Positions 1 through 64,000 are shown, counted from the first letter of the stretch. The stretch: DNA of 64,000 bases from a virus (IMGVR_UViG_3300033146_001759:8958-72957); one strand, 5' to 3'. Program-made: numbers and translations. The notes: generated from the letters alone by a model not told the origin.

Positions 1-101
1 TTTATCCACCACATTAAATAACCCAAGTGAAATAAAGCTAAACACCATCAATAATATATTTGATCAAGAAACTCATATAAAAAACTTCAGTATATTAAAA
101 G

Positions 102-311
102 ATGATGTTTTTTTTTTATATAGCAGAAGCATCAATACAACACCACAATTGGATTTATGAAGATATAGGGGTAAAAATAATATGTTTTATTAAAGCATTT
201 AAAATATTAAATTATAATAATTTAAAATATGAAATACCACAAAAAGAAATAGATATTTACAAACAATATATTAGAACTGAAAAACTGAAAACAATTTTAG
301 AAATTCGCTAA
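102..311 (+). CDS. small hypothetical protein with C-terminal RxxKLKTIL motif
   Basis: 69 aa ORF ending IRTEKLKTILEIR; the motif is shared with several other ORFs in the window. Confidence 0.6.
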   Translation: MMFFFYIAEASIQHHNWIYEDIGVKIICFIKAFKILNYNNLKYEIPQKEIDIYKQYIRTEKLKTILEIR

Positions 312-561
312 AAAATAGAACTCTGCTTATCCATTTAAACTATTTTTCAACTTTGCACATACTTAATTAGGCTACACCAACACTATTATTGATTGTTATG
401 TATTTTAATCTAGTGTCTTTCCCATTATTATATATCTACTGCATCTTCAACGATCAGAGTAATAAGTCAATAATCATCTACTCAGTATAGTTTTTAATTA
501 TGTTACAAAGGTAATACTTTTTTTTATACAAAATATATTTATTTTATGTTTAATTTTTATT

Positions 562-569
562 TATCTTTG
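562..569 (+). promoter_or_regulatory. Bacteroidota-type -7 promoter element (TAnnTTTG)
   Basis: TATCTTTG about 30 nt upstream of ATG 599; a divergent copy lies at 506-513 on the minus strand. Confidence 0.7.
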
Positions 570-598
570 TGGAATATTAATCAATAAAATATTTTGTT

Positions 599-1270
<672 letters not shown>

Positions 1271-1305
1271 TTTAACATATACAATAACCATCTAAATAAA
1301 ATAAA

Positions 1306-1659
1306 CTACACTAATTCCAGTTGATTAATGTAGTTTATTTTTTGTTGTATAAACTGTTTTCCTATCGTTCCATTCATTCTAATTGTATCTTGGTTATTAG
1401 AACACAATATTAATGTTGGTAAATTTTTAATAGAAAATAATTCTGCTAATTCATATTCTTCTTCAATATCAACCATATAAAAAATAATATCTTTATTTAT
1501 TTTTTCTAACTCTATCAAATCTTGTTTTATTTTATCACATGGTTTACACCATGTTGCATAAAAATCAATTATACATGGTATATTTGATTTATATACACAT
1601 TGATTATTTTCTGAGATTATAAAATTATTTAATAGCTCCTTTGTTGTTATTTTTACCAT
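1306..1659 (-). CDS. trxA: thioredoxin
   Basis: DFYATWCKPC active site, LPTL cis-Pro motif, 117 aa. Confidence 0.9.
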   Translation of the reverse strand: MVKITTKELLNNFIISENNQCVYKSNIPCIIDFYATWCKPCDKIKQDLIELEKINKDIIFYMVDIEEEYELAELFSIKNLPTLILCSNNQDTIRMNGTIGKQFIQQKINYINQLELV

Positions 1660-1964
1660 TGTTTATGAATTATTTTTTTGTTTTTTTATATATTTAATGA
1701 AAAAAATCAAAAAATAAATCTATTTTTTATACCCTGATTTATGGCTTATAATTGACGTATTATTTTAAGATATTTATTTTTTTTTCATAAAAATAATTAA
1801 CTTGAATGTAATATTCCCAAGATATTATAAAAAAAAAAATATAAATTATAAAAACTTTTATAAAAAAATAAAATATAACCTATATTCATGAGATATATAC
1901 CATTTATAGATTATAGTTTTAATATATAAATTATATTTAAGAAAAAAAAAACAATGTCAAAAAT

Positions 1965-3098
1965 ATGTCAGTAATAAATTTAAAAAGTCAAACAGATTTA
2001 TCAGGTTTTTATATCATATATAAAGGTTCAGTACAAAATGAAAAATCAGGGAATTTTGGAATTTCACATTTAATGGAACACCTAGTATATAAAAGTATTG
2101 ATTATTTAATGGATGATTTTGATCGATATGGTATAGCAAACAACGCATATACATCAGACACAGAAATCGTTTTTTATATAACAGGGTTAGATGAATATAT
2201 AAACAAATATAAATCTGAAATTTTAGAAAAACTATTAAAATTCCAAATAACAGAAGAACAGTTTATAAACGAAAGACAAATCGTATTACAAGAATATGAT
2301 ATGTATTTTGGACAACGAACTGAAAACCATTCTTTAAATTTAAATAGAAAATTATTTAATACATATGATGCTATTGGTTATAAACAAGATTTAGAATCAT
2401 TATCATATAAAGACATTAAAGATTATTTTGAATTACAATTCACTAAACCACACACCATAATCAATGTTTCCAAACATAATGATTTTAAAACAGATATTGA
2501 ATTTTCAAATGCAACATATTCCAATATCATATCATATCAAGAAACTCCAAAACAAGAAACTATATATGAACCAATTAACTTAACACCAGGTAAAGTTAGC
2601 TTAATTAATGTCAACAAAAATGTTATAATACAAGATTTCCCATATATATCATTCATAACTAGAATGTTAGGACATGGACTTCAAAGTCCACTATACCAAG
2701 AAATAAGAGAGAAAAAGGGGTTAGTATATTACGTTAGATGTAGTTTAGATAGAATGAGCGACAATTCTGGAATATTACATTTTTCTAGTGAAACATCCGA
2801 AGATTTAGTTGAAGAATTTCAAAACACATTAAAAGAAATATTAGACAACCCCAAAAAATATATGACACAAGAAAGGTTTGATATTATATATGATGCCATA
2901 AAAATATCTTTAAAAACATCTAAAATAAATAGATATAGTAATGTAAATAAATACATAACACCAAAAGAATGGCAATCAGAATATATATTACCTAATTTAA
3001 CATTAAATAAAATAATGGATTATTACGTTAAATATTTTAATTTTGATGATTTATATTTAAGTATTGATTCTAACGAAACATTTAATAATAAAGCATAA
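1965..3098 (+). CDS. M16 family (insulinase-like) zinc peptidase
   Basis: GISHLMEH (HxxEH), NAYTS, and SPLYQEIREKKGLVY in the C-terminal domain. Confidence 0.9.
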   Translation: MSVINLKSQTDLSGFYIIYKGSVQNEKSGNFGISHLMEHLVYKSIDYLMDDFDRYGIANNAYTSDTEIVFYITGLDEYINKYKSEILEKLLKFQITEEQFINERQIVLQEYDMYFGQRTENHSLNLNRKLFNTYDAIGYKQDLESLSYKDIKDYFELQFTKPHTIINVSKHNDFKTDIEFSNATYSNIISYQETPKQETIYEPINLTPGKVSLINVNKNVIIQDFPYISFITRMLGHGLQSPLYQEIREKKGLVYYVRCSLDRMSDNSGILHFSSETSEDLVEEFQNTLKEILDNPKKYMTQERFDIIYDAIKISLKTSKINRYSNVNKYITPKEWQSEYILPNLTLNKIMDYYVKYFNFDDLYLSIDSNETFNNKA

Positions 3099-3652
3099 TG
3101 ATTACGAAACTAAAAATATTTGAAATGAACCACATATCGGAATTTGATTTCAATTCATTAGATGATATTAAATATTTTGTGGAAAAAGAAAATGGTGATA
3201 TTAATAATTTTAATACTCCACTAATTATATATTTTATAAATAAATTTAGTTTGAAAGATGATGAAGAGGAAATTTATAAAATAACCAAATACCTATTAAA
3301 AAATGGTGCTAACATAAACGCTCAAACCAATTTACACACACCATTAATATGTACACTAATTAATGGATTTCATAAAGTTTCAAATTTTTTAATTGATAAT
3401 GGTGCAGATCCAAACACAAAACCATTAGGAAATGGCACTGATACCCCACTACTAAAAGCATTAGTTATTAATAAATTACACAAAACTAAAATAGATCACA
3501 CCATAATCAAACTAATAAGAAAAGGATCAAAATTACATCATAATGAGGTAAAACTTTTAACACCAACACTATTAAAATACATTAAACACATTTTCAGAAA
3601 ACAATGGAATAAATACGAAAAAGAAAATACTTTAGATAATTTTAATATTTAA
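3098..3652 (+). CDS. ankyrin-repeat protein with CTS-like N-terminus and FNI C-terminus
   Basis: LLKNGANINA..TPL and LIDNGADPN..DTPLLKA; starts MITKLKIFE, ends DNFNI. Confidence 0.85.
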   Translation: MITKLKIFEMNHISEFDFNSLDDIKYFVEKENGDINNFNTPLIIYFINKFSLKDDEEEIYKITKYLLKNGANINAQTNLHTPLICTLINGFHKVSNFLIDNGADPNTKPLGNGTDTPLLKALVINKLHKTKIDHTIIKLIRKGSKLHHNEVKLLTPTLLKYIKHIFRKQWNKYEKENTLDNFNI

Positions 3653-3676
3653 TTTGTATATTGAAATAATTAATTG

Positions 3677-3684
3677 TATCTTTG
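3677..3684 (+). promoter_or_regulatory. Bacteroidota-type -7 promoter element
   Basis: TATCTTTG immediately upstream of the structured RNA candidate. Confidence 0.7.
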
Positions 3685-3688
3685 CAAA

Positions 3689-3855
3689 GGAAATCGAAAC
3701 CACATTAGTTCAGGTAAGGTCCTGATATAAGTGATGAAAAAAACATCATCATCTCAGGTCTATGGGAAGTAAATTTATTGATAACCCTAACCCGGTGGTT
3801 TAATCAGAATATAACTGAAAAAAACATGTAGGTTCGAGTCCTTCTATGACAACAA
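3689..3855 (+). ncRNA. candidate structured ncRNA with tRNA-like T-arm at the 3' end
   Basis: GC-enriched and non-coding. Helix AAACCAC(3697-3703)/GTGGTTT(3795-3801); hairpins TCAGG/CCTGA, TGATG/CATCA and TCAG/CTGA; GTAGGTTCGAGTCCT near the 3' end. Confidence 0.55.
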
Positions 3856-4031
3856 AATATTATATCATATGACAAATAATTTATACCAATACTTAAAAAA
3901 AGAATGGATATATTGCAACCACAAAAAATATCATCACTATTTTGATGGTTGGGTAAATAATTTAACAGAAAACCAAATATATTACTTTAAAATTTATATG
4001 AATAAAAATATAATCACATGAAAAAAAAAAC

Positions 4032-4448
4032 ATGAAAATAACCGATGCTATTGATTACTTAAATGGAACAATTTTAGTGAATGAAAAAACATTAGACGAA
4101 ATAAATCTAATTAAACCAAAAAATTTCGAATTTAAAAAATATATTGGTACTTTTTCTACAATATTAATTATTGGGATTATACCTACCGTAACTATATCAT
4201 TATTTATGACTGATATGTTTATAAAAATTATGATATTATCATTATCATTTACATTTTTTACATCATTCTTATCAACAATAGATAATTCGAATGGGTTCAT
4301 GTTTAATTATATCAGCAATAGCTTAAATATTAATAAATATATCAACCTATTAGATTATAAGAGGAAAATAGAAAAAGAACTACTTTCAGAAAAAGCACAA
4401 ATTGATGTATTAAATCATATGTTAAATCACCACCAAACGACAATATAA
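4032..4448 (+). CDS. hypothetical membrane protein (2 TM)
   Basis: Two hydrophobic stretches in 138 aa. Confidence 0.7.
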   Translation: MKITDAIDYLNGTILVNEKTLDEINLIKPKNFEFKKYIGTFSTILIIGIIPTVTISLFMTDMFIKIMILSLSFTFFTSFLSTIDNSNGFMFNYISNSLNINKYINLLDYKRKIEKELLSEKAQIDVLNHMLNHHQTTI

Positions 4449-4450
4449 AT

Positions 4451-4633
4451 ATGGAAAACAATATACCAGATAAATTAATATTAAACAAATTCACTATCAA
4501 CAAACCATTTGATTGGGAGTTAGACACAGTACAATTAGAGATAAATAGTTATGTTTATGATTCAACTAATATTAGCTTAGATGATTTAAAACTATTACAC
4601 GATTATATAGGAAAAATACTCAAAATTTATTAA
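4451..4633 (+). CDS. hypothetical protein
   Basis: 60 aa ORF packed tightly between its neighbours. Confidence 0.6.
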   Translation: MENNIPDKLILNKFTINKPFDWELDTVQLEINSYVYDSTNISLDDLKLLHDYIGKILKIY

Positions 4634-4634
4634 T

Positions 4635-5216
4635 ATGGGAAAAATAGGATTATTTATGGGTTCATTTAATCCAATCCATATAGGTCATATGATTATTGCT
4701 AATTATATGTTAGAGTTTACTGATTTAGATGAAATATTATTCATAGTCAGCCCACAAAACCCATTTAAAGAAAATTCAGAACTTTCTCCTGAACAACACA
4801 GATTAGAAATGGTAAAAATAGCAATATCCAACTCAAAAAATATGAGTGTGTCAGATATTGAGTTTAAAATGAAAAAACCATCTTATACAATAGATACATT
4901 AAAAAAATTAATAGGAGATTCATTAGATGAATATTTTTTAATTATAGGATCTGATAATTTAATAATTTTTGAAAATTGGCATAAATATAAAGAAATTTTA
5001 AAATTAGTTGACTTATATGTTTATAATAGAAAAGGATATAATTATATTAACATTGATTTTATCAATAAATATAATATTAAAATCTTCAATAATTGCCCTG
5101 AAATAGAAATGTCGTCAACTTTCATAAGAAAAAACACTATAACTAAAAATCTTAAATATTTCCTTCCTGGAAATGTTTATGAATATATGAATAAACACAA
5201 CTTATATAAAAAATAA
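4635..5216 (+). CDS. nadD: nicotinate-nucleotide adenylyltransferase
   Basis: GSFNPIHIGH (HxGH), SPQNPFK, SYTIDTL, IIGSDN and MSST motifs. Confidence 0.93.
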   Translation: MGKIGLFMGSFNPIHIGHMIIANYMLEFTDLDEILFIVSPQNPFKENSELSPEQHRLEMVKIAISNSKNMSVSDIEFKMKKPSYTIDTLKKLIGDSLDEYFLIIGSDNLIIFENWHKYKEILKLVDLYVYNRKGYNYINIDFINKYNIKIFNNCPEIEMSSTFIRKNTITKNLKYFLPGNVYEYMNKHNLYKK

Positions 5217-5225
5217 TTAAAAAAC

Positions 5226-6053
5226 ATGAATATATTTAAAAAATATTTAGCGAACAACTTAGCAATAGCATATAAAAATAAAAATTATATTGATTTTATT
5301 AAACTATATAAAAGAATAACTAAATTAGATAATAATTTCTATTATAGATTATTTGATATGAAAGAAGATGAAATATCAATATTATTAAATATTGATGTGA
5401 AATTTGTAATAAATAATATAGATAATTTTATGTGTAAATATAACAGACTTATCATCACCTCTGCATTAAAATACAATAAGATAAAATATAATTATTTATT
5501 ATCTAATACATCATTAACAATAAATGATTTTTATCAAATATTACTCGAATTAGACGACAAAGAATATTTTGATGAAAATATTAGTTTAATCCAAATTAAA
5601 GACGTAACCGAAGATAGTTCATATATTTCACTAAAATACTATTTTGATAATATAGTATATTTTGATAGTTGGGAAAATAAAACATTATTTATATACAATA
5701 AACTTCTACATAATAGACAATTTTTAGAATGGTTTATATTACCAGAAGATATTATAAAAATTGAAAATTTTGAAAATTTAAATAAATGTTCATTATATTG
5801 TGATGCATATAATGAAAAACATATTATACAATTTTTAAAATCTTTAACACACCAATCACTATACAATAAATATCTTTTAAAAAAAATAAAAAAAATAGAC
5901 ATGGATAATATTCAAATTTATGGCATTGTTATGGATATTTTGAATTGTACACCAACAGAATGTTTAGCAACTATTTTAGTTAAAACAGATTTAACAATAA
6001 AAGAAAAACAAGAAATATTATTATTAAAAACAAGAAAATCATGTTCAATATAA
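5226..6053 (+). CDS. hypothetical protein
   Basis: 275 aa ORF within the operon. Confidence 0.7.
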   Translation: MNIFKKYLANNLAIAYKNKNYIDFIKLYKRITKLDNNFYYRLFDMKEDEISILLNIDVKFVINNIDNFMCKYNRLIITSALKYNKIKYNYLLSNTSLTINDFYQILLELDDKEYFDENISLIQIKDVTEDSSYISLKYYFDNIVYFDSWENKTLFIYNKLLHNRQFLEWFILPEDIIKIENFENLNKCSLYCDAYNEKHIIQFLKSLTHQSLYNKYLLKKIKKIDMDNIQIYGIVMDILNCTPTECLATILVKTDLTIKEKQEILLLKTRKSCSI

Positions 6054-6382
6054 AACCTATATTTTATTTATATTTAAGTATATTTTCGTTAATATTATTT
6101 ATTGGATTTCTCACATATGATCAAAAATATACATATATAATATTTATTAGTTTTTTAACTACAATTTTATTTGGTAATTTACATGGTTATTCAACAGAAA
6201 AATTAAAATGGAACAATGGTATTTGTAAAAAAACCAATAAACCATGGGAATTTATAGATTATGATGAACTACAAGATGAATCATATATTTTTACATTTAA
6301 ATCAGAAACTCATACATATTCTTCACAATATTTACATTATGATTTATTAAAAAAACAATACAAAGGAAAAAACAAATTATAA
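6041..6382 (+). CDS. hypothetical membrane protein
   Basis: Two N-terminal TM segments followed by a WNNGIC motif. Confidence 0.7.
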   Translation: MFNIKPIFYLYLSIFSLILFIGFLTYDQKYTYIIFISFLTTILFGNLHGYSTEKLKWNNGICKKTNKPWEFIDYDELQDESYIFTFKSETHTYSSQYLHYDLLKKQYKGKNKL

Positions 6383-6383
6383 T

Positions 6384-6848
6384 ATGGGAAAATTAAAAAT
6401 AAAAAACGAAATTTCATTAAAAAATAAAAAAGCATTTTTTAATTATGAAATATTAGAGGTATTTGAAGCAGGAATAGTATTAGTTGGTTCTGAAGTAAAA
6501 TCCATTAGAAATAGTAATGTTAGTTTTACAGATTCATATTGTATTTTTAATAATGATACAGAATTATTTTTAAAAAATCTACATATAGACACATATAAAA
6601 ATACATCATATAATGAACATGATCCAAAAAGAGAAAGAAAGTTATTACTAACCAAAAAAGAGTTACTTAAACTTAATGAAAAGGTCAAAAAACAAGGAAT
6701 AACAATACTACCACTAAAAATATATTTTAAAAATGGAAAAGTAAAAATAAATATAGGTCTAGCCAGAGGTAAAAAACAACACGACAAAAGAGAATCAATT
6801 AAAGAAAAAGACATTAAACGAGAATTAGATAGAAATATTAAACGATGA
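6384..6848 (+). CDS. smpB: SsrA-binding protein SmpB
   Basis: NKKAFFNYEILEVFEAGIVLVGSEVKSIR, RERKLLL and LARGKKQHDKRESIK. Confidence 0.96.
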   Translation: MGKLKIKNEISLKNKKAFFNYEILEVFEAGIVLVGSEVKSIRNSNVSFTDSYCIFNNDTELFLKNLHIDTYKNTSYNEHDPKRERKLLLTKKELLKLNEKVKKQGITILPLKIYFKNGKVKINIGLARGKKQHDKRESIKEKDIKRELDRNIKR

Positions 6849-6985
6849 TACCAACAACATTCACATTAAATATTTTCCATGAAGATAAGCAACAAATAAT
6901 AAACCACATATCTGATCATTATGATTTATCTATATTCAAAAATATTAATAAATAAGAAAAAATTATAAACCAAGTAACAATTTTT

Positions 6986-7171
6986 TTGATTTTTTTCAAT
7001 AATAATAATATTTTTAATGATAAATTAACAATATACATAAAAAACAATAAATATAATGGGTTTGATAAAGACTTCTTAAACACAGAACAATTAGAAACCA
7101 TTATCAACAGTAAAACATTTATCAATAAATTAAGAGTACTAAAATTAAAATCTATTTTAAAATATGATTAA
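6986..7171 (+). CDS. small hypothetical protein with RxxKLKSIL motif (true start uncertain)
   Basis: Ends LRVLKLKSILKYD. Confidence 0.5.
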   Translation: MIFFNNNNIFNDKLTIYIKNNKYNGFDKDFLNTEQLETIINSKTFINKLRVLKLKSILKYD

Positions 7172-7445
7172 TAATACAACATTAAATACATTACAATCAA
7201 AAATGAATATTTTTGATAAAAACATTAAACTATTATTAATAGATGAAGATACATCTTTAATAGCATTATATAGAAATAAAATATATCAAACAAATATTAG
7301 AACATTAAATAGTTCAGACAATAATTATATATTAAATAGTAATATAAATATAATAGAAAAATTAATCAACATAATTAAAAATGATCAATTTTATTTAAGA
7401 AGTAATAAATTAAGAACAATTTTAAAAAAAAACAAAAACATTTAA
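7164..7445 (+). CDS. small hypothetical protein with RxxKLRTIL motif
   Basis: Ends LRSNKLRTILKKNKNI. Confidence 0.6.
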   Translation: MINNTTLNTLQSKMNIFDKNIKLLLIDEDTSLIALYRNKIYQTNIRTLNSSDNNYILNSNINIIEKLINIIKNDQFYLRSNKLRTILKKNKNI

Positions 7446-7750
7446 TATCATGAATATAAAAAATACTAAAAACAATATAGAAAAGTATATATCATTATCA
7501 GATAAACCACTTGACTATAAAACAATAAATTCTACTGATTTCTTTATAAGACAATATAAAAAAACAAACAACTAACAAAAACATTCCATAATAATGATGG
7601 TGATGTACTTGATATTATTATTAGTTTAGATAATTTAATAACAACAATAGCAAATTATAGATATGATATTGTTAGAAACATTAAATTATGAAGAAGATGA
7701 TAAATACCACATTGCACACAAATTTTTAAAATAAAATAAAACATATAATT

Positions 7751-8611
7751 ATGAACGTATTAAGCTTATTTGATGGTATGAGTGGTGGCCAAATAGCACT
7801 CAATCAATTAAACATTAAAGTAGATAAATATTTCTCTTCTGAAATAGATAAATTTACTATCAAAGTCACACAAGAAAATTACCCTAACACAATACAAATT
7901 GGTGATATTAAAGATGTTGATACCAACAAATTACCGAAAATTGATTTATTGATTGGTGGTTCACCATGTCAAGGTTTTTCATTTGCTGGAAAACAATTAA
8001 ATTTTGAAGACCCAAGAAGTAAATTATTTTTTGAATATGCTAGAATACTTAAAGAAATAAAACCAAAATATTTTTTACTCGAAAATGTTAAAATGAAAAA
8101 AGAATATCAAGACATTATCACTGAATACTTAGGAGTTGAACCAATTTCAATAAATAGTGAATTTTTTTCTGCACAACGAAGAGAACGATTATTTTGGACA
8201 AATATTAAAATAAATGAATTACCAAATGAAAATAAAACCACAATTTCCGATATATTAGAACCAAAATTCAGTAATAATCTTTTAATAGATAAATGTAGAA
8301 TAAAAAACTATTGGATAACTAAAAATTATTTTCAATATGATATTAGTGGAAAAAAACACAAATCACAAGATCAACGAGCATACTTTGAATATAGTAAACA
8401 TGGTACTCTTCAAGCACATGGTGCAAGTAGTAAAGTGAAAGTTTATTATAATAATGGATTTATTCGAAAATTAACACCAATAGAATGTGAGAGACTACAA
8501 ACAGTACCAGATAATTATACTAACTTTGTATCAAACTCACAAAGATATAAAATGTTAGGTAATGGTTGGACTATTGAAGTCATTAAACATATTTTAAAAA
8601 ATATTAAATAA
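7751..8611 (+). CDS. DNA (cytosine-5) methyltransferase
   Basis: LSLFDG (motif I), GGSPCQGFS (IV), ENV (VI), QRRERLFW (VIII), YKMLGNGW (X). Confidence 0.95.
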   Translation: MNVLSLFDGMSGGQIALNQLNIKVDKYFSSEIDKFTIKVTQENYPNTIQIGDIKDVDTNKLPKIDLLIGGSPCQGFSFAGKQLNFEDPRSKLFFEYARILKEIKPKYFLLENVKMKKEYQDIITEYLGVEPISINSEFFSAQRRERLFWTNIKINELPNENKTTISDILEPKFSNNLLIDKCRIKNYWITKNYFQYDISGKKHKSQDQRAYFEYSKHGTLQAHGASSKVKVYYNNGFIRKLTPIECERLQTVPDNYTNFVSNSQRYKMLGNGWTIEVIKHILKNIK

Positions 8612-8679
8612 ATAATAAATAAATATATATCGTAATGATTTTTTATTTACCTTTGTATCACATTAAACAAGTATAAAAT

Positions 8680-9921
8680 ATGAATATAAAACAACAGTGT
8701 GAACAATATTTAAAATACAAATATGAATATTACATTATTGGTGAATCTAGTATTAGTGATTATGAATTTGATGTATTTGAACAAGACTTAATTAAAACCA
8801 ATGATAGTTTAGCACTACAAGTAACAAATCTTGTTGATTTCCCATCATTAAAAACAATAAAAAGTATTGGTTTAAATATTGAAAATATAGCACCCACATA
8901 TAAAGTAAAACGTGATGATGCTGATTATAAACACTCAACATTGATGCTTTCAACACAAAAAATTCAAGTTAACGATGAAGACAATTTACCATTACACGAA
9001 GTTAATCTATTTTTAAATAGAACACAATCACCTTATTATGAATGTGGACCAAAATATGATGGAAATGGATTAGATGTTTTATATATAAATGGTAAATTAG
9101 AAAAAATATTAACTCGTGGGGATAAATTATATGGTAAAGATAAAACTAAAAAACTTAGCTTATTAGTACCATCAACAATCCCAATGAAAGGTAATATTGA
9201 AGTTAGAGGGGAAGTTGTAGTAAATGAAAAATATTGGAAAGAATTTTTCTCAAGAAATGACCCAAATAATCCTGATAATGCAAGAAATTGGGTTGCTGGA
9301 ATAATATCCAAAGAAAATTATTATATTGAGGAATTAAATGAATTAGTTTTTGTTGCGTTTTCTATGGTTGAAGTTAAAAACGAAAAACCAAACTATATAG
9401 AAAATGAAATAATAAAATTAAAGGAAAATGGATTCAACAAAAACCATGATCCATTCATGATTAAAATCAAAGGAATTAATGATTTTAAAGATATGTATTT
9501 TAAATATAAAAAATATAGAGATGATTGTGAATTTATGTTAGATGGTATTGTTATTAAATACCCAGAACATATAAGAAATAGTCTTGGTGTAAACAATAAG
9601 TATCCTAAATGGTCTGTTGCTATAAAATTCATCCCAGATGTAGTTAAGACAATGATTAAAGAGATTATTTGGTCATTGGGTAAAGATGGTCATTTAACCC
9701 CAATCGCTATCTTAGAGCCAGTAGAATTACTTGGTACAATGGTTAGAAAAGCAAGTTTAGCAAACTTAGGTAATATTCAAAGACGTGGTGCTTATCCTGG
9801 TGCAATAGTTTCCCTTAAAAAAAGTGGAGAAATCATACCAATGATTATAGATGTTTTAGTTAAAAGTCCAAAACACGATATATACGAAAAAGAATTAAAT
9901 GATTATTTATTAACACATTAA
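8680..9921 (+). CDS. ligA: NAD-dependent DNA ligase, short form (adenylation and OB domains only)
   Basis: ISDYEFD, PKYDG, TRGD, EVRGEV, DGIVIK, WSVAIKF and KSGEIIP; no Zn-finger, HhH or BRCT; TACCTTTG promoter at 8648-8655. Confidence 0.9.
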   Translation: MNIKQQCEQYLKYKYEYYIIGESSISDYEFDVFEQDLIKTNDSLALQVTNLVDFPSLKTIKSIGLNIENIAPTYKVKRDDADYKHSTLMLSTQKIQVNDEDNLPLHEVNLFLNRTQSPYYECGPKYDGNGLDVLYINGKLEKILTRGDKLYGKDKTKKLSLLVPSTIPMKGNIEVRGEVVVNEKYWKEFFSRNDPNNPDNARNWVAGIISKENYYIEELNELVFVAFSMVEVKNEKPNYIENEIIKLKENGFNKNHDPFMIKIKGINDFKDMYFKYKKYRDDCEFMLDGIVIKYPEHIRNSLGVNNKYPKWSVAIKFIPDVVKTMIKEIIWSLGKDGHLTPIAILEPVELLGTMVRKASLANLGNIQRRGAYPGAIVSLKKSGEIIPMIIDVLVKSPKHDIYEKELNDYLLTH

Positions 9922-9931
9922 AATCATCAAT

Positions 9932-10243
9932 ATGCCATATCTTAGTGAAAAAATAAAAATCTCTGGTACGAAACACGACAGAAGAATAAAATTAACACAA
10001 GAAGAAAGAATTGAGATATTTAATAGTAATTTATCTCAACGCAAACTTGCTGCAATTTATAATGTCAGCAGAAGCCTTATTCGGTTTATAAAAGACCCAG
10101 AAAAAGCTAAAAGAAATTATCAACTCAGATTACAACGAGGTGGATCCAAACAATATTATAATAAAGAATATTCTACATTAAAAACAAGAGAACATAGACA
10201 ATATAAACAACAATTATTTATAAACAACGAAATATCTAATTAA
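9932..10243 (+). CDS. helix-turn-helix DNA-binding protein
   Basis: LSQRKLAAIYNVSRSLIRFI HTH pattern. Confidence 0.7.
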   Translation: MPYLSEKIKISGTKHDRRIKLTQEERIEIFNSNLSQRKLAAIYNVSRSLIRFIKDPEKAKRNYQLRLQRGGSKQYYNKEYSTLKTREHRQYKQQLFINNEISN

Positions 10244-10245
10244 AT

Positions 10246-10497
10246 ATGAAAAATAAAATAGACCGTGCTGTTGACACTTATTTCAAAAATAATGAAATAA
10301 ACTCAAATGATTTATCTCACGTAAAAGATATAGCAAAATCTATACTATATGATAAATTTAATGTAATGCACGGTGGTGGATTCGTAAAAGCTTTTAATTT
10401 AAATAATTTATTGATGACTTTTCAAAAAGCTGATTTAACAATATTAGATGCTATACCATACTTAGTAAAAATGACACAAAATATAGAAATCAAATAA
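10246..10497 (+). CDS. hypothetical protein
   Basis: 83 aa ORF with a GGGFVKA motif. Confidence 0.65.
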   Translation: MKNKIDRAVDTYFKNNEINSNDLSHVKDIAKSILYDKFNVMHGGGFVKAFNLNNLLMTFQKADLTILDAIPYLVKMTQNIEIK

Positions 10498-10519
10498 TAA
10501 ACTTTAAATAATATAAATT

Positions 10520-10777
10520 ATGGGAAAATACATTAACACAAACAGTAAAGGTGAAGTACTACCAACAATCAACAAAGCAAAAGAGTTAATTAAAGATGGT
10601 GCAAAAATGGTTAGTGATGAAAAATTTTTAGAAAATATGGTATGTGTTGTTGAAAATGCATGGTTTGATGCAGCAGCATATGCTTATAGTGAAAAAGAAT
10701 TTTTATTATTTAAAGAACCAGATGGAAGGAAAAAAACGTGGTTAATATATCCACTCGCACCTAAATTAGCACAGTAA
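10520..10777 (+). CDS. hypothetical protein
   Basis: 85 aa ORF. Confidence 0.7.
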   Translation: MGKYINTNSKGEVLPTINKAKELIKDGAKMVSDEKFLENMVCVVENAWFDAAAYAYSEKEFLLFKEPDGRKKTWLIYPLAPKLAQ

Positions 10778-10797
10778 TTTTTATAGTAGTAAAAGAT

Positions 10798-11019
10798 TTA
10801 TTTCAATGTAATTATAGCAGAAATTATTTTTTTACTACTATATTTTTTTATTTCCAAAATATTATCATATTTGGTTTTTTTAATATCTTCTATTATGAAA
10901 TCTATTGCTAAATATGATTCAAAAAATATTTCAACATAATTTTCATCTTTACTATCCATTTTATATGCTTTTATATCAAACCCAGCATCCTTTAAATATT
11001 TTTTGACTATCTCCTTCAT
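10798..11019 (-). CDS. hypothetical protein
   Basis: 73 aa ORF. Confidence 0.55.
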   Translation of the reverse strand: MKEIVKKYLKDAGFDIKAYKMDSKDENYVEIFFESYLAIDFIIEDIKKTKYDNILEIKKYSSKKIISAIITLK

Positions 11020-11228
11020 CTTTTTTATTCTTTTTTATGGCTATGTTTATCATAACCAATTAACTCGTAGCATAATTAACAATATTTTTCAATAAATTCA
11101 CTTCATCAAATAATAAGACATATAATACATTAATAGATTTATGTTCAACGTTTTTAAATAACTGTTTATTTGCTGCTTGTTTCATAGTAATATATATTAA
11201 ATAAATAAATCATTTATTTATATACATA

Positions 11229-12578
11229 TCAATTATTATACCATTCATTTTCATATTTCTTAATAACTAAATACATTTCATCTTGTAAAAATTCTCCTAA
11301 ATCATAAAGAAAAAACTTTATAGTATCAGATATATCATCTTTCCATATCTCTGTTCCATCTATAAGATCAAATATTTTATCAAAATCTATTATTTTTAAA
11401 AAATTATCATTACTTTTTAAATTATAAATATAATTATATTTAAAGAACTCATTATCTGATATTATCATTTCACTGAGCTTAGTTTTTATAGCTGAAAATG
11501 TTGATTTTAAATATTTTTTTATTTCTGGTATATTATAATAATTATTAATAAAATCACCATTTTTATCATATGAATTATATTTACTACTACTTAATATTTT
11601 ATTAAGATAATCATCAACATACTTTTTCATTTTTTTATTAATATCATCATTAAATTGTTTTTGTGTTGTTTTACCAATATATAATTTATATTCTAAATAT
11701 TCTTTAATTGTTTTCGTATTATGCTTAACCATATCATCAGATAACATCTTTAAAATATTTCGAGAGATTATGTTTGTAGTAGATCTCATATTATGTATAT
11801 CAGCACCAATACTATTTTCTAAATCTCTTGCAAAAACCCTATTTTGATATTTAATATGTTTTTCATAATCAATTATCCTATTTTTTATAGAATATAACTC
11901 TTTATCAGAATATTCACCTGTTAAATAATCATATAATTTTTTTTCATTTTCTATATCTTTTACTATATATAATGCCCCAATTTTATATATATAATCTAAT
12001 GATTTATAGTCATCATCATCAATAATTTCTTTTGGTGAAATTTTTCTATTTTTATTACCACTATTAAAATATTTTTCATCATCATAAAAATTTATTTCAA
12101 TGTTTAACTTTTTTGCATTTTCAATAATATCTTTATATAATTCTTTCTTTGAATTTAATATATCAATAGATATTATATATTCATTAATATTTTTTATTTC
12201 ATCTTTATTAGATATTAATCTTTCTTCCATTTCATCAAGACTAGTATTATTTATCATTGATTTAACATCTCTTGGAGCATTCCAATAATCTATATTTATT
12301 ATTTTATTATTATAATTTAATTTTTTTCCATCAAATTTAATTCTAACAGCACCATCAAATGAAAACCTATTTCCATATCCATGTTTTATAGATTTAGTTC
12401 TAGTCAAAGAAAAAAAGTACATCTTATTATTATTTTTATTATTATCTGCAACAGATCCTATTGAACTTGTTAAATATAATTTATTTGTTTCAAGAATATT
12501 CTTCAATCTTCTAATATTTGTAAAATGATATAATATATCAGTCGCTTTTTCTAATATAAAATTATTAAATTTTTTCAT
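11229..12578 (-). CDS. putative virion internal protein with N-terminal ART-like domain
   Basis: CTS-like MKKFNNFILE; LYHFT..L..IL.TN, SLTR and EMEERL pattern; paralog of 56327..57253. Confidence 0.55.
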   Translation of the reverse strand: MKKFNNFILEKATDILYHFTNIRRLKNILETNKLYLTSSIGSVADNNKNNNKMYFFSLTRTKSIKHGYGNRFSFDGAVRIKFDGKKLNYNNKIINIDYWNAPRDVKSMINNTSLDEMEERLISNKDEIKNINEYIISIDILNSKKELYKDIIENAKKLNIEINFYDDEKYFNSGNKNRKISPKEIIDDDDYKSLDYIYKIGALYIVKDIENEKKLYDYLTGEYSDKELYSIKNRIIDYEKHIKYQNRVFARDLENSIGADIHNMRSTTNIISRNILKMLSDDMVKHNTKTIKEYLEYKLYIGKTTQKQFNDDINKKMKKYVDDYLNKILSSSKYNSYDKNGDFINNYYNIPEIKKYLKSTFSAIKTKLSEMIISDNEFFKYNYIYNLKSNDNFLKIIDFDKIFDLIDGTEIWKDDISDTIKFFLYDLGEFLQDEMYLVIKKYENEWYNN

Positions 12579-12686
12579 ATCCTATATATAATTTTTTCAT
12601 ATCATTTTTTAAGAAAAAACAGATTTTTATTTTAATATATATAATAAATAAACTTAAAAAAGTAAAAAAAAAATAATTTTAAAATT

Positions 12687-15600
12687 ATGCCAATACAAAA
12701 TAAAGATTTAGGTAAATATGATAGACCAGATATATTTATCAATGAAATCAACGATTCTTTTATTGATTTACCACAACAAGATACATTAATAAACTTAGTT
12801 CCTGGATTTTCAAAAAATGGACCGGTTATGACACCAGAAAAAGTATCTACACCAGATGAATTTAAAAAAATATTTGGAGATATAGATAAAGGACTTGAAA
12901 GAAAAGGTTCATTTTTTCACAGAACATGTTTAAAAATGTTAGAATCTGGACCAATATACGCATTAAATTTATTATTAACAAATGATGATAGAGATAAAGC
13001 AAATTGGAAATCAATATCTTGTGCATCAAATTATAAAAATGACATAACTAAAAATATGCCATATTCAAGATTATTTAATAGACAAGATTTTTGGAAAAAA
13101 GATTCTGAAACATTCTTAGATTATGTTAATGATCCACAAGTAGATTATGATAGAGTTTTACATTTATCTAACTTAGGTAATAAAGTAACTACTACATTTA
13201 TTTTCAAATCAAAAATAAAGGGGTTTGATATAACTGCTGAAGATTGGTATAATGGTAAAACTAATGTACCACAATATATTAACAATAAAGATTGGGTATC
13301 TGATTATATCGTATCTGTATTAGTATTAGATGGTGATTGGACACAATATGATAATTTATCTTCTGATCAACGTTGGGGGAATTATTTTACAAAAGATGGT
13401 TTAGATAAAAATAAAGTACAAAATTTTGTTGATGAACCAACTGTTAATACATTAGCTTATTATGATGCATCATTAATACCTTACTTTAAAGATTTTAGTG
13501 ATAGAGATATGTATATTAAAAATTTAATTAATAATGACACAAATAAAACTGGTCTTTTTTGTGCATATTTTGAAGATGAAATTTTAGATGCTGATTTTCC
13601 AATTGGTAAAATAGATTTAATTGGACAAAACTTAGTAGGAGAGAATATATCAACTGATATTAATTTCTTATCATATAAAGAATCAATAGCCGAAAATATC
13701 ACATATAATGAAACAGATTTAGATGATATAGGAAACGTTTTCGGTAATTATGCTATTTTAAAAGATGAATTTGTTGCTGGTTCAAATAGAACTGCAAGAT
13801 ATACAAACCATTATGTAAATGGTATGACAATCGGAAATACTGGTAGTATGATATTTAAAGAAGTTATTAGTTTTTCAGCACCATCTACAATAAGTTTAGC
13901 TAGTGCTGGTGCTAATATAAATGATAAAATATTCTTTAATAAAGATTATGATTCAATAATTGGATTCAATGAAACAAAAGCATATTATATCAAATCTATA
14001 TCTGGTAGTGAGATAACAATATCTGAATCTATTGGTGGACCAACATTAACATTTGTTAGTGGAACTAAAAGTGATATGTATGTAACAAGCATTAAACACG
14101 ATTACACTGCAACCGGAACACCATCGGATCCAGCATATTTTAATATTTCTAATACATCATATAGTATTTTAAGTGGAGCATCATTAAATATACAATTAGA
14201 TCCTATATATTTTGATGATAATATACAATCATTTGAAAGATACGATATATTATATTTATCAAGAGAAAATGATGCTAAAATACACATATTAAAAGGTGAC
14301 CAATCAGAAGAAAATTCAACTGCACAAAAACCATATTTCACTTTAGATTATAATGAACATATAATACTAGGTGTTATAAAAATCAGTTTAGTTAGTGGTG
14401 TATTAAATACTTCATATAATGGCATAACAATAAGTAATACTGGATATATACCATTTAATCTAAATATATCTAGTGGGACAACAACATCAAATTATATATC
14501 AATCGAATTTAATGGTACTAATGGGGTAACTGATTATACTAATTATATGCAAATAAGAAATAGAAATAAATATGATGAAATAGAAAAAAACCTATTAAAT
14601 GGTAAAGGAGTATTAATATCAAATAATGATGCAAGTAAATATTATATAACAAATACAAATTTAACTACAATTGATTATAATAATACATCAAATGCTACAA
14701 TAAAAATTTATGGTATGGATAATGCATCTGATTATTATTCAACTAGTGATCTATTATTATATTATATTGATAATGAATTTAATACACCAAATTCATTTAA
14801 ATACATCAAATCATTAACAGTTAATACATCAGCAGATACTGCTATTATTGGTAAATATTCTAATTTATATCAAGATTATTACAATGGACAAATAAACAAT
14901 GGTGATATTATTTATTTAAATAATAATACTGGGACTACTATTTCTAATAATAATATTCCAATAAATGGTTATTTTATAGATGATTTATTATCAATTGATT
15001 TAGATTCATTTATAATTGATTTTGATACTACTTATGATAAAAAAATAATCATAAAATCAAATAATTCATCATATAAACAAACTGTTGAAATTGAAAAAAC
15101 TATACCGGCTGATATATTAAACCCAATGGAAACAACATATTCTATTAAAGTTGATAAAAATAGATATAATGAATTAATTAGGGGTGAATTTTTAGAAGCA
15201 TATTACAATGTTAATGATTTAGTATATGGTGAATCACCAAAAACATTAACTAGAATTATTAAAGTACAAAATGATTTAGATGATGAATCACTAAAAATAT
15301 TAACTTGTGATGCACCAATAAATTTAACAGAATATCCTATTGGTAGTAGAAAATTTAATACTATGACATATCCAACAATTGATAAATATGTTAAAACATA
15401 TAAAGGTATTAAATTAACACCATTTATAATTAGTCCAGAATCTATACCTAACGGTACAGAAGAAAGACAATCTAATATTTTAAATTTATTACACCCTAAC
15501 ACTAATTTAGGTAAAGGATTAATAAATAAAAATAAAATACAATGGAGATATTTAATTGATAGTTTTGGACTTGGTTTAACATCAAACTCAAAACAACAAT

Positions 15601-16442
15601 ATGCTGATTTATTAGGTAAAAAATTAAATTCATTTGGATTTATTTCTGCACCATCTGTAAAAACATTTAAAAAATCAACAAACCCAAGTTTTATAAATGA
15701 TGATAAAACATTAAACACAAATTATTTGAAAACTGGTGGAGATGAATTAAAAAACCCATCATTTTTATATAGTTTTGCAACCGGTGTAGGTAAATCAACA
15801 ATAGGTTACTTCTTCCCATATATTAATGTTAATAATGATGGTATTCCTAGTGATGTACCACCTGCAGCATATGTTGCAACAACATATATGCAAAAGTTCT
15901 TAACATCATCATCAGCAATCCAACCTTGGACAATAGCTGCTGGTATTAGTAATGGTAGATTAAATGGTGTTGGGGATGTTGAAATGGACTTCACTGATGA
16001 AGATTTATCAAATTTATATGGTATGGGATTAAATCCAATCGTTAAAAAAGCAAAAGCTGGATATTGCATAAATTCTGAATCAACAGCAGCAGTATTCCCA
16101 TATTCTTCATTATCTGTTATACATTCAAGAGAAGTCTTAATAGAATTAGAAAATGCATTATATGATATGCTATTAAGATACCAATGGAGATTTAATACTG
16201 GAGCAATTAGAGCAGAAATAAAATATAAAGCTGATAAGATTTGTCAAGATATTGAAAATAGAGATGGTTTATATTATTATAATAATGTTATTGATGAAAC
16301 TAACAATACTAATTATATTATTGATTTACAAATGGGTGTATTATATACATACATAGAAATAATTAAAGGTATGGGTATCATCGTAAATAACATTACTATT
16401 TTAAAGAAAGGTGATATTCAATCTGGTGGATTTTCATCTTAA
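12687..16442 (+). CDS. contractile tail sheath protein (gp18-like) with large central insertion
   Basis: N-terminal RPDIFINEIND..VPGFSKNGP..F.KIFG; C-terminal PPAAYVA, WTIAAG, LNPIV and VIDETNNT sheath motifs. Confidence 0.9.
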   Translation: MPIQNKDLGKYDRPDIFINEINDSFIDLPQQDTLINLVPGFSKNGPVMTPEKVSTPDEFKKIFGDIDKGLERKGSFFHRTCLKMLESGPIYALNLLLTNDDRDKANWKSISCASNYKNDITKNMPYSRLFNRQDFWKKDSETFLDYVNDPQVDYDRVLHLSNLGNKVTTTFIFKSKIKGFDITAEDWYNGKTNVPQYINNKDWVSDYIVSVLVLDGDWTQYDNLSSDQRWGNYFTKDGLDKNKVQNFVDEPTVNTLAYYDASLIPYFKDFSDRDMYIKNLINNDTNKTGLFCAYFEDEILDADFPIGKIDLIGQNLVGENISTDINFLSYKESIAENITYNETDLDDIGNVFGNYAILKDEFVAGSNRTARYTNHYVNGMTIGNTGSMIFKEVISFSAPSTISLASAGANINDKIFFNKDYDSIIGFNETKAYYIKSISGSEITISESIGGPTLTFVSGTKSDMYVTSIKHDYTATGTPSDPAYFNISNTSYSILSGASLNIQLDPIYFDDNIQSFERYDILYLSRENDAKIHILKGDQSEENSTAQKPYFTLDYNEHIILGVIKISLVSGVLNTSYNGITISNTGYIPFNLNISSGTTTSNYISIEFNGTNGVTDYTNYMQIRNRNKYDEIEKNLLNGKGVLISNNDASKYYITNTNLTTIDYNNTSNATIKIYGMDNASDYYSTSDLLLYYIDNEFNTPNSFKYIKSLTVNTSADTAIIGKYSNLYQDYYNGQINNGDIIYLNNNTGTTISNNNIPINGYFIDDLLSIDLDSFIIDFDTTYDKKIIIKSNNSSYKQTVEIEKTIPADILNPMETTYSIKVDKNRYNELIRGEFLEAYYNVNDLVYGESPKTLTRIIKVQNDLDDESLKILTCDAPINLTEYPIGSRKFNTMTYPTIDKYVKTYKGIKLTPFIISPESIPNGTEERQSNILNLLHPNTNLGKGLINKNKIQWRYLIDSFGLGLTSNSKQQYADLLGKKLNSFGFISAPSVKTFKKSTNPSFINDDKTLNTNYLKTGGDELKNPSFLYSFATGVGKSTIGYFFPYINVNNDGIPSDVPPAAYVATTYMQKFLTSSSAIQPWTIAAGISNGRLNGVGDVEMDFTDEDLSNLYGMGLNPIVKKAKAGYCINSESTAAVFPYSSLSVIHSREVLIELENALYDMLLRYQWRFNTGAIRAEIKYKADKICQDIENRDGLYYYNNVIDETNNTNYIIDLQMGVLYTYIEIIKGMGIIVNNITILKKGDIQSGGFSS

Positions 16443-16460
16443 AATTTAAGTTTATATAAA

Positions 16461-16494
16461 AAAAAAAGAGTGATTTTTTAATTACTCTTTTTTT
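16461..16494. terminator. bidirectional intrinsic terminator-like hairpin
   Basis: A-run, GAGTGAT/ATTACTC stem and T-run after the sheath gene. Confidence 0.7.
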
Positions 16495-16546
16495 ATTGGT
16501 TTTTTTTTGTACCTTTGCATTAAATATAAATATAAATATAAATATT

Positions 16547-16798
16547 ATGAAATTATCAGATTGGATTATAATTGATGGTTACTGTGCAACAAAAGTATTA
16601 GAAGGTACAGATCACAATAATGTAGAAAATAGAGTTGCTTTTATAGAAAAAAGCCCACGTATTAGAGTAGCACCATTTAACGGTGATGAAGATTGGAAAA
16701 ACTGGAAATATGGAGACAAAGGAAGTGAATACGGTAAAGATATAGAAAGTAGAGAATGGTGTGACAATGAACTCATAAAACTTGGATATACACTTTAA
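16547..16798 (+). CDS. hypothetical protein
   Basis: MKLSDW start follows the TACCTTTG promoter at 16510-16517. Confidence 0.7.
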   Translation: MKLSDWIIIDGYCATKVLEGTDHNNVENRVAFIEKSPRIRVAPFNGDEDWKNWKYGDKGSEYGKDIESREWCDNELIKLGYTL

Positions 16799-17048
16799 AA
16801 AAATTAACAACAACAAACTAAATAATATAAATATGAATATTGAATTAAGTGATAAATTAATTGCAATTTTTTCAACACCTAATACTATAAAAATTGAAAA
16901 AGTGAAAAGAACCCATGGTGAAAAAAAGTTTTTTAAATATATATGGGAAATCAATGGAGTAAAAACAACAAATTGGGGTGGATTTGATACATTGGAAAGC
17001 TGTATTGATAATTGTTTAGAATGGATAGTTATTAAATCATTACAATAA
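16782..17048 (+). CDS. hypothetical protein
   Basis: 88 aa ORF. Confidence 0.55.
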   Translation: MDIHFKKINNNKLNNINMNIELSDKLIAIFSTPNTIKIEKVKRTHGEKKFFKYIWEINGVKTTNWGGFDTLESCIDNCLEWIVIKSLQ

Positions 17049-17066
17049 TGATAAGAACATATACAC

Positions 17067-17103
17067 AAAAAAAGAGAGTTATTAAAAACAACTCTCTTTT
17101 TAT
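17067..17103. terminator. terminator hairpin, copy 1 of a 37-bp direct repeat
   Basis: AAAAAAAGAGAGTTATTAAAAACAACTCTCTTTTTAT. Confidence 0.75.
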
Positions 17104-17138
17104 TTATATATATAGAAAATATTATATATACTTTAAAA

Positions 17139-17555
17139 ATGAGAAAACAAATTAATAATTTTACACAATGGACAAAGAAACAATTAAATGAAATTAATAA
17201 CTCACATTTAATAGAAGTAATACCCAATAAATACATATATCATACATCAAATCCTATATTTAGAGATAAAATTAGAGAGATGGGATTAATACCAAAAAAT
17301 AAGAGTGAAACTTGGTTATCAGACACAAAGATAAACGGTAAAGTTATATTTGCAGTTAATAGTGATAATAAAGTTGAGTGGTGGGATTCAACATATGATG
17401 ATGATATTTATCAAATAGATACCGACTTACTCAATAATAAATGGTATAATGACCCTAATTTCGGTTTAGATAATAAGCGTATTATCACATTTAATTCTAT
17501 ACCAATTAATGCAATTAAACTAATATATAGGGGGTCATATTCAAATAACATATAA
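17139..17555 (+). CDS. putative ART-fold (Tpt1/KptA-like) protein with CTS-like N-terminus
   Basis: YIYHTS....RDKIREMGLIP, VIFA, IYQID and IP.NAIK pattern; N-terminal segment ends KQLNE. Confidence 0.5.
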   Translation: MRKQINNFTQWTKKQLNEINNSHLIEVIPNKYIYHTSNPIFRDKIREMGLIPKNKSETWLSDTKINGKVIFAVNSDNKVEWWDSTYDDDIYQIDTDLLNNKWYNDPNFGLDNKRIITFNSIPINAIKLIYRGSYSNNI

Positions 17556-17576
17556 CCTTTTTATAAAGTTATAATA

Positions 17577-17613
17577 AAAAAAAGAGAGTTATTAAAAATA
17601 ACTCTCTTTTTAT
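17577..17613. terminator. terminator hairpin, copy 2, downstream of the major capsid gene
   Basis: Identical to 17067-17103 except for one base. Confidence 0.8.
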
Positions 17614-17631
17614 ATTATTAGTGATTAACTA

Positions 17632-19326
17632 TTAAATTAATACACCACCATTATCAGTAACTTTGATACTCATATATTGCTTCCAAGGGAAGAATCCTAT
17701 ATCAGATATAGCATATCTACTTCTGATTAACATTCTTGGAGCCCAAGTTGCTTCAGAAATTAAGCTAATTGATTGTGCCATTAAATAAGGAATAAATACT
17801 AAACCTGGTTGATCAACACTATTCTTTCTTCCTAAGAAGATTCTGTTATCATCCCATCTCATATATGGATCAACATATATTGCAATTTGACCAATTGAAC
17901 CCATTGGGTATAATTGTCCGTTTGTATTCATTTTACTCATTGTTGGAGGGTTTAAAGTATAACCAGCAACATCTTGTAATACAGATGCCATGTTACCATT
18001 AGTAACTAAATATTGTGCTGGACCTACTCTACCATCAGTAGCAATAAAGTTAGATGCATTATTAATCTTAGCGATTAATTTTCTTTGAATTGAGTGATAA
18101 GTTTCACCACCTGGTGCATTTCCACCTAATGATGTATAAGCATCAACATCAAAATCAAATTTTGAATTACCTGCAGCATCTTTTGGTGCAGTATGAGAAT
18201 TTCTATTTTCCTCAGCTAAAACTTCAATTTTAGCAACGATTTGTTTAGAAATTGTTTGTGTTAGTTCGTTAATTAAAACTGATTCTAATTTTTGAACAAT
18301 ATCCATACCAGTTGAAGCTTTAATATCTTCAATCTGAGTTCTTTTAAGTGTTGAAGAAATTTCAATATCACCTACTTTTACAGATTTAGTGAATACGTCT
18401 GGTCCTATAACTCCTGGATATGTATTTTCGTCTTGCTCTCTTGACATTGGATCATTGTTGTTCCAACCAGCAGAGAAACCTGGTAATTGGTCTTCCATTG
18501 TTGATACTAATTCAATATCAGTCATTGTTAATGCAACAGTATCACCTGATAATAACATTGAACTACCACTTAATTGTGCTAATGCAGATGAACCAGGTAA
18601 GAATGTATTTCTTGCTTGATTATAATCATATGCAGCAACATTTGAATGTGCAGCCATTTGTCTAAATGTTCTAAACATTGGTTTACCATCTACTCTTGAG
18701 AATCCTAAGAACTCTAACCAACCTTTTTTAGAATCTTTAATTGGATTTAAAGTAACATCTACCATTGCAGCAGTACCACCAGAGAAATCTAAGAATAATC
18801 TCTTATCAATTCCACCAATTAATTCGTGAATTTTTTGCTCTTCTAATTCTTGCATAATAGCATCAACTAAAACTTTTTGTTCTGCTGGTGTATTAAATTT
18901 GAATTTGAATACTAATGGTTTTTCATCAGCTTCTTCTGGGTGTCCGTGACCTTCTGGATTATTATCATATTTAAAATCTACGAATAATAATTCAATTCTT
19001 GGAGATGAAGATGGCTTAACAGCTACTAAATCTAAACCGATTGTTTGTGCAGCAATTTTCATTGATACTGGTAAAAGGTTTTGAGCTACATCACCTGAAC
19101 CTTGTACAGAACCTCTCATATCACCTGGTGTAGTTGACATAACTGGTGCTTGAACAGCTCCCATTCCATAAGTGTTACCTAATGTAGAATAAGCTACGTT
19201 CTCATTCATTTGGTGCATTTCTGCATACTCTGATAACCATGCTTGTTTCTCAGTATCCATCACATTTAATGATTCTAATACTAATTTCCATTTTTTTTGT
19301 GCTTTCGCATTATCTACTATAAACAT
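17632..19326 (-). CDS. major capsid protein (T4 gp23-like)
   Basis: AQTIGLDLVAVKP, EDIKASTGMD..LESVLINEL, GQIAIYVDPY, GLVFIPY and PRMLIRSRYA. Confidence 0.93.
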   Translation of the reverse strand: MFIVDNAKAQKKWKLVLESLNVMDTEKQAWLSEYAEMHQMNENVAYSTLGNTYGMGAVQAPVMSTTPGDMRGSVQGSGDVAQNLLPVSMKIAAQTIGLDLVAVKPSSSPRIELLFVDFKYDNNPEGHGHPEEADEKPLVFKFKFNTPAEQKVLVDAIMQELEEQKIHELIGGIDKRLFLDFSGGTAAMVDVTLNPIKDSKKGWLEFLGFSRVDGKPMFRTFRQMAAHSNVAAYDYNQARNTFLPGSSALAQLSGSSMLLSGDTVALTMTDIELVSTMEDQLPGFSAGWNNNDPMSREQDENTYPGVIGPDVFTKSVKVGDIEISSTLKRTQIEDIKASTGMDIVQKLESVLINELTQTISKQIVAKIEVLAEENRNSHTAPKDAAGNSKFDFDVDAYTSLGGNAPGGETYHSIQRKLIAKINNASNFIATDGRVGPAQYLVTNGNMASVLQDVAGYTLNPPTMSKMNTNGQLYPMGSIGQIAIYVDPYMRWDDNRIFLGRKNSVDQPGLVFIPYLMAQSISLISEATWAPRMLIRSRYAISDIGFFPWKQYMSIKVTDNGGVLI

Positions 19327-19399
19327 ATTATTTATTTTTTTTTATTATATATAAACTCAAAAAATCAACTTTTTTCCATTTTTTGACTATATATAAGAT

Positions 19400-21994
19400 T
19401 TATCTCTCCAAATTTTTAAATTTAGCGATAAATGAATCAATTTCCTCGTCAGTTAAACTTGAATTATCAATTACATTATCATTTAAAATAGTTTTGGTTT
19501 CGTTAATCATTGTATAATTTACAAGATTTCTACTTTCCCAAAATTTTTCCATTTTTAATGAATTATTCATTGATGGATAAAGTTTTGCTTGACTAAGAAT
19601 ACTTACTTTCATCTTTTCATCTATTTTTTCCCATGCAGGAATTAATGAAGATGGAATATTTGATATTAATTCTTCTTCAAATGATATAGATGGTGTAAGT
19701 GTTTCGTTGATTGCAACTAATAATTGTGCTTCAGAATAGATTGGTGTTTTGCTTTCGTTTATTGCAAAGATAACTTTCTCTTTATCTTCTTCTGCTAAAT
19801 CATGCCATGCTTTCTTTTTGTTCTCTGTTAAAAATTGAACAAAATGTGGATCTTTAACCTCAGACGCTTTTCGTTTCTTAGTTTCTAAAATTAATTTCTC
19901 TATTTGTGTTGTTAATTGTTTTGTATTTTCTAATGAATCATCTCCTGTAAAATTAATTTTACTTTCATGAACTTCTTCCATATCACCAGTATTTACTTTT
20001 ATTGTATAAAAACCAGTTTCTGGATTTGATGCTACTATTTCACCCATTGTTCCATCATCTCCAAAGGATACAACAGAATTATTAGCATATTTTGTTGGAT
20101 TTAAATCATCACCTTCAACAGAATTTGGCATTTCTGCGTTTGGTAATTGTGCTTGAATATTATTATCTATTGGTGCATCTTCTAAACCAACTAGCTGCAC
20201 ATCATCAACTGACTGCACACCATCAACTGGTTCACCTACTACACCATCAACTGGCGCATCTTGAACACCATCAACTGGAGCTTGTACTTGTGTATCTTGA
20301 ACATCATCAACTGGTGCATCTTGAACACCATCAACCGGAGCTTGTACTTGTGTTTGTACTTCACCAGCTACTTGAACAGGTGCATCTACACCATCAACTA
20401 ATGCTTGTACATCACTACCATTAACTTGTGCTTGTGCTTGAACATTTGGTTTAACAAAATCATCATCTTCATCATAATATTTTGTATAATCATCTATTTG
20501 TGTCATATTAGGAACACTTACTGGTCCACCAGCACCCTCAGTTAACATATTATTATTAATAGCATCCACAGTATTATCTAATGATTCAGCTATATAGTTC
20601 ATATATGCTTTACTATCTGATACATTTTCTGCGATATACTCAGAATATGCGATATTATTATCAACGTGTTCTGCGATATATTCAGAATATGCGATATTAT
20701 TATCAACGTGTTCTGCGATATACTCAGAATAATCAATTGTTTTATCTAAATTTTCTGCTAAGTATTCAGAATATGCAATATTATTATCTAAATTTTCTGC
20801 TAAGTATTCAGAATATGCAATATTATTATCTAAATTTTCTGCGATATATTCAGAATATGCGATATTTTTATCTAAATTTTCTGCGATATACTCAGAATAA
20901 TCATTTGATTTTTCAATAGATTCTGCTAAATAATCTGAATATTTAATATTACTATCAACGTGTTCAGCTATATATTCAGAAAAATCAATATTTTTATCTA
21001 GTGTTTCAGCTATATATTCAGAATAATTAATATTCTTATCTAATTCTTCAGCTAAATATTCAGAATAATTAATATTCTTATTTAAATTTTCAGTTAAATG
21101 ATCACTATGCGTAATTAATTTTTCTGTTGTTTCTTTCAAAGTAATATTTTCATTAACTACAAACTGAATTTGTTCAGTAAGATAATTTAAATATTGTGTT
21201 ACTTTTTGTTGTTGTTCTTGTAATAATTCTTGAGTTTCTGCTAAAGTTCTTATTTGCTCTGGTGAAACTTTTCCATTTTTTACACTTTCGTTGATTTGAA
21301 TACTAATTTTATTCATTTCTCCATTTAAATACTCTGAGTATTCGTCTAATTGTTTTCCGGTAACATACTCATTGTTGTTATTCTCCATGATTAATTCATT
21401 AAATTTTGACTCGTTTGTTAACTCATATATTCTATAATTAGAATTATTTGTTGACAAACCAAGTGATTCATTTATAGATGTCATTTTTGCAGTTCCAAAA
21501 CCTGGATCGGCAACAGCATCATAAGTGAAAAGTTTCTTTACAGAAACATGTCCATTACTTTCAGTTACCCCAGCAGCTCTTGAAGAAACAAAAATAGGCA
21601 AACCATCATTGATAATTGCCTGTGCTTCTTTACCCCAGCGAGTATTAAGTAATCTAATTTGACCATCAATTCTATTTGCTTCTTTATTATACCATACATT
21701 CTCAATAATGTGAGAAGCTCTTGATAATGAAGTATCAAATACATCAGGATGATCAAACTCACCAAATATAACCCCAAGAGTATTTTTTCTCTCGATAAGC
21801 TCATTTAAATGAGGTACAAATTTATCAGCAGTATAAATTCTATCATTACGGTTCATAACATCAAATTCAGTGAAGATACCACCAAGTAAATATTGTGGTT
21901 GTCCCTGTGCGTTTAATTTAGTTGCACTTTCATTTAATTTTAAACCGGATAAAGAATTTTCTATGATAAGAACGTGTTTATTAACCTGATTCAT
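19400..21994 (-). CDS. prohead protease (gp21-like) fused to scaffold/core protein
   Basis: NRNDRIY, GEFDHP, VSSRAAG and YDAVADPG protease motifs, followed by 14-aa coiled-coil repeats. Confidence 0.9.
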   Translation of the reverse strand: MNQVNKHVLIIENSLSGLKLNESATKLNAQGQPQYLLGGIFTEFDVMNRNDRIYTADKFVPHLNELIERKNTLGVIFGEFDHPDVFDTSLSRASHIIENVWYNKEANRIDGQIRLLNTRWGKEAQAIINDGLPIFVSSRAAGVTESNGHVSVKKLFTYDAVADPGFGTAKMTSINESLGLSTNNSNYRIYELTNESKFNELIMENNNNEYVTGKQLDEYSEYLNGEMNKISIQINESVKNGKVSPEQIRTLAETQELLQEQQQKVTQYLNYLTEQIQFVVNENITLKETTEKLITHSDHLTENLNKNINYSEYLAEELDKNINYSEYIAETLDKNIDFSEYIAEHVDSNIKYSDYLAESIEKSNDYSEYIAENLDKNIAYSEYIAENLDNNIAYSEYLAENLDNNIAYSEYLAENLDKTIDYSEYIAEHVDNNIAYSEYIAEHVDNNIAYSEYIAENVSDSKAYMNYIAESLDNTVDAINNNMLTEGAGGPVSVPNMTQIDDYTKYYDEDDDFVKPNVQAQAQVNGSDVQALVDGVDAPVQVAGEVQTQVQAPVDGVQDAPVDDVQDTQVQAPVDGVQDAPVDGVVGEPVDGVQSVDDVQLVGLEDAPIDNNIQAQLPNAEMPNSVEGDDLNPTKYANNSVVSFGDDGTMGEIVASNPETGFYTIKVNTGDMEEVHESKINFTGDDSLENTKQLTTQIEKLILETKKRKASEVKDPHFVQFLTENKKKAWHDLAEEDKEKVIFAINESKTPIYSEAQLLVAINETLTPSISFEEELISNIPSSLIPAWEKIDEKMKVSILSQAKLYPSMNNSLKMEKFWESRNLVNYTMINETKTILNDNVIDNSSLTDEEIDSFIAKFKNLER
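20210..20400 (-). repeat. imperfect VQ(D)APVDG peptide repeats in the scaffold region
   Basis: Repeated caccatcaactgg and cttgtacttgtgt units. Confidence 0.8.
20580..21090 (-). repeat. 42-nt (14-aa) tandem repeats, consensus NNIAYSEYIAENLD, about 12 copies
   Basis: Visible in both the DNA and the translation. Confidence 0.92.
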
Positions 21995-22080
21995 ATTTTT
22001 TTTTTTCTTTTATATATTAAGATAAAAAACACTTTTTTTTCTATTTTATAATATGATTCAAAAGCTTTATAAAACGAACA

Positions 22081-23022
22081 CTATATCCAATCACTAGGAA
22101 TAGAAGACCAATTTGTTATATTACTAATACCACCTGGCTCACATTCGGTAAAACATTCTTCATGATTACTCACATTTGGCCAAAATATTGAATTCCAAAA
22201 TTCTGGAACATCACCATTTAAATTATCACAAAACCTAAATATTTGATGAAAATTATTTATATTCGTATTATTTGAAAATAATGTACTTGATATTGTTGTT
22301 AAATTACGACAATTATTAAACATACTATCTACATTTTCTAAATTATTATAGTATTTAAATAAATCTTGTGGTATTGTTAATATACCACTTGAACTAAATA
22401 TCGCAAACATATTCGTTATATTTGATAACCCTTTAAATGCTGTTGAATCAACACTAATTAATTCTGAACAATCTTGAAAACATTGTTTAATATCTGTCAA
22501 TAAAGTACAACCTTTAAATAAATCTGCTGGAATACTTGTTATTTTTGTACTAGCAAATCCCTTATCATAATAACCAAATGATTCAGATGCATCATCAATA
22601 TATTTAAAACTACTATTTGGATTATTTGGTGGTAACTCATTTAATGCCGATTCAGTAAAATTTATATATTTTAATTTTGATACATTTGGGTATCCAAAAG
22701 ATATAACTTTTCTTATTTTATTATCATTATATCCAAATTTTAGTGCTTCCCATTTACCTCTAATACTTACTCTTTTTATTCCAAAAATTATATATGTATG
22801 ACCAATACTATTATTTGAACCTATTTGATTAATATATTCACTTGAACCATCACCCCAATCAATTATCGCATCAAACTCATATCCATTTAATAATAACATA
22901 GATAACTCTAAATCATTTGATGGGATTTCAAATTCCAACTCAATTTTAAAATCATCTTTTGTTAGAAAAGCACCACCAAGACCAACGAACCCACTACCTA
23001 TTTTTAATCTACTAAAAATCAT
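22081..23022 (-). CDS. PKD-like (IDWGDG) plus BspA-type leucine-rich repeat protein, likely on the virion surface
   Basis: IIDWGDG..HTY; IPADLFKGC, IPQDLFKY and F..C..L repeats; lies between portal and protease genes. Confidence 0.75.
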   Translation of the reverse strand: MIFSRLKIGSGFVGLGGAFLTKDDFKIELEFEIPSNDLELSMLLLNGYEFDAIIDWGDGSSEYINQIGSNNSIGHTYIIFGIKRVSIRGKWEALKFGYNDNKIRKVISFGYPNVSKLKYINFTESALNELPPNNPNSSFKYIDDASESFGYYDKGFASTKITSIPADLFKGCTLLTDIKQCFQDCSELISVDSTAFKGLSNITNMFAIFSSSGILTIPQDLFKYYNNLENVDSMFNNCRNLTTISSTLFSNNTNINNFHQIFRFCDNLNGDVPEFWNSIFWPNVSNHEECFTECEPGGISNITNWSSIPSDWI

Positions 23023-23109
23023 ATTCTCTGTTTTTTATGTATATAAAAAAAAGTAAAAAAAAAAAGTAACACAATAAGTATTACTTTTTTTTTATTTTTT
23101 TTTAATTTA

Positions 23110-24852
23110 CTAAAAATCCAAACCAGCATCATCTCCACCAGCATCATCTCCACCAGAACCATCTCCACCAGCATCATCTCCACCAGCATCATCTCCACCG
23201 AAATCATCTCCACCGAAATCATCTCCACCGAAATCATCTCCACCGAAATCATCTCCACCAGAACCATCTCCACCAGAACCATCTCCACCAGAACCATCTC
23301 CACCAGAACCATCTCCACTAGAACTATCACCAAGCTTATATTTATTATTTTCAGCAATATCATCATCACTCAATTTCATAATATTTCTAACTAACCATTC
23401 TACATGAAACCAAGAATTTCCTTCTGAATCAACCAAATTAGATGATAATGTAGAAACAATCTCTGCACGTTTTGCTAAATTATTTAAATATTTCCACTCT
23501 TCAAATAAAGCATTACTATTAAAGACTAATCTATATTTTGAATGAAATAAATTATCATCTTTTAATTCTGGAAAATCTAAAATCATTTGAATTTTATGTG
23601 GTTTAACTAATATTTCTTTATATATTGTTTGTAATCTTTTAATATAATTACCAAATTTTATTTCATCTCTTGTAATTTCTGTTGAGTCATTATATATATT
23701 ACCACCACCACTATCTTCATCAAATCTTGAAAATGGTAATTTACTTGCTCTTTTTAATATTTTATAGAACCATTGTAACATAGTATCTTCATTTAAATCT
23801 GTTCCTTGTGCTGCCATTATTTCAATATCTGGTGTTCCTAAATCAGAATTAGGAAACCAAAAATCTTTTGAATGTGGAATATCAGTTGCACCATTAATAG
23901 ATACTGTACCCATAGTATCATCCCATTGAACATCTTCATGATATTCAGACATCAACTCATAAATTTGTTGTTCTGCTTGTTGTCTTGTTAAACCATTTGT
24001 TGGTATTATGAATTTCTTATATATTGCAGCTTGATTAATATTATATAATAACCTAGTTTGTTCTAACATCTTTAATTGATTATATGGTCTAATTAAATTT
24101 TCAACATAACTCGTTTCAGCATAGTCATTATTATTAGAATATGATATGTACACAATCTGTGAATCTAATAAAACTCTTCTTTGTTGTGGGTTATCTGGAT
24201 ATTGAACCCATACAATAGTAGATGTACCAGGGTCATTTGCAACAACAATAGTCATTGGGTCAATTGGACTCAATTCAATAATATTTTTTTGCTTATTATC
24301 ATAAACTATTTCATATGCAATAAATCCATCAATCAAAAAGTTTTTAAAATAATTCCATGCAGTTAATCCATCAGCAAATCCAAAATTTCTATATAATGTT
24401 TTAAATGATTCTTGGTATCTTTGTTTAATAGTATTATCAAACTCGTCTGGTAAATCAACTAAACTACAAAAATAATTATTATCATCATATATTATTGTTT
24501 CATCTGCAATTTGCGTTAAAAAATCTTTAATTTCGTCTTTAATAGCATATTGTCTAAGTATTTTTCTTTTATCTTCATATGCTCTATCTAAATATGCTAT
24601 GGATTTTCTATTTAATACTTTTGATAGTATTTTTTTAGTAAATATATCATAGGTTGATGTACCCCCAATTTCTCCATCTGGATCTTCATGTATTCCTTGT
24701 GAATATGTATTTTTAATAATTAAATTATCATAATCCATTCCCCAATTTGATAAATTTCTAAGTTGTTTATTAAAAAACCCTCTATTCTCAACACTTGATT
24801 GTAATGATGATTGATTTTCTTTATTATTATTATATCTATTATATGATGCCAT
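23110..24852 (-). CDS. portal protein (T4 gp20-like)
   Basis: FLIDG, PYNQLKMLE, KDFWFP, ASKLPFSRF and ITRDEIKFGNYIKRLQ. Confidence 0.93.
   Translation of the reverse strand: MASYNRYNNNKENQSSLQSSVENRGFFNKQLRNLSNWGMDYDNLIIKNTYSQGIHEDPDGEIGGTSTYDIFTKKILSKVLNRKSIAYLDRAYEDKRKILRQYAIKDEIKDFLTQIADETIIYDDNNYFCSLVDLPDEFDNTIKQRYQESFKTLYRNFGFADGLTAWNYFKNFLIDGFIAYEIVYDNKQKNIIELSPIDPMTIVVANDPGTSTIVWVQYPDNPQQRRVLLDSQIVYISYSNNNDYAETSYVENLIRPYNQLKMLEQTRLLYNINQAAIYKKFIIPTNGLTRQQAEQQIYELMSEYHEDVQWDDTMGTVSINGATDIPHSKDFWFPNSDLGTPDIEIMAAQGTDLNEDTMLQWFYKILKRASKLPFSRFDEDSGGGNIYNDSTEITRDEIKFGNYIKRLQTIYKEILVKPHKIQMILDFPELKDDNLFHSKYRLVFNSNALFEEWKYLNNLAKRAEIVSTLSSNLVDSEGNSWFHVEWLVRNIMKLSDDDIAENNKYKLGDSSSGDGSGGDGSGGDGSGGDGSGGDDFGGDDFGGDDFGGDDFGGDDAGGDDAGGDGSGGDDAGGDDAGLDF
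23122..23318 (-). repeat. 15-nt tandem repeats encoding the GGD(D/G)(S/F/A) tail of the portal
   Basis: atctccacc(a/g)... units, about 13 copies. Confidence 0.92.
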
Positions 24853-24908
24853 AATTTAAATTAATTTATTTCAATATATATTAATTACTAATAGTCTAAA
24901 AAAATAAA

Positions 24909-25625
24909 TTAAAATTTAATCAATTTTAATGATTTTTCAAAATTCGCAACTTGTTTATGATAACCAATAGAATCTTCTTGATATTTATCCACCAATTCAT
25001 CAAATTCTTCTATTATTTCTTTTAAATGAGATTTTTCATCTGAACTAGGTAAATTAATAAATAATTCTTTCATTGATTTAGAATTATACCTCTTTGGATC
25101 ACACATTATAATTTCTGGAGCTATTTTAATAGATATTAAATATGAATCAACGATTTTTTCATAATCATATGCAGTTAATGCATAATTCATATTACCATTT
25201 GATTTTAATGTTTTATAAATATATTCGAATGATAATGGTAATGTTCTTTCTTCAACCAATTTATTTGCTTCTGATATTTTTTCTAATTGTGTACTAATTT
25301 TTGAAAATAATAAATTAAAATATTTTATTTTATATCTTGGAGGTAAATATTCTAAGTTTATTGCATATAATATATTTTTATTATTATGTACCTTATAATC
25401 CAACGCAAGAATAGGACACCATATTTTATTCCCATTATAATTATATCTTATCAAATAAAAATGATTTGGTATAACCCTATTTAAAGACACATTTTCTATT
25501 TCTGTAAAATTTGGTGATCTCTTTAATTCAAATAATTTATTTGTTTTATCATATATAAATTTTTGCATTGAACCACTTTCTAACCCCAAAGAACCATACA
25601 AATAATTCTCAAAATCATTATACAT
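24909..25625 (-). CDS. DNA end-protector (gp2)-like protein
   Basis: AINLEYLPP resembles the gp2 NLHYLP motif; adjacent to the gp4-like gene as in T4-like phages. Confidence 0.6.
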   Translation of the reverse strand: MYNDFENYLYGSLGLESGSMQKFIYDKTNKLFELKRSPNFTEIENVSLNRVIPNHFYLIRYNYNGNKIWCPILALDYKVHNNKNILYAINLEYLPPRYKIKYFNLLFSKISTQLEKISEANKLVEERTLPLSFEYIYKTLKSNGNMNYALTAYDYEKIVDSYLISIKIAPEIIMCDPKRYNSKSMKELFINLPSSDEKSHLKEIIEEFDELVDKYQEDSIGYHKQVANFEKSLKLIKF

Positions 25626-26149
25626 TATAAAATTTTATTTTCTTTTAAGTGCCCCTCGTGTATTATTCTAAATTTCATTTGGTGGGCAATACACCATTTT
25701 TTTGCTGCATCCCATTTCAATAAGTTTTTTTGAAAAGTCTTTAATTGATATTCATAAGTTTCTACTGATTTAACTGTAAATTTTTTTGGTGCTGTTGGAT
25801 ATTGTGTTTCTTTATATGGCTTTATTTCAGCAACTATTCTTTCAAAATTATTAGGATCATTATTTACCATAATCTCATAATATAAATCTGGATAATATCT
25901 ATGTGATTTACTTATACCATTTTTATCTGCTTCATAATATATTATACTTAATGTTTCTGACCCCCATCTTAATATTTTATTGTTTCTATCTAAAAACATA
26001 AATGTTTTTAATTCCCATCCACTACGATATATACATTTTTGTGGATCTCCCATATATTTTTGTGGATTTATTAATGTATAAAATCCTTGATGATAACGTT
26101 TTTTACCATTTCTTTTCCTATTACTACTCGGTTTTCTTGTATTTCCCAT
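25625..26149 (-). CDS. head completion nuclease (gp4, TnsA-like)
   Basis: NPQKYMGD, YRSGWE, WGSE, HRYYPD, EIKP and KWDAAKKWC. Confidence 0.9.
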   Translation of the reverse strand: MGNTRKPSSNRKRNGKKRYHQGFYTLINPQKYMGDPQKCIYRSGWELKTFMFLDRNNKILRWGSETLSIIYYEADKNGISKSHRYYPDLYYEIMVNNDPNNFERIVAEIKPYKETQYPTAPKKFTVKSVETYEYQLKTFQKNLLKWDAAKKWCIAHQMKFRIIHEGHLKENKIL

Positions 26150-26162
26150 AACTTATATATAT

Positions 26163-26197
26163 AAAAAAAAAGAGTAAAATAATTTACTCTTTTTTTT
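26163..26197. terminator. terminator-like hairpin
   Basis: A-run, AGAGTAAA/TTTACTCT stem and T-run. Confidence 0.65.
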
Positions 26198-26573
26198 AAA
26201 AATTATGCAACCCATTACCATCATTACTTGAATCCAATGAAACAAACTTAATATAATTTTTTTGGTGTGATCTTCGTCCTCTTAATTCATTAAATTGATA
26301 TGTCATTCCTCGTTTAGCTATTTCAGTATAATATGGTAATGCTGTTTTATATTTTTTTTCATCAAAACCATACCAATGTTCAAACATAACTAATAAACCA
26401 TATTGTTCACAATCTTTTTCTTCATCAATGTTTTTAAATCTATATGAAAATCTCCTAATTAATTTAGATGCTATTAAAGTTAAATATTTTTCTGCTTTTC
26501 TAGTCAGTTTCCCCTTACCCTTTGAAACAACCATTTCATAAAATAATTCAGAATCTGTTAAATAATTCGCCAT
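26196..26573 (-). CDS. late transcription sigma factor (gp55-like)
   Basis: NYLTDSELF..M, FDEKKYKTALPYYTEIAKR pattern; small size; sits beside head genes. Confidence 0.7.
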   Translation of the reverse strand: MANYLTDSELFYEMVVSKGKGKLTRKAEKYLTLIASKLIRRFSYRFKNIDEEKDCEQYGLLVMFEHWYGFDEKKYKTALPYYTEIAKRGMTYQFNELRGRRSHQKNYIKFVSLDSSNDGNGLHNF

Positions 26574-26714
26574 AAATTGGTTAAATACATTATTTTTTGT
26601 AGTATTAAATACTAGTTATTAATGCCTTTAATCTATTTTCTTTAATTCAATTGCCTTTAATTATTATAAATGTAAAATTAATTACAAGATATATACCCAT
26701 TTAAAAAATAAAGT

Positions 26715-26972
26715 TTATTTTTTATGTATTTCTAATATTTCTTCAACAAAATTTAACATTTCGTTAATAGTATATATAATTTCTTGTTCATATTTAATAT
26801 GTATCAACACTATTGGTAAAAATAAAAAACTCAACAAATATATTATAAAATTATGAACATAATATGCTGGTGTAATTAAAAATCTTCCAATTGGTGTTAA
26901 ATCTTGTAATGAATCATCACTAATATAATTATTTAGTATAAATAACATAAATATTGCTATTTGTTTTTTCAT
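26715..26972 (-). CDS. hypothetical membrane protein
   Basis: Hydrophobic 85 aa ORF. Confidence 0.55.
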   Translation of the reverse strand: MKKQIAIFMLFILNNYISDDSLQDLTPIGRFLITPAYYVHNFIIYLLSFLFLPIVLIHIKYEQEIIYTINEMLNFVEEILEIHKK

Positions 26973-27012
26973 AAATCTTTTTATTTTTTATATACTATTT
27001 TTATATGAAAGT

Positions 27013-27522
27013 TTATTTTTTATTATTCCAAATATAATAAGTATTATATTTATTATCATATTTAAATCCAGTAACTCCACTTATTATATCTATTATTGAT
27101 TTTTCAGGAAGTTGACCATTAAAAACATCTCTTAATTCATCTTTATTTATAAATGATGATGGATTCATCACATTACCAAACACATCAATAGTATTTGGTA
27201 ATGAATTATAAAATTCACCAATAGAATAATCTACTGTATTTTTTATTATTGTCTGTAAATCAGCTTCATCAAAAATCATAACATCATAACTAATTCTATT
27301 ATTATTTAACACATCTCCAGTCATATCATTAACTCTAAATATATGTTTTGTTTTATCTGTTAAATCTATATATTCCATATATGTTTTATAATATGCAACC
27401 AACACAGACTTTAATGTATTATTTGATATTTTTGACACTTCATCTAACAATTCATCTAATTTCATTATTGGTAATTTCATTTCATTGATTACATCAAACT
27501 CTGAGAACTTTATTATTTTCAT
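27013..27522 (-). CDS. hypothetical protein with CTS-like N-terminus
   Basis: Starts MKIIKFSEFDVINE. Confidence 0.7.
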   Translation of the reverse strand: MKIIKFSEFDVINEMKLPIMKLDELLDEVSKISNNTLKSVLVAYYKTYMEYIDLTDKTKHIFRVNDMTGDVLNNNRISYDVMIFDEADLQTIIKNTVDYSIGEFYNSLPNTIDVFGNVMNPSSFINKDELRDVFNGQLPEKSIIDIISGVTGFKYDNKYNTYYIWNNKK

Positions 27523-27641
27523 TTTATTTCATTGTTTTTTTTTATTCATTCATAAACATATCAAATATTTTATTAATAAATTGTTTTGGTTCTAATACCT
27601 CTTCTTCATCAAAGACAAACCCATCTATTTCTAACATATTC

Positions 27642-28163
27642 TTATGTTCCATATTTATATTTAATTTCAACAACCCCTATTGTTACTACCGTTGTTACAT
27701 CTTTTCCAATAAACTCAATATCACCAAGTATATTATTCTCATTTATTTTATTATACTTTTCAAATGTTATTATTTCTCTTTCCATTATTTTATTATTTTT
27801 TTTATCCTTTTCTAATGCAATTCTATCTTTAATTATTTTATTAAAGATATTTTTTATTAAAGAATGATATTTTTCTTCTATTTCATTATCATCAATATCT
27901 TTATATTCTTTTTTAAATAATTGAAATCCAGGAAATCTCATATCTTTAATCAATAACTTAATATTTTTCTTTTTATTATATAACTTTTTAGCATCTTTCA
28001 ATGTTGGTTTTTTATCATCAAAATATTGTTCAAAATCAGCTTTCGTTAATACTTCCCTAGCGTGTCGTGTACCAAATGTTTTTCCATCCAAAAATTGATC
28101 TAATATATCATTTATTGATTTATAAATCTGTTTCTCAATTTCATTTTTTATATTATAATTCAT
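27642..28163 (-). CDS. hypothetical protein
   Basis: 173 aa; internal IITFEKYNKINE motif. Confidence 0.6.
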   Translation of the reverse strand: MNYNIKNEIEKQIYKSINDILDQFLDGKTFGTRHAREVLTKADFEQYFDDKKPTLKDAKKLYNKKKNIKLLIKDMRFPGFQLFKKEYKDIDDNEIEEKYHSLIKNIFNKIIKDRIALEKDKKNNKIMEREIITFEKYNKINENNILGDIEFIGKDVTTVVTIGVVEIKYKYGT

Positions 28164-28202
28164 TTTTTATTTCATTACATTATTTTTATTATATATAAAT
28201 TA

Positions 28203-28967
28203 TTAATTATATATATTTGTAATATAATTAGTGACATCACCAAACATTATTATTTCCTTTTCAGTACCACCAATAACCATTTTTATATCTGAATACTTTA
28301 CTTCTATTTCAACAACTTCAGAATATTTAGCATAAATTGGACTCTGATACCCACCAGTAAATACATATTTAGAAAATCGTTTAGCTTCTTTTAACTCTGT
28401 TGTCCAACAACTAAATCCATTTTTTGGTTTATATTTATCTTTTAATCCTCTATATAATATTATTTTATCTGGTATATCACCACCATAAATATCCATTATA
28501 TTTTTATAATTCCATTTACCAAGATTCCTCATTTTTAATATTCTATTTAATATTCTTGGACTACACGTTTGTGAGTTAAAATGATCAACAGACATATCAT
28601 CTAATAAATCAAATGATTTTTCAACGTTGTTATTAGTAATTAAATATAAATCATAAGGTATTTTTTTTAATGGATATTTAACATTATCATTATCATCCTT
28701 ATATTTATATTTAATAACATCTTCAAAATTTTTATATGGAAAATATATAGAAAAATATTTTTCATACCCATCATCTATTTGATATGTATTATGTTTTTTA
28801 TTATACTTAACACAATCAAATTTTTCTAGTGATTCAACATATCCAACACCCATTCTAGTATCATTTTCCCACATAGATATTATCATTTCTCTATGTATAT
28901 ATAACATATATAACCAAGCAACATTATATATTGTAATATTATCATAATCTTCAAATTTTTTAATCAT
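28203..28967 (-). CDS. putative R-S-E type ADP-ribosyltransferase with CTS-like N-terminus
   Basis: IILYRGL, FSCWTT...AKRFS and TEKEII motifs; starts MIKKFE. Confidence 0.6.
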   Translation of the reverse strand: MIKKFEDYDNITIYNVAWLYMLYIHREMIISMWENDTRMGVGYVESLEKFDCVKYNKKHNTYQIDDGYEKYFSIYFPYKNFEDVIKYKYKDDNDNVKYPLKKIPYDLYLITNNNVEKSFDLLDDMSVDHFNSQTCSPRILNRILKMRNLGKWNYKNIMDIYGGDIPDKIILYRGLKDKYKPKNGFSCWTTELKEAKRFSKYVFTGGYQSPIYAKYSEVVEIEVKYSDIKMVIGGTEKEIIMFGDVTNYITNIYN

Positions 28968-28985
28968 ATTTATATATATATAAAT

Positions 28986-29020
28986 AAAAACCTCAAATAT
29001 TTAAAATTGAGGTTTTTTTT
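28986..29020. terminator. terminator hairpin
   Basis: AAAAACCTCAA...TTGAGGTTTTTTT. Confidence 0.7.
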
Positions 29021-29788
29021 CTATAATGATACTATCTTTTGTTTGAAATGAATATCATCAAAAACATCAGACCAAACATACCCAAACTGATTTGTTATAA
29101 TTTTAGTACCATTAATTTCACCATCAATATTTTCGTGTGTATGACCATATAACCAATAATCAATATCATTATCAAATATAAATGGATGCAACTCTACACA
29201 AAATGCATCATTAATAGCACTATGTTTATTAAACTCAGAAATAACCAATTTTGTTGGTGCATGATGTGTAACAACAAATATTTTTTCTTCTATATTTTCT
29301 AATACTGTTTTCTTTATATATTTATATGATTCTAAATGTATATTATTTAAATCATTTGGAGTAATATTATACTTACCATTTTTTATAAATGTATAATCTT
29401 TTACATTAGAACGAATACCGTATTCTTTATCTGGTGATATATGTGTCCACATAGTCGAAAAAATAAAATTAATACCCCCATAAATAATATTTTGATTATT
29501 TAATAATGTTATATTATCTCTTATTTTTTCATTAATATATGGTTTCATTATCAAATCTAATTTTTGAATACCATAATATTCGTGATTACCAGGGACCATA
29601 AATACTTGGTCAAATTTTTTGGATATATCATCAAAAAATTCATCTGCATAAAATAAATTAGAATATTTAGTCACATCCCCAGCTAAAATTAAAATATCTC
29701 CAATTTTCTCTATTGGGTTATTATGAAAATATTCTGAATTTAATGTTTTCTCCAAATGTAAATCTGATAAATATTGTATTTTCAACAT
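29021..29788 (-). CDS. calcineurin-like metallophosphoesterase
   Basis: SDLHLE, LAGD, PGNHEYY, VTHHAP and YGHTH. Confidence 0.92.
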   Translation of the reverse strand: MLKIQYLSDLHLEKTLNSEYFHNNPIEKIGDILILAGDVTKYSNLFYADEFFDDISKKFDQVFMVPGNHEYYGIQKLDLIMKPYINEKIRDNITLLNNQNIIYGGINFIFSTMWTHISPDKEYGIRSNVKDYTFIKNGKYNITPNDLNNIHLESYKYIKKTVLENIEEKIFVVTHHAPTKLVISEFNKHSAINDAFCVELHPFIFDNDIDYWLYGHTHENIDGEINGTKIITNQFGYVWSDVFDDIHFKQKIVSL

Positions 29789-29790
29789 AA

Positions 29791-30480
29791 TTATATATTT
29801 TTTATTAATAAATTATCCCCATTAACTTCTGCTAATAATTTTTCTTCACCAAATATTCCTTTGATTTTTTGTAACCACTCATTTGTTTTTATTTTTACCA
29901 TCCAAACATTCTCGATATTCTTTCTTTTAGTTAACATGATACCCTTCACAACAACACCTTCTTTAAGTCCATATACATTATTCTTAACATCTTCCACCAA
30001 AGACTTATTATATTGACCCTCAAATACTATTTCTGGAATACCTAAATGTTGAAATAAATTAATAAATTCTCTTGGTTTAATATACCCTTTTTGATAAACA
30101 TCAATATCAAATAAAGTCAATTGCATATTTCCTTTTTCTTCTGGATCATGCCAACCAGCAAATGAATTTTCACCATAAAACTCTGCAAACGATGTTATTT
30201 TTTTTGAATTTCTAAATTGCTTATTAGACCTAAAAATTTTATCTAACTCCATTGCATATTTATTCATAAATATATTCACACCCTCACCCCACTGTTCATC
30301 ACCAGGACCAATTATTTGATTTCGTGTTCCAAATTTAGTGAAACCATAATTATTATTTTTTTTAGAATCTTTTTGTGTCCAAGAAAAACGAAGATTGCTT
30401 CCATCAAGTTTATCAAATGCGAAAACATTTGTACCCATTACCCCTTTATTCCAATATGGTATTGTATGATATTGCTTCAT
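29791..30480 (-). CDS. ATP-dependent RNA ligase (Rnl2-like nucleotidyltransferase domain)
   Basis: DKLDGSN (I), EFYG (III), LFDI (IIIa), EGVVVK (IV), KIKT (V); promoter at 30497-30504. Confidence 0.8.
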   Translation of the reverse strand: MKQYHTIPYWNKGVMGTNVFAFDKLDGSNLRFSWTQKDSKKNNNYGFTKFGTRNQIIGPGDEQWGEGVNIFMNKYAMELDKIFRSNKQFRNSKKITSFAEFYGENSFAGWHDPEEKGNMQLTLFDIDVYQKGYIKPREFINLFQHLGIPEIVFEGQYNKSLVEDVKNNVYGLKEGVVVKGIMLTKRKNIENVWMVKIKTNEWLQKIKGIFGEEKLLAEVNGDNLLIKNI

Positions 30481-30523
30481 TATTTCTTATTTTTTGCAAA
30501 GATAACTAAAATTATCATATAAA

Positions 30524-30685
30524 TTACTCTTTAATATTATTATTAATCAGTTTTTCAATAAATACTGATTGATTATCTATATCATTTTCTTCACAATATT
30601 TTATCCATAGTTCATACACTTTTGGATCAATTGTAAATGATATTTTTTTCTTTTTGTTTTCTTCTTTTTTTCTTGGTCTTGCCAT
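30524..30685 (-). CDS. ribbon-helix-helix DNA-binding protein (not in the ORF track)
   Basis: Manual translation MARPRKKEENKKKKISFTIDPKVYELWIKYCEENDIDNQSVFIEKLINNNIKE. Confidence 0.7.
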   Translation of the reverse strand: MARPRKKEENKKKKISFTIDPKVYELWIKYCEENDIDNQSVFIEKLINNNIKE

Positions 30686-30779
30686 GATTTTATTTCTTTA
30701 TATACAAAAAATATGATTTTGTTTTTAGAAAAAAATGAGTTTTTATATTTAATATATAGTATAAAAATAAGATTATAAT

Positions 30780-30950
30780 ATGAGAAAAAATAAAAAATCA
30801 ATATCCATTACACTAACAAAAAAGTTATGTGACATAATGAATAAAACTGTAGAAAATAAATCAAAATATATTGAGTATTGTATAATTGAAGAATTATGTA
30901 AAAATACAGAATATAAAATAATACTAAAAAAAGAAAAAATAATATGGTAA
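30780..30950 (+). CDS. ribbon-helix-helix DNA-binding protein (not in the ORF track)
   Basis: Manual translation MRKNKKSISITLTKKLCDIMNKTVENKSKYIEYCIIEELC... Confidence 0.65.
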   Translation: MRKNKKSISITLTKKLCDIMNKTVENKSKYIEYCIIEELCKNTEYKIILKKEKIIW

Positions 30951-30951
30951 T

Positions 30952-31713
30952 ATGATTAAAGAAAAAATAATAAAAATTAAGATAAATAGCAGAACATTAA
31001 AACATTATTTAGAAAAAGGGTATAATGGGAAAATAAATGATAATATATTTGTTGATGTGTTGGATTTACCAAATGGTTCTCACACCATAATAACTGGGAT
31101 TTGTGATATTTGTGGCATGGAGAAAGAAATACAATATAAGACATATCTACGTAATTATAATAAATATAACATATATACTTGTCATAAATGTTGTATAATA
31201 AAGAAAGAAAAAACTAGTCTAGAAAATTATGGAGTTACACATGCATCAAAAAATAAGAATTTTCAAAAAAAGATGCAAGATTATAATTTAGAAAAATATG
31301 GGAAGAAATCATTTTTCCAAACAGATATATTTTTAAATAATAGTGGAATCACATTAAAACGGAAAGAAACAAGAATAAAGAATGGGTTTTCAATAGATGA
31401 TAAATATAAAACTGAATGGGAACTTTATAAAAATAAAATTAGAAATAAAACAAATAAAAATAAAAAAATATTAATAGAAAAATGGGATGGTTATGATTAT
31501 TATGATGGTGAATATATTAAAGATAATTTTAAAAAATATAAACCTCGTTCATCAAAATATCCATCATTTGATCATAAAATATCACTATATTATGGGTTTA
31601 TTAATAATATAGATGCTGATATAATTTCAGATATTTCTAATTTATGTATAACAAAAACAATAATTAATAATATTAAAAAGACAAGAACTGAGGATGAATA
31701 TTATAAAAAATAA
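30952..31713 (+). CDS. homing-endonuclease-like protein (Zn ribbon, YG repeats, HNH-like C-terminus)
   Basis: CDICG..CHKC, LENYGV/LEKYGK and FDHKIS...NLCIT....N. Confidence 0.65.
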   Translation: MIKEKIIKIKINSRTLKHYLEKGYNGKINDNIFVDVLDLPNGSHTIITGICDICGMEKEIQYKTYLRNYNKYNIYTCHKCCIIKKEKTSLENYGVTHASKNKNFQKKMQDYNLEKYGKKSFFQTDIFLNNSGITLKRKETRIKNGFSIDDKYKTEWELYKNKIRNKTNKNKKILIEKWDGYDYYDGEYIKDNFKKYKPRSSKYPSFDHKISLYYGFINNIDADIISDISNLCITKTIINNIKKTRTEDEYYKK

Positions 31714-31779
31714 TATATAATATTGTACTTATAAAAAAAAGTATTATCTTTGTATCACAATAATTTAAAAATTTGTTAT

Positions 31780-32886
31780 ATGGAAAAAAGAATTTGTCAA
31801 AACACAGACTGCAAAATACATTTTATACACAAAGTACATAATCAAATATATTGTTGTGTTGAGTGTAAAGATGCAACATATAAAAAAGACAAAAAAAGTA
31901 GTTATATAAAAAAAGAACCAAAAAATCTATTACCATATGACAAATTAAAAAAAGTAGTAAATGAATATCCATTTGAAAAAATAGACCAAAGAAAAAAATA
32001 TGAAAGAATACAAAAAAAATATAGGAATTGGGTTTCAATCCCACATGATTATTATGATGAATGGGTATCTTGGGATGTTTTTTTAGGTAATGATACTATT
32101 ATCTTTTTAACTTTAAAAGAATTAAAAGAAGAAGTAAATCAAATCAAGTCAATTAATAGTGGAGAAAGTTACAGAAAAGAACAAAAGAAACATAAAAATT
32201 GGATTTATAACCCGGCTCAATTAAATGACTGGGTTTCATGGTTTCATTTTCTTGAAAATGAAAAACCAACATTTCTATTATATGAAGAACATATAAAAGA
32301 AATAAAAGAAATAAAATATGTTGTATCTAGAAGGACATATGAAATAGAACGGGGAAAACATGATGATTGGGTTTCATCCCCATGTAGAAAATTTAAAAAT
32401 GAATGGATATCGTGGAAGGTTTTTTTAAGTAAACCTGAAAGATATTGTGAATCATGTGGTGTGAAATTATTAAAAAATCAGAAAAAAACATGTGGTGATG
32501 ATAGATGCAAAAAAGATTATCGTAATAAAAAAATACATGAAAGAAAAGATAATGACCCATTGTTTAAATTAAGTATGGATATACGTAGATTGATATTAAA
32601 TAGTCTAAAAAGTGGTGGATGGGAGAAAAAATCAAGAACACATGAAATACTTGGTTGTTCTTATGAAGAATTTTTATCTTATATTGAATCTCAATTTAAA
32701 CCCTGGATGAATTGGGATAATCATGGTAAATATACAGGTTGTTATAATGAAACATGGCAATATGATCATATTATTCCTATTGCATCTTGTATGACAGAAG
32801 AAGAAGTATTAACTCGAAATCATTATACTAATTTTCAACCATTATGTTCAAAGGAAAATAATATCAAAAGTGATAAATTAATGTAG
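31780..32886 (+). CDS. HNH endonuclease with repeated W-x-S-W-x-x-F-L modules
   Basis: Three W(V/I)SW..FL repeats; WQYDHIIP..NHYTNFQPLCSKEN; start set after the promoter at 31745-31752. Confidence 0.8.
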   Translation: MEKRICQNTDCKIHFIHKVHNQIYCCVECKDATYKKDKKSSYIKKEPKNLLPYDKLKKVVNEYPFEKIDQRKKYERIQKKYRNWVSIPHDYYDEWVSWDVFLGNDTIIFLTLKELKEEVNQIKSINSGESYRKEQKKHKNWIYNPAQLNDWVSWFHFLENEKPTFLLYEEHIKEIKEIKYVVSRRTYEIERGKHDDWVSSPCRKFKNEWISWKVFLSKPERYCESCGVKLLKNQKKTCGDDRCKKDYRNKKIHERKDNDPLFKLSMDIRRLILNSLKSGGWEKKSRTHEILGCSYEEFLSYIESQFKPWMNWDNHGKYTGCYNETWQYDHIIPIASCMTEEEVLTRNHYTNFQPLCSKENNIKSDKLM

Positions 32887-33638
32887 AAAAATTATTTTTT
32901 CTTTTGATCTTTTTTTTTTTCTTGATTTTTTTTCTCTTTTTTAATTCTATTAGTATTTTTAGATCTTGATTCACTTGGATTTTGTGTTGAACATGCACTT
33001 AAATCTATTTTTATGTTTTTTGTCATAATAATTTATATGTTTTTATATTGTAGTGCAAAAACATAAAAAAGTTTTATATGTTCTGTTTTTTGTTCCCATC
33101 ACACCTTTATTCCAATATTCTATACTATGATATTGTTTCATAAATATTCTTTTTATATAATATACAAAGATAACATAAAATACTATACAAATAAAAAAAA
33201 ATTATATATTAATTTATTTTTTATTAAACAACAACCTAATAAGTAAATATATTTCACCAAAAAACACCTATATAAATATAAAAATGATAATAATTAATGA
33301 TAATGGAATCTTCCATAATAAATTTAAAAATATCATATTTTAATTTATTCCTTTGTTATTTTTTAATTATATATTAATTCACGAAACCAATTTATTTCAG
33401 CATCTATATCTTTAACTATTATATTATACTTCTTTATCCTAATATAATTATTAATTATTTTATTATTTATTTCATCTGCTTCTGTATTAGTTATCTTATT
33501 AGAATTTATAATTAGATAAAACATCTCTCTATTATTATCAAAAATATCTAATACATCCTCTATTTGGTTTTTTTTTTATCTTCTGTTCTATAACAACAAA
33601 TATTTTTTCAAAATTTCTTAAAAAAGTATCAACAATTT

Positions 33639-33860
33639 TTATTTTTTTTTATTATTTGTTTCCAACCATCGTGCAAATTTTTTATTACTTAATTTAAATA
33701 AAACTAATATACTTATTAACATAGTCCAAATAATATTAGATATACCTATACCATAATCATGATCTACATAATATCCAATAATACTTGTTAATATCCATAA
33801 AAATATTATCAACATAAATATATAATCTTTTCTATTTTTTCCAATCATACTAATTTTCAT
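33639..33860 (-). CDS. small membrane protein
   Basis: Two TM segments. Confidence 0.6.
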   Translation of the reverse strand: MKISMIGKNRKDYIFMLIIFLWILTSIIGYYVDHDYGIGISNIIWTMLISILVLFKLSNKKFARWLETNNKKK

Positions 33861-34107
33861 TACTATTATTTTGTTTAATATTTACTAAAGGTGGAATTAA
33901 GGTTTTAATTAATTTTCCAACAAATCCAACAAATAAGAAAAAACCAATTGCTGTACCCCAAGAAACATGCGTCACTGGTAATGGTACTCCCCAACTAACA
34001 AAATCTACTGCCATAACATTAAAAACTATCATAGCAACCAATGCATCAACAATGGTATAACCAATCCAAAAAAAGTTCTTAATAAATCCTAAAAGTGCTC
34101 CTAACAT
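33850..34107 (-). CDS. small membrane protein
   Basis: Two to three TM segments. Confidence 0.65.
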   Translation of the reverse strand: MLGALLGFIKNFFWIGYTIVDALVAMIVFNVMAVDFVSWGVPLPVTHVSWGTAIGFFLFVGFVGKLIKTLIPPLVNIKQNNSNEN

Positions 34108-34146
34108 AATTTTTATTTTTAAAGTTTATATTAATTATTTAATTAT

Positions 34147-35343
34147 TTAATTATCAATTCCATTTTTAACGATATATATACCTAAACCTACACACACCAT
34201 CAAAGTAAAAACATATGCCATAACAACTGCCCATAATGGGGGTTCAACTGTTAAATAATCGAATTGTTCAAACGATAACCTCTCCCAACGGTTATTAACT
34301 TCACCCTTTACATATGATGCTATATCTAGCATATCTTTTTCATTTAATTTTTTACCTTGAATATATTTATGAATATTACTTACCATTCCAGCAGAATTAG
34401 ACCAAGTAAAAACCCTATTCCAAACAATATTATTTTCACCATCAACACCAATATTAATAACCAATTCATTTTTATTTCCACCTACCCAATAATTTTCTTG
34501 CATATCTCCAATAGTTTCATCTGTGGTTTTATGAATAAGTACCCAAATTCTTACTTGTTTATCATAACCCAATGCACCATTTATTTTTTGATATTCTTTT
34601 TGTACTTTTTTATTATTCCAACCTAAAACACTAGGGTATGTGAAATAATCTCGATCAAATATTGGATATTTAAATAGTTTTAATGAATCTGCTTTTTCAT
34701 CAGTAACTTCAATAAAATTAAAAACAGTATAATCTGATGATTTAATTCTATTTTCATATGTATGAATAGTTACAATTGGCTCTTGTGTATCATACATTTT
34801 ATCCCAATTCACCCTCCAAACATAAGACATATTACCAACACGTTGTCCTTGGAATTTAGTCCCACTTGAACTAACACATCTATCATTTTTTGAATAATTT
34901 CTTCTTGTTTTTGTTTTTACTCTATTCCCACCAAATTGTTTTTTTAATTTTTCATATTTATTTTCACTAATACCAATATATATTCCTAATTTAGTCATAA
35001 CATACCATTTTGGTCCTACATCATCTTGATATGAACAATCATACGTTCTTGTACAATATGTTGTATTTCCTTTTGAATCTGTACCACAAGGATACGATTC
35101 ACTACAAGTCTGAGAAACCCACTCATTCCATGGTTCTTCCTCAACAACATAAGCAACTTCATCACCCCAATATTCAGTAAATGACACACTAGCTATATCA
35201 ACTAATGCTTTTTCACCAAATGATAAAATCGTTGGCACTAAGATAATAAGTAATATTTCCCACCAAACAACATATTTCTTAAAAAACATTAATAATATAA
35301 TAGCTGTTATTATTGCGATACCAATTGTTCCAAATATTATCAT
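34147..35343 (-). CDS. membrane protein with large Cys-containing extracytoplasmic domain
   Basis: N- and C-terminal TM segments, C..T.C motif, YWVGGNKNELV; promoter at 35385-35392. Confidence 0.8.
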   Translation of the reverse strand: MIIFGTIGIAIITAIILLMFFKKYVVWWEILLIILVPTILSFGEKALVDIASVSFTEYWGDEVAYVVEEEPWNEWVSQTCSESYPCGTDSKGNTTYCTRTYDCSYQDDVGPKWYVMTKLGIYIGISENKYEKLKKQFGGNRVKTKTRRNYSKNDRCVSSSGTKFQGQRVGNMSYVWRVNWDKMYDTQEPIVTIHTYENRIKSSDYTVFNFIEVTDEKADSLKLFKYPIFDRDYFTYPSVLGWNNKKVQKEYQKINGALGYDKQVRIWVLIHKTTDETIGDMQENYWVGGNKNELVINIGVDGENNIVWNRVFTWSNSAGMVSNIHKYIQGKKLNEKDMLDIASYVKGEVNNRWERLSFEQFDYLTVEPPLWAVVMAYVFTLMVCVGLGIYIVKNGIDN

Positions 35344-35434
35344 TTCTTTTTTATTTTTAAGATTATTAATTTATTAAATATATACAAAGATAATAAATAT
35401 ATATATATTAAACACATATATTTTTAATATTTTT

Positions 35435-35641
35435 TTATTTTATCTCTTGTTCTTCTAAATACCATTCAGCAAACATTTTAAATCGATCCATTGGAATATT
35501 TATTGTTGTGTGACCCATTGTTAAAATAACAATATTAGGTTTAACCATTATACTTTGGTCATTAAAGCCTATTCCTTGTTCATTTAATCGTTTTGCTGTA
35601 TCTATATCATTACAGTCACATGGTTTAATTTTTGTTTTCAT
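35435..35641 (-). CDS. hypothetical protein
   Basis: 68 aa ORF. Confidence 0.6.
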   Translation of the reverse strand: MKTKIKPCDCNDIDTAKRLNEQGIGFNDQSIMVKPNIVILTMGHTTINIPMDRFKMFAEWYLEEQEIK

Positions 35642-35829
35642 AATCCTTCTATCATTCCATTTTGAATATCTTCATCTGCTAATAATAGTAATATAGCTGA
35701 AATTTCATATGCACCTTCTGGACCAAACTTACTTAAAATTTTCTTCCCTTCAGAAATATACATATCTTTTAATTTTTCTAATTCTTCCACATCAAATGAT
35801 TTTTTATTCATATTCTCGTTATAATCCAT
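35638..35829 (-). CDS. hypothetical protein
   Basis: 63 aa ORF overlapping its neighbours. Confidence 0.55.
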   Translation of the reverse strand: MDYNENMNKKSFDVEELEKLKDMYISEGKKILSKFGPEGAYEISAILLLLADEDIQNGMIEGL

Positions 35830-36199
35830 AATATTCCTCTCTTTTAATTTCTTTATTTATTTTCATTTTTTGTGCTAATACCCACACTCCACCTTGAGAT
35901 TTTGGTCTATTATAATATTCAATATCTTCTACTTCTACTTCTACCCATACTCTATTTTTTTCACTTAAATGTGGTGCATTTGGTTCTAATGTACAATGCC
36001 AACCTTGTCTAACAACAAATCCCTTAGTTGGGTGATTTTCAGCATCCATCCACACCCCAATATCCATCCGGGATTTCTTATTTATAAATAATGGACTCAA
36101 TTTACCATCTTTCATTTTTCTTATTAATTTATATACTATCATATATATTTTTTTTATTTTTTTTTTAAAAAAACCAAACATCAGATATATCACCATCAT
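35819..36199 (-). CDS. hypothetical phage protein (true start probably at MIVYKL)
   Basis: GWHCT..PNAPHLS and RPKSQGG.W motifs. Confidence 0.7.
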   Translation of the reverse strand: MMVIYLMFGFFKKKIKKIYMIVYKLIRKMKDGKLSPLFINKKSRMDIGVWMDAENHPTKGFVVRQGWHCTLEPNAPHLSEKNRVWVEVEVEDIEYYNRPKSQGGVWVLAQKMKINKEIKREEYYGL

Positions 36200-36443
36200 A
36201 TACTTTGCTTACATTTTCTTGTGCTTTTTTTAATGCATTACGACTACAATATTCTGTAATAATATATGGTTTATCCAACCATTTAATAGTAGAAGTTATT
36301 TCAGCATTAACAACACAACCATTTATACCTAAATATATAAATGGCTCATATACATATGTTTTTTTTATTAAAAAAAAACCACATTCATATATTTTTGAAA
36401 TTTTATCTATAATTTTTTTTTAAAATAACCATAATTTATATTT

Positions 36444-36635
36444 TTAATATGTTGAATTTAATCTAACTACACTTTCTGATTCTACATAAAAATCCAACGG
36501 ATAACTTTCCTCAGATATAATTAAATTTTCATCAATCATAACTTCTTTTACAGTATGTACATCAACTGTTTTTTCGTGTGTTTGAATAACTATCAAATCA
36601 CCTTTTTCTATTTCTTCTATACTAACAATTTCCAT
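36444..36635 (-). CDS. hypothetical protein
   Basis: 63 aa ORF. Confidence 0.55.
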   Translation of the reverse strand: MEIVSIEEIEKGDLIVIQTHEKTVDVHTVKEVMIDENLIISEESYPLDFYVESESVVRLNSTY

Positions 36636-36639
36636 ATTT

Positions 36640-37014
36640 TTATTTTATAAAATGTATATCTTTTATCCAAAAACCATCATATTTCGATAATATATTCGAG
36701 TGTTGTTGTTTTTTAAAACACTTTCGACAAACTCTATGTTGTTTTGTTGCTGATCCAAAACACCAATATACCCAGTTATGTACACAAAAAATTTTTTTTA
36801 TTTCTACACGATTAAGAAATCCCATCAATACATCTTTATCAACATCTTTACTTATAGGAGTATAATCATTTTTTTTTAGACGACTATTTATCACCATATT
36901 ATCTTTTTTATTATCAATATTACCTTCCATTAATATTTTTATTAAAGTATATGCTTGATGTTTTGTTAGTTTATGTTCATCTAAATCACTTAAAATACTT
37001 TTTAAATTTTCCAT
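36640..37014 (-). CDS. hypothetical protein with C-x-H..C-x-x-C zinc motif
   Basis: FCVHNW...VCRKC. Confidence 0.65.
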   Translation of the reverse strand: MENLKSILSDLDEHKLTKHQAYTLIKILMEGNIDNKKDNMVINSRLKKNDYTPISKDVDKDVLMGFLNRVEIKKIFCVHNWVYWCFGSATKQHRVCRKCFKKQQHSNILSKYDGFWIKDIHFIK

Positions 37015-37102
37015 ATTATTTCTCCTAAATATTTTTTATATTAAATATTTAAACATAAATTAGGATGATACTAACAATTATTAATATCATCCTAATTCTA
37101 AT

Positions 37103-37879
37103 TTATTTAATTTGGTTTCCAGTCGCTAAAACAACCTCTGGATGTTCTTTTAATACTTTAGACACTTTATCTTTTTTCATTTGGTCAGATGATACATTTT
37201 TATTATCTGATTTAGAGTCTGATTTAGATTCTGATTTAGATACATTTTTATTATCTGATTTAAATAAATCAATATCATCATCTACACCTTTTTCAAATAC
37301 ATCTTCTGTTGACGTTGATGTCACTGGTTTATATGATAAAATTTCCCAAACTTCTTCGGTTTCCATTGTTAATTTTAAATGTTTAATTTCTTCTTTTGAA
37401 AATCGTCTATCAAAATAATCTTTACCATCTAAAATTTCATCATTAATAAACCAAGTCTGTGGTTTTGTCTTAATATATGTAGCGTATTCTCTTGATACAT
37501 CAATACAAATATCTTGTGCTCTTTTAAATTTTGCCCTTTCTGTTTTAATTGATACCATTAATTCTTTATACATATCCGTAGATAATTGTGGATTAAACCC
37601 AGATACAAGCTGTAACATTGCATCATCACTCATTAAATCTCCAGCAATTTTACTAAATACATCCTCAAAATCATTTGAAAATTTATCTGTAACTTGTGCA
37701 TTTTGTGATATAACTTTAAACATGTTATCACGAGCAGTTTTACCTACTTTATATTGCCCTTTAAAACGCTCTCTTAAAGCCATTTCTTTGTTATCTATCC
37801 CCATATCATAGATAAACAACCCAACACCAACTGCTGCAATCACAGCAATCACAGCAATCACTAATACTAATTTTTTCAT
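37103..37879 (-). CDS. LemA-like membrane-anchored helical protein
   Basis: N-terminal TM, helical body, SKSD repeats near the C-terminus; promoter at 37917-37924. Confidence 0.6.
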   Translation of the reverse strand: MKKLVLVIAVIAVIAAVGVGLFIYDMGIDNKEMALRERFKGQYKVGKTARDNMFKVISQNAQVTDKFSNDFEDVFSKIAGDLMSDDAMLQLVSGFNPQLSTDMYKELMVSIKTERAKFKRAQDICIDVSREYATYIKTKPQTWFINDEILDGKDYFDRRFSKEEIKHLKLTMETEEVWEILSYKPVTSTSTEDVFEKGVDDDIDLFKSDNKNVSKSESKSDSKSDNKNVSSDQMKKDKVSKVLKEHPEVVLATGNQIK

Positions 37880-37964
37880 ACTTAATTTATTTTTTTAATT
37901 TATAATTATTGAATTGCAAAGATAATACTTTTTTTCCTTAAAACCCAAACAATATATTAATATA

Positions 37965-38285
37965 TTATTCTTTTTTTATATATTCTCTAGCATATCCTCT
38001 TATCGTTGTTTCTTTTACAGGATTATTATCCTCTTTTTTATTTTTTTTAGATTCTATTTCGTCAATTAATTTATAATTCACTAATTGTATATAATTCTGT
38101 TCAATAAATTCATCAAAATATTTTTCTTTTATTTCATAATCATAATATGGTTCTTCACTTTTTTGACCATTTTTAATCATACTATAATCACCACTCCCTA
38201 TCAATTTTGCATCAATAGGTAAAATACACCCCACACACGTTCTAACTATAATAAAACTTTCTGTTTCTTTTCTCATTTTAATCAT
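37965..38285 (-). CDS. hypothetical protein
   Basis: 106 aa ORF. Confidence 0.6.
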   Translation of the reverse strand: MIKMRKETESFIIVRTCVGCILPIDAKLIGSGDYSMIKNGQKSEEPYYDYEIKEKYFDEFIEQNYIQLVNYKLIDEIESKKNKKEDNNPVKETTIRGYAREYIKKE

Positions 38286-38300
38286 ATTAAAATAACAATA

Positions 38301-38633
38301 TTAATCTTTTTTTAATATTGTTTTTATTTTTTTTATCCTTATTCTATTGTTCAATATCATATCAACTAAATCAGACTTATTTACATTTTTATGAAAAATA
38401 ACAGTAAAATAGATTTCTGTCAATATACCCATATCTGTTTCAATATAATAAGAGCTAATATGTGATACGTGACTATAAATATTTTCACCATCATAATATA
38501 TCACATTATAAATATTATTAAATTCATACTCACCACATAATACTATTGATTCTATTATATTCTTTTTTTCATTAAATATAATTGAAGAAATTTTATAATA
38601 AATTTTATCTATCAATATTATATTATCTAACAT
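38301..38633 (-). CDS. hypothetical protein with RxxKIKTIL motif
   Basis: Ends IRIKKIKTILKKD. Confidence 0.6.
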   Translation of the reverse strand: MLDNIILIDKIYYKISSIIFNEKKNIIESIVLCGEYEFNNIYNVIYYDGENIYSHVSHISSYYIETDMGILTEIYFTVIFHKNVNKSDLVDMILNNRIRIKKIKTILKKD

Positions 38634-38635
38634 AA

Positions 38636-39433
38636 TTATATACTAAATTCTACACTAATTAATAAATTTGATGTCTCACCCAAAACCAATAAATATGTTT
38701 CGGCAACATAAACAATCATATTTTTATCAACATCATAATTTATACAATTAAAATATTTTTTTGGAAAAGATACAGTCTCATCCGGCATATCAATATTACA
38801 TACATTAAAATCCCACCTATTCTCTCCAATTGATAATTGTTCATTTTTAATATTCATATACAATACATCATTATCCTTTTCTATACCTGCTTTACTTTTT
38901 ATATATCTAAAATCATCTTCTTTTAATGAAAAATTAAACATCGTTAAATCTATATCCATTAAATTATCAATCTGATCAGTATCAATATCTTGTTCGTTTG
39001 AAGGTTTTGCACCTGGTGTTTCTTCTTTACTTTTACTATTTTTAATCAATAATTTTTCACATATATTTGATTCAGGATAATATGTTAACTGAAACACAAC
39101 ATCATCAAATATCTCTTGTGATCTCATATATTTTATAAACATTGATATTGAATTAGTAAATCGCTTACCATCATCTATTTTATATAATATTTCATCATCT
39201 AACTTATCTTTAATAATTGAAAATGTTTCACTAATTACTTGTGTATGTGATTTAAATGAATGAATATTCACACCCTTTCCAACTATCGAATATATTAATA
39301 AATCATTATTATTTAATTTCAAGTAAACAGATTTATCTAATTTTGTTAAATCTTTCATTTTCTTAATCAACTCTTCTAATTTATCCAAACTGATTTTATA
39401 ATTTGCTTTTTTTGTATTAATTCTTTTTGCCAT
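38636..39433 (-). CDS. probable DNA sliding clamp (gp45/PCNA-like)
   Basis: 265 aa, alternating helix and strand pattern in two similar halves, ends on beta strands; inferred only. Confidence 0.45.
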   Translation of the reverse strand: MAKRINTKKANYKISLDKLEELIKKMKDLTKLDKSVYLKLNNNDLLIYSIVGKGVNIHSFKSHTQVISETFSIIKDKLDDEILYKIDDGKRFTNSISMFIKYMRSQEIFDDVVFQLTYYPESNICEKLLIKNSKSKEETPGAKPSNEQDIDTDQIDNLMDIDLTMFNFSLKEDDFRYIKSKAGIEKDNDVLYMNIKNEQLSIGENRWDFNVCNIDMPDETVSFPKKYFNCINYDVDKNMIVYVAETYLLVLGETSNLLISVEFSI

Positions 39434-39671
39434 TTAATATTGTTTTTATTTTTTCAACTCTAATACTATTTTTTATAATATTTAGTGATTCTAAACATTC
39501 TTTCATATTTTTACCTAAAACATATTTAGGTTCACCATCAACATATAATATCAATGATGTATAATTAAGTACCTCATTTTCTTTTATTTCAGATTTTTTA
39601 AAAATATTTAGAAATAATCTAGTTAATTCATCAATTTCATCTTTCATCCAATTATTAGTAAATGTATTCAT
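39417..39671 (-). CDS. hypothetical protein with RxxKIKTIL motif
   Basis: Ends IRVEKIKTILNGKKN. Confidence 0.6.
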   Translation of the reverse strand: MNTFTNNWMKDEIDELTRLFLNIFKKSEIKENEVLNYTSLILYVDGEPKYVLGKNMKECLESLNIIKNSIRVEKIKTILNGKKN

Positions 39672-39752
39672 ATTTTATATAGTTGTAATTTTTAATTTTG
39701 TTTATTTATACAACCAAATATTTATTCGTTATTTGTAGCTCACCCACAAATG

Positions 39753-39790
39753 AAATGTGGCTCATATATTTGAATATATGAGCCACATTT
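39753..39790. terminator. perfect 18-bp inverted repeat (terminator or binding site)
   Basis: AAATGTGGCTCATATATT-TG-AATATATGAGCCACATTT. Confidence 0.7.
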
Positions 39791-39805
39791 ATAATTTTAA
39801 TTAGC

Positions 39806-40756
39806 TTATTTTTTAATTTCTTCTAAATATGGTGAAATTAATTCCGAAAATGTTTTCTTAACATCTTCAATATACTCTTTACCTATTGATGTTATCTTAT
39901 TAGTTAATGGGTTAAAATCATCACCTATTTCTTTTGCTGGTGTTTTTGCTTCAGCATCATCATTAGAACTTATTCGTTTAGCTGTTACTTCACCACGATC
40001 ATTCACATCTGATATAACTATTTTTTCTTTTTTACCATCTTTTGTTTCATAATTATAAACATCACCTTTTTTTAATTCTTTATTATGATCTTCATTTTTA
40101 GCTAATTCTTCATCTAATTTTTTCATTGATTCTTTTTGCTTATTTTGAATTTTTTTCATTTTATCTGAATATTCATTATTTGCATCTTTTTCACTCATTT
40201 TTAAACCATTTACTAAAAAATCTATTTTTTTCTTAATTATATCTTCTTCCAACTCAACCATTTTTAATTGAGCATACATTTTAGCAGTAAATATTTCTTC
40301 ACCTTTTTTATTTTTTATATATGGTTCTATTTTTTTGTGAGTTAATTTTATTTTTGTATTTATAGCTTTATCTAATTCATTTTCTGCTTCCTTTGAATCT
40401 TTTGTTGATGTATCCTTTGTTTTTGTGTGCTCTTCCATATTATCAACAATACTTTCTTCTATAACATTATCTTCTTTATCTTTATCATCGGAATGATTCT
40501 CACTATCAATATTTTTTTTATCATTTATTGATTTTTTAAAATCTTCAACTAAATTTTTCTGTTTAAATAAGCTTTCTATATCTTCTTTTGCAGAAGCAAT
40601 AATAGGATCTATTTTTTTAGCCACTTTTATTTTTTTTGCATAATCTAACAATTTACCCCCCAAAAACTTAAACATTTTTCCTAATATACTTTCATTTATA
40701 TTATTATTTTTCTCATTTAAAAAATCATCATATGTTTTTATATTTTTTAATTTCAT
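39806..40756 (-). CDS. charged helical protein with CTS-like N-terminus
   Basis: Starts MKLKNIKTYDDFLNE...INES. Confidence 0.75.
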   Translation of the reverse strand: MKLKNIKTYDDFLNEKNNNINESILGKMFKFLGGKLLDYAKKIKVAKKIDPIIASAKEDIESLFKQKNLVEDFKKSINDKKNIDSENHSDDKDKEDNVIEESIVDNMEEHTKTKDTSTKDSKEAENELDKAINTKIKLTHKKIEPYIKNKKGEEIFTAKMYAQLKMVELEEDIIKKKIDFLVNGLKMSEKDANNEYSDKMKKIQNKQKESMKKLDEELAKNEDHNKELKKGDVYNYETKDGKKEKIVISDVNDRGEVTAKRISSNDDAEAKTPAKEIGDDFNPLTNKITSIGKEYIEDVKKTFSELISPYLEEIKK

Positions 40757-40774
40757 TTCATTTAATTATTTTAT

Positions 40775-41089
40775 TTATATATTAATAATATAATACGACA
40801 TTGTTTCTTTATCACCAGCAATAGATGTTTTATTTGATTTTTCTATAAAATTTTCTTTTTCTAAAACTGTTATTATTTTTTCATCAACTCCAGGATTTAT
40901 AAAAAATTCATGTTTTCCTAATAAATCTGTATCTGGAATAGTTATAGATAATGCTTGATATATTTCTCCACCCATCATAATATATATTTCATCGGAATAT
41001 AATAATGTAAATACAATTTTTTCTCCCAATAAATTAACCGAGAAAATACCACTTTCCTTTTTTTCAAAAACATTAAAACTTATTATCAT
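40775..41089 (-). CDS. hypothetical protein with CTS-like N-terminus
   Basis: Starts MIISFNVFE. Confidence 0.65.
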   Translation of the reverse strand: MIISFNVFEKKESGIFSVNLLGEKIVFTLLYSDEIYIMMGGEIYQALSITIPDTDLLGKHEFFINPGVDEKIITVLEKENFIEKSNKTSIAGDKETMSYYIINI

Positions 41090-41105
41090 AATCTTTTATA
41101 TATTT

Positions 41106-41600
41106 TTATTTCATAAATATATTTCTTATTAATTCTGCAATATATTTTAATATTGCATATATTTTATTTTTTGGACTTAATTTTGGAGATTCTTCTTCTA
41201 CTCTTTTTTTAGCATATTCTAATATTTCATCATAATTCAAAATCTCAGAATGTAAACTACCATCATAATCAACAAAATCACCATCTTCAAAAAATATTTT
41301 AATATAATCAAAATCTAATTTATACATTGCTTCATCTTCTGGTTCTAATTCATATGGGTTAATATCATCATCAATACCATCTAATTCAAACCCAACAATT
41401 GGTGAATTATTATTTATAAAACTAAAATCTGTACCAGTAAATTCTAATTCAATATTTGGTAATTCTTCAAATTTAGTATCTAACCTTAAAAATACTTTAT
41501 TTTTTGTATATTCAGAGGATATTATATCCATATTCATATTCCCAGAAAAATCAAATTCATACCTTGATTCAAATTTTTTAAAATTATCTATATATCTCAT
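41106..41600 (-). CDS. acidic hypothetical protein with CTS-like N-terminus
   Basis: Probable start MRYIDNFKKFES, downstream of TTTATATATA. Confidence 0.7.
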   Translation of the reverse strand: MRYIDNFKKFESRYEFDFSGNMNMDIISSEYTKNKVFLRLDTKFEELPNIELEFTGTDFSFINNNSPIVGFELDGIDDDINPYELEPEDEAMYKLDFDYIKIFFEDGDFVDYDGSLHSEILNYDEILEYAKKRVEEESPKLSPKNKIYAILKYIAELIRNIFMK

Positions 41601-41641
41601 TTTTTTATTTTTTTTTTTATTATATATAAAATATCCTAAAC

Positions 41642-41675
41642 AAAAAAAAAAGGTTAGCATAAACTAACCTTTTTT
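41642..41675. terminator. terminator after clpP
   Basis: AAAAAGGTTAG...CTAACCTTTTT. Confidence 0.7.
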
Positions 41676-41694
41676 AACACTATTTTATTCAATA

Positions 41695-42459
41695 CTATTT
41701 CTGAGCTTCTAAAATATTATTATAATATGTATCAAACCCTTCTAATTGTTCAGTAATAGATTTAACATCACCCCCAATACCGATAACATTATCCATTATT
41801 CCAAATTTAACTGCTTCATCTGAATTTAACCAATTATCTCGTTTAGACACTTCTAATATTTCATGTACTGATTTATTTGTATATTTTCCTAACCTTTTAA
41901 ATAAAAGATAATTCGCTTTTTCTGCTTCTTTTTGTGTAATTCTAACATCTTGAATATTACCCTGAGCACCATATGATACTTGGTGTGTCATAACCTTAGA
42001 ATTAATCAAACCTCTACGTTTTCCTTTCTCACCAGCACCAAGTAATACTGATCCCATAGATGCACACATACCTAAATTGATTGTACTTATTGGTGGTTCA
42101 ACAAATTCCATAGTATCAATTATACCTAATCCAGCATCAACACTACCACCAGGAGTATTTAAATACATTTTTATTTCTAGTGATGTATCAACTGATTCCA
42201 AAAACAACAATTGTGCTTGAATTATATCAGACATTTGAGAATTAACTACACCAGATAACCACAAAATTCTATCTTTCATCAATCTATCAAAAACTGACAT
42301 AGTAATCATATTCATCTCTCTTTCCTCAACAATATGTGGAGTATAAAGACCACTCACAGAATTTTGTTGTTTAATTACTTGGTCAACCACAAGACCATTA
42401 TAACCAAGATGTTTAACAGCATAATCTCTAAATTCTTTTTCATTATTCATTTTATTCAT
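41695..42459 (-). CDS. clpP: ATP-dependent Clp protease proteolytic subunit
   Basis: SVFDRLMKDRI, AQLLFLE, YLNTPGG, GMCASMGS, MTHQ and RDNWL. Confidence 0.95.
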   Translation of the reverse strand: MNKMNNEKEFRDYAVKHLGYNGLVVDQVIKQQNSVSGLYTPHIVEEREMNMITMSVFDRLMKDRILWLSGVVNSQMSDIIQAQLLFLESVDTSLEIKMYLNTPGGSVDAGLGIIDTMEFVEPPISTINLGMCASMGSVLLGAGEKGKRRGLINSKVMTHQVSYGAQGNIQDVRITQKEAEKANYLLFKRLGKYTNKSVHEILEVSKRDNWLNSDEAVKFGIMDNVIGIGGDVKSITEQLEGFDTYYNNILEAQK

Positions 42460-42740
42460 ATTTTAAAATATTTAATTTTTATTTATTTTATATCTAATTT
42501 TTAATTTAGTTTATATTTTTTATAAACATCTTCAGTTATTTCATTATTTTTATATAACTCATCTATCATATCACTTTTACCACTATTATATTGATTATAT
42601 AAAAAATATATAATAACTATTGTTAATATTAAAATACTTATAAGTATTGCATATGGATTCATATTTCTTTTTTTTTTAATTATTAATTTATCTTGTATTT
42701 ATCTTGTATGTGAGATATTTAATTCAGTAAAAACCATATT

Positions 42741-43451
42741 TTATTCTTTTAATTGTTTAATAATTCTATTTCTATATAAAAAATCAACTTTTAATATAAA
42801 TTTTTCCTTATATAATTCTAACATATCCAAATTTTCCCCACTTCTATTTATCATACTTTTTAATTCTGGATAATATTCAGATATACTCTCTTTTGTATAT
42901 AACTCAACACCATCAATCAATGATAATGTTTACCCTAATTGAAATGACATAGTTTTCAAATAATCCTCCCATAATACATTTCTTGTTCCCAAATTTTTTA
43001 CACCACTTAAATCAATATTACACAAAACATCTAATTTTTCTATTAAATCTGATTTCAATGCATTTTTAACCTCTTTTCTATATATTGTTCTTGATAAAAA
43101 AGATAATAATACCCTAGCTGTTCTTAAAATTTTAATAGTTACATCTCTTTCTATCACCCTTTTTATTTGAAGTGGGTGTTTTTGTTCGTGATATGAATAA
43201 GTTAAATATAATGCATTATTTACTTCATCAAAAGTACCCTTAAAAACATCTACTACAATTCCATTTTTAATAATACATAAATTAGAATTTATCGTTTTAT
43301 CTACATATATATCTGAATACATCTTATCTAATTTTGAAATTAATTCGTGTGATTCTTGTATCGTCCCCAACGAATCTACAAAAAACATAATATCATAATC
43401 TGTTGAAGATTTTGACCCAAATATTTGATATACTTCTTCTATCATATTCAT
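42741..43451 (-). pseudogene. pol-beta-type nucleotidyltransferase-like gene interrupted by an in-frame TAA at 42930-42932
   Basis: FGSKSSTDYDIMFFVD (GS..DxD); the frame stays open after the stop as TLSLIDGVELYTKES...KQLKE; promoter at 43464-43471. Confidence 0.6.
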
Positions 43452-43478
43452 TTTTTATTTATACAAAGGTAATAAAAA

Positions 43479-43817
43479 TTATTTTATTCCCATTTTTTTC
43501 TTTATTTTTTCTTTAAGCATAAAAATATCATCATCTTTTGAAATATCTCTCCAAGGATCATCATCATTCAACTCACTCCATCCAAATGGATTTACACTCA
43601 CCGTAGATTTAATCTCACGAAAATTATAGTTTTCTTTTAATATTTTTATTATATCATTTAAGATAAATTCAAATGAACTACAAACACCAAATTCAATCAT
43701 TAAAATAATATCCACAACCAAATCATCAAATTCTTCTTTTGTGTATATTTTTTCATTTGTTAATAATATTTTTGGTGCTTCATGATGTGACCAATAACCA
43801 ATCTCATATATCTCCAT
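43479..43817 (-). CDS. hypothetical protein
   Basis: 112 aa ORF. Confidence 0.65.
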   Translation of the reverse strand: MEIYEIGYWSHHEAPKILLTNEKIYTKEEFDDLVVDIILMIEFGVCSSFEFILNDIIKILKENYNFREIKSTVSVNPFGWSELNDDDPWRDISKDDDIFMLKEKIKKKMGIK

Positions 43818-44140
43818 TATAATTCTTTTTTTATTTTTTTCAACCGTTTTAAATGATACTCCATTTCATTAATAAATGTATCTATTACCCAATCACTCTT
43901 AGCATCATATACATCAATAACAGTATTACCACCATGCAGATATAACGTATTATCATCAGCGTGTCTGGGTTTTTGTAACGTTAGTAAATTTGCATTACTA
44001 CCTAAACTATCATAGTTTCTACCATCCATAATCTGTGTACCACAACACGCATTATATAATTTATCTGCTAAATCATTAGCATTTGATTTCAATGAATCTG
44101 CACCATCATTATAAATAGTCACTGTTGTTAAAAATCCCAT
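43817..44140 (-). CDS. hypothetical protein
   Basis: 107 aa ORF; promoter at 44169-44176. Confidence 0.7.
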   Translation of the reverse strand: MGFLTTVTIYNDGADSLKSNANDLADKLYNACCGTQIMDGRNYDSLGSNANLLTLQKPRHADDNTLYLHGGNTVIDVYDAKSDWVIDTFINEMEYHLKRLKKIKKEL

Positions 44141-44198
44141 TATTTTCTATTTTAAATTATTATTTTTGCAAAGATATAAAAAAAAATCAATATAAATA

Positions 44199-44474
44199 TT
44201 ATAAATATATATATTCATCATCAATAAAAATTTTTTTTTTATTTTTTAAGAAATCAACTACTACCTTAGCTATCTCAAGTTCATCAGTCATAAAAATTTC
44301 ATCATTATCATTATATGATAAACATACATCGTGAATATTTTTTGAATATACTACTTTATCTGAATAAATATATTTAATTAAGACACCAACCCAATTACTG
44401 TTTCCCCCTTTTTTAACTTCTGGAATATATATTTTTTTATTTTTATTAACTGATACAATTCTTATTCTATACAT
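44199..44474 (-). CDS. hypothetical protein
   Basis: 91 aa ORF. Confidence 0.5.
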   Translation of the reverse strand: MYRIRIVSVNKNKKIYIPEVKKGGNSNWVGVLIKYIYSDKVVYSKNIHDVCLSYNDNDEIFMTDELEIAKVVVDFLKNKKKIFIDDEYIYL

Positions 44475-44581
44475 CTTTCAAATATTTAAGTATTTCATTA
44501 TTATATTATATATAAATTATATTTGAAAGTTTATTATTTATATATAATATAATAAATTTTTAATAAAATAATAATAATATA

Positions 44582-45052
44582 ATGAAAATTGGAGAGAAAA
44601 TTCTAAAAAATGGTGGATTGAAATTATATATGGAAAATAACCAATCTATATTTGGAAATATCAGATTAGAAGATAAATTATACGAGATAAGATTTTGGTA
44701 TAAAAACATCTTTCAAAACACATATCATGAAAACACATTAATAGATGCTAAAACAAAATTAAAAGAATTAATTATTAACGCATATCAACATGAAAAAATA
44801 GATGAAAAAAAATTAAACAATATGGAAAATTTTAATATTTTCAATGAATCAAAAAACGAGAAAAAAAACATAAATATAAAAAATATCATTAATACTGGGG
44901 AGATATATGAAAAAACATTTTTTGCTTTTTTAAAAGATCAAAACATATGGTATATACAAAACGAAAAATCACCAGAATTAATAAGATTATATAATGATGA
45001 TTTTTTATATTTAAAAGAAACAAATTGGGGTAGATTCATATCATTAATCTGA
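44582..45052 (+). CDS. hypothetical protein with internal CTS-like motif
   Basis: Internal MENFNIFNES. Confidence 0.6.
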   Translation: MKIGEKILKNGGLKLYMENNQSIFGNIRLEDKLYEIRFWYKNIFQNTYHENTLIDAKTKLKELIINAYQHEKIDEKKLNNMENFNIFNESKNEKKNINIKNIINTGEIYEKTFFAFLKDQNIWYIQNEKSPELIRLYNDDFLYLKETNWGRFISLI

Positions 45053-45937
45053 TAACCGATAATCATCATTACCAGGTTTATCTTTCTTTTTAAAATATTT
45101 AGATAAATTAATTTTCTTCTTTTTCTTTAATTTTATAACCTCTTGCTCCTTTTCACTTAAAATATCTTCCATATTCTTATGGGGGGTTTTTATATCATTT
45201 TCTCTCAAATTTGGATATTCTTCTTTTAATTGTATTCGAGATAATTTTTCTAAAAATGATGATTTTGGAAAAAATGCATCAATTAATGCTATTTTCTCTT
45301 CAATCGTTTTTGTTTTTATTTCTATATCCATTAAATTATCTAAAAATTCATTATAATAACTCAAATTATTTTCATAATAATAATCTATTTTTTTAAAACT
45401 ATCCTTTGTAAATAATAATTTACTATAATATGATGCATTATATATGAAATTATATATACTATGTTCAGTTGGAAATCCATTTGTTATTAAATGAAACGGT
45501 AAATCAAAAAAATCATAAACATCTTTCAAATTTTTAGTTATAAATATTTTTTTATCATTATACTTATAATATAACCCAGTTCTTTCATATGATAAATTAA
45601 AATCTAATGTCAATATATTCATTAAAATATGTAAAATATCCCAAGAATAATAATATAATGTATATACCCATAAATCATCTCTGGTTTTTATAAATCTTAT
45701 ATCAAAACCATCTAAATCTACATATATTATACTTTCTTTTTCTTTAATATTCGATGGATTTAATATATTTGAAATATCATATGATGTTATAAAATCTGGG
45801 ATAATTATATTTATATAATTCCATTCCATTTTATCAATATGACAAAATGGTATTTCATGTTTAATTTCAGCTTTATCTAATAATAGTGAAATCCCTTGTA
45901 AATATTTAATAAAATCATTTTTAATATATTTTTTCAT
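45044..45937 (-). CDS. PolX-like nucleotidyltransferase-fold protein, apparently degenerate
   Basis: LSYERTGLYY...ITKNLKDVYDFFDL resembles a PolX thumb; no clear GS/DxD catalytic motif. Confidence 0.4.
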   Translation of the reverse strand: MKKYIKNDFIKYLQGISLLLDKAEIKHEIPFCHIDKMEWNYINIIIPDFITSYDISNILNPSNIKEKESIIYVDLDGFDIRFIKTRDDLWVYTLYYYSWDILHILMNILTLDFNLSYERTGLYYKYNDKKIFITKNLKDVYDFFDLPFHLITNGFPTEHSIYNFIYNASYYSKLLFTKDSFKKIDYYYENNLSYYNEFLDNLMDIEIKTKTIEEKIALIDAFFPKSSFLEKLSRIQLKEEYPNLRENDIKTPHKNMEDILSEKEQEVIKLKKKKKINLSKYFKKKDKPGNDDYRLSD

Positions 45938-46174
45938 AGTTCTTATTTCGTTGGTTGAATTATATTTATTCCTTTATAATTTGGTATATTATAATTATTA
46001 ATATATGTTTCTTGTTTTAAAATTGTTGATTGTAATGTTTTAATATTTTCTTGTGTTAAATAAAAACCATCTTCGGTGCTCATCCATATTATATTATTGA
46101 TTTTTATCATATTATACTTTACCATAATATATTTTTTGTTTATTTTTTATTTTATAGTAATATATTTTTTTTGT

Positions 46175-46507
46175 TTATTTTTTATAATCATCTTCAAAAA
46201 ACCATAATTCATCAATATCAAATAAACTAATTTCTAAATTAGTAAACATACCAATATCTTCATTATACTTATCCGTTGAAACAAACATATAACACCATTC
46301 CTCAATCGTTGAAATATCCCAATTAGATATAATATATTCAAATGTATTACCTTTTTTAAACATCCTCATTAAACTAGGTTTATGATTTATAAAGAAATAT
46401 TTATTAAATTTTTTTATAAAAATTCTTTTACGATTATCAAAAGTATATGCTATTTTTGACATATATTTATAATTATATATATCCTTTATTTTTTCTTCCC
46501 TAGTCAT
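46175..46507 (-). CDS. hypothetical protein
   Basis: 110 aa ORF. Confidence 0.6.
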   Translation of the reverse strand: MTREEKIKDIYNYKYMSKIAYTFDNRKRIFIKKFNKYFFINHKPSLMRMFKKGNTFEYIISNWDISTIEEWCYMFVSTDKYNEDIGMFTNLEISLFDIDELWFFEDDYKK

Positions 46508-46608
46508 TTTTTAAATATTCTCAATATTGTTTTTATTTTTTTTATCCGTTCCTTATTTAAATCAACCCATATTACATCTAATTTATATGGCTTTTTTTTT
46601 ATATACAT
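46504..46608 (-). CDS. 34-aa microprotein with RxxKIKTIL motif (not in the ORF track)
   Basis: Manual translation MYIKKKPYKLDVIWVDLNKERIKKIKTILRIFKK; ATGA overlap with the next gene. Confidence 0.5.
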   Translation of the reverse strand: MYIKKKPYKLDVIWVDLNKERIKKIKTILRIFKK

Positions 46609-46622
46609 ATATTCATTTTTCA

Positions 46623-46979
46623 TCATATATTAAATTCAGTTATTATTTTATTATCTAAAAAATCATCATATTCTATTTTATATTTCATTTTTAATTTTTC
46701 TATTATATCTTCTTCTAAATAATCTATAAAATAATCACCATGCTTATCTTTAATATACCAATTAGCACCATTATCTATTAAAAAAAATAAATCACCTTTA
46801 TTTGCTAAATTATATTTAATCTTTCTCGCTAACCACGTTATTACTGGCTCATTATTACTATTCATACTATTAATATCTGCACCATTTCTGATAGCCATTC
46901 TAACTTGCTGTATATTATTATTAAACATACCAACTTGTAAATCGTTATCTTTATTGAATTTTTTCTGTTCTTTAATCAT
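46623..46979 (-). CDS. ankyrin-repeat protein with FNI C-terminus
   Basis: AIRNGADIN and LIDNGANW..KDKHG..FIDYL; ends TEFNI. Confidence 0.8.
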   Translation of the reverse strand: MIKEQKKFNKDNDLQVGMFNNNIQQVRMAIRNGADINSMNSNNEPVITWLARKIKYNLANKGDLFFLIDNGANWYIKDKHGDYFIDYLEEDIIEKLKMKYKIEYDDFLDNKIITEFNI

Positions 46980-47000
46980 ACATTATATATAAAAAATAAA

Positions 47001-47246
47001 TCACATGAACGTAATCAGGATTCTGTTTTATGTTATCATTTAACTAAGATTTTTAAATCTTCTCATAATATTGATATTACTATCAACGAGTGCCACAACC
47101 CAACTATTATAAAATTGCTCACCTTCTAAGTTTGTTTGTGTTGCATCCTTGGAAGTACTAATGATATAATATCTCCTTCCGTAAGCAAAGATGTCCTGAA
47201 TTTCCTCAACACCAATAAAATAGTGCAGCGATAACTCTTCTTTGTA
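47001..47246 (-). ncRNA. rnpB: RNase P RNA, minimal form
   Basis: CR-I GAGGAAATTCAGGAC and CR-V ACAGAATCCTGATTA pair as P4 (TCAGGA/TCCTGA); P2 GTTATCG/TGATAAC; P3 hairpin; TTGCTTAC/GTGAGCAA helix; CR-IV-like AGTTAAATGAT. Confidence 0.88.
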
Positions 47247-47248
47247 AT

Positions 47249-47566
47249 TTACTTTTTAACTTTATTAACTATTTCAAATATTGGTAATTCCATTAAATTA
47301 TCCTTTAATGTATCATTATGTATTGATATAATATGCTCATGATATAATTTATCTTTTGACATAAATTCATCAACATGTACTATTTTTGATCCTATAACCA
47401 ATTTACCATCATCGGAATAAACTACTCTATAATCATCACCTTTTTTTATAGCATCCATTACAGTTTTATATGAAAAAATAAATTCTATTTCTTTATATTC
47501 TGGACTAAATATCAATTTAAAATTTTTATTGTCTTTTGTTTTTGCTATAATATAATATGTTACCAT
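47249..47566 (-). CDS. hypothetical protein
   Basis: 105 aa ORF immediately upstream of rnpB. Confidence 0.65.
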   Translation of the reverse strand: MVTYYIIAKTKDNKNFKLIFSPEYKEIEFIFSYKTVMDAIKKGDDYRVVYSDDGKLVIGSKIVHVDEFMSKDKLYHEHIISIHNDTLKDNLMELPIFEIVNKVKK

Positions 47567-47609
47567 CTTTTTATTTTTTATTCTTTATAGTTATAAAAAT
47601 TTCATTTGT

Positions 47610-48026
47610 TTATTTTTTATTCACTATAACTTTTGAGTATCTTATAATCACACCATTCAACATATATCCTTTTTTAAGTATCCTCACAACGACATTTTCT
47701 GAATAATTATTATCCCAAATTGTTGATATTGCTTCATGATATTCTGGATCAAATATTTCACCAATTTCACCAAATTCTTCAACATTATGTTTTTTTAAAA
47801 ATAATATAAATTTATTATAAATATATTTTAAACCACCATCATTAATAGATTGTTGTTTTAACGACAATTCAAAATCATCAACAATTTCTAAAATTTCTGT
47901 TATAAAAACTTCTTCAACCGTTTTCACAAAAAGTGTTTTTTCTTTATCTATTCTTTTTTTATAATTTTCAAAATCAGAATATAATCTCAGATATTGATCA
48001 GATAAATTTTTATATTTTTTTTCCAT
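47610..48026 (-). CDS. grpE: nucleotide exchange factor GrpE (short N-terminus)
   Basis: YLRLYSDFENYKKR, FDPEYHEAI and KGYMLNGVIIRYSKVIV. Confidence 0.92.
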   Translation of the reverse strand: MEKKYKNLSDQYLRLYSDFENYKKRIDKEKTLFVKTVEEVFITEILEIVDDFELSLKQQSINDGGLKYIYNKFILFLKKHNVEEFGEIGEIFDPEYHEAISTIWDNNYSENVVVRILKKGYMLNGVIIRYSKVIVNKK

Positions 48027-48327
48027 TATTGTTATTATTTTTAAATCTTTTTGGGTGTGCATCTTTCATCACATTAAAGATAAACCCTTCTGCAACAATT
48101 TCACCATATTCACATATCGGTTCTGCCATACTTTCACAACCAAGAAACACATTTACACCATTTATTTTTATATCTATCCCTAATAATCCTATTTTTTTTT
48201 CATTAGTAGGAGATAATCTATACATATCATCTCCAATTATTTCTATTTTAGTACCACCAAAACAACGCTCCATTATATTTATTGCACCATATATAATTGG
48301 TGATATTTCTTTATTTTTTTCTTTCAT
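48010..48327 (-). CDS. hypothetical protein
   Basis: 105 aa ORF. Confidence 0.6.
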   Translation of the reverse strand: MKEKNKEISPIIYGAINIMERCFGGTKIEIIGDDMYRLSPTNEKKIGLLGIDIKINGVNVFLGCESMAEPICEYGEIVAEGFIFNVMKDAHPKRFKNNNNNGKKI

Positions 48328-48330
48328 ATT

Positions 48331-49788
48331 TTAATAATCTATTATTGATGATTCTAATTCTTCTATTTCTTTTTCAGTATGAAAAATCTCTACGTTTTTT
48401 TCTTTCATTATACCTTTATAAACTTTTCTTTCAGCATATATATCTGTTAATACTTGATTTACTACACCAATTTCATTTCTAAAAACAGCACCAGAAACCG
48501 TAACTATATCTGTTTCATTTATCTCTACTTGTTGACCATTAAACAACGAATATTTTTTTCCTTTTATTTTTTGTCCTTTATATGAATCTGCACTAATATT
48601 AAATTGTCTCATTGTTGTAGGGTATAATGATGCAAAATCATAACACGCAGTCCACGTAGCCATACCCCTAATTGGTTCTTTTACCCAACCACCCTTTACT
48701 GCAGATGCTTCTGATATATCGTTTTTTACTAATTTAATATTTTTTAAATCAATAAGTTTTTTTCTTAAAATACCCTCCGTAACATTTAATGTAGATAATG
48801 CTTTATTAACAGTAGTTCTACTTAAAGTAGCAATACCATACATAATATCAGCTAACTTAGTTTTTTCATGTATTAACTGAACCAATATACTATCAATAGC
48901 ATTATAGTATATAAATTTCTTAAAGTCTTGACTATATAATGTTTTCAAATTACCATCATAATCAACTTTCTTCAACTTCAATACTGTTTCTGCAACAAAA
49001 TTTAATGCATTTGATTCTTTAATCTTTATAGATTGATCCCATTTTTCAAAAATTTCCATATAATCAAATAATAATCTATGTTTTGGTAATTCTGCAAAAT
49101 TCCGTGGATCTCTTTCATTTAATGGTTCTAATTTATTTGTGAAAGATGATACATCTGGATTTATTCCAATTTTTCTTGCCCTTGCAACTAAATATACCCA
49201 ATCAAAATGAATAAAATTCCAACCAGTTAATACTGGCATTTTTGGGACCATATTAATGAAAAAATTCTTCAACATTTCAAATTCAGACTTATATTGGATA
49301 TATTTAAAATCCCATTGTGTATTAAACTTATCACCATAATCATTATTAATATCATTACCTATTGCTTTTACTTCTTTTTTTGTTAATGGGTCAGTACCAA
49401 TAACTAATACTTTATCTTTAACAACAATTGAAATAGATATTACTCTTGTTCTTGCTAATTCTGGTTGTAATTTTTCTGTGGAAATCTCAGTTTCAATATC
49501 AATAAAAAATATATTTGGTTCATTATAATCAAATATTTCTCCTTGTATATCTTCTGGTAAACTTTCTAAATAATCATAAATAGAATATTTATTAGGATAT
49601 TTCGTATAAATTTCTTTTGTTGGTTTGCCATCCCAAGTAACATATTTTTCGTGCCTTTCTGGGTCATCTAAACTTGTAGCTATAAACTTAGTTGGTGTCC
49701 AAGGAAAATATTTTAATTTTATATTTCCTCTCTTATCAAAATGTGATACTATTAAGTTATGATTTGAATATTCGTAATCTATTATCAT
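48331..49788 (-). CDS. family B DNA polymerase, N-terminal subunit (exonuclease and motif A)
   Basis: FIDIET (ExoI), GWNFIHFD (ExoII), YNAID (ExoIII) and YDFASLYP (motif A); ends before motifs B and C. Confidence 0.9.
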   Translation of the reverse strand: MIIDYEYSNHNLIVSHFDKRGNIKLKYFPWTPTKFIATSLDDPERHEKYVTWDGKPTKEIYTKYPNKYSIYDYLESLPEDIQGEIFDYNEPNIFFIDIETEISTEKLQPELARTRVISISIVVKDKVLVIGTDPLTKKEVKAIGNDINNDYGDKFNTQWDFKYIQYKSEFEMLKNFFINMVPKMPVLTGWNFIHFDWVYLVARARKIGINPDVSSFTNKLEPLNERDPRNFAELPKHRLLFDYMEIFEKWDQSIKIKESNALNFVAETVLKLKKVDYDGNLKTLYSQDFKKFIYYNAIDSILVQLIHEKTKLADIMYGIATLSRTTVNKALSTLNVTEGILRKKLIDLKNIKLVKNDISEASAVKGGWVKEPIRGMATWTACYDFASLYPTTMRQFNISADSYKGQKIKGKKYSLFNGQQVEINETDIVTVSGAVFRNEIGVVNQVLTDIYAERKVYKGIMKEKNVEIFHTEKEIEELESSIIDY

Positions 49789-49847
49789 TTTATATATTTT
49801 AATTATTTATTTTTATAGATAAAATGAAAAAAAAGTTATATAAAAAT

Positions 49848-49881
49848 AAAAAAACCACATTATTAATAATGTGGTTTTTTT
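49848..49881. terminator. perfect palindrome, probable bidirectional terminator
   Basis: AAAAAACCACATTATTAATAATGTGGTTTTTT. Confidence 0.75.
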
Positions 49882-49903
49882 AATTATTTCAAATATTTAA
49901 TAT

Positions 49904-50485
49904 TTACAACACAATACCCAATTCTTCTAAATTTTTATTAAAGATAACCTCACCATCTTTAAGTTTAGATTTAGTTTCATTATATAATTCTTGTAATGCT
50001 TTAACACCAAGCTTTGGATGTGCAACAATTACTGCTAATGTCACCTTTTTCCAACCAATATAACTATAATTTGTTGGTGTACCATATACAATATTACTTA
50101 AACACAATTTATTTATTTTTTTCTCAGCTTTGGCAATTTCTTTAATATCTATTGCTATCTCTACAACAGCAATACCTTGAGAACTTAAATCAATTTTATC
50201 AACACTTTCATAAAAATCCCAACCAAACTTATTATACATAATTTCAGCAACACCAATAGATGTTAAATATGTTTCAAAATTTAACTTTACATCATCATTT
50301 TCATACGTTACATCAACTGGACCACCCCAACCATCATCATTAACATATCCAACTTTTTTATTATCAAGATACACATCACAATAATATCCTCCCAAATCGT
50401 GACCAAAACCAGTTTTTAATTTTTTAATAGTTACTCTACTAATTTTTTTTAATTCTTCTTTTGATAATTTCTTTAAATCTCTCAT
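49904..50485 (-). CDS. hypothetical early protein
   Basis: NDDGWGG motif; promoter at 50514-50521. Confidence 0.75.
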   Translation of the reverse strand: MRDLKKLSKEELKKISRVTIKKLKTGFGHDLGGYYCDVYLDNKKVGYVNDDGWGGPVDVTYENDDVKLNFETYLTSIGVAEIMYNKFGWDFYESVDKIDLSSQGIAVVEIAIDIKEIAKAEKKINKLCLSNIVYGTPTNYSYIGWKKVTLAVIVAHPKLGVKALQELYNETKSKLKDGEVIFNKNLEELGIVL

Positions 50486-50763
50486 AACAATATTTTTAAG
50501 TTTAACAACACTGCAAAGATAATTAAAAAAAAACAATATAACCTAATTTTTATAAAAAAATCTAACATTCTTCTTTTGGTATAATAATATATTCATCAAC
50601 TTCTGGTATTAAAGATAATGATGAACCATTATCCCACGCTACTGCGATATACCCTAAATCATCTATATGCTTTATAATACCTCTATCACCACGTATTAAT
50701 TTAGTATATTTATCAACCATATTAATTAATTCAACACATTATCCACTATGTAAATATTGGGTA

Positions 50764-51027
50764 TTATTTTTTTTGGAAATTCTCATTCACAAAATCACCA
50801 AATTTTAACACTTTTCTTTCATTAGGAATATCTATCGTCATCATATCTTCTATTGTTGCTATTCTTCTTTTACCTTTTCTATTAGCTTCAAATGGGTCGT
50901 GATCCCACAACCCATTAGCAGCAGTTTTTTCACTTGGTACACTTAAATCAATCGCACCACCTTCTTTTTTTATTTCTTTATTAATCCTATTCATTTGATC
51001 AATTGTACTCTGTCTCATTAATGCCAT
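50764..51027 (-). CDS. hypothetical protein with C-terminal CTS-like motif
   Basis: Ends KVLKFGDFVNENFQKK. Confidence 0.7.
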   Translation of the reverse strand: MALMRQSTIDQMNRINKEIKKEGGAIDLSVPSEKTAANGLWDHDPFEANRKGKRRIATIEDMMTIDIPNERKVLKFGDFVNENFQKK

Positions 51028-51047
51028 ATTTAAAGTATTATTTTTAT

Positions 51048-52058
51048 TTATATATTAAAATCATACACCAATATTAATTCTTCAAATTCATTTTCAATAT
51101 CACTATTCATGATTTTTATTTTTCTTAATATTTTATATCTTTCTATTTGTTTTTCTTCATTATTTTTTTTATATTCATTACTATATATATCCAAAGTATA
51201 TAAAATATAATTTTTTTGCCACTCACTCGATTTAATCATCTTTTCAAAATCACCACCACATTTAAATATTTTTTTTAATTGCCAATCTTGTTCAGTAAGT
51301 ATAGACATCAATATATTTTCTTTATTATCATTTATTTTATTTTTTAAGCTTATTAATATATCATTTATATCTTTATATAATTGCTCTTTTTTATTTTCGT
51401 TTACTTTATATAAATCATCAAAATTTTCAATCTTAACCACTTCGGATCCATATTGTTTTAAATATGATAATATATTTGAAATACCACCTTCATTTAATTT
51501 TTTTAAATCTATTATTATTTCAACATCATCACCATCAAATTCAAATTCAAATGGAATATTTACATTATTAGCATATAATACTTTTGCGCTTTGTAAAACA
51601 TATCCTATATTATATCCTATATTCTCAACAAAAGTATGCAATTTTGTATATCCTAATAATTCAAATAATGTTTCAAATCTATCATCTTCATCATATTTTA
51701 AATTAAACAACGCATTTATTTCTTTGGAGGTTTTCATAGCATCACCATTAAAATAATCTACATATTCTGTGTTTTCCACTGATTCATCTGGTGGATCCAT
51801 AGACAAATAATCATTATACATCTTTATACTATAATCTTCTGCATCAAAATCAAAAAAATCATTCAAATCCCCAATATCCATAAATAATGAAATTTTCTTT
51901 TCAGTTAAATCTATTACATATTCTTTTACATCATCTATACCAATTAATTTTTTTATATGTTCTTTATCACCAAATTCAAATTCATATATTATATCATCTC
52001 CCAATGGGATAGTATCACCATTTTTTTCTTCTTTTATAAAATTATTAAATTTTTTCAT
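51048..52058 (-). CDS. CTS/FNI family protein
   Basis: MKKFNNFIKEE ... GGDF...S.EWQK.Y ... YDFNI. Confidence 0.8.
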   Translation of the reverse strand: MKKFNNFIKEEKNGDTIPLGDDIIYEFEFGDKEHIKKLIGIDDVKEYVIDLTEKKISLFMDIGDLNDFFDFDAEDYSIKMYNDYLSMDPPDESVENTEYVDYFNGDAMKTSKEINALFNLKYDEDDRFETLFELLGYTKLHTFVENIGYNIGYVLQSAKVLYANNVNIPFEFEFDGDDVEIIIDLKKLNEGGISNILSYLKQYGSEVVKIENFDDLYKVNENKKEQLYKDINDILISLKNKINDNKENILMSILTEQDWQLKKIFKCGGDFEKMIKSSEWQKNYILYTLDIYSNEYKKNNEEKQIERYKILRKIKIMNSDIENEFEELILVYDFNI

Positions 52059-52066
52059 ATCAATTA

Positions 52067-53107
52067 TTATATATTAAATTCATCTGCTGCTACCAAATAT
52101 TTAAATTCTAAAACAATATCATCATTAATTAAATTATTACTTTTTAATTCATTATATTTATCTAACATAGTTAATTTCTCACTATATTCATTTTTAGTTC
52201 TCCCATTCACAAGATATTCTTTTTGCCATTCATATGATATAATATTATCATAAAAATCACCACCAATTTCTTTTATATAAAAACTATGTTTTGGTAATAA
52301 ATCGTTTGCTATTTTTTCTGTATTTTTTTTCATATATTCATAAATAGTTTCCAATTGTTTTTTAATTTTACTATCAAATATATTTTTTTCTTTTTCATTT
52401 ATATCAACATCTGTATCTATGTCATCTATTTTTGAAATATTTTTACTCATATTATCTAATGCACTCTTAATATCATTAAAATCATCAGCCATTATAGTTA
52501 AATTAAATGTCATTCTAACTTTATCCCCAACTATATTAAAATATAAATATGTTAATGATTCATCTATTTTTTTAGCTACTATTTGCATTAATTGTGTATA
52601 TATAGATTCAATATATGATATTATTTCATCTAGAGTATCTTCTATTATTTTATGTTTACTATAAAATATAACTTGTTTTATCATATCAACAAAAGTATCT
52701 TCATCTGGTGATTTAATATTAAACAATTTATATATTTTTGTTAATATTTCTTCATGTTCAGTATTCAAATATGCATTTAATCTAAATTCTGAAAATTTAT
52801 ATTCATTATCTAACAATTCAATATATTCTCTTAACATAGTATCATCTATTTCTAAATAATTACTAATATCATCTTCATCAACATCAATATCAACATATGT
52901 TCTATTATGTAAATCACGATGAGTATAACTACAATCATAAACCATATATGATTCTAATTTAACTAATTTATCTATTTCTTCTTCATACCTATTTTTTTCA
53001 TCATCTGACAATTTTTTAAATTCTTCTTCAGTTAAATAAATAGAATAAAACTTGTCTGCTAGTATTAATTCCTTATTTTCAAACAAAAACGTATTATATC
53101 TTTTCAT
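52067..53107 (-). CDS. CTS/FNI family protein (paralog)
   Basis: MKRYNTFLFE ... GGDF...SYEWQKEY ... DEFNI. Confidence 0.8.
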   Translation of the reverse strand: MKRYNTFLFENKELILADKFYSIYLTEEEFKKLSDDEKNRYEEEIDKLVKLESYMVYDCSYTHRDLHNRTYVDIDVDEDDISNYLEIDDTMLREYIELLDNEYKFSEFRLNAYLNTEHEEILTKIYKLFNIKSPDEDTFVDMIKQVIFYSKHKIIEDTLDEIISYIESIYTQLMQIVAKKIDESLTYLYFNIVGDKVRMTFNLTIMADDFNDIKSALDNMSKNISKIDDIDTDVDINEKEKNIFDSKIKKQLETIYEYMKKNTEKIANDLLPKHSFYIKEIGGDFYDNIISYEWQKEYLVNGRTKNEYSEKLTMLDKYNELKSNNLINDDIVLEFKYLVAADEFNI

Positions 53108-53110
53108 AGC

Positions 53111-54157
53111 TTATATATTAAAATCTCCAATTACAATAAATTTTTCTCCATCTTCTTTTATTTGTGGGTGAATTATATCTTTATATTTAAACATAAACTC
53201 CTTATAATTTTTTTCAATATCATTATTCCTAAAGATATATGATTTTTGTTCATCATATTTTTTTAATTCATCAAGGAACAATCCTCCCATATTATAAATA
53301 TCACCATAAAATTTATATGTAATTCTATTAAGAATATCTTCTTTATTATTTAAAATATCAACATATAAATTATCTAATTCATTTGATACATAATCATTAA
53401 ATTCTTTAGATTCATCATTTGATAGTTTAATATTTTTATATGTATTTATTTTCTCAAAATTATCTTTATTATATTTTAAAACATCACTTATATTTTTTAT
53501 ATCATTTGGTAATATTTCAATATCTATTTTAATATTTATATTTAATTCATCCAATTCAATCGTCATATATTTAAAGTCATTATTTATATTTTCTACATTT
53601 TTTTTTACTAAATCTCTACTAATATTATTCATTCTATTGATTATATTAGCATAATTTTTAAACCAAGTATAAATTAACATTTCATTTAATACTAAAAAAT
53701 AAATTCCTATTTTTTGTTCATTTTTATCAATATTAAATATATCTAATATCTTTACTATTTTATTTTTATTATCATCAGTTAAAAACTCAAATAATGTTTG
53801 TTGAGTTATTAGTTTTTCACCTTCTAAAATATCAAAATAGTTATATAAAAACCATTTTTTAATTTCCAATAAATCCGCAAATATACTAGAATCACTAATA
53901 ATATTAATTATATTAGGTTTTTCATATTCTACTAAAAGTTTTTCTTGATACTTAATATTATTACTTTTTATAATATCTTTCATTTTTCTATAATTAAATC
54001 TATTTTCATTTGATATTTTTTTCACATAATCATAATCAATATCCATTAATATTGATGCTTTATTCTTCAATGATAAATTACTAAATTCGGTTAATGATAA
54101 CAATTCCCAATTTTTTATTGATTCTAATATAAAATTATAATATTTCTTCATCTTCAT
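53111..54157 (-). CDS. CTS/FNI family protein (paralog)
   Basis: MKMKKYYNFILES ... GGLF...YDEQKSY ... GDFNI. Confidence 0.8.
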   Translation of the reverse strand: MKMKKYYNFILESIKNWELLSLTEFSNLSLKNKASILMDIDYDYVKKISNENRFNYRKMKDIIKSNNIKYQEKLLVEYEKPNIINIISDSSIFADLLEIKKWFLYNYFDILEGEKLITQQTLFEFLTDDNKNKIVKILDIFNIDKNEQKIGIYFLVLNEMLIYTWFKNYANIINRMNNISRDLVKKNVENINNDFKYMTIELDELNINIKIDIEILPNDIKNISDVLKYNKDNFEKINTYKNIKLSNDESKEFNDYVSNELDNLYVDILNNKEDILNRITYKFYGDIYNMGGLFLDELKKYDEQKSYIFRNNDIEKNYKEFMFKYKDIIHPQIKEDGEKFIVIGDFNI

Positions 54158-54198
54158 ATATATATAAAATCAATTTCTTCTTTTTAATATATACTTTT

Positions 54199-54546
54199 AT
54201 GAAATTATTAAAAACATATAATCAAATATTTGAAAACACTAATATAAATAATATTTCTGTTGGATATTTTGTAATATTAAAATCACCAAAACATATTCCC
54301 GGTTTTAGTAAAAAACAATATTCTATATCTGAATATTTCTTCAAAAATAATATTGGTGTAATAACAAAAATAAACGGTGGTGATATTTATGTTAAATATT
54401 ACAATACTCCATCATTAATATCATCAAATTTATTTAATGATGATAATGAAGTAATTGCTGATAATAATGATATTATGTATTATAACAAAGATTTAGATAT
54501 TTTAAATAATAAACATATTAACATTATAAAAAATAAATTTATATAA
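54199..54546 (+). CDS. CTS family protein with SH3/KOW-like body
   Basis: MKLLKTYNQIFE; VGYFVIL..IGVITKI..IYVKY; ends NKFI. Confidence 0.7.
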   Translation: MKLLKTYNQIFENTNINNISVGYFVILKSPKHIPGFSKKQYSISEYFFKNNIGVITKINGGDIYVKYYNTPSLISSNLFNDDNEVIADNNDIMYYNKDLDILNNKHINIIKNKFI

Positions 54547-54698
54547 TGAAAATTTTAAAATATTATAATCACTTTTTTAACGAAGATACTTACATTGAAA
54601 ATAGTATTGAAGATGAATTATGGTATATGATACACCACAATTCAAATATAAATACAATTAAAGAAGTAATTAAAAATGATGTTGATTTTAATATATGA
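54546..54698 (+). CDS. 50-aa CTS/FNI microprotein (not in the ORF track)
   Basis: Manual translation MKILKYYNHFFNEDTYIENSIEDELWYMIHHNSNINTIKEVIKNDVDFNI; overlaps both neighbours. Confidence 0.7.
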   Translation: MKILKYYNHFFNEDTYIENSIEDELWYMIHHNSNINTIKEVIKNDVDFNI

Positions 54699-55276
54699 AA
54701 ATAATAAAAACATATAATGAATTATTTGAAAATGATTCAAATAATAGTCGATTCTTAAATTTAAAACATTATTTAACTAATGATAACTTATACGAAGTCA
54801 AAAAAATTATTGATGGATATGATTTCAATAAAATATTCATTGGGATATTAAAACAAACTATTTTATGTTATGCTACAAAATATAGTTTTGAAATAATGAA
54901 TTATTTATTAGAAAATGGTGCAGACCCAAATCTAACACACAAAGAATATATAGATTATCCCATAATCCAAGCAACAAAATCAAGAAACAGTAAAAAAGTA
55001 AAATTATTATTAAAATATAATGCTGATGTTAATGTTATTCATAAAAAATATACAACATTGTCATATTCTTTATATGACCGTGAATTAACTGATATTTCAT
55101 ATCTATTGATTGATGCTGGTGCAGATTGGGTAGAAAAAAACGAATATAATAAAGACTTATTTGATTATTTAATTCCAGAAGAATTAGAAAAATTAAAAAA
55201 TAAATACCCAACCAAATATAAATATTTCGAAGAAAAAAGAAAATTAAATAACTCAATTATTGATTTTAATATATAA
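54695..55276 (+). CDS. ankyrin-repeat protein, CTS/FNI family
   Basis: MKIIKTYNELFE; LLENGADPN, LLKYNADVN and LIDAGADW; ends IDFNI. Confidence 0.85.
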   Translation: MKIIKTYNELFENDSNNSRFLNLKHYLTNDNLYEVKKIIDGYDFNKIFIGILKQTILCYATKYSFEIMNYLLENGADPNLTHKEYIDYPIIQATKSRNSKKVKLLLKYNADVNVIHKKYTTLSYSLYDRELTDISYLLIDAGADWVEKNEYNKDLFDYLIPEELEKLKNKYPTKYKYFEEKRKLNNSIIDFNI

Positions 55277-55279
55277 TAT

Positions 55280-55825
55280 ATGAAAAATATTAAAACATAT
55301 AAACAATTTGAAAATTTATATAGTAAGAAAACCCATACCCAAGAAGAATTAAAAACAGAATTTAATAGATTAAAAAATATAGATTTTTTCACTTCATTCA
55401 GTAAAGAATTAAAAAAAATTTTACAACCACACACAAATGATGATATTGATATAGATTATAACACATATTATAAATTAGATAATGGTATTGAAATTAAAAT
55501 AGATGATAATAACTTTAAAATATTAAATCAAAATGATGGTATATATTTTGATGGAAATGAATATATTTTATTCTATATTAATCCTTACGATAATGAGCCA
55601 ATTATTGATATATCATTAAATGACCCAATTATTAATTCTATTTATATGTATGATGTTTTCAATTTATTTAAAAAGTACTATAAACACATACACTTAATAA
55701 CATCATCTGAATCTATCAAACCAGGTGAATCTAATTGGAAATACTTTCCAATTTCTGATATTCATAGTATTGAAAAATTTAGTATATTCATACAAAACAA
55801 ACAAGCTAATGATTTCAACATTTAA
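55280..55825 (+). CDS. CTS/FNI family protein
   Basis: MKNIKTYKQFE ... NDFNI. Confidence 0.8.
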   Translation: MKNIKTYKQFENLYSKKTHTQEELKTEFNRLKNIDFFTSFSKELKKILQPHTNDDIDIDYNTYYKLDNGIEIKIDDNNFKILNQNDGIYFDGNEYILFYINPYDNEPIIDISLNDPIINSIYMYDVFNLFKKYYKHIHLITSSESIKPGESNWKYFPISDIHSIEKFSIFIQNKQANDFNI

Positions 55826-56330
55826 ATATATTAAAAATTATAATATATACACAGAGAGTAATGATATTTTAAAATATCAAGCATATGCTAGAACATTAAT
55901 AAAATATATTAGAGCAAACGATATAGATTCAATTAAAAAATATATTGATAATAATAATAATATTAATTACAGAAATTCAAATGGTGAAACACCATTAATG
56001 TATGCTGTTTATATTAAAAATATAGATATTATTAAATTATTATTAGATAATAATGCTAATGTAAATATTAACGATATAAATAATAATACCGTTTTACAAT
56101 TTATATCTAATTATTTAATAACTAGTAATTCCACAAATATATCTGATTTTGATAATATATTACAAAAATCAAATACTTGGAATAAAAAAAATACAAATGG
56201 TGATGATTTTATAGATATACTAAAAAAACATAAAAATTATAATACCATAATTAAATATATAATCAATAATCATCATATTAAATATAATTCATATTTAAAT
56301 AAAAAAACTATAAATAATTTTAATATATGA
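55809..56330 (+). CDS. ankyrin-repeat protein, CTS/FNI family
   Basis: Probable start MISTFKYIKNYNIYTE; NGETPLMYAV..IIKLLLDNNANVN; ends NNFNI. Confidence 0.85.
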   Translation: MISTFKYIKNYNIYTESNDILKYQAYARTLIKYIRANDIDSIKKYIDNNNNINYRNSNGETPLMYAVYIKNIDIIKLLLDNNANVNINDINNNTVLQFISNYLITSNSTNISDFDNILQKSNTWNKKNTNGDDFIDILKKHKNYNTIIKYIINNHHIKYNSYLNKKTINNFNI

Positions 56331-57253
56331 AAAACTACACATCATATTTATTTGAAAGAAAACAATTAGGTGAATTATATCATTTAGTTGATATTAATAA
56401 ATTAAATTATATCCTAAATACAAATACTATAAAATCATATAAGTTTTCTAATATATCATTAACTAGAAACAAAATGTTAAATTACTATCTAGGTGATGTT
56501 TCAACTACAATTTTTAAATTAGTCATAGATGCAGATAAATTAAGTGATAAGTATAAAATAAAACCATTTAGATATAAATCACAAACTAATATATGGTTTT
56601 CTGAATATGAAGAAAGTGTAATAACAAATAAAATAGATAATGCATTTAATTATATTAAAAAAATAGTTTTAATAAAGGAAAAGGTTGAAGAATTAAAAAA
56701 ATCAATATTTGATGAACTAGATGTATCAGATTGGTTTACAACAATTGGTGGATATGATGGGAACTTACCAAAGTTAATAAAAGAAATCCAAATATCATTA
56801 AAAGAAAAATATAACCAAGATATTTATATACAAGATAATACAAAAATAATTAAAGACGATGATTATTTAAATTATATTATAAATTATCCTTTAAAAGAAA
56901 TAAACACAAAAATATTCATAGCATATAGAGGTACAGTAAAAGGTGAAAGAGAATATTCTATAAAAGACTATTTAGTTGATAGTGATGGTAATATATTATC
57001 AAATGAATTAATTATTGGTGAAACAATTAAACTAAGCAAAAATATAAAAAATATAAAAAACGCAAAAAATTTATACAAAAAAGAATTTGAAAAAAAATTT
57101 TTTAAGCAATTTAGTGAACCTGATATAAAATATTATAATAATTATGGGTGGTTTAAACCATATTTAATTTATGTTAGAGAATTAAATAATGGAAAATGGA
57201 AATTAGATAATATACACCCATTAAAAATCAAACAATCTAACATAGACTATTAA
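56327..57253 (+). CDS. putative virion internal protein with ART-like N-terminal domain
   Basis: MKNYTSYLFE; LYHLV..L.YILNTN, ISLTR and EYEE; paralog of 11229..12578. Confidence 0.55.
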   Translation: MKNYTSYLFERKQLGELYHLVDINKLNYILNTNTIKSYKFSNISLTRNKMLNYYLGDVSTTIFKLVIDADKLSDKYKIKPFRYKSQTNIWFSEYEESVITNKIDNAFNYIKKIVLIKEKVEELKKSIFDELDVSDWFTTIGGYDGNLPKLIKEIQISLKEKYNQDIYIQDNTKIIKDDDYLNYIINYPLKEINTKIFIAYRGTVKGEREYSIKDYLVDSDGNILSNELIIGETIKLSKNIKNIKNAKNLYKKEFEKKFFKQFSEPDIKYYNNYGWFKPYLIYVRELNNGKWKLDNIHPLKIKQSNIDY

Positions 57254-57584
57254 AATAATTCAAAAAATCAGTTCCTGGTTTTGCAATAACACTCATATAT
57301 TTCTCCCATGGATATTGTTTATCATAATCTGTACAATCATTTTCCATTTCACCTAATATTCTTATCGCATCATTAAATACATCATCATAAAAATTAATTT
57401 TTTCTAATTCAGAAACTTCACTTAATTTCCTAATTACTTTTTCTCTTAATTGATGTTTTTCTAATATTTTATTATTTAATGTTTTTTCTATTTCTTTCTG
57501 TACTAATAATTCATTTTCTAATTTATTTATTAATTTTTTAGCTGTTTCTAAATCATTAATTCTTGCATTTTCTAATTTTTCCAT
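57237..57584 (-). CDS. hypothetical coiled-coil protein
   Basis: 115 aa ORF. Confidence 0.6.
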   Translation of the reverse strand: MEKLENARINDLETAKKLINKLENELLVQKEIEKTLNNKILEKHQLREKVIRKLSEVSELEKINFYDDVFNDAIRILGEMENDCTDYDKQYPWEKYMSVIAKPGTDFLNYFNSLC

Positions 57585-57647
57585 ATCTATATATTATTTA
57601 CTATTTCCATTTATGATGTATCGTATTTTACATTTTATCACTATTAT

Positions 57648-57706
57648 ACCCGATTGGGTACAATACTCATTTAAAGTATATTTTATACACCCGATTGGGT
57701 ACAATA
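57648..57706. repeat. two 18-bp direct repeats ACCCGATTGGGTACAATA with palindromic core
   Basis: Copies at 57648-57665 and 57689-57706, between divergent genes. Confidence 0.85.
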
Positions 57707-57771
57707 TCACTATTAATATCAAATAATTATAGATATTAAATAATGATTTGTTTAATTTAATATATATATTT

Positions 57772-58497
57772 ATGAAAAAATATATTAATTACATATCAGA
57801 AAACATTGATGATAATAATTTAATTATACATAATTTATCTTATTATGATATAATTAATATTTGCGAGTTAGAAAATTTAGAAATAAATAAATCATACGAA
57901 GATTCAAATAATATGGGGTATTGTGATTACATAAAACAATTCATAGAACACCCAAGCTTATTTAAAAATACTAATTATAGATTCTTAATAGGTATAAAAA
58001 ACAAAAAATTAGCATCATTATTTTATAAAGTAATAAATACCCAACCAAATCAATATGGTGATGGATATATTATATCAACAGAAAAAGGTTCAGCTAATAA
58101 AATGTTTTTAGAAATGAAAAAAGAAGGCTCATTCACAACATTTTCAAATTTAGATAATATTCCATCAATTAAAGCACAATTAAAAATAGGTGCAGAAATA
58201 TTAGCATTATCATCAAATGCTCCAGATAAATATAAAGCATCTGAAAATTATAATATAAGTATAGATAATAATATTATAGAATTAATGAAAGAAAAAGAAA
58301 TATATTATAAAGATACATATACAAATAATGAATTTTTCTTTCTTGATAAAAACAACGAAATAAATTTAAATAAAATAGAAAATTTTTTATTAAATAATAG
58401 TAATATTAAATTATTTTACCCACAAGATAAATTTATAGAAGAAGATGGTAAAGTTAATATAAAATTAAAACTTTATTTTTATCATAAAAAAATATAA
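57772..58497 (+). CDS. hypothetical protein with CTS-like N-terminus
   Basis: Probable start MKKYINYISE, downstream of TTTAATATATA. Confidence 0.75.
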   Translation: MKKYINYISENIDDNNLIIHNLSYYDIINICELENLEINKSYEDSNNMGYCDYIKQFIEHPSLFKNTNYRFLIGIKNKKLASLFYKVINTQPNQYGDGYIISTEKGSANKMFLEMKKEGSFTTFSNLDNIPSIKAQLKIGAEILALSSNAPDKYKASENYNISIDNNIIELMKEKEIYYKDTYTNNEFFFLDKNNEINLNKIENFLLNNSNIKLFYPQDKFIEEDGKVNIKLKLYFYHKKI

Positions 58498-58501
58498 ATG
58501 T

Positions 58502-58561
58502 TCACTACTATAATAACAATTAATTATATTTTATTGTAATATCACTACTATAATAGCAATT
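58502..58561. repeat. two 20-bp direct repeats TCACTACTATAATA(A/G)CAATT
   Basis: Copies at 58502-58521 and 58542-58561. Confidence 0.8.
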
Positions 58562-58825
58562 TAATATCTACGGTGTTTCACAATATAATAATACTATCAT
58601 CATTATCAACATCAACAAATTGGGATTTTATGTTTTTTAATTTATCAATTTTACAATAAATATATCTTTCAATATTTTTCTATTGATATTTTTATAATAT
58701 TATATAATATAGTATCTATATCACCCCTAAGAAACACCAGAAATGTACATCTTACTTAATATTTTCACAATTAAGTATTAGTTCATCATCATATACCAAC
58801 AATAGCTTAAAAGAGCTTATTTTCA

Positions 58826-59152
58826 TTATTTTTTCCTATATTTCACATCTCCACTCATAGTAGAAATATTTCCACCTATATCATAACAATCAATATCTCC
58901 ACTCATAGTAGATACATTCCCATCAACATTACCTTCAATCTCAATATCACCACTTTGCGTTTGAATGTTTGTGACTATACCAGTAACTATAATCGAATTA
59001 CACATATCTGCTATCAGCTCTTTAATATTACCATTTACAGTTATATTAACTTCTTTTGAATCTGGTGTGCAATTTTTACCATCAATAACTATATTATTTC
59101 CACTAATAGAAATTGATTTACCATCATATTTTGTACCATTTATTATTATCAT
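58826..59152 (-). CDS. beta-solenoid repeat protein (DUF4097/adhesin-like)
   Basis: TQSGDI, TMSGDI and TMSGDV repeats. Confidence 0.7.
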   Translation of the reverse strand: MIIINGTKYDGKSISISGNNIVIDGKNCTPDSKEVNITVNGNIKELIADMCNSIIVTGIVTNIQTQSGDIEIEGNVDGNVSTMSGDIDCYDIGGNISTMSGDVKYRKK

Positions 59153-59157
59153 ATTTT

Positions 59158-59571
59158 TTATTTAATTATTTGCCAATTTTTATAAAAGTTATTTAAATTT
59201 ATTAATTCATTAGTGGTATTATCAAACTTATCACCAGGGGGCACATGTCTAATAACAACTACTAAATATTTTTTCCACTCTTCTATACTATTAATCCATT
59301 TTTTTATAATATTATAACCATCTTCCACCCCCCAATATAAACTACTATCAACCCAAACTTTTTCCTTATCAGAATATATCTCTATAACAATATTATTTCT
59401 ATTAATATTATTTAAATCAAGCGTAATATTCTGCTTCTTTTTTAATATTGATCTTAATTTCAAACTTCTTTCTATATTCTTATCATAATAGTAATATATA
59501 TTATTATTATCATTATTACATTTTAATTTAATAGAATTATCTAATAAATTAATAAAACTTATTCTATCCAT
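59158..59571 (-). CDS. hypothetical protein with internal RxxKLRSIL motif
   Basis: ERSLKLRSILKKK. Confidence 0.6.
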   Translation of the reverse strand: MDRISFINLLDNSIKLKCNNDNNNIYYYYDKNIERSLKLRSILKKKQNITLDLNNINRNNIVIEIYSDKEKVWVDSSLYWGVEDGYNIIKKWINSIEEWKKYLVVVIRHVPPGDKFDNTTNELINLNNFYKNWQIIK

Positions 59572-59573
59572 AT

Positions 59574-59804
59574 TTATTCTACATCAAATGTCCAATCATC
59601 TACACCAAGTGTAACTTCTTCTCTATAATACCCATTTACTATTTTAGACTTTAAATAATCAGCTATTTCATTTTTAAAATCAATAACATTATCTGCAACT
59701 TGTAATTCATTTAATTCAGTGAAATTACTACATTGTAATAACTTCACCTTTATATTAATAGTTATATTAATTTCTTCATCAATATTATAATGTTTATTTG
59801 CCAT
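59574..59804 (-). CDS. hypothetical protein
   Basis: 76 aa ORF. Confidence 0.6.
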   Translation of the reverse strand: MANKHYNIDEEINITINIKVKLLQCSNFTELNELQVADNVIDFKNEIADYLKSKIVNGYYREEVTLGVDDWTFDVE

Positions 59805-59876
59805 AATTTATATTATATTATATATATTATATGTATATATCATAATGTGGCACTTTATACCATATCACATTCTTAG

Positions 59877-59951
59877 TTAGGTTGATAGGATTCGAACCTA
59901 CGACTGACCCGGACATGTACCGGACCCTCTGACCAACTGAGCTACAACCCA
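59877..59951 (-). tRNA. tRNA with CAT anticodon (Met or Ile2), atypical, no encoded CCA
   Basis: TGGGTTG acceptor, TAGCTCAGTTGGTCAGAG D-arm, TCCGG-TACATGT-CCGGG anticodon arm, GTAGGTTCGAATCCTAT T-arm. Confidence 0.8.
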
Positions 59952-60011
59952 TACTTATAGATATATGTACACTCCATCTATAAGCAACTTACAACTTCCA
60001 TTGTAAATATT

Positions 60012-60494
60012 TTATAATTCATCATCTTCTTTATCCCATATAGCTTTATTATCATCTTTTAATTCATAAAATTCCCATTTATTTATATTTTTACTATATG
60101 AATTTAATATACACAATTTTTTATTGGTTTCTGGTTTATACCACCAATGTGGCTCGTGACCATAACATTCCAATAACAATACCTTTTGTTCATATCCACA
60201 CGCTGATGGTTCAACATCATCAGATAATATTAAATCTATTATTTTACGTGTTTTTTCTCCACCATATGTACTTTGCCAAACAATTGCATCATGCATCCTA
60301 CATATATCTATAAAAGCTTTCTCATTTAAATGAGAAACCCTAAATATTGTGTGATATATTATCTTATTTTCTATACAGAATTTTTCTAAATTTCCAACAG
60401 CATTTGAAAGAGAACAATCATTCTCAATAAATAATATTGGTTCTTTATCTTTAAGAACTTTCAATAATCTATCTTGTACATATACACCTCTCAT
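60012..60494 (-). CDS. hypothetical protein
   Basis: 160 aa ORF. Confidence 0.7.
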   Translation of the reverse strand: MRGVYVQDRLLKVLKDKEPILFIENDCSLSNAVGNLEKFCIENKIIYHTIFRVSHLNEKAFIDICRMHDAIVWQSTYGGEKTRKIIDLILSDDVEPSACGYEQKVLLLECYGHEPHWWYKPETNKKLCILNSYSKNINKWEFYELKDDNKAIWDKEDDEL

Positions 60495-60500
60495 ATTATT

Positions 60501-60770
60501 TTATTTTTTAATTGTTCTTTTAAGTTTATTGTCTTTTTTATTTATATTTGTGAGTTTAATAGTATGTATTTCTTTATATTCTGTTGAATTCATATAATAC
60601 CACTCACCACAATTATATGGTGGATATATCATTACACAACCCTCTTTTACTTGAACATTATATACTCTCACAGTTGTACCATCAGATTTAGTTATAATAT
60701 ATCTATAATCTCCATCATTAGCACAAGAATATAACATTAAAATAATTAAAAATATAAATAGTTTGCCCAT
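60501..60770 (-). CDS. putative lipoprotein
   Basis: Signal peptide with an LYSC lipobox. Confidence 0.65.
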   Translation of the reverse strand: MGKLFIFLIILMLYSCANDGDYRYIITKSDGTTVRVYNVQVKEGCVMIYPPYNCGEWYYMNSTEYKEIHTIKLTNINKKDNKLKRTIKK

Positions 60771-60772
60771 AT

Positions 60773-60988
60773 TTATTTGTTTTTTTCTAATGATAATTGT
60801 TCTCGTTTAAATTCAATCCTTTGATTTGTTTTATTTAATGTAGCTTTTCTAATTCTAACAACATGATCAAAACCCCAAAGAATATTCTTAATCTTCACCA
60901 GTGTACCAGTTTCATTAAATGGTAATATTAACCTATCACCTATTTTAAATTTTTTATCATCCATATCAAATATATTTAATTTATACAA
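60773..60988 (-). CDS. small KOW/SH3-like protein (start probably MDDKK)
   Basis: FKIGDRL..TGTLVKI; promoter at 60986-60993. Confidence 0.55.
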   Translation of the reverse strand: MYKLNIFDMDDKKFKIGDRLILPFNETGTLVKIKNILWGFDHVVRIRKATLNKTNQRIEFKREQLSLEKNK

Positions 60989-61038
60989 AGGTAATAAAAA
61001 TATTTAATATATAGATAAATATTAAAAAAAAAATTCAT

Positions 61039-61608
61039 ATGCAATATATTAAAGAATATAATAATTTCATTAGTAACTTTAAAAGGTGGTTTTCTGAATC
61101 TAAGGTTGTCGATGAAAATAATAAACCATTAATAGTATATCATGGTACATCAAAAGATTTTGATATTTTTAATACAAATAATCAAATTTTTAAAGCTTCA
61201 CAATTGGGTTATTATTTTACCAATGCTCCAACATATTCATTTGGAAATAAATATAAAAAATTTGTACCAGGATCAACAGCATCTGAATATGCTTTTAACT
61301 CTCAAGAAAAAGGATATAATGAATTAGATGGTGCAAATGTAATACCAGTATATCTCTCTATACAAAAACCATTATATATTGATGCTAATGGTTGGTATTC
61401 TGACATAACTGCATTAGATAAACAAGCTTCAGATATTAAACGGTGGTTAAAAGATGGAGATTATGATGGAATAATTAGTAGATATACTGACAAAAATAGT
61501 GATGATTATATTGAAAATACTACATATGTTGTATTTAATAAAAATCAAATAAAATCAGCTATTGGAAATAATGGTAAATATTCTAAAAACGATTCAATAA
61601 TAGAATAG
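61039..61608 (+). CDS. ADP-ribosyltransferase-like protein (polyvalent-protein ART type) with CTS-like N-terminus
   Basis: FKRWFSESKVVDENNKPLIVYHGT, GYYFT, ASEYA, PVYLSIQKP, YDGII and YVVFNKNQIKSAIGNNG. Confidence 0.75.
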   Translation: MQYIKEYNNFISNFKRWFSESKVVDENNKPLIVYHGTSKDFDIFNTNNQIFKASQLGYYFTNAPTYSFGNKYKKFVPGSTASEYAFNSQEKGYNELDGANVIPVYLSIQKPLYIDANGWYSDITALDKQASDIKRWLKDGDYDGIISRYTDKNSDDYIENTTYVVFNKNQIKSAIGNNGKYSKNDSIIE

Positions 61609-61641
61609 AATATATATATTATAAAAAATAAGAAACACACT

Positions 61642-63177
61642 ATGTTACAAATAAACAATAAAAGACTAAAAACAAACTCAATGTCAAACAAATTAAATTT
61701 CGGTAAAATGATATTTGAAGTATCAATCACAAATATAAATTATAATATATTTGATTTAAAATTAAGTAATGGTTTAAATTATAATTGTATAATAGATTGG
61801 GGAGATGGTGATAAAGATAATATAATTCAAATAGGTACTGATAATATCATACAACACACCTATGGAAATATCGGTAATTATATAATTAAAATTAGTGGCG
61901 AGTTTCCTGGTGTTGATTTTAATAATAATGTAGGTAATGCAATTAGAGATAATAATCTATCAAAATTAATAACTAAAATACATTCGTGGGGGAAAAATGA
62001 AATAACTAAAATAGTATGTACATTTTCAACTGGATTAATAACTTTACCGAATGAAAGTGGTGCATTAATTAATGTTGAAAGTTTTGCTGATTCATTTTGG
62101 AATTGTACATCATTAAAAAGAGTTCCAAATGGAATATTTAATGGTAATATAATCGCCTCAGCATATGATTGGGTTTTTCAAGACTGTACATCATTAGAAT
62201 ATATTCCAGATAATTTATTTCACGGTAAATCATCTGCTACCATTGAGGGTGTTTTTTATGGTTGTTCAAGTTTAAAATATATCCCAGAAAACATATTTAA
62301 AAATTTAACGAATATAACATCAATTCAATGGATTTTTAATGGTTGTTCTGAAATAACTTCCATACCAGAAAACATATTTAAATATAATATAAATATTATC
62401 TATGGTAGAGCAGCATTTAGATATTGTTCAAATTTAAAATATATCCCAGAAAACCTATTTACATTCAACACTAATTTATCAGATTTAACACAATTATTTC
62501 AATCTAATAGTATAATATCTATCCCAGAAAACTTATTTAAATATAATACACAATTAATAAATATGAGATATGCTTTTGATCAATCAAGCAAATTAACATC
62601 TATCCCAGAAAACTTATTTAAATATAATACTGAAATAACCACATTTTGGGCTGTTTTTTATGCATCAACATTAATAACATCTATCCCAGAAAACTTATTT
62701 AAATATAATACCAAAGTAACTGATTTTAGATCTGTGTTTGGTAAATTATTTATATTAGAAAGCATACCAGAAAATATATTTAAATATAATACTCTTGCGA
62801 CAGCATTTGATAATGCATTTCAAGATTGTCATGAAATCACATCAATCCCACCAAATATATTTTTAAATAATACCAATATACAAACTATATCAGCTTTATT
62901 TTTGACGTGTACAAAATTAACAACTATTCCATACACATTATTTGATAATAATTTATCTATAACAACATTTGATGCAGTATTTAGAGATTGTACTAATTTA
63001 ACCGGAGTAGTTAAAAAATATTGGGATGATTCAATCTGGACTAATATTACAACACATATAAACACATTTACTAATACTGGAGCATTAGCATCAAATGGTG
63101 CAACAATCCCAACAACTTGGGGTGGTACATGTAATTGTAATGGTGATTGTTCAACTAACTGTAATGGAGATGGATAA
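61642..63177 (+). CDS. PKD-like plus BspA-type leucine-rich repeat protein (putative adhesin or fibre)
   Basis: IIDWGDG..HTY and more than 10 repeats of about 25 aa, SIPENLFKYNT; Cys-rich tail; paralog of 22081..23022. Confidence 0.8.
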   Translation: MLQINNKRLKTNSMSNKLNFGKMIFEVSITNINYNIFDLKLSNGLNYNCIIDWGDGDKDNIIQIGTDNIIQHTYGNIGNYIIKISGEFPGVDFNNNVGNAIRDNNLSKLITKIHSWGKNEITKIVCTFSTGLITLPNESGALINVESFADSFWNCTSLKRVPNGIFNGNIIASAYDWVFQDCTSLEYIPDNLFHGKSSATIEGVFYGCSSLKYIPENIFKNLTNITSIQWIFNGCSEITSIPENIFKYNINIIYGRAAFRYCSNLKYIPENLFTFNTNLSDLTQLFQSNSIISIPENLFKYNTQLINMRYAFDQSSKLTSIPENLFKYNTEITTFWAVFYASTLITSIPENLFKYNTKVTDFRSVFGKLFILESIPENIFKYNTLATAFDNAFQDCHEITSIPPNIFLNNTNIQTISALFLTCTKLTTIPYTLFDNNLSITTFDAVFRDCTNLTGVVKKYWDDSIWTNITTHINTFTNTGALASNGATIPTTWGGTCNCNGDCSTNCNGDG

Positions 63178-63178
63178 A

Positions 63179-63490
63179 TTATTGATTATAGAAATCCCAA
63201 CCATCACCAACTTTAAATGCAATTGTACTTGCAAGAGTACGTTCTAAATCACTAATATTCATATATTTTATAATACAATTATTATCATAATTTATATTGT
63301 TTTCATTCGTTAATTGTACAGAAAAATATTCTTGTATAATATTATAACTAATAACATATTTACCTCGTCTAGCAATATATTCATATCCACCCATAAGCAT
63401 CGGTTCAAGAGTTTCGTGTCTATCTATAATACTAAATCCAGCTTCGTGTAATAGACCAATAGCTAACTTTTTTTTCAATTCTATTTCCAC
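63179..63490 (-). CDS. hypothetical protein
   Basis: 103 aa ORF. Confidence 0.6.
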   Translation of the reverse strand: MEIELKKKLAIGLLHEAGFSIIDRHETLEPMLMGGYEYIARRGKYVISYNIIQEYFSVQLTNENNINYDNNCIIKYMNISDLERTLASTIAFKVGDGWDFYNQ

Positions 63491-63492
63491 AT

Positions 63493-63696
63493 TTAATTTT
63501 TTAATTCAACTTTATATCTATCATCAAAATTAAACCAACACCCACCAAGTCTTATTTGACCATTGTATATTAGTGCAATATCTCCGACATTCCAATATTT
63601 TTCATTAATTGGTGCTTTTTCCACTATTACATAAGCATGAAAATCATTAGAAAAAATCATATTAACATCTTTTTTATTTTTATAATTTAGTCCCAT
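63493..63696 (-). CDS. hypothetical protein
   Basis: 67 aa ORF. Confidence 0.55.
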   Translation of the reverse strand: MGLNYKNKKDVNMIFSNDFHAYVIVEKAPINEKYWNVGDIALIYNGQIRLGGCWFNFDDRYKVELKN

Positions 63697-64000
63697 TTTA
63701 TTATATTTTTTTATATAATTTATTAATCTTTAACAATTTTATCACCAAACATATCAAATGCATATCCACGTTCTTCAATCATTTTTAAAGTTTGTTTTTT
63801 TATAGATATTAATGTTCTCTTTATTATTGGTATTGCATCAGAATCAATTTCTTCATTGATACTTTTTAACCATTTTGATAATTTTATTTCCATGTTATTT
63901 TATTTTATTATTGATTCATATATAACCCACCCCATATTTTTTGATGGGTACGTTTTAAAATTATCATAATTTAACCAACCTCTTAATAAAATTGATGTGA

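Follow-up and report, generated by a model that had tools for sequence, protein, structure and literature searches.

Does a phage encode its own RNase P RNA, and can that RNA have lost its specificity domain (S-domain)? The question is raised by a short intergenic stretch in the window analysed here, a 64,000-nucleotide stretch of viral DNA, for which an earlier note had proposed a minimal RNase P RNA encoded by the phage, its S-domain being cut to about 55 nt. RNase P is the RNA enzyme that trims tRNA precursors, and its RNA is among the few universal ribozymes. To our knowledge, bacteria are regarded as invariably having the two-domain design of this RNA, and no natural form devoid of the S-domain is known apart from the archaeal type T RNAs.

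The window comes from an IMG/VR virus contig estimated to be 17% complete. Its genes include those for a tail sheath, a major head protein, a head protease, a portal protein and an NAD-dependent ligase. The head and tail genes among these identify the carrier as a tailed phage, in agreement with the phage origin claimed earlier, and it is probably large. Its G+C content is approximately 0.18-0.30 along the window, 0.21 around the RNA gene and about 22% overall. The RNA gene has as its neighbours genes for a GrpE homologue and for a fragment of a family B DNA polymerase, and no gene nearby has to do with RNA processing.

The GrpE homologue (47610-48062, minus strand) matched nearly the full profile at 123.2 bits and lies directly upstream of the ORF adjoining the RNA. 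The family B DNA polymerase ORF (48331-49788, minus strand) holds only the exonuclease domain and positions 33-142 of the 453 in the polymerase-domain profile, and the next ORF (48010-48327, minus strand) has no Pfam match; the phage polymerase may be split, interrupted or truncated. A small ORF (46175-46507, minus strand) matched DUF285 at 29 bits. This family is named for Mycoplasma proteins, and its presence in a phage of 22% G+C is a weak hint about the host lineage. Searching with the neighbouring polymerase fragment found no relatives of the carrier phage, and comparing 13 proteins of the window with every fetched locus by tblastn revealed no shared neighbours and no synteny. Between 3500 and 4100, where the earlier note had placed another RNA (3689-3855), Rfam gave nothing at E <=1 except a spurious snoRNA (E 0.9).

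The two P4-region motifs named in the earlier note are indeed present on the minus strand of the window, GAGGAAATTCAGGAC at 47207-47193 and ACAGAATCCTGATTA at 47026-47012. The ends of the predicted RNA were set by P1 pairing, which was also recovered by the minimum free energy (MFE) fold. This gives a 253-nt RNA (46998-47250, minus strand), so that the locus first proposed (47001-47246) stands but its ends do not. The gene is intergenic, with minus-strand ORFs 47249-47566 and 46623-46979 on either side, and no minus-strand ORF of at least 30 amino acids covers it. Its 5' end overlaps the TAA stop of ORF 47249-47566, and a U-run follows its 3' end. Local G+C is 0.32 versus 0.21 in the surrounding 2 kb. 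The MFE fold also recovered P3, P15, P16 and both distal hairpins; its stability is unremarkable (z = -1.22), 20 of 200 shuffled sequences folding equally well or better, and does not by itself argue for a structure. Scans of regulatory signals returned 17 promoter-like sites for 13.9 expected, none of them just upstream on the minus strand, and no terminator.

The Rfam covariance-model check suggested earlier was performed over positions 46700-47550 with permissive filters. RF00010, the bacterial class A (type A) RNase P RNA for which E. coli M1 RNA is the model, aligned end to end (model positions 1-367) with 46997-47247, with a sub-threshold score of 35.1 bits (E 2.9e-9 in this 851-nt search). 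The whole 72,957-bp record gave the same single match (35.1 bits, E 6e-11), and RF00010 was the best match within the RNase P clan. CR-I, CR-IV and CR-V occur in canonical order and line up with the RF00010 consensus, as does the GCAA of J5/15. The Rfam gathering cut-off of this family is 100 bits, and the window RNA remains below it because about 145 S-domain positions of the model (approximately 73-217) are collapsed to approximately 36 nt. At gathering thresholds the 64-kb window contained no RNase P match, only a tRNA-Met (59877-59951), and no dedicated family of Rfam 15 reached threshold at the locus.

A structure was then read on the minus strand. P1 is formed by P1a, in which AAATTACA (47243-47250) pairs with TGTGATTT (46998-47005), and by P1b (GAA 47238-47240, TTC 47007-47009). 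P2 and P3 were both found, as the earlier note had stated: GTTATC (47230-47235) pairs with GATAAC (47032-47037) in P2, and the P3 hairpin (47209-47226), seen in the structure reading and in the MFE fold, consists of GCACTA/TGGTGT with a TTTTAT loop. The Rfam alignment places CR-I, the first of the two motifs, at 47193-47207 and, together with covariation, CR-V (ACAGAATCCTGATTAC) at 47011-47026. These regions provide the 5' strand (47195-47202, with a bulged U at 47199) and the 3' strand (47013-47019) of P4, a seven-pair pseudoknot (AAT(T)CAGG/CCTGATT). The window RNA thereby possesses the long-range CR-I/CR-V helix with bulged U expected of class A. It has U-A and A-U pairs where relatives have C-G/G-C and A-U/G-C, both strands having changed and the bulged U being retained; the compensatory P4 changes reported earlier are thus genuine. 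The unusual U-A pair recurs in an independent metagenome contig (L062), again changed on both strands.

P5 pairs CATC (47190-47193) with GATG (47144-47147). Just after its 5' strand, TTGCTTAC (47181-47188) pairs with GTGAGCAA (47115-47122), which lies within the loop closed by P16. This helix had already been noticed; it can now be assigned as the P6 pseudoknot. Rfam alignment and structure reading place J5/15 (GCAA), P15, P16 and L15 at 47094-47144, with P15 formed by CACA (47137-47140) and TGTG (47094-47097), P16 by AACT (47129-47132) and AGTT (47102-47105), and the 3' side of L15 by GGGT (47098-47101). CR-IV/J18-2 (AGTTAAATGA, 47036-47045, from the Rfam alignment) is invariant or nearly so in alignments A1 and A5. 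Between P15 and CR-IV, structure reading and MFE fold show two hairpins (47046-47090), the first with a GTAA tetraloop (47062-47090), the second P18-like (AAGATT/AATCTT, 47046-47061). P17 is absent from the window RNA. The class A helices P1, P2, P3, P5, P15 and P16 and the P6 pseudoknot are present, and the sequence as read retains the whole catalytic domain (P1-P5, J5/15, P15/L15, P16, an extended P6, CR-I, CR-IV and CR-V).

The S-domain of class A is missing from the window RNA as regards P8-P14, CR-II and CR-III. What remains is 30 nt (47151-47180), in which P7 (GGAAG/CTTCC) closes a 20-nt loop or mini-hairpin. The reduction seen earlier is therefore real, although the length of about 55 nt given for it is not. 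The supposed CR-II/III remnant (TGCAACACAAACAAAC) belongs to the catalytic domain, being the P5 3' strand with J5/15, P15 and L15.

Motif scans of IMG/VR showed that dozens of viral contigs carry short, related genes resembling RNase P RNA. The pattern CR-I...CR-V at a spacing of 153-183 nt was found in 24 viral contigs, ten of which share the architecture of the window RNA when compared side by side. A covariance model restricted to nested helices (R1) was built from six viral sequences (L003, L009, L015, L021, L023 and L024), the window being excluded. R1 gave a single match in the 64 kb, full-length at 47000-47248 (71.1 bits, E 2.2e-16, model positions 1-231), and matched 21 of the 25 sources searched. 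A second, subfamily-specific pattern detected 29 viral loci (19 new), and full-length R1 matches of 185-293 nt were obtained in 30 of 30 sources, window included. Scans at spacings of 122-152 nt and 184-214 nt gave 20 and 18 loci; among 32 new short-spacing loci, 21 matched R1 at E <=1e-3, 12 of them with at least 67 bits. When six subfamily members were scanned (L003, L006, L012, L018, L023 and L025), none reached the RF00010 cut-off.

The subfamily pattern was also searched in 185,579 species genomes, where it occurred on 17 contigs, ten of them matching R1. The other seven match neither R1 nor RF00010 and were discarded as chance occurrences. All ten R1-matching contigs are metagenome-assembled and come from disparate phyla, and several lie beside tRNA arrays. 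These contigs (L045-L049, L051, L052, L054, L056 and L059) were binned as Gemmataceae, Planctomycetia, Opitutaceae, Algoriphagus, Flavobacteriales, Ilumatobacteraceae, Alcaligenaceae and Altiarchaeales; they probably represent prophages or phage contigs that were binned wrongly. Scanning metagenomes for the P4 variant of the window yielded L062, mentioned above, a family member at 72.5 bits. Using blastn, which has low sensitivity for a 230-nt structured RNA, we found nothing in 50,697 GenBank phage records for window positions 46000-48400, L015 or L008.

Other short RNase P-like genes with differently reduced S-domains were observed in viral tRNA arrays (L002/L005/L020, L004/L017, L007/L022, L008, L010/L013/L014, L011, L016 and L019). 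Two of them, L008 (269 nt, 136.2 bits) and L013 (236 nt, 105.5 bits), score above the RF00010 cut-off. This variety suggests that S-domain reduction in phages has occurred to several degrees or in several independent events. At a full-length-like spacing of 265-295 nt, CR-I...CR-V was found in 37 viral contigs (L096-L132), which may hold phage genes, flanks of proviruses or contaminating host DNA.

Covariation was assayed in two alignments. The first, A4, contains 30 sequences (25 distinct) and 49 pairs, with P4 and P6 added as pseudoknots. Standard pairs amounted to 96.3%, versus 74.6% with shuffled partners and 33-48% with slid partners, and 36 of the 49 pairs changed on both sides, in an alignment fitted to the nested helices of R1, which favours those helices. 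None of 500 shuffles reached any of the five measures. P4 and P6, which lie outside R1, were still 99-100% paired, with 2 and 3 covarying pairs. The second alignment, A5, involves no model fitting and is a plain MAFFT alignment of the window RNA and ten diverse relatives (11 distinct sequences, 39 pairs). This count excludes P1a, P3 and P18, which MAFFT could not align; the length of P3 differs among relatives. In A5, 97.4% of positions were paired, 25 of 39 pairs were compensatory and slid controls gave 30-46%; again none of 500 shuffles did as well, in a control that takes no account of relatedness among the sequences. The result with slid partners and the variety of distinct pair types argue for a structural signal.

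The values for individual helices were as follows. P1 columns were 92.9% paired with all 10 pairs covarying (A4), P1b was 97% paired (A5), and P2 was 95.3% paired with covariation in 6/6 pairs (A4). Pairing of P4 reached 99.4% in A4 and 98.7% in A5. P5 was 100% paired, with 4/4 pairs covarying in A4, and P7 was 100% paired with 3/5. For P6, which is 7-8 bp long, pairing was 99.4% (A4) and 100% (A5); this helix is not an alignment artefact because it is absent from the covariance model. P15 and P16 were 84.8% and 97.7% paired in A5 (2/3 and 4/4 pairs covarying). Their values in A4 (88.7% and 90.3%) were lowered because P18-bearing sequences are misaligned at P16-3'/L15/P15-3', R1 having no P18. 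The proposed structure, made up of P1-P7, P15 and P16 with P4 and P6 as pseudoknots, is conserved.

Given the sub-threshold Rfam score, a chance resemblance in AT-rich DNA has to be considered. It has a negligible probability: two independent models match (E 2.9e-9 and 2.2e-16), the match runs end to end and is the only one in 64 kb, and the covariation is common to dozens of sequences. The R1 match and the covariation in A4 and A5 rule this explanation out. The stretch 47250-46998 (minus strand) almost certainly encodes a phage homologue of the bacterial type A RNase P RNA. The RF00010 alignment, the independent R1 match and covariation uphold the original proposal of a phage RNase P RNA, the homologue having an intact catalytic core and a strongly reduced S-domain.

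The family being real, the copy in this AT-rich phage might nevertheless be a decaying relic that no longer functions. It is the most divergent of the 30 and has the lowest R1 score among the 30 matches (71.1 bits), its fold z-score is weak, no tRNA is adjacent, and the nearly invariant G at the P7/P5 junction is replaced by A. However, every helix is intact, and substitutions in P4, P5, P6, P7, P15 and P16 are compensated on both strands. Moreover, all columns invariant in A5 are kept, G+C is raised relative to the 21% background, and the RNA occupies the space between its neighbouring genes exactly, its own strand carrying no ORF across it. Decay is thus very improbable, and the window RNA is most probably selectively maintained.

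As a whole, the family is linked to tRNA arrays. The 312 tRNA genes predicted across the 30 loci share, without exception, the strand of the RNase P-like gene, and the nearest one is at most 10 nt away in 15 of 30 loci and at most 150 nt away in 20 of 30. A tmRNA is likewise present in several arrays, and GOLLD in one. In the latter (L011), GOLLD RNA (199.7 bits), tmRNA, 18 tRNAs and the RNase P-like RNA occupy one stretch and share one strand (2438-2853, 6827-7195, 8917-9147). Unusual tRNAs were seen near family members (L033 3246-3318; L040 2833-2905 and L044 7819-7891; L023 6094-6167), including an amber-reading one (anticodon CTA; tRNA-Pyl according to ARAGORN) and several whose anticodons have four bases. 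Pairing of the L15 GGU with a genome-encoded CCA was dropped as a genomic argument: CCA is present in only 47 of the 312 tRNA genes, 24 of these from a single locus. Altogether, these loci represent a widespread, previously unannotated phage family of miniature S-domain-less RNase P RNAs, most members of which lie within tRNA arrays.

The window copy departs from this arrangement. The only tRNA in its record, which is estimated to be just 17% complete, is the tRNA-Met at 59877-59951, called by ARAGORN; it is an ordinary tRNA and lies 12.6 kb from the RNA gene. The atypical tRNA substrates and the Bacteroidota host considered in the earlier note are conjectural. Most relatives lack P18-like hairpins, which the window RNA shares with a minority of them; distal hairpins comparable to those of the window were found only in L006, L012, L018, L032, L034, L036 and L043. 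The clade of the window, with its extra hairpins, is mostly stand-alone: no tRNA was found in the fetched stretch of L006, L018, L032 and L034, and the nearest tRNA is 1.1-2.6 kb away in L012, L036, L039 and L041.

As the earlier note had stated for the window, no rnpA was detected; the RnpA profile PF00825 was found in none of ten phage records, i.e. that of the window and nine related ones (one complete with terminal repeats at 183,648 bp, one 85% complete, most incomplete). Because no examined phage record encodes RnpA, the phage RNA probably works as a holoenzyme with host RnpA. In the infected cell it would remove 5' leaders from tRNA precursors. Without the T-loop-binding S-domain, substrates would be recognized through the acceptor stem, the leader and the protein, and the catalytic core would be braced by the long invariant P6, standing in for the contacts lost between the domains. 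The phage might gain additional capacity to process large tRNA arrays, it might no longer depend on a host enzyme whose level may fall in the infected cell, or the RNA might release itself from array transcripts. The S-domain normally supplies most of the substrate affinity, and for this reason the activity could be poor. The full proposal, including catalysis on pre-tRNA by an S-domain-less phage RNase P ribozyme, appears reasonably likely, though less secure than the homology itself.

P2, P3, CR-IV and CR-V form the region that contacts the bacterial RNase P protein. All four are retained while the S-domain is lost, and this, together with the lack of a phage rnpA, would also suit a sponge or decoy that titrates host RnpA and shuts down host tRNA maturation with no catalysis. 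Such a role is discussed for the camelpox RNase P-like RNA, inactive in vitro, but sequestration is judged unlikely in that case (PMC3001073). For the phage RNA, the bulged U of P4, J5/15, P15/L15, P16 and P6 are unneeded for protein binding, yet they are conserved and covary. Moreover, most relatives lie in same-strand tRNA arrays, and blocking maturation of its own tRNAs would gain the phage nothing. The decoy is disfavoured because of these conserved catalytic elements and the linkage to phage tRNAs, and we consider it improbable.

Two further possibilities concern what a catalytic RNA would cleave. The stand-alone clade might be a retargeted endonuclease that cuts non-tRNA substrates instead of, or besides, pre-tRNAs, with phage polycistronic mRNAs and tRNA-like or hairpin structures as candidates. 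The location of the window copy and its nearest relatives, mostly away from tRNAs, and the two extra hairpins of the clade would fit this idea, and loss of the T-loop-reading S-domain would relax the need for a full tRNA shape. Cleavage of model hairpin substrates by catalytic-domain constructs is reported (PMC5839562). On the other hand, no candidate substrate was recognized, the catalytic core is the same as in array-embedded members, and these phages carry tRNAs elsewhere, so that retargeting seems rather unlikely.

More tentatively, the phage mini RNase P RNAs could be a self-contained tRNA-maturation module, acting in cis within the array and independently of host RNase P. The ribozyme would be transcribed within the phage tRNA array and would free itself and its neighbours; self-release is suggested by the gene lying within 10 nt of a tRNA gene in half of the loci. 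The S-domain would be unneeded because the substrates are in cis or at high local concentration. Phage translation would then be kept going independently of host RNase P, and the ribozyme might need no protein or might use a phage protein that has escaped recognition. The stand-alone clade of the window would represent a further step, a natural catalytic-domain ribozyme that is trans-acting or retargeted. This model is doubtful, and we prefer pre-tRNA cleavage with host RnpA.

These results suggest that phages carry a family of bacterial-type RNase P RNAs, diverse and covarying, whose S-domain was lost by evolution. Such a family would add RNase P to the translation machinery of large phages, beside tRNAs and tmRNA, and raises the question of phage takeover of host RnpA. 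It would also give dozens of natural sequences (185-293 nt) bearing on the roles of the S-domain, P6 and P18 in vivo. Because the genes fall below the Rfam cut-off, they are missed by standard pipelines, which constitutes an annotation blind spot. In the full-text literature searched, we found no description of a phage-encoded RNase P RNA; subscription journals and supplements lie outside that scope, and a prior description is possible.

Among known systems, the closest is the bacterial type A RNase P RNA. The window RNA shares with it the order and sequence of CR-I, CR-IV and CR-V, P1-P5 with the bulged-U P4, J5/15, P15-L15-P16 and P6. Judged from these features, it descends from the type A RNA and, by analogy, likely works in the same way. 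Unlike the 367-position type A model, it is 253 nt long and lacks P8-P14 and CR-II/III. P17 is also missing, and a longer P6 (7-8 bp) is formed directly from the P16-closed loop. Members of the phage family may have or lack P18, and the gene is phage-carried. The window RNA was filed as a structural variant and not as an ordinary member because it fails the RF00010 cut-off and lacks the S-domain features.

The archaeal type T RNAs of Thermoproteaceae (Pyrobaculum) resemble it only in the loss of the S-domain. No archaeal type T core was found in the window RNA, its best clan model being bacterial class A and its carrier a tailed phage. Type T RNA is archaeal and chromosomal, is the only RNase P RNA of the cell and works with archaeal proteins, whereas the window RNA has a bacterial type A core, is phage-carried and is presumably additional to the host's own RNase P RNA.

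Two natural cases share other features. Extra RNase P RNA copies with an altered specificity domain are reported in Mycobacterium austroafricanum and M. sp. YC-RL4; they are said to keep the conserved functional residues and are suspected of horizontal transfer (Behra et al. 2022, PMC9569102). These copies, which we liken by description only, are reported from bacterial chromosomes and are presented neither as belonging to phages nor as forming a family. The camelpox RNase P-like RNA is likewise a virus-encoded RNase P RNA homologue; it comes from a eukaryotic virus, is a relative of the nuclear RNA and is inactive in pre-tRNA processing in vitro (PMC3001073).

Finally, the engineered E. coli catalytic-domain ribozyme (Eco CP RPR; Mao et al. 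2018, PMC5839562) is also a catalytic domain devoid of the S-domain. In that study, the E. coli C-domain alone cleaves substrates, its efficiency needs a 'P6-mimic', and P18 brings no benefit once the S-domain is gone (PMC5839562). This dependence on P6 and dispensability of P18 closely match the invariant long P6 and optional P18 of the phage family. The Eco CP RPR is a laboratory deletion, whereas the phage family is natural and evolving, and retains P7 and a small hairpin.
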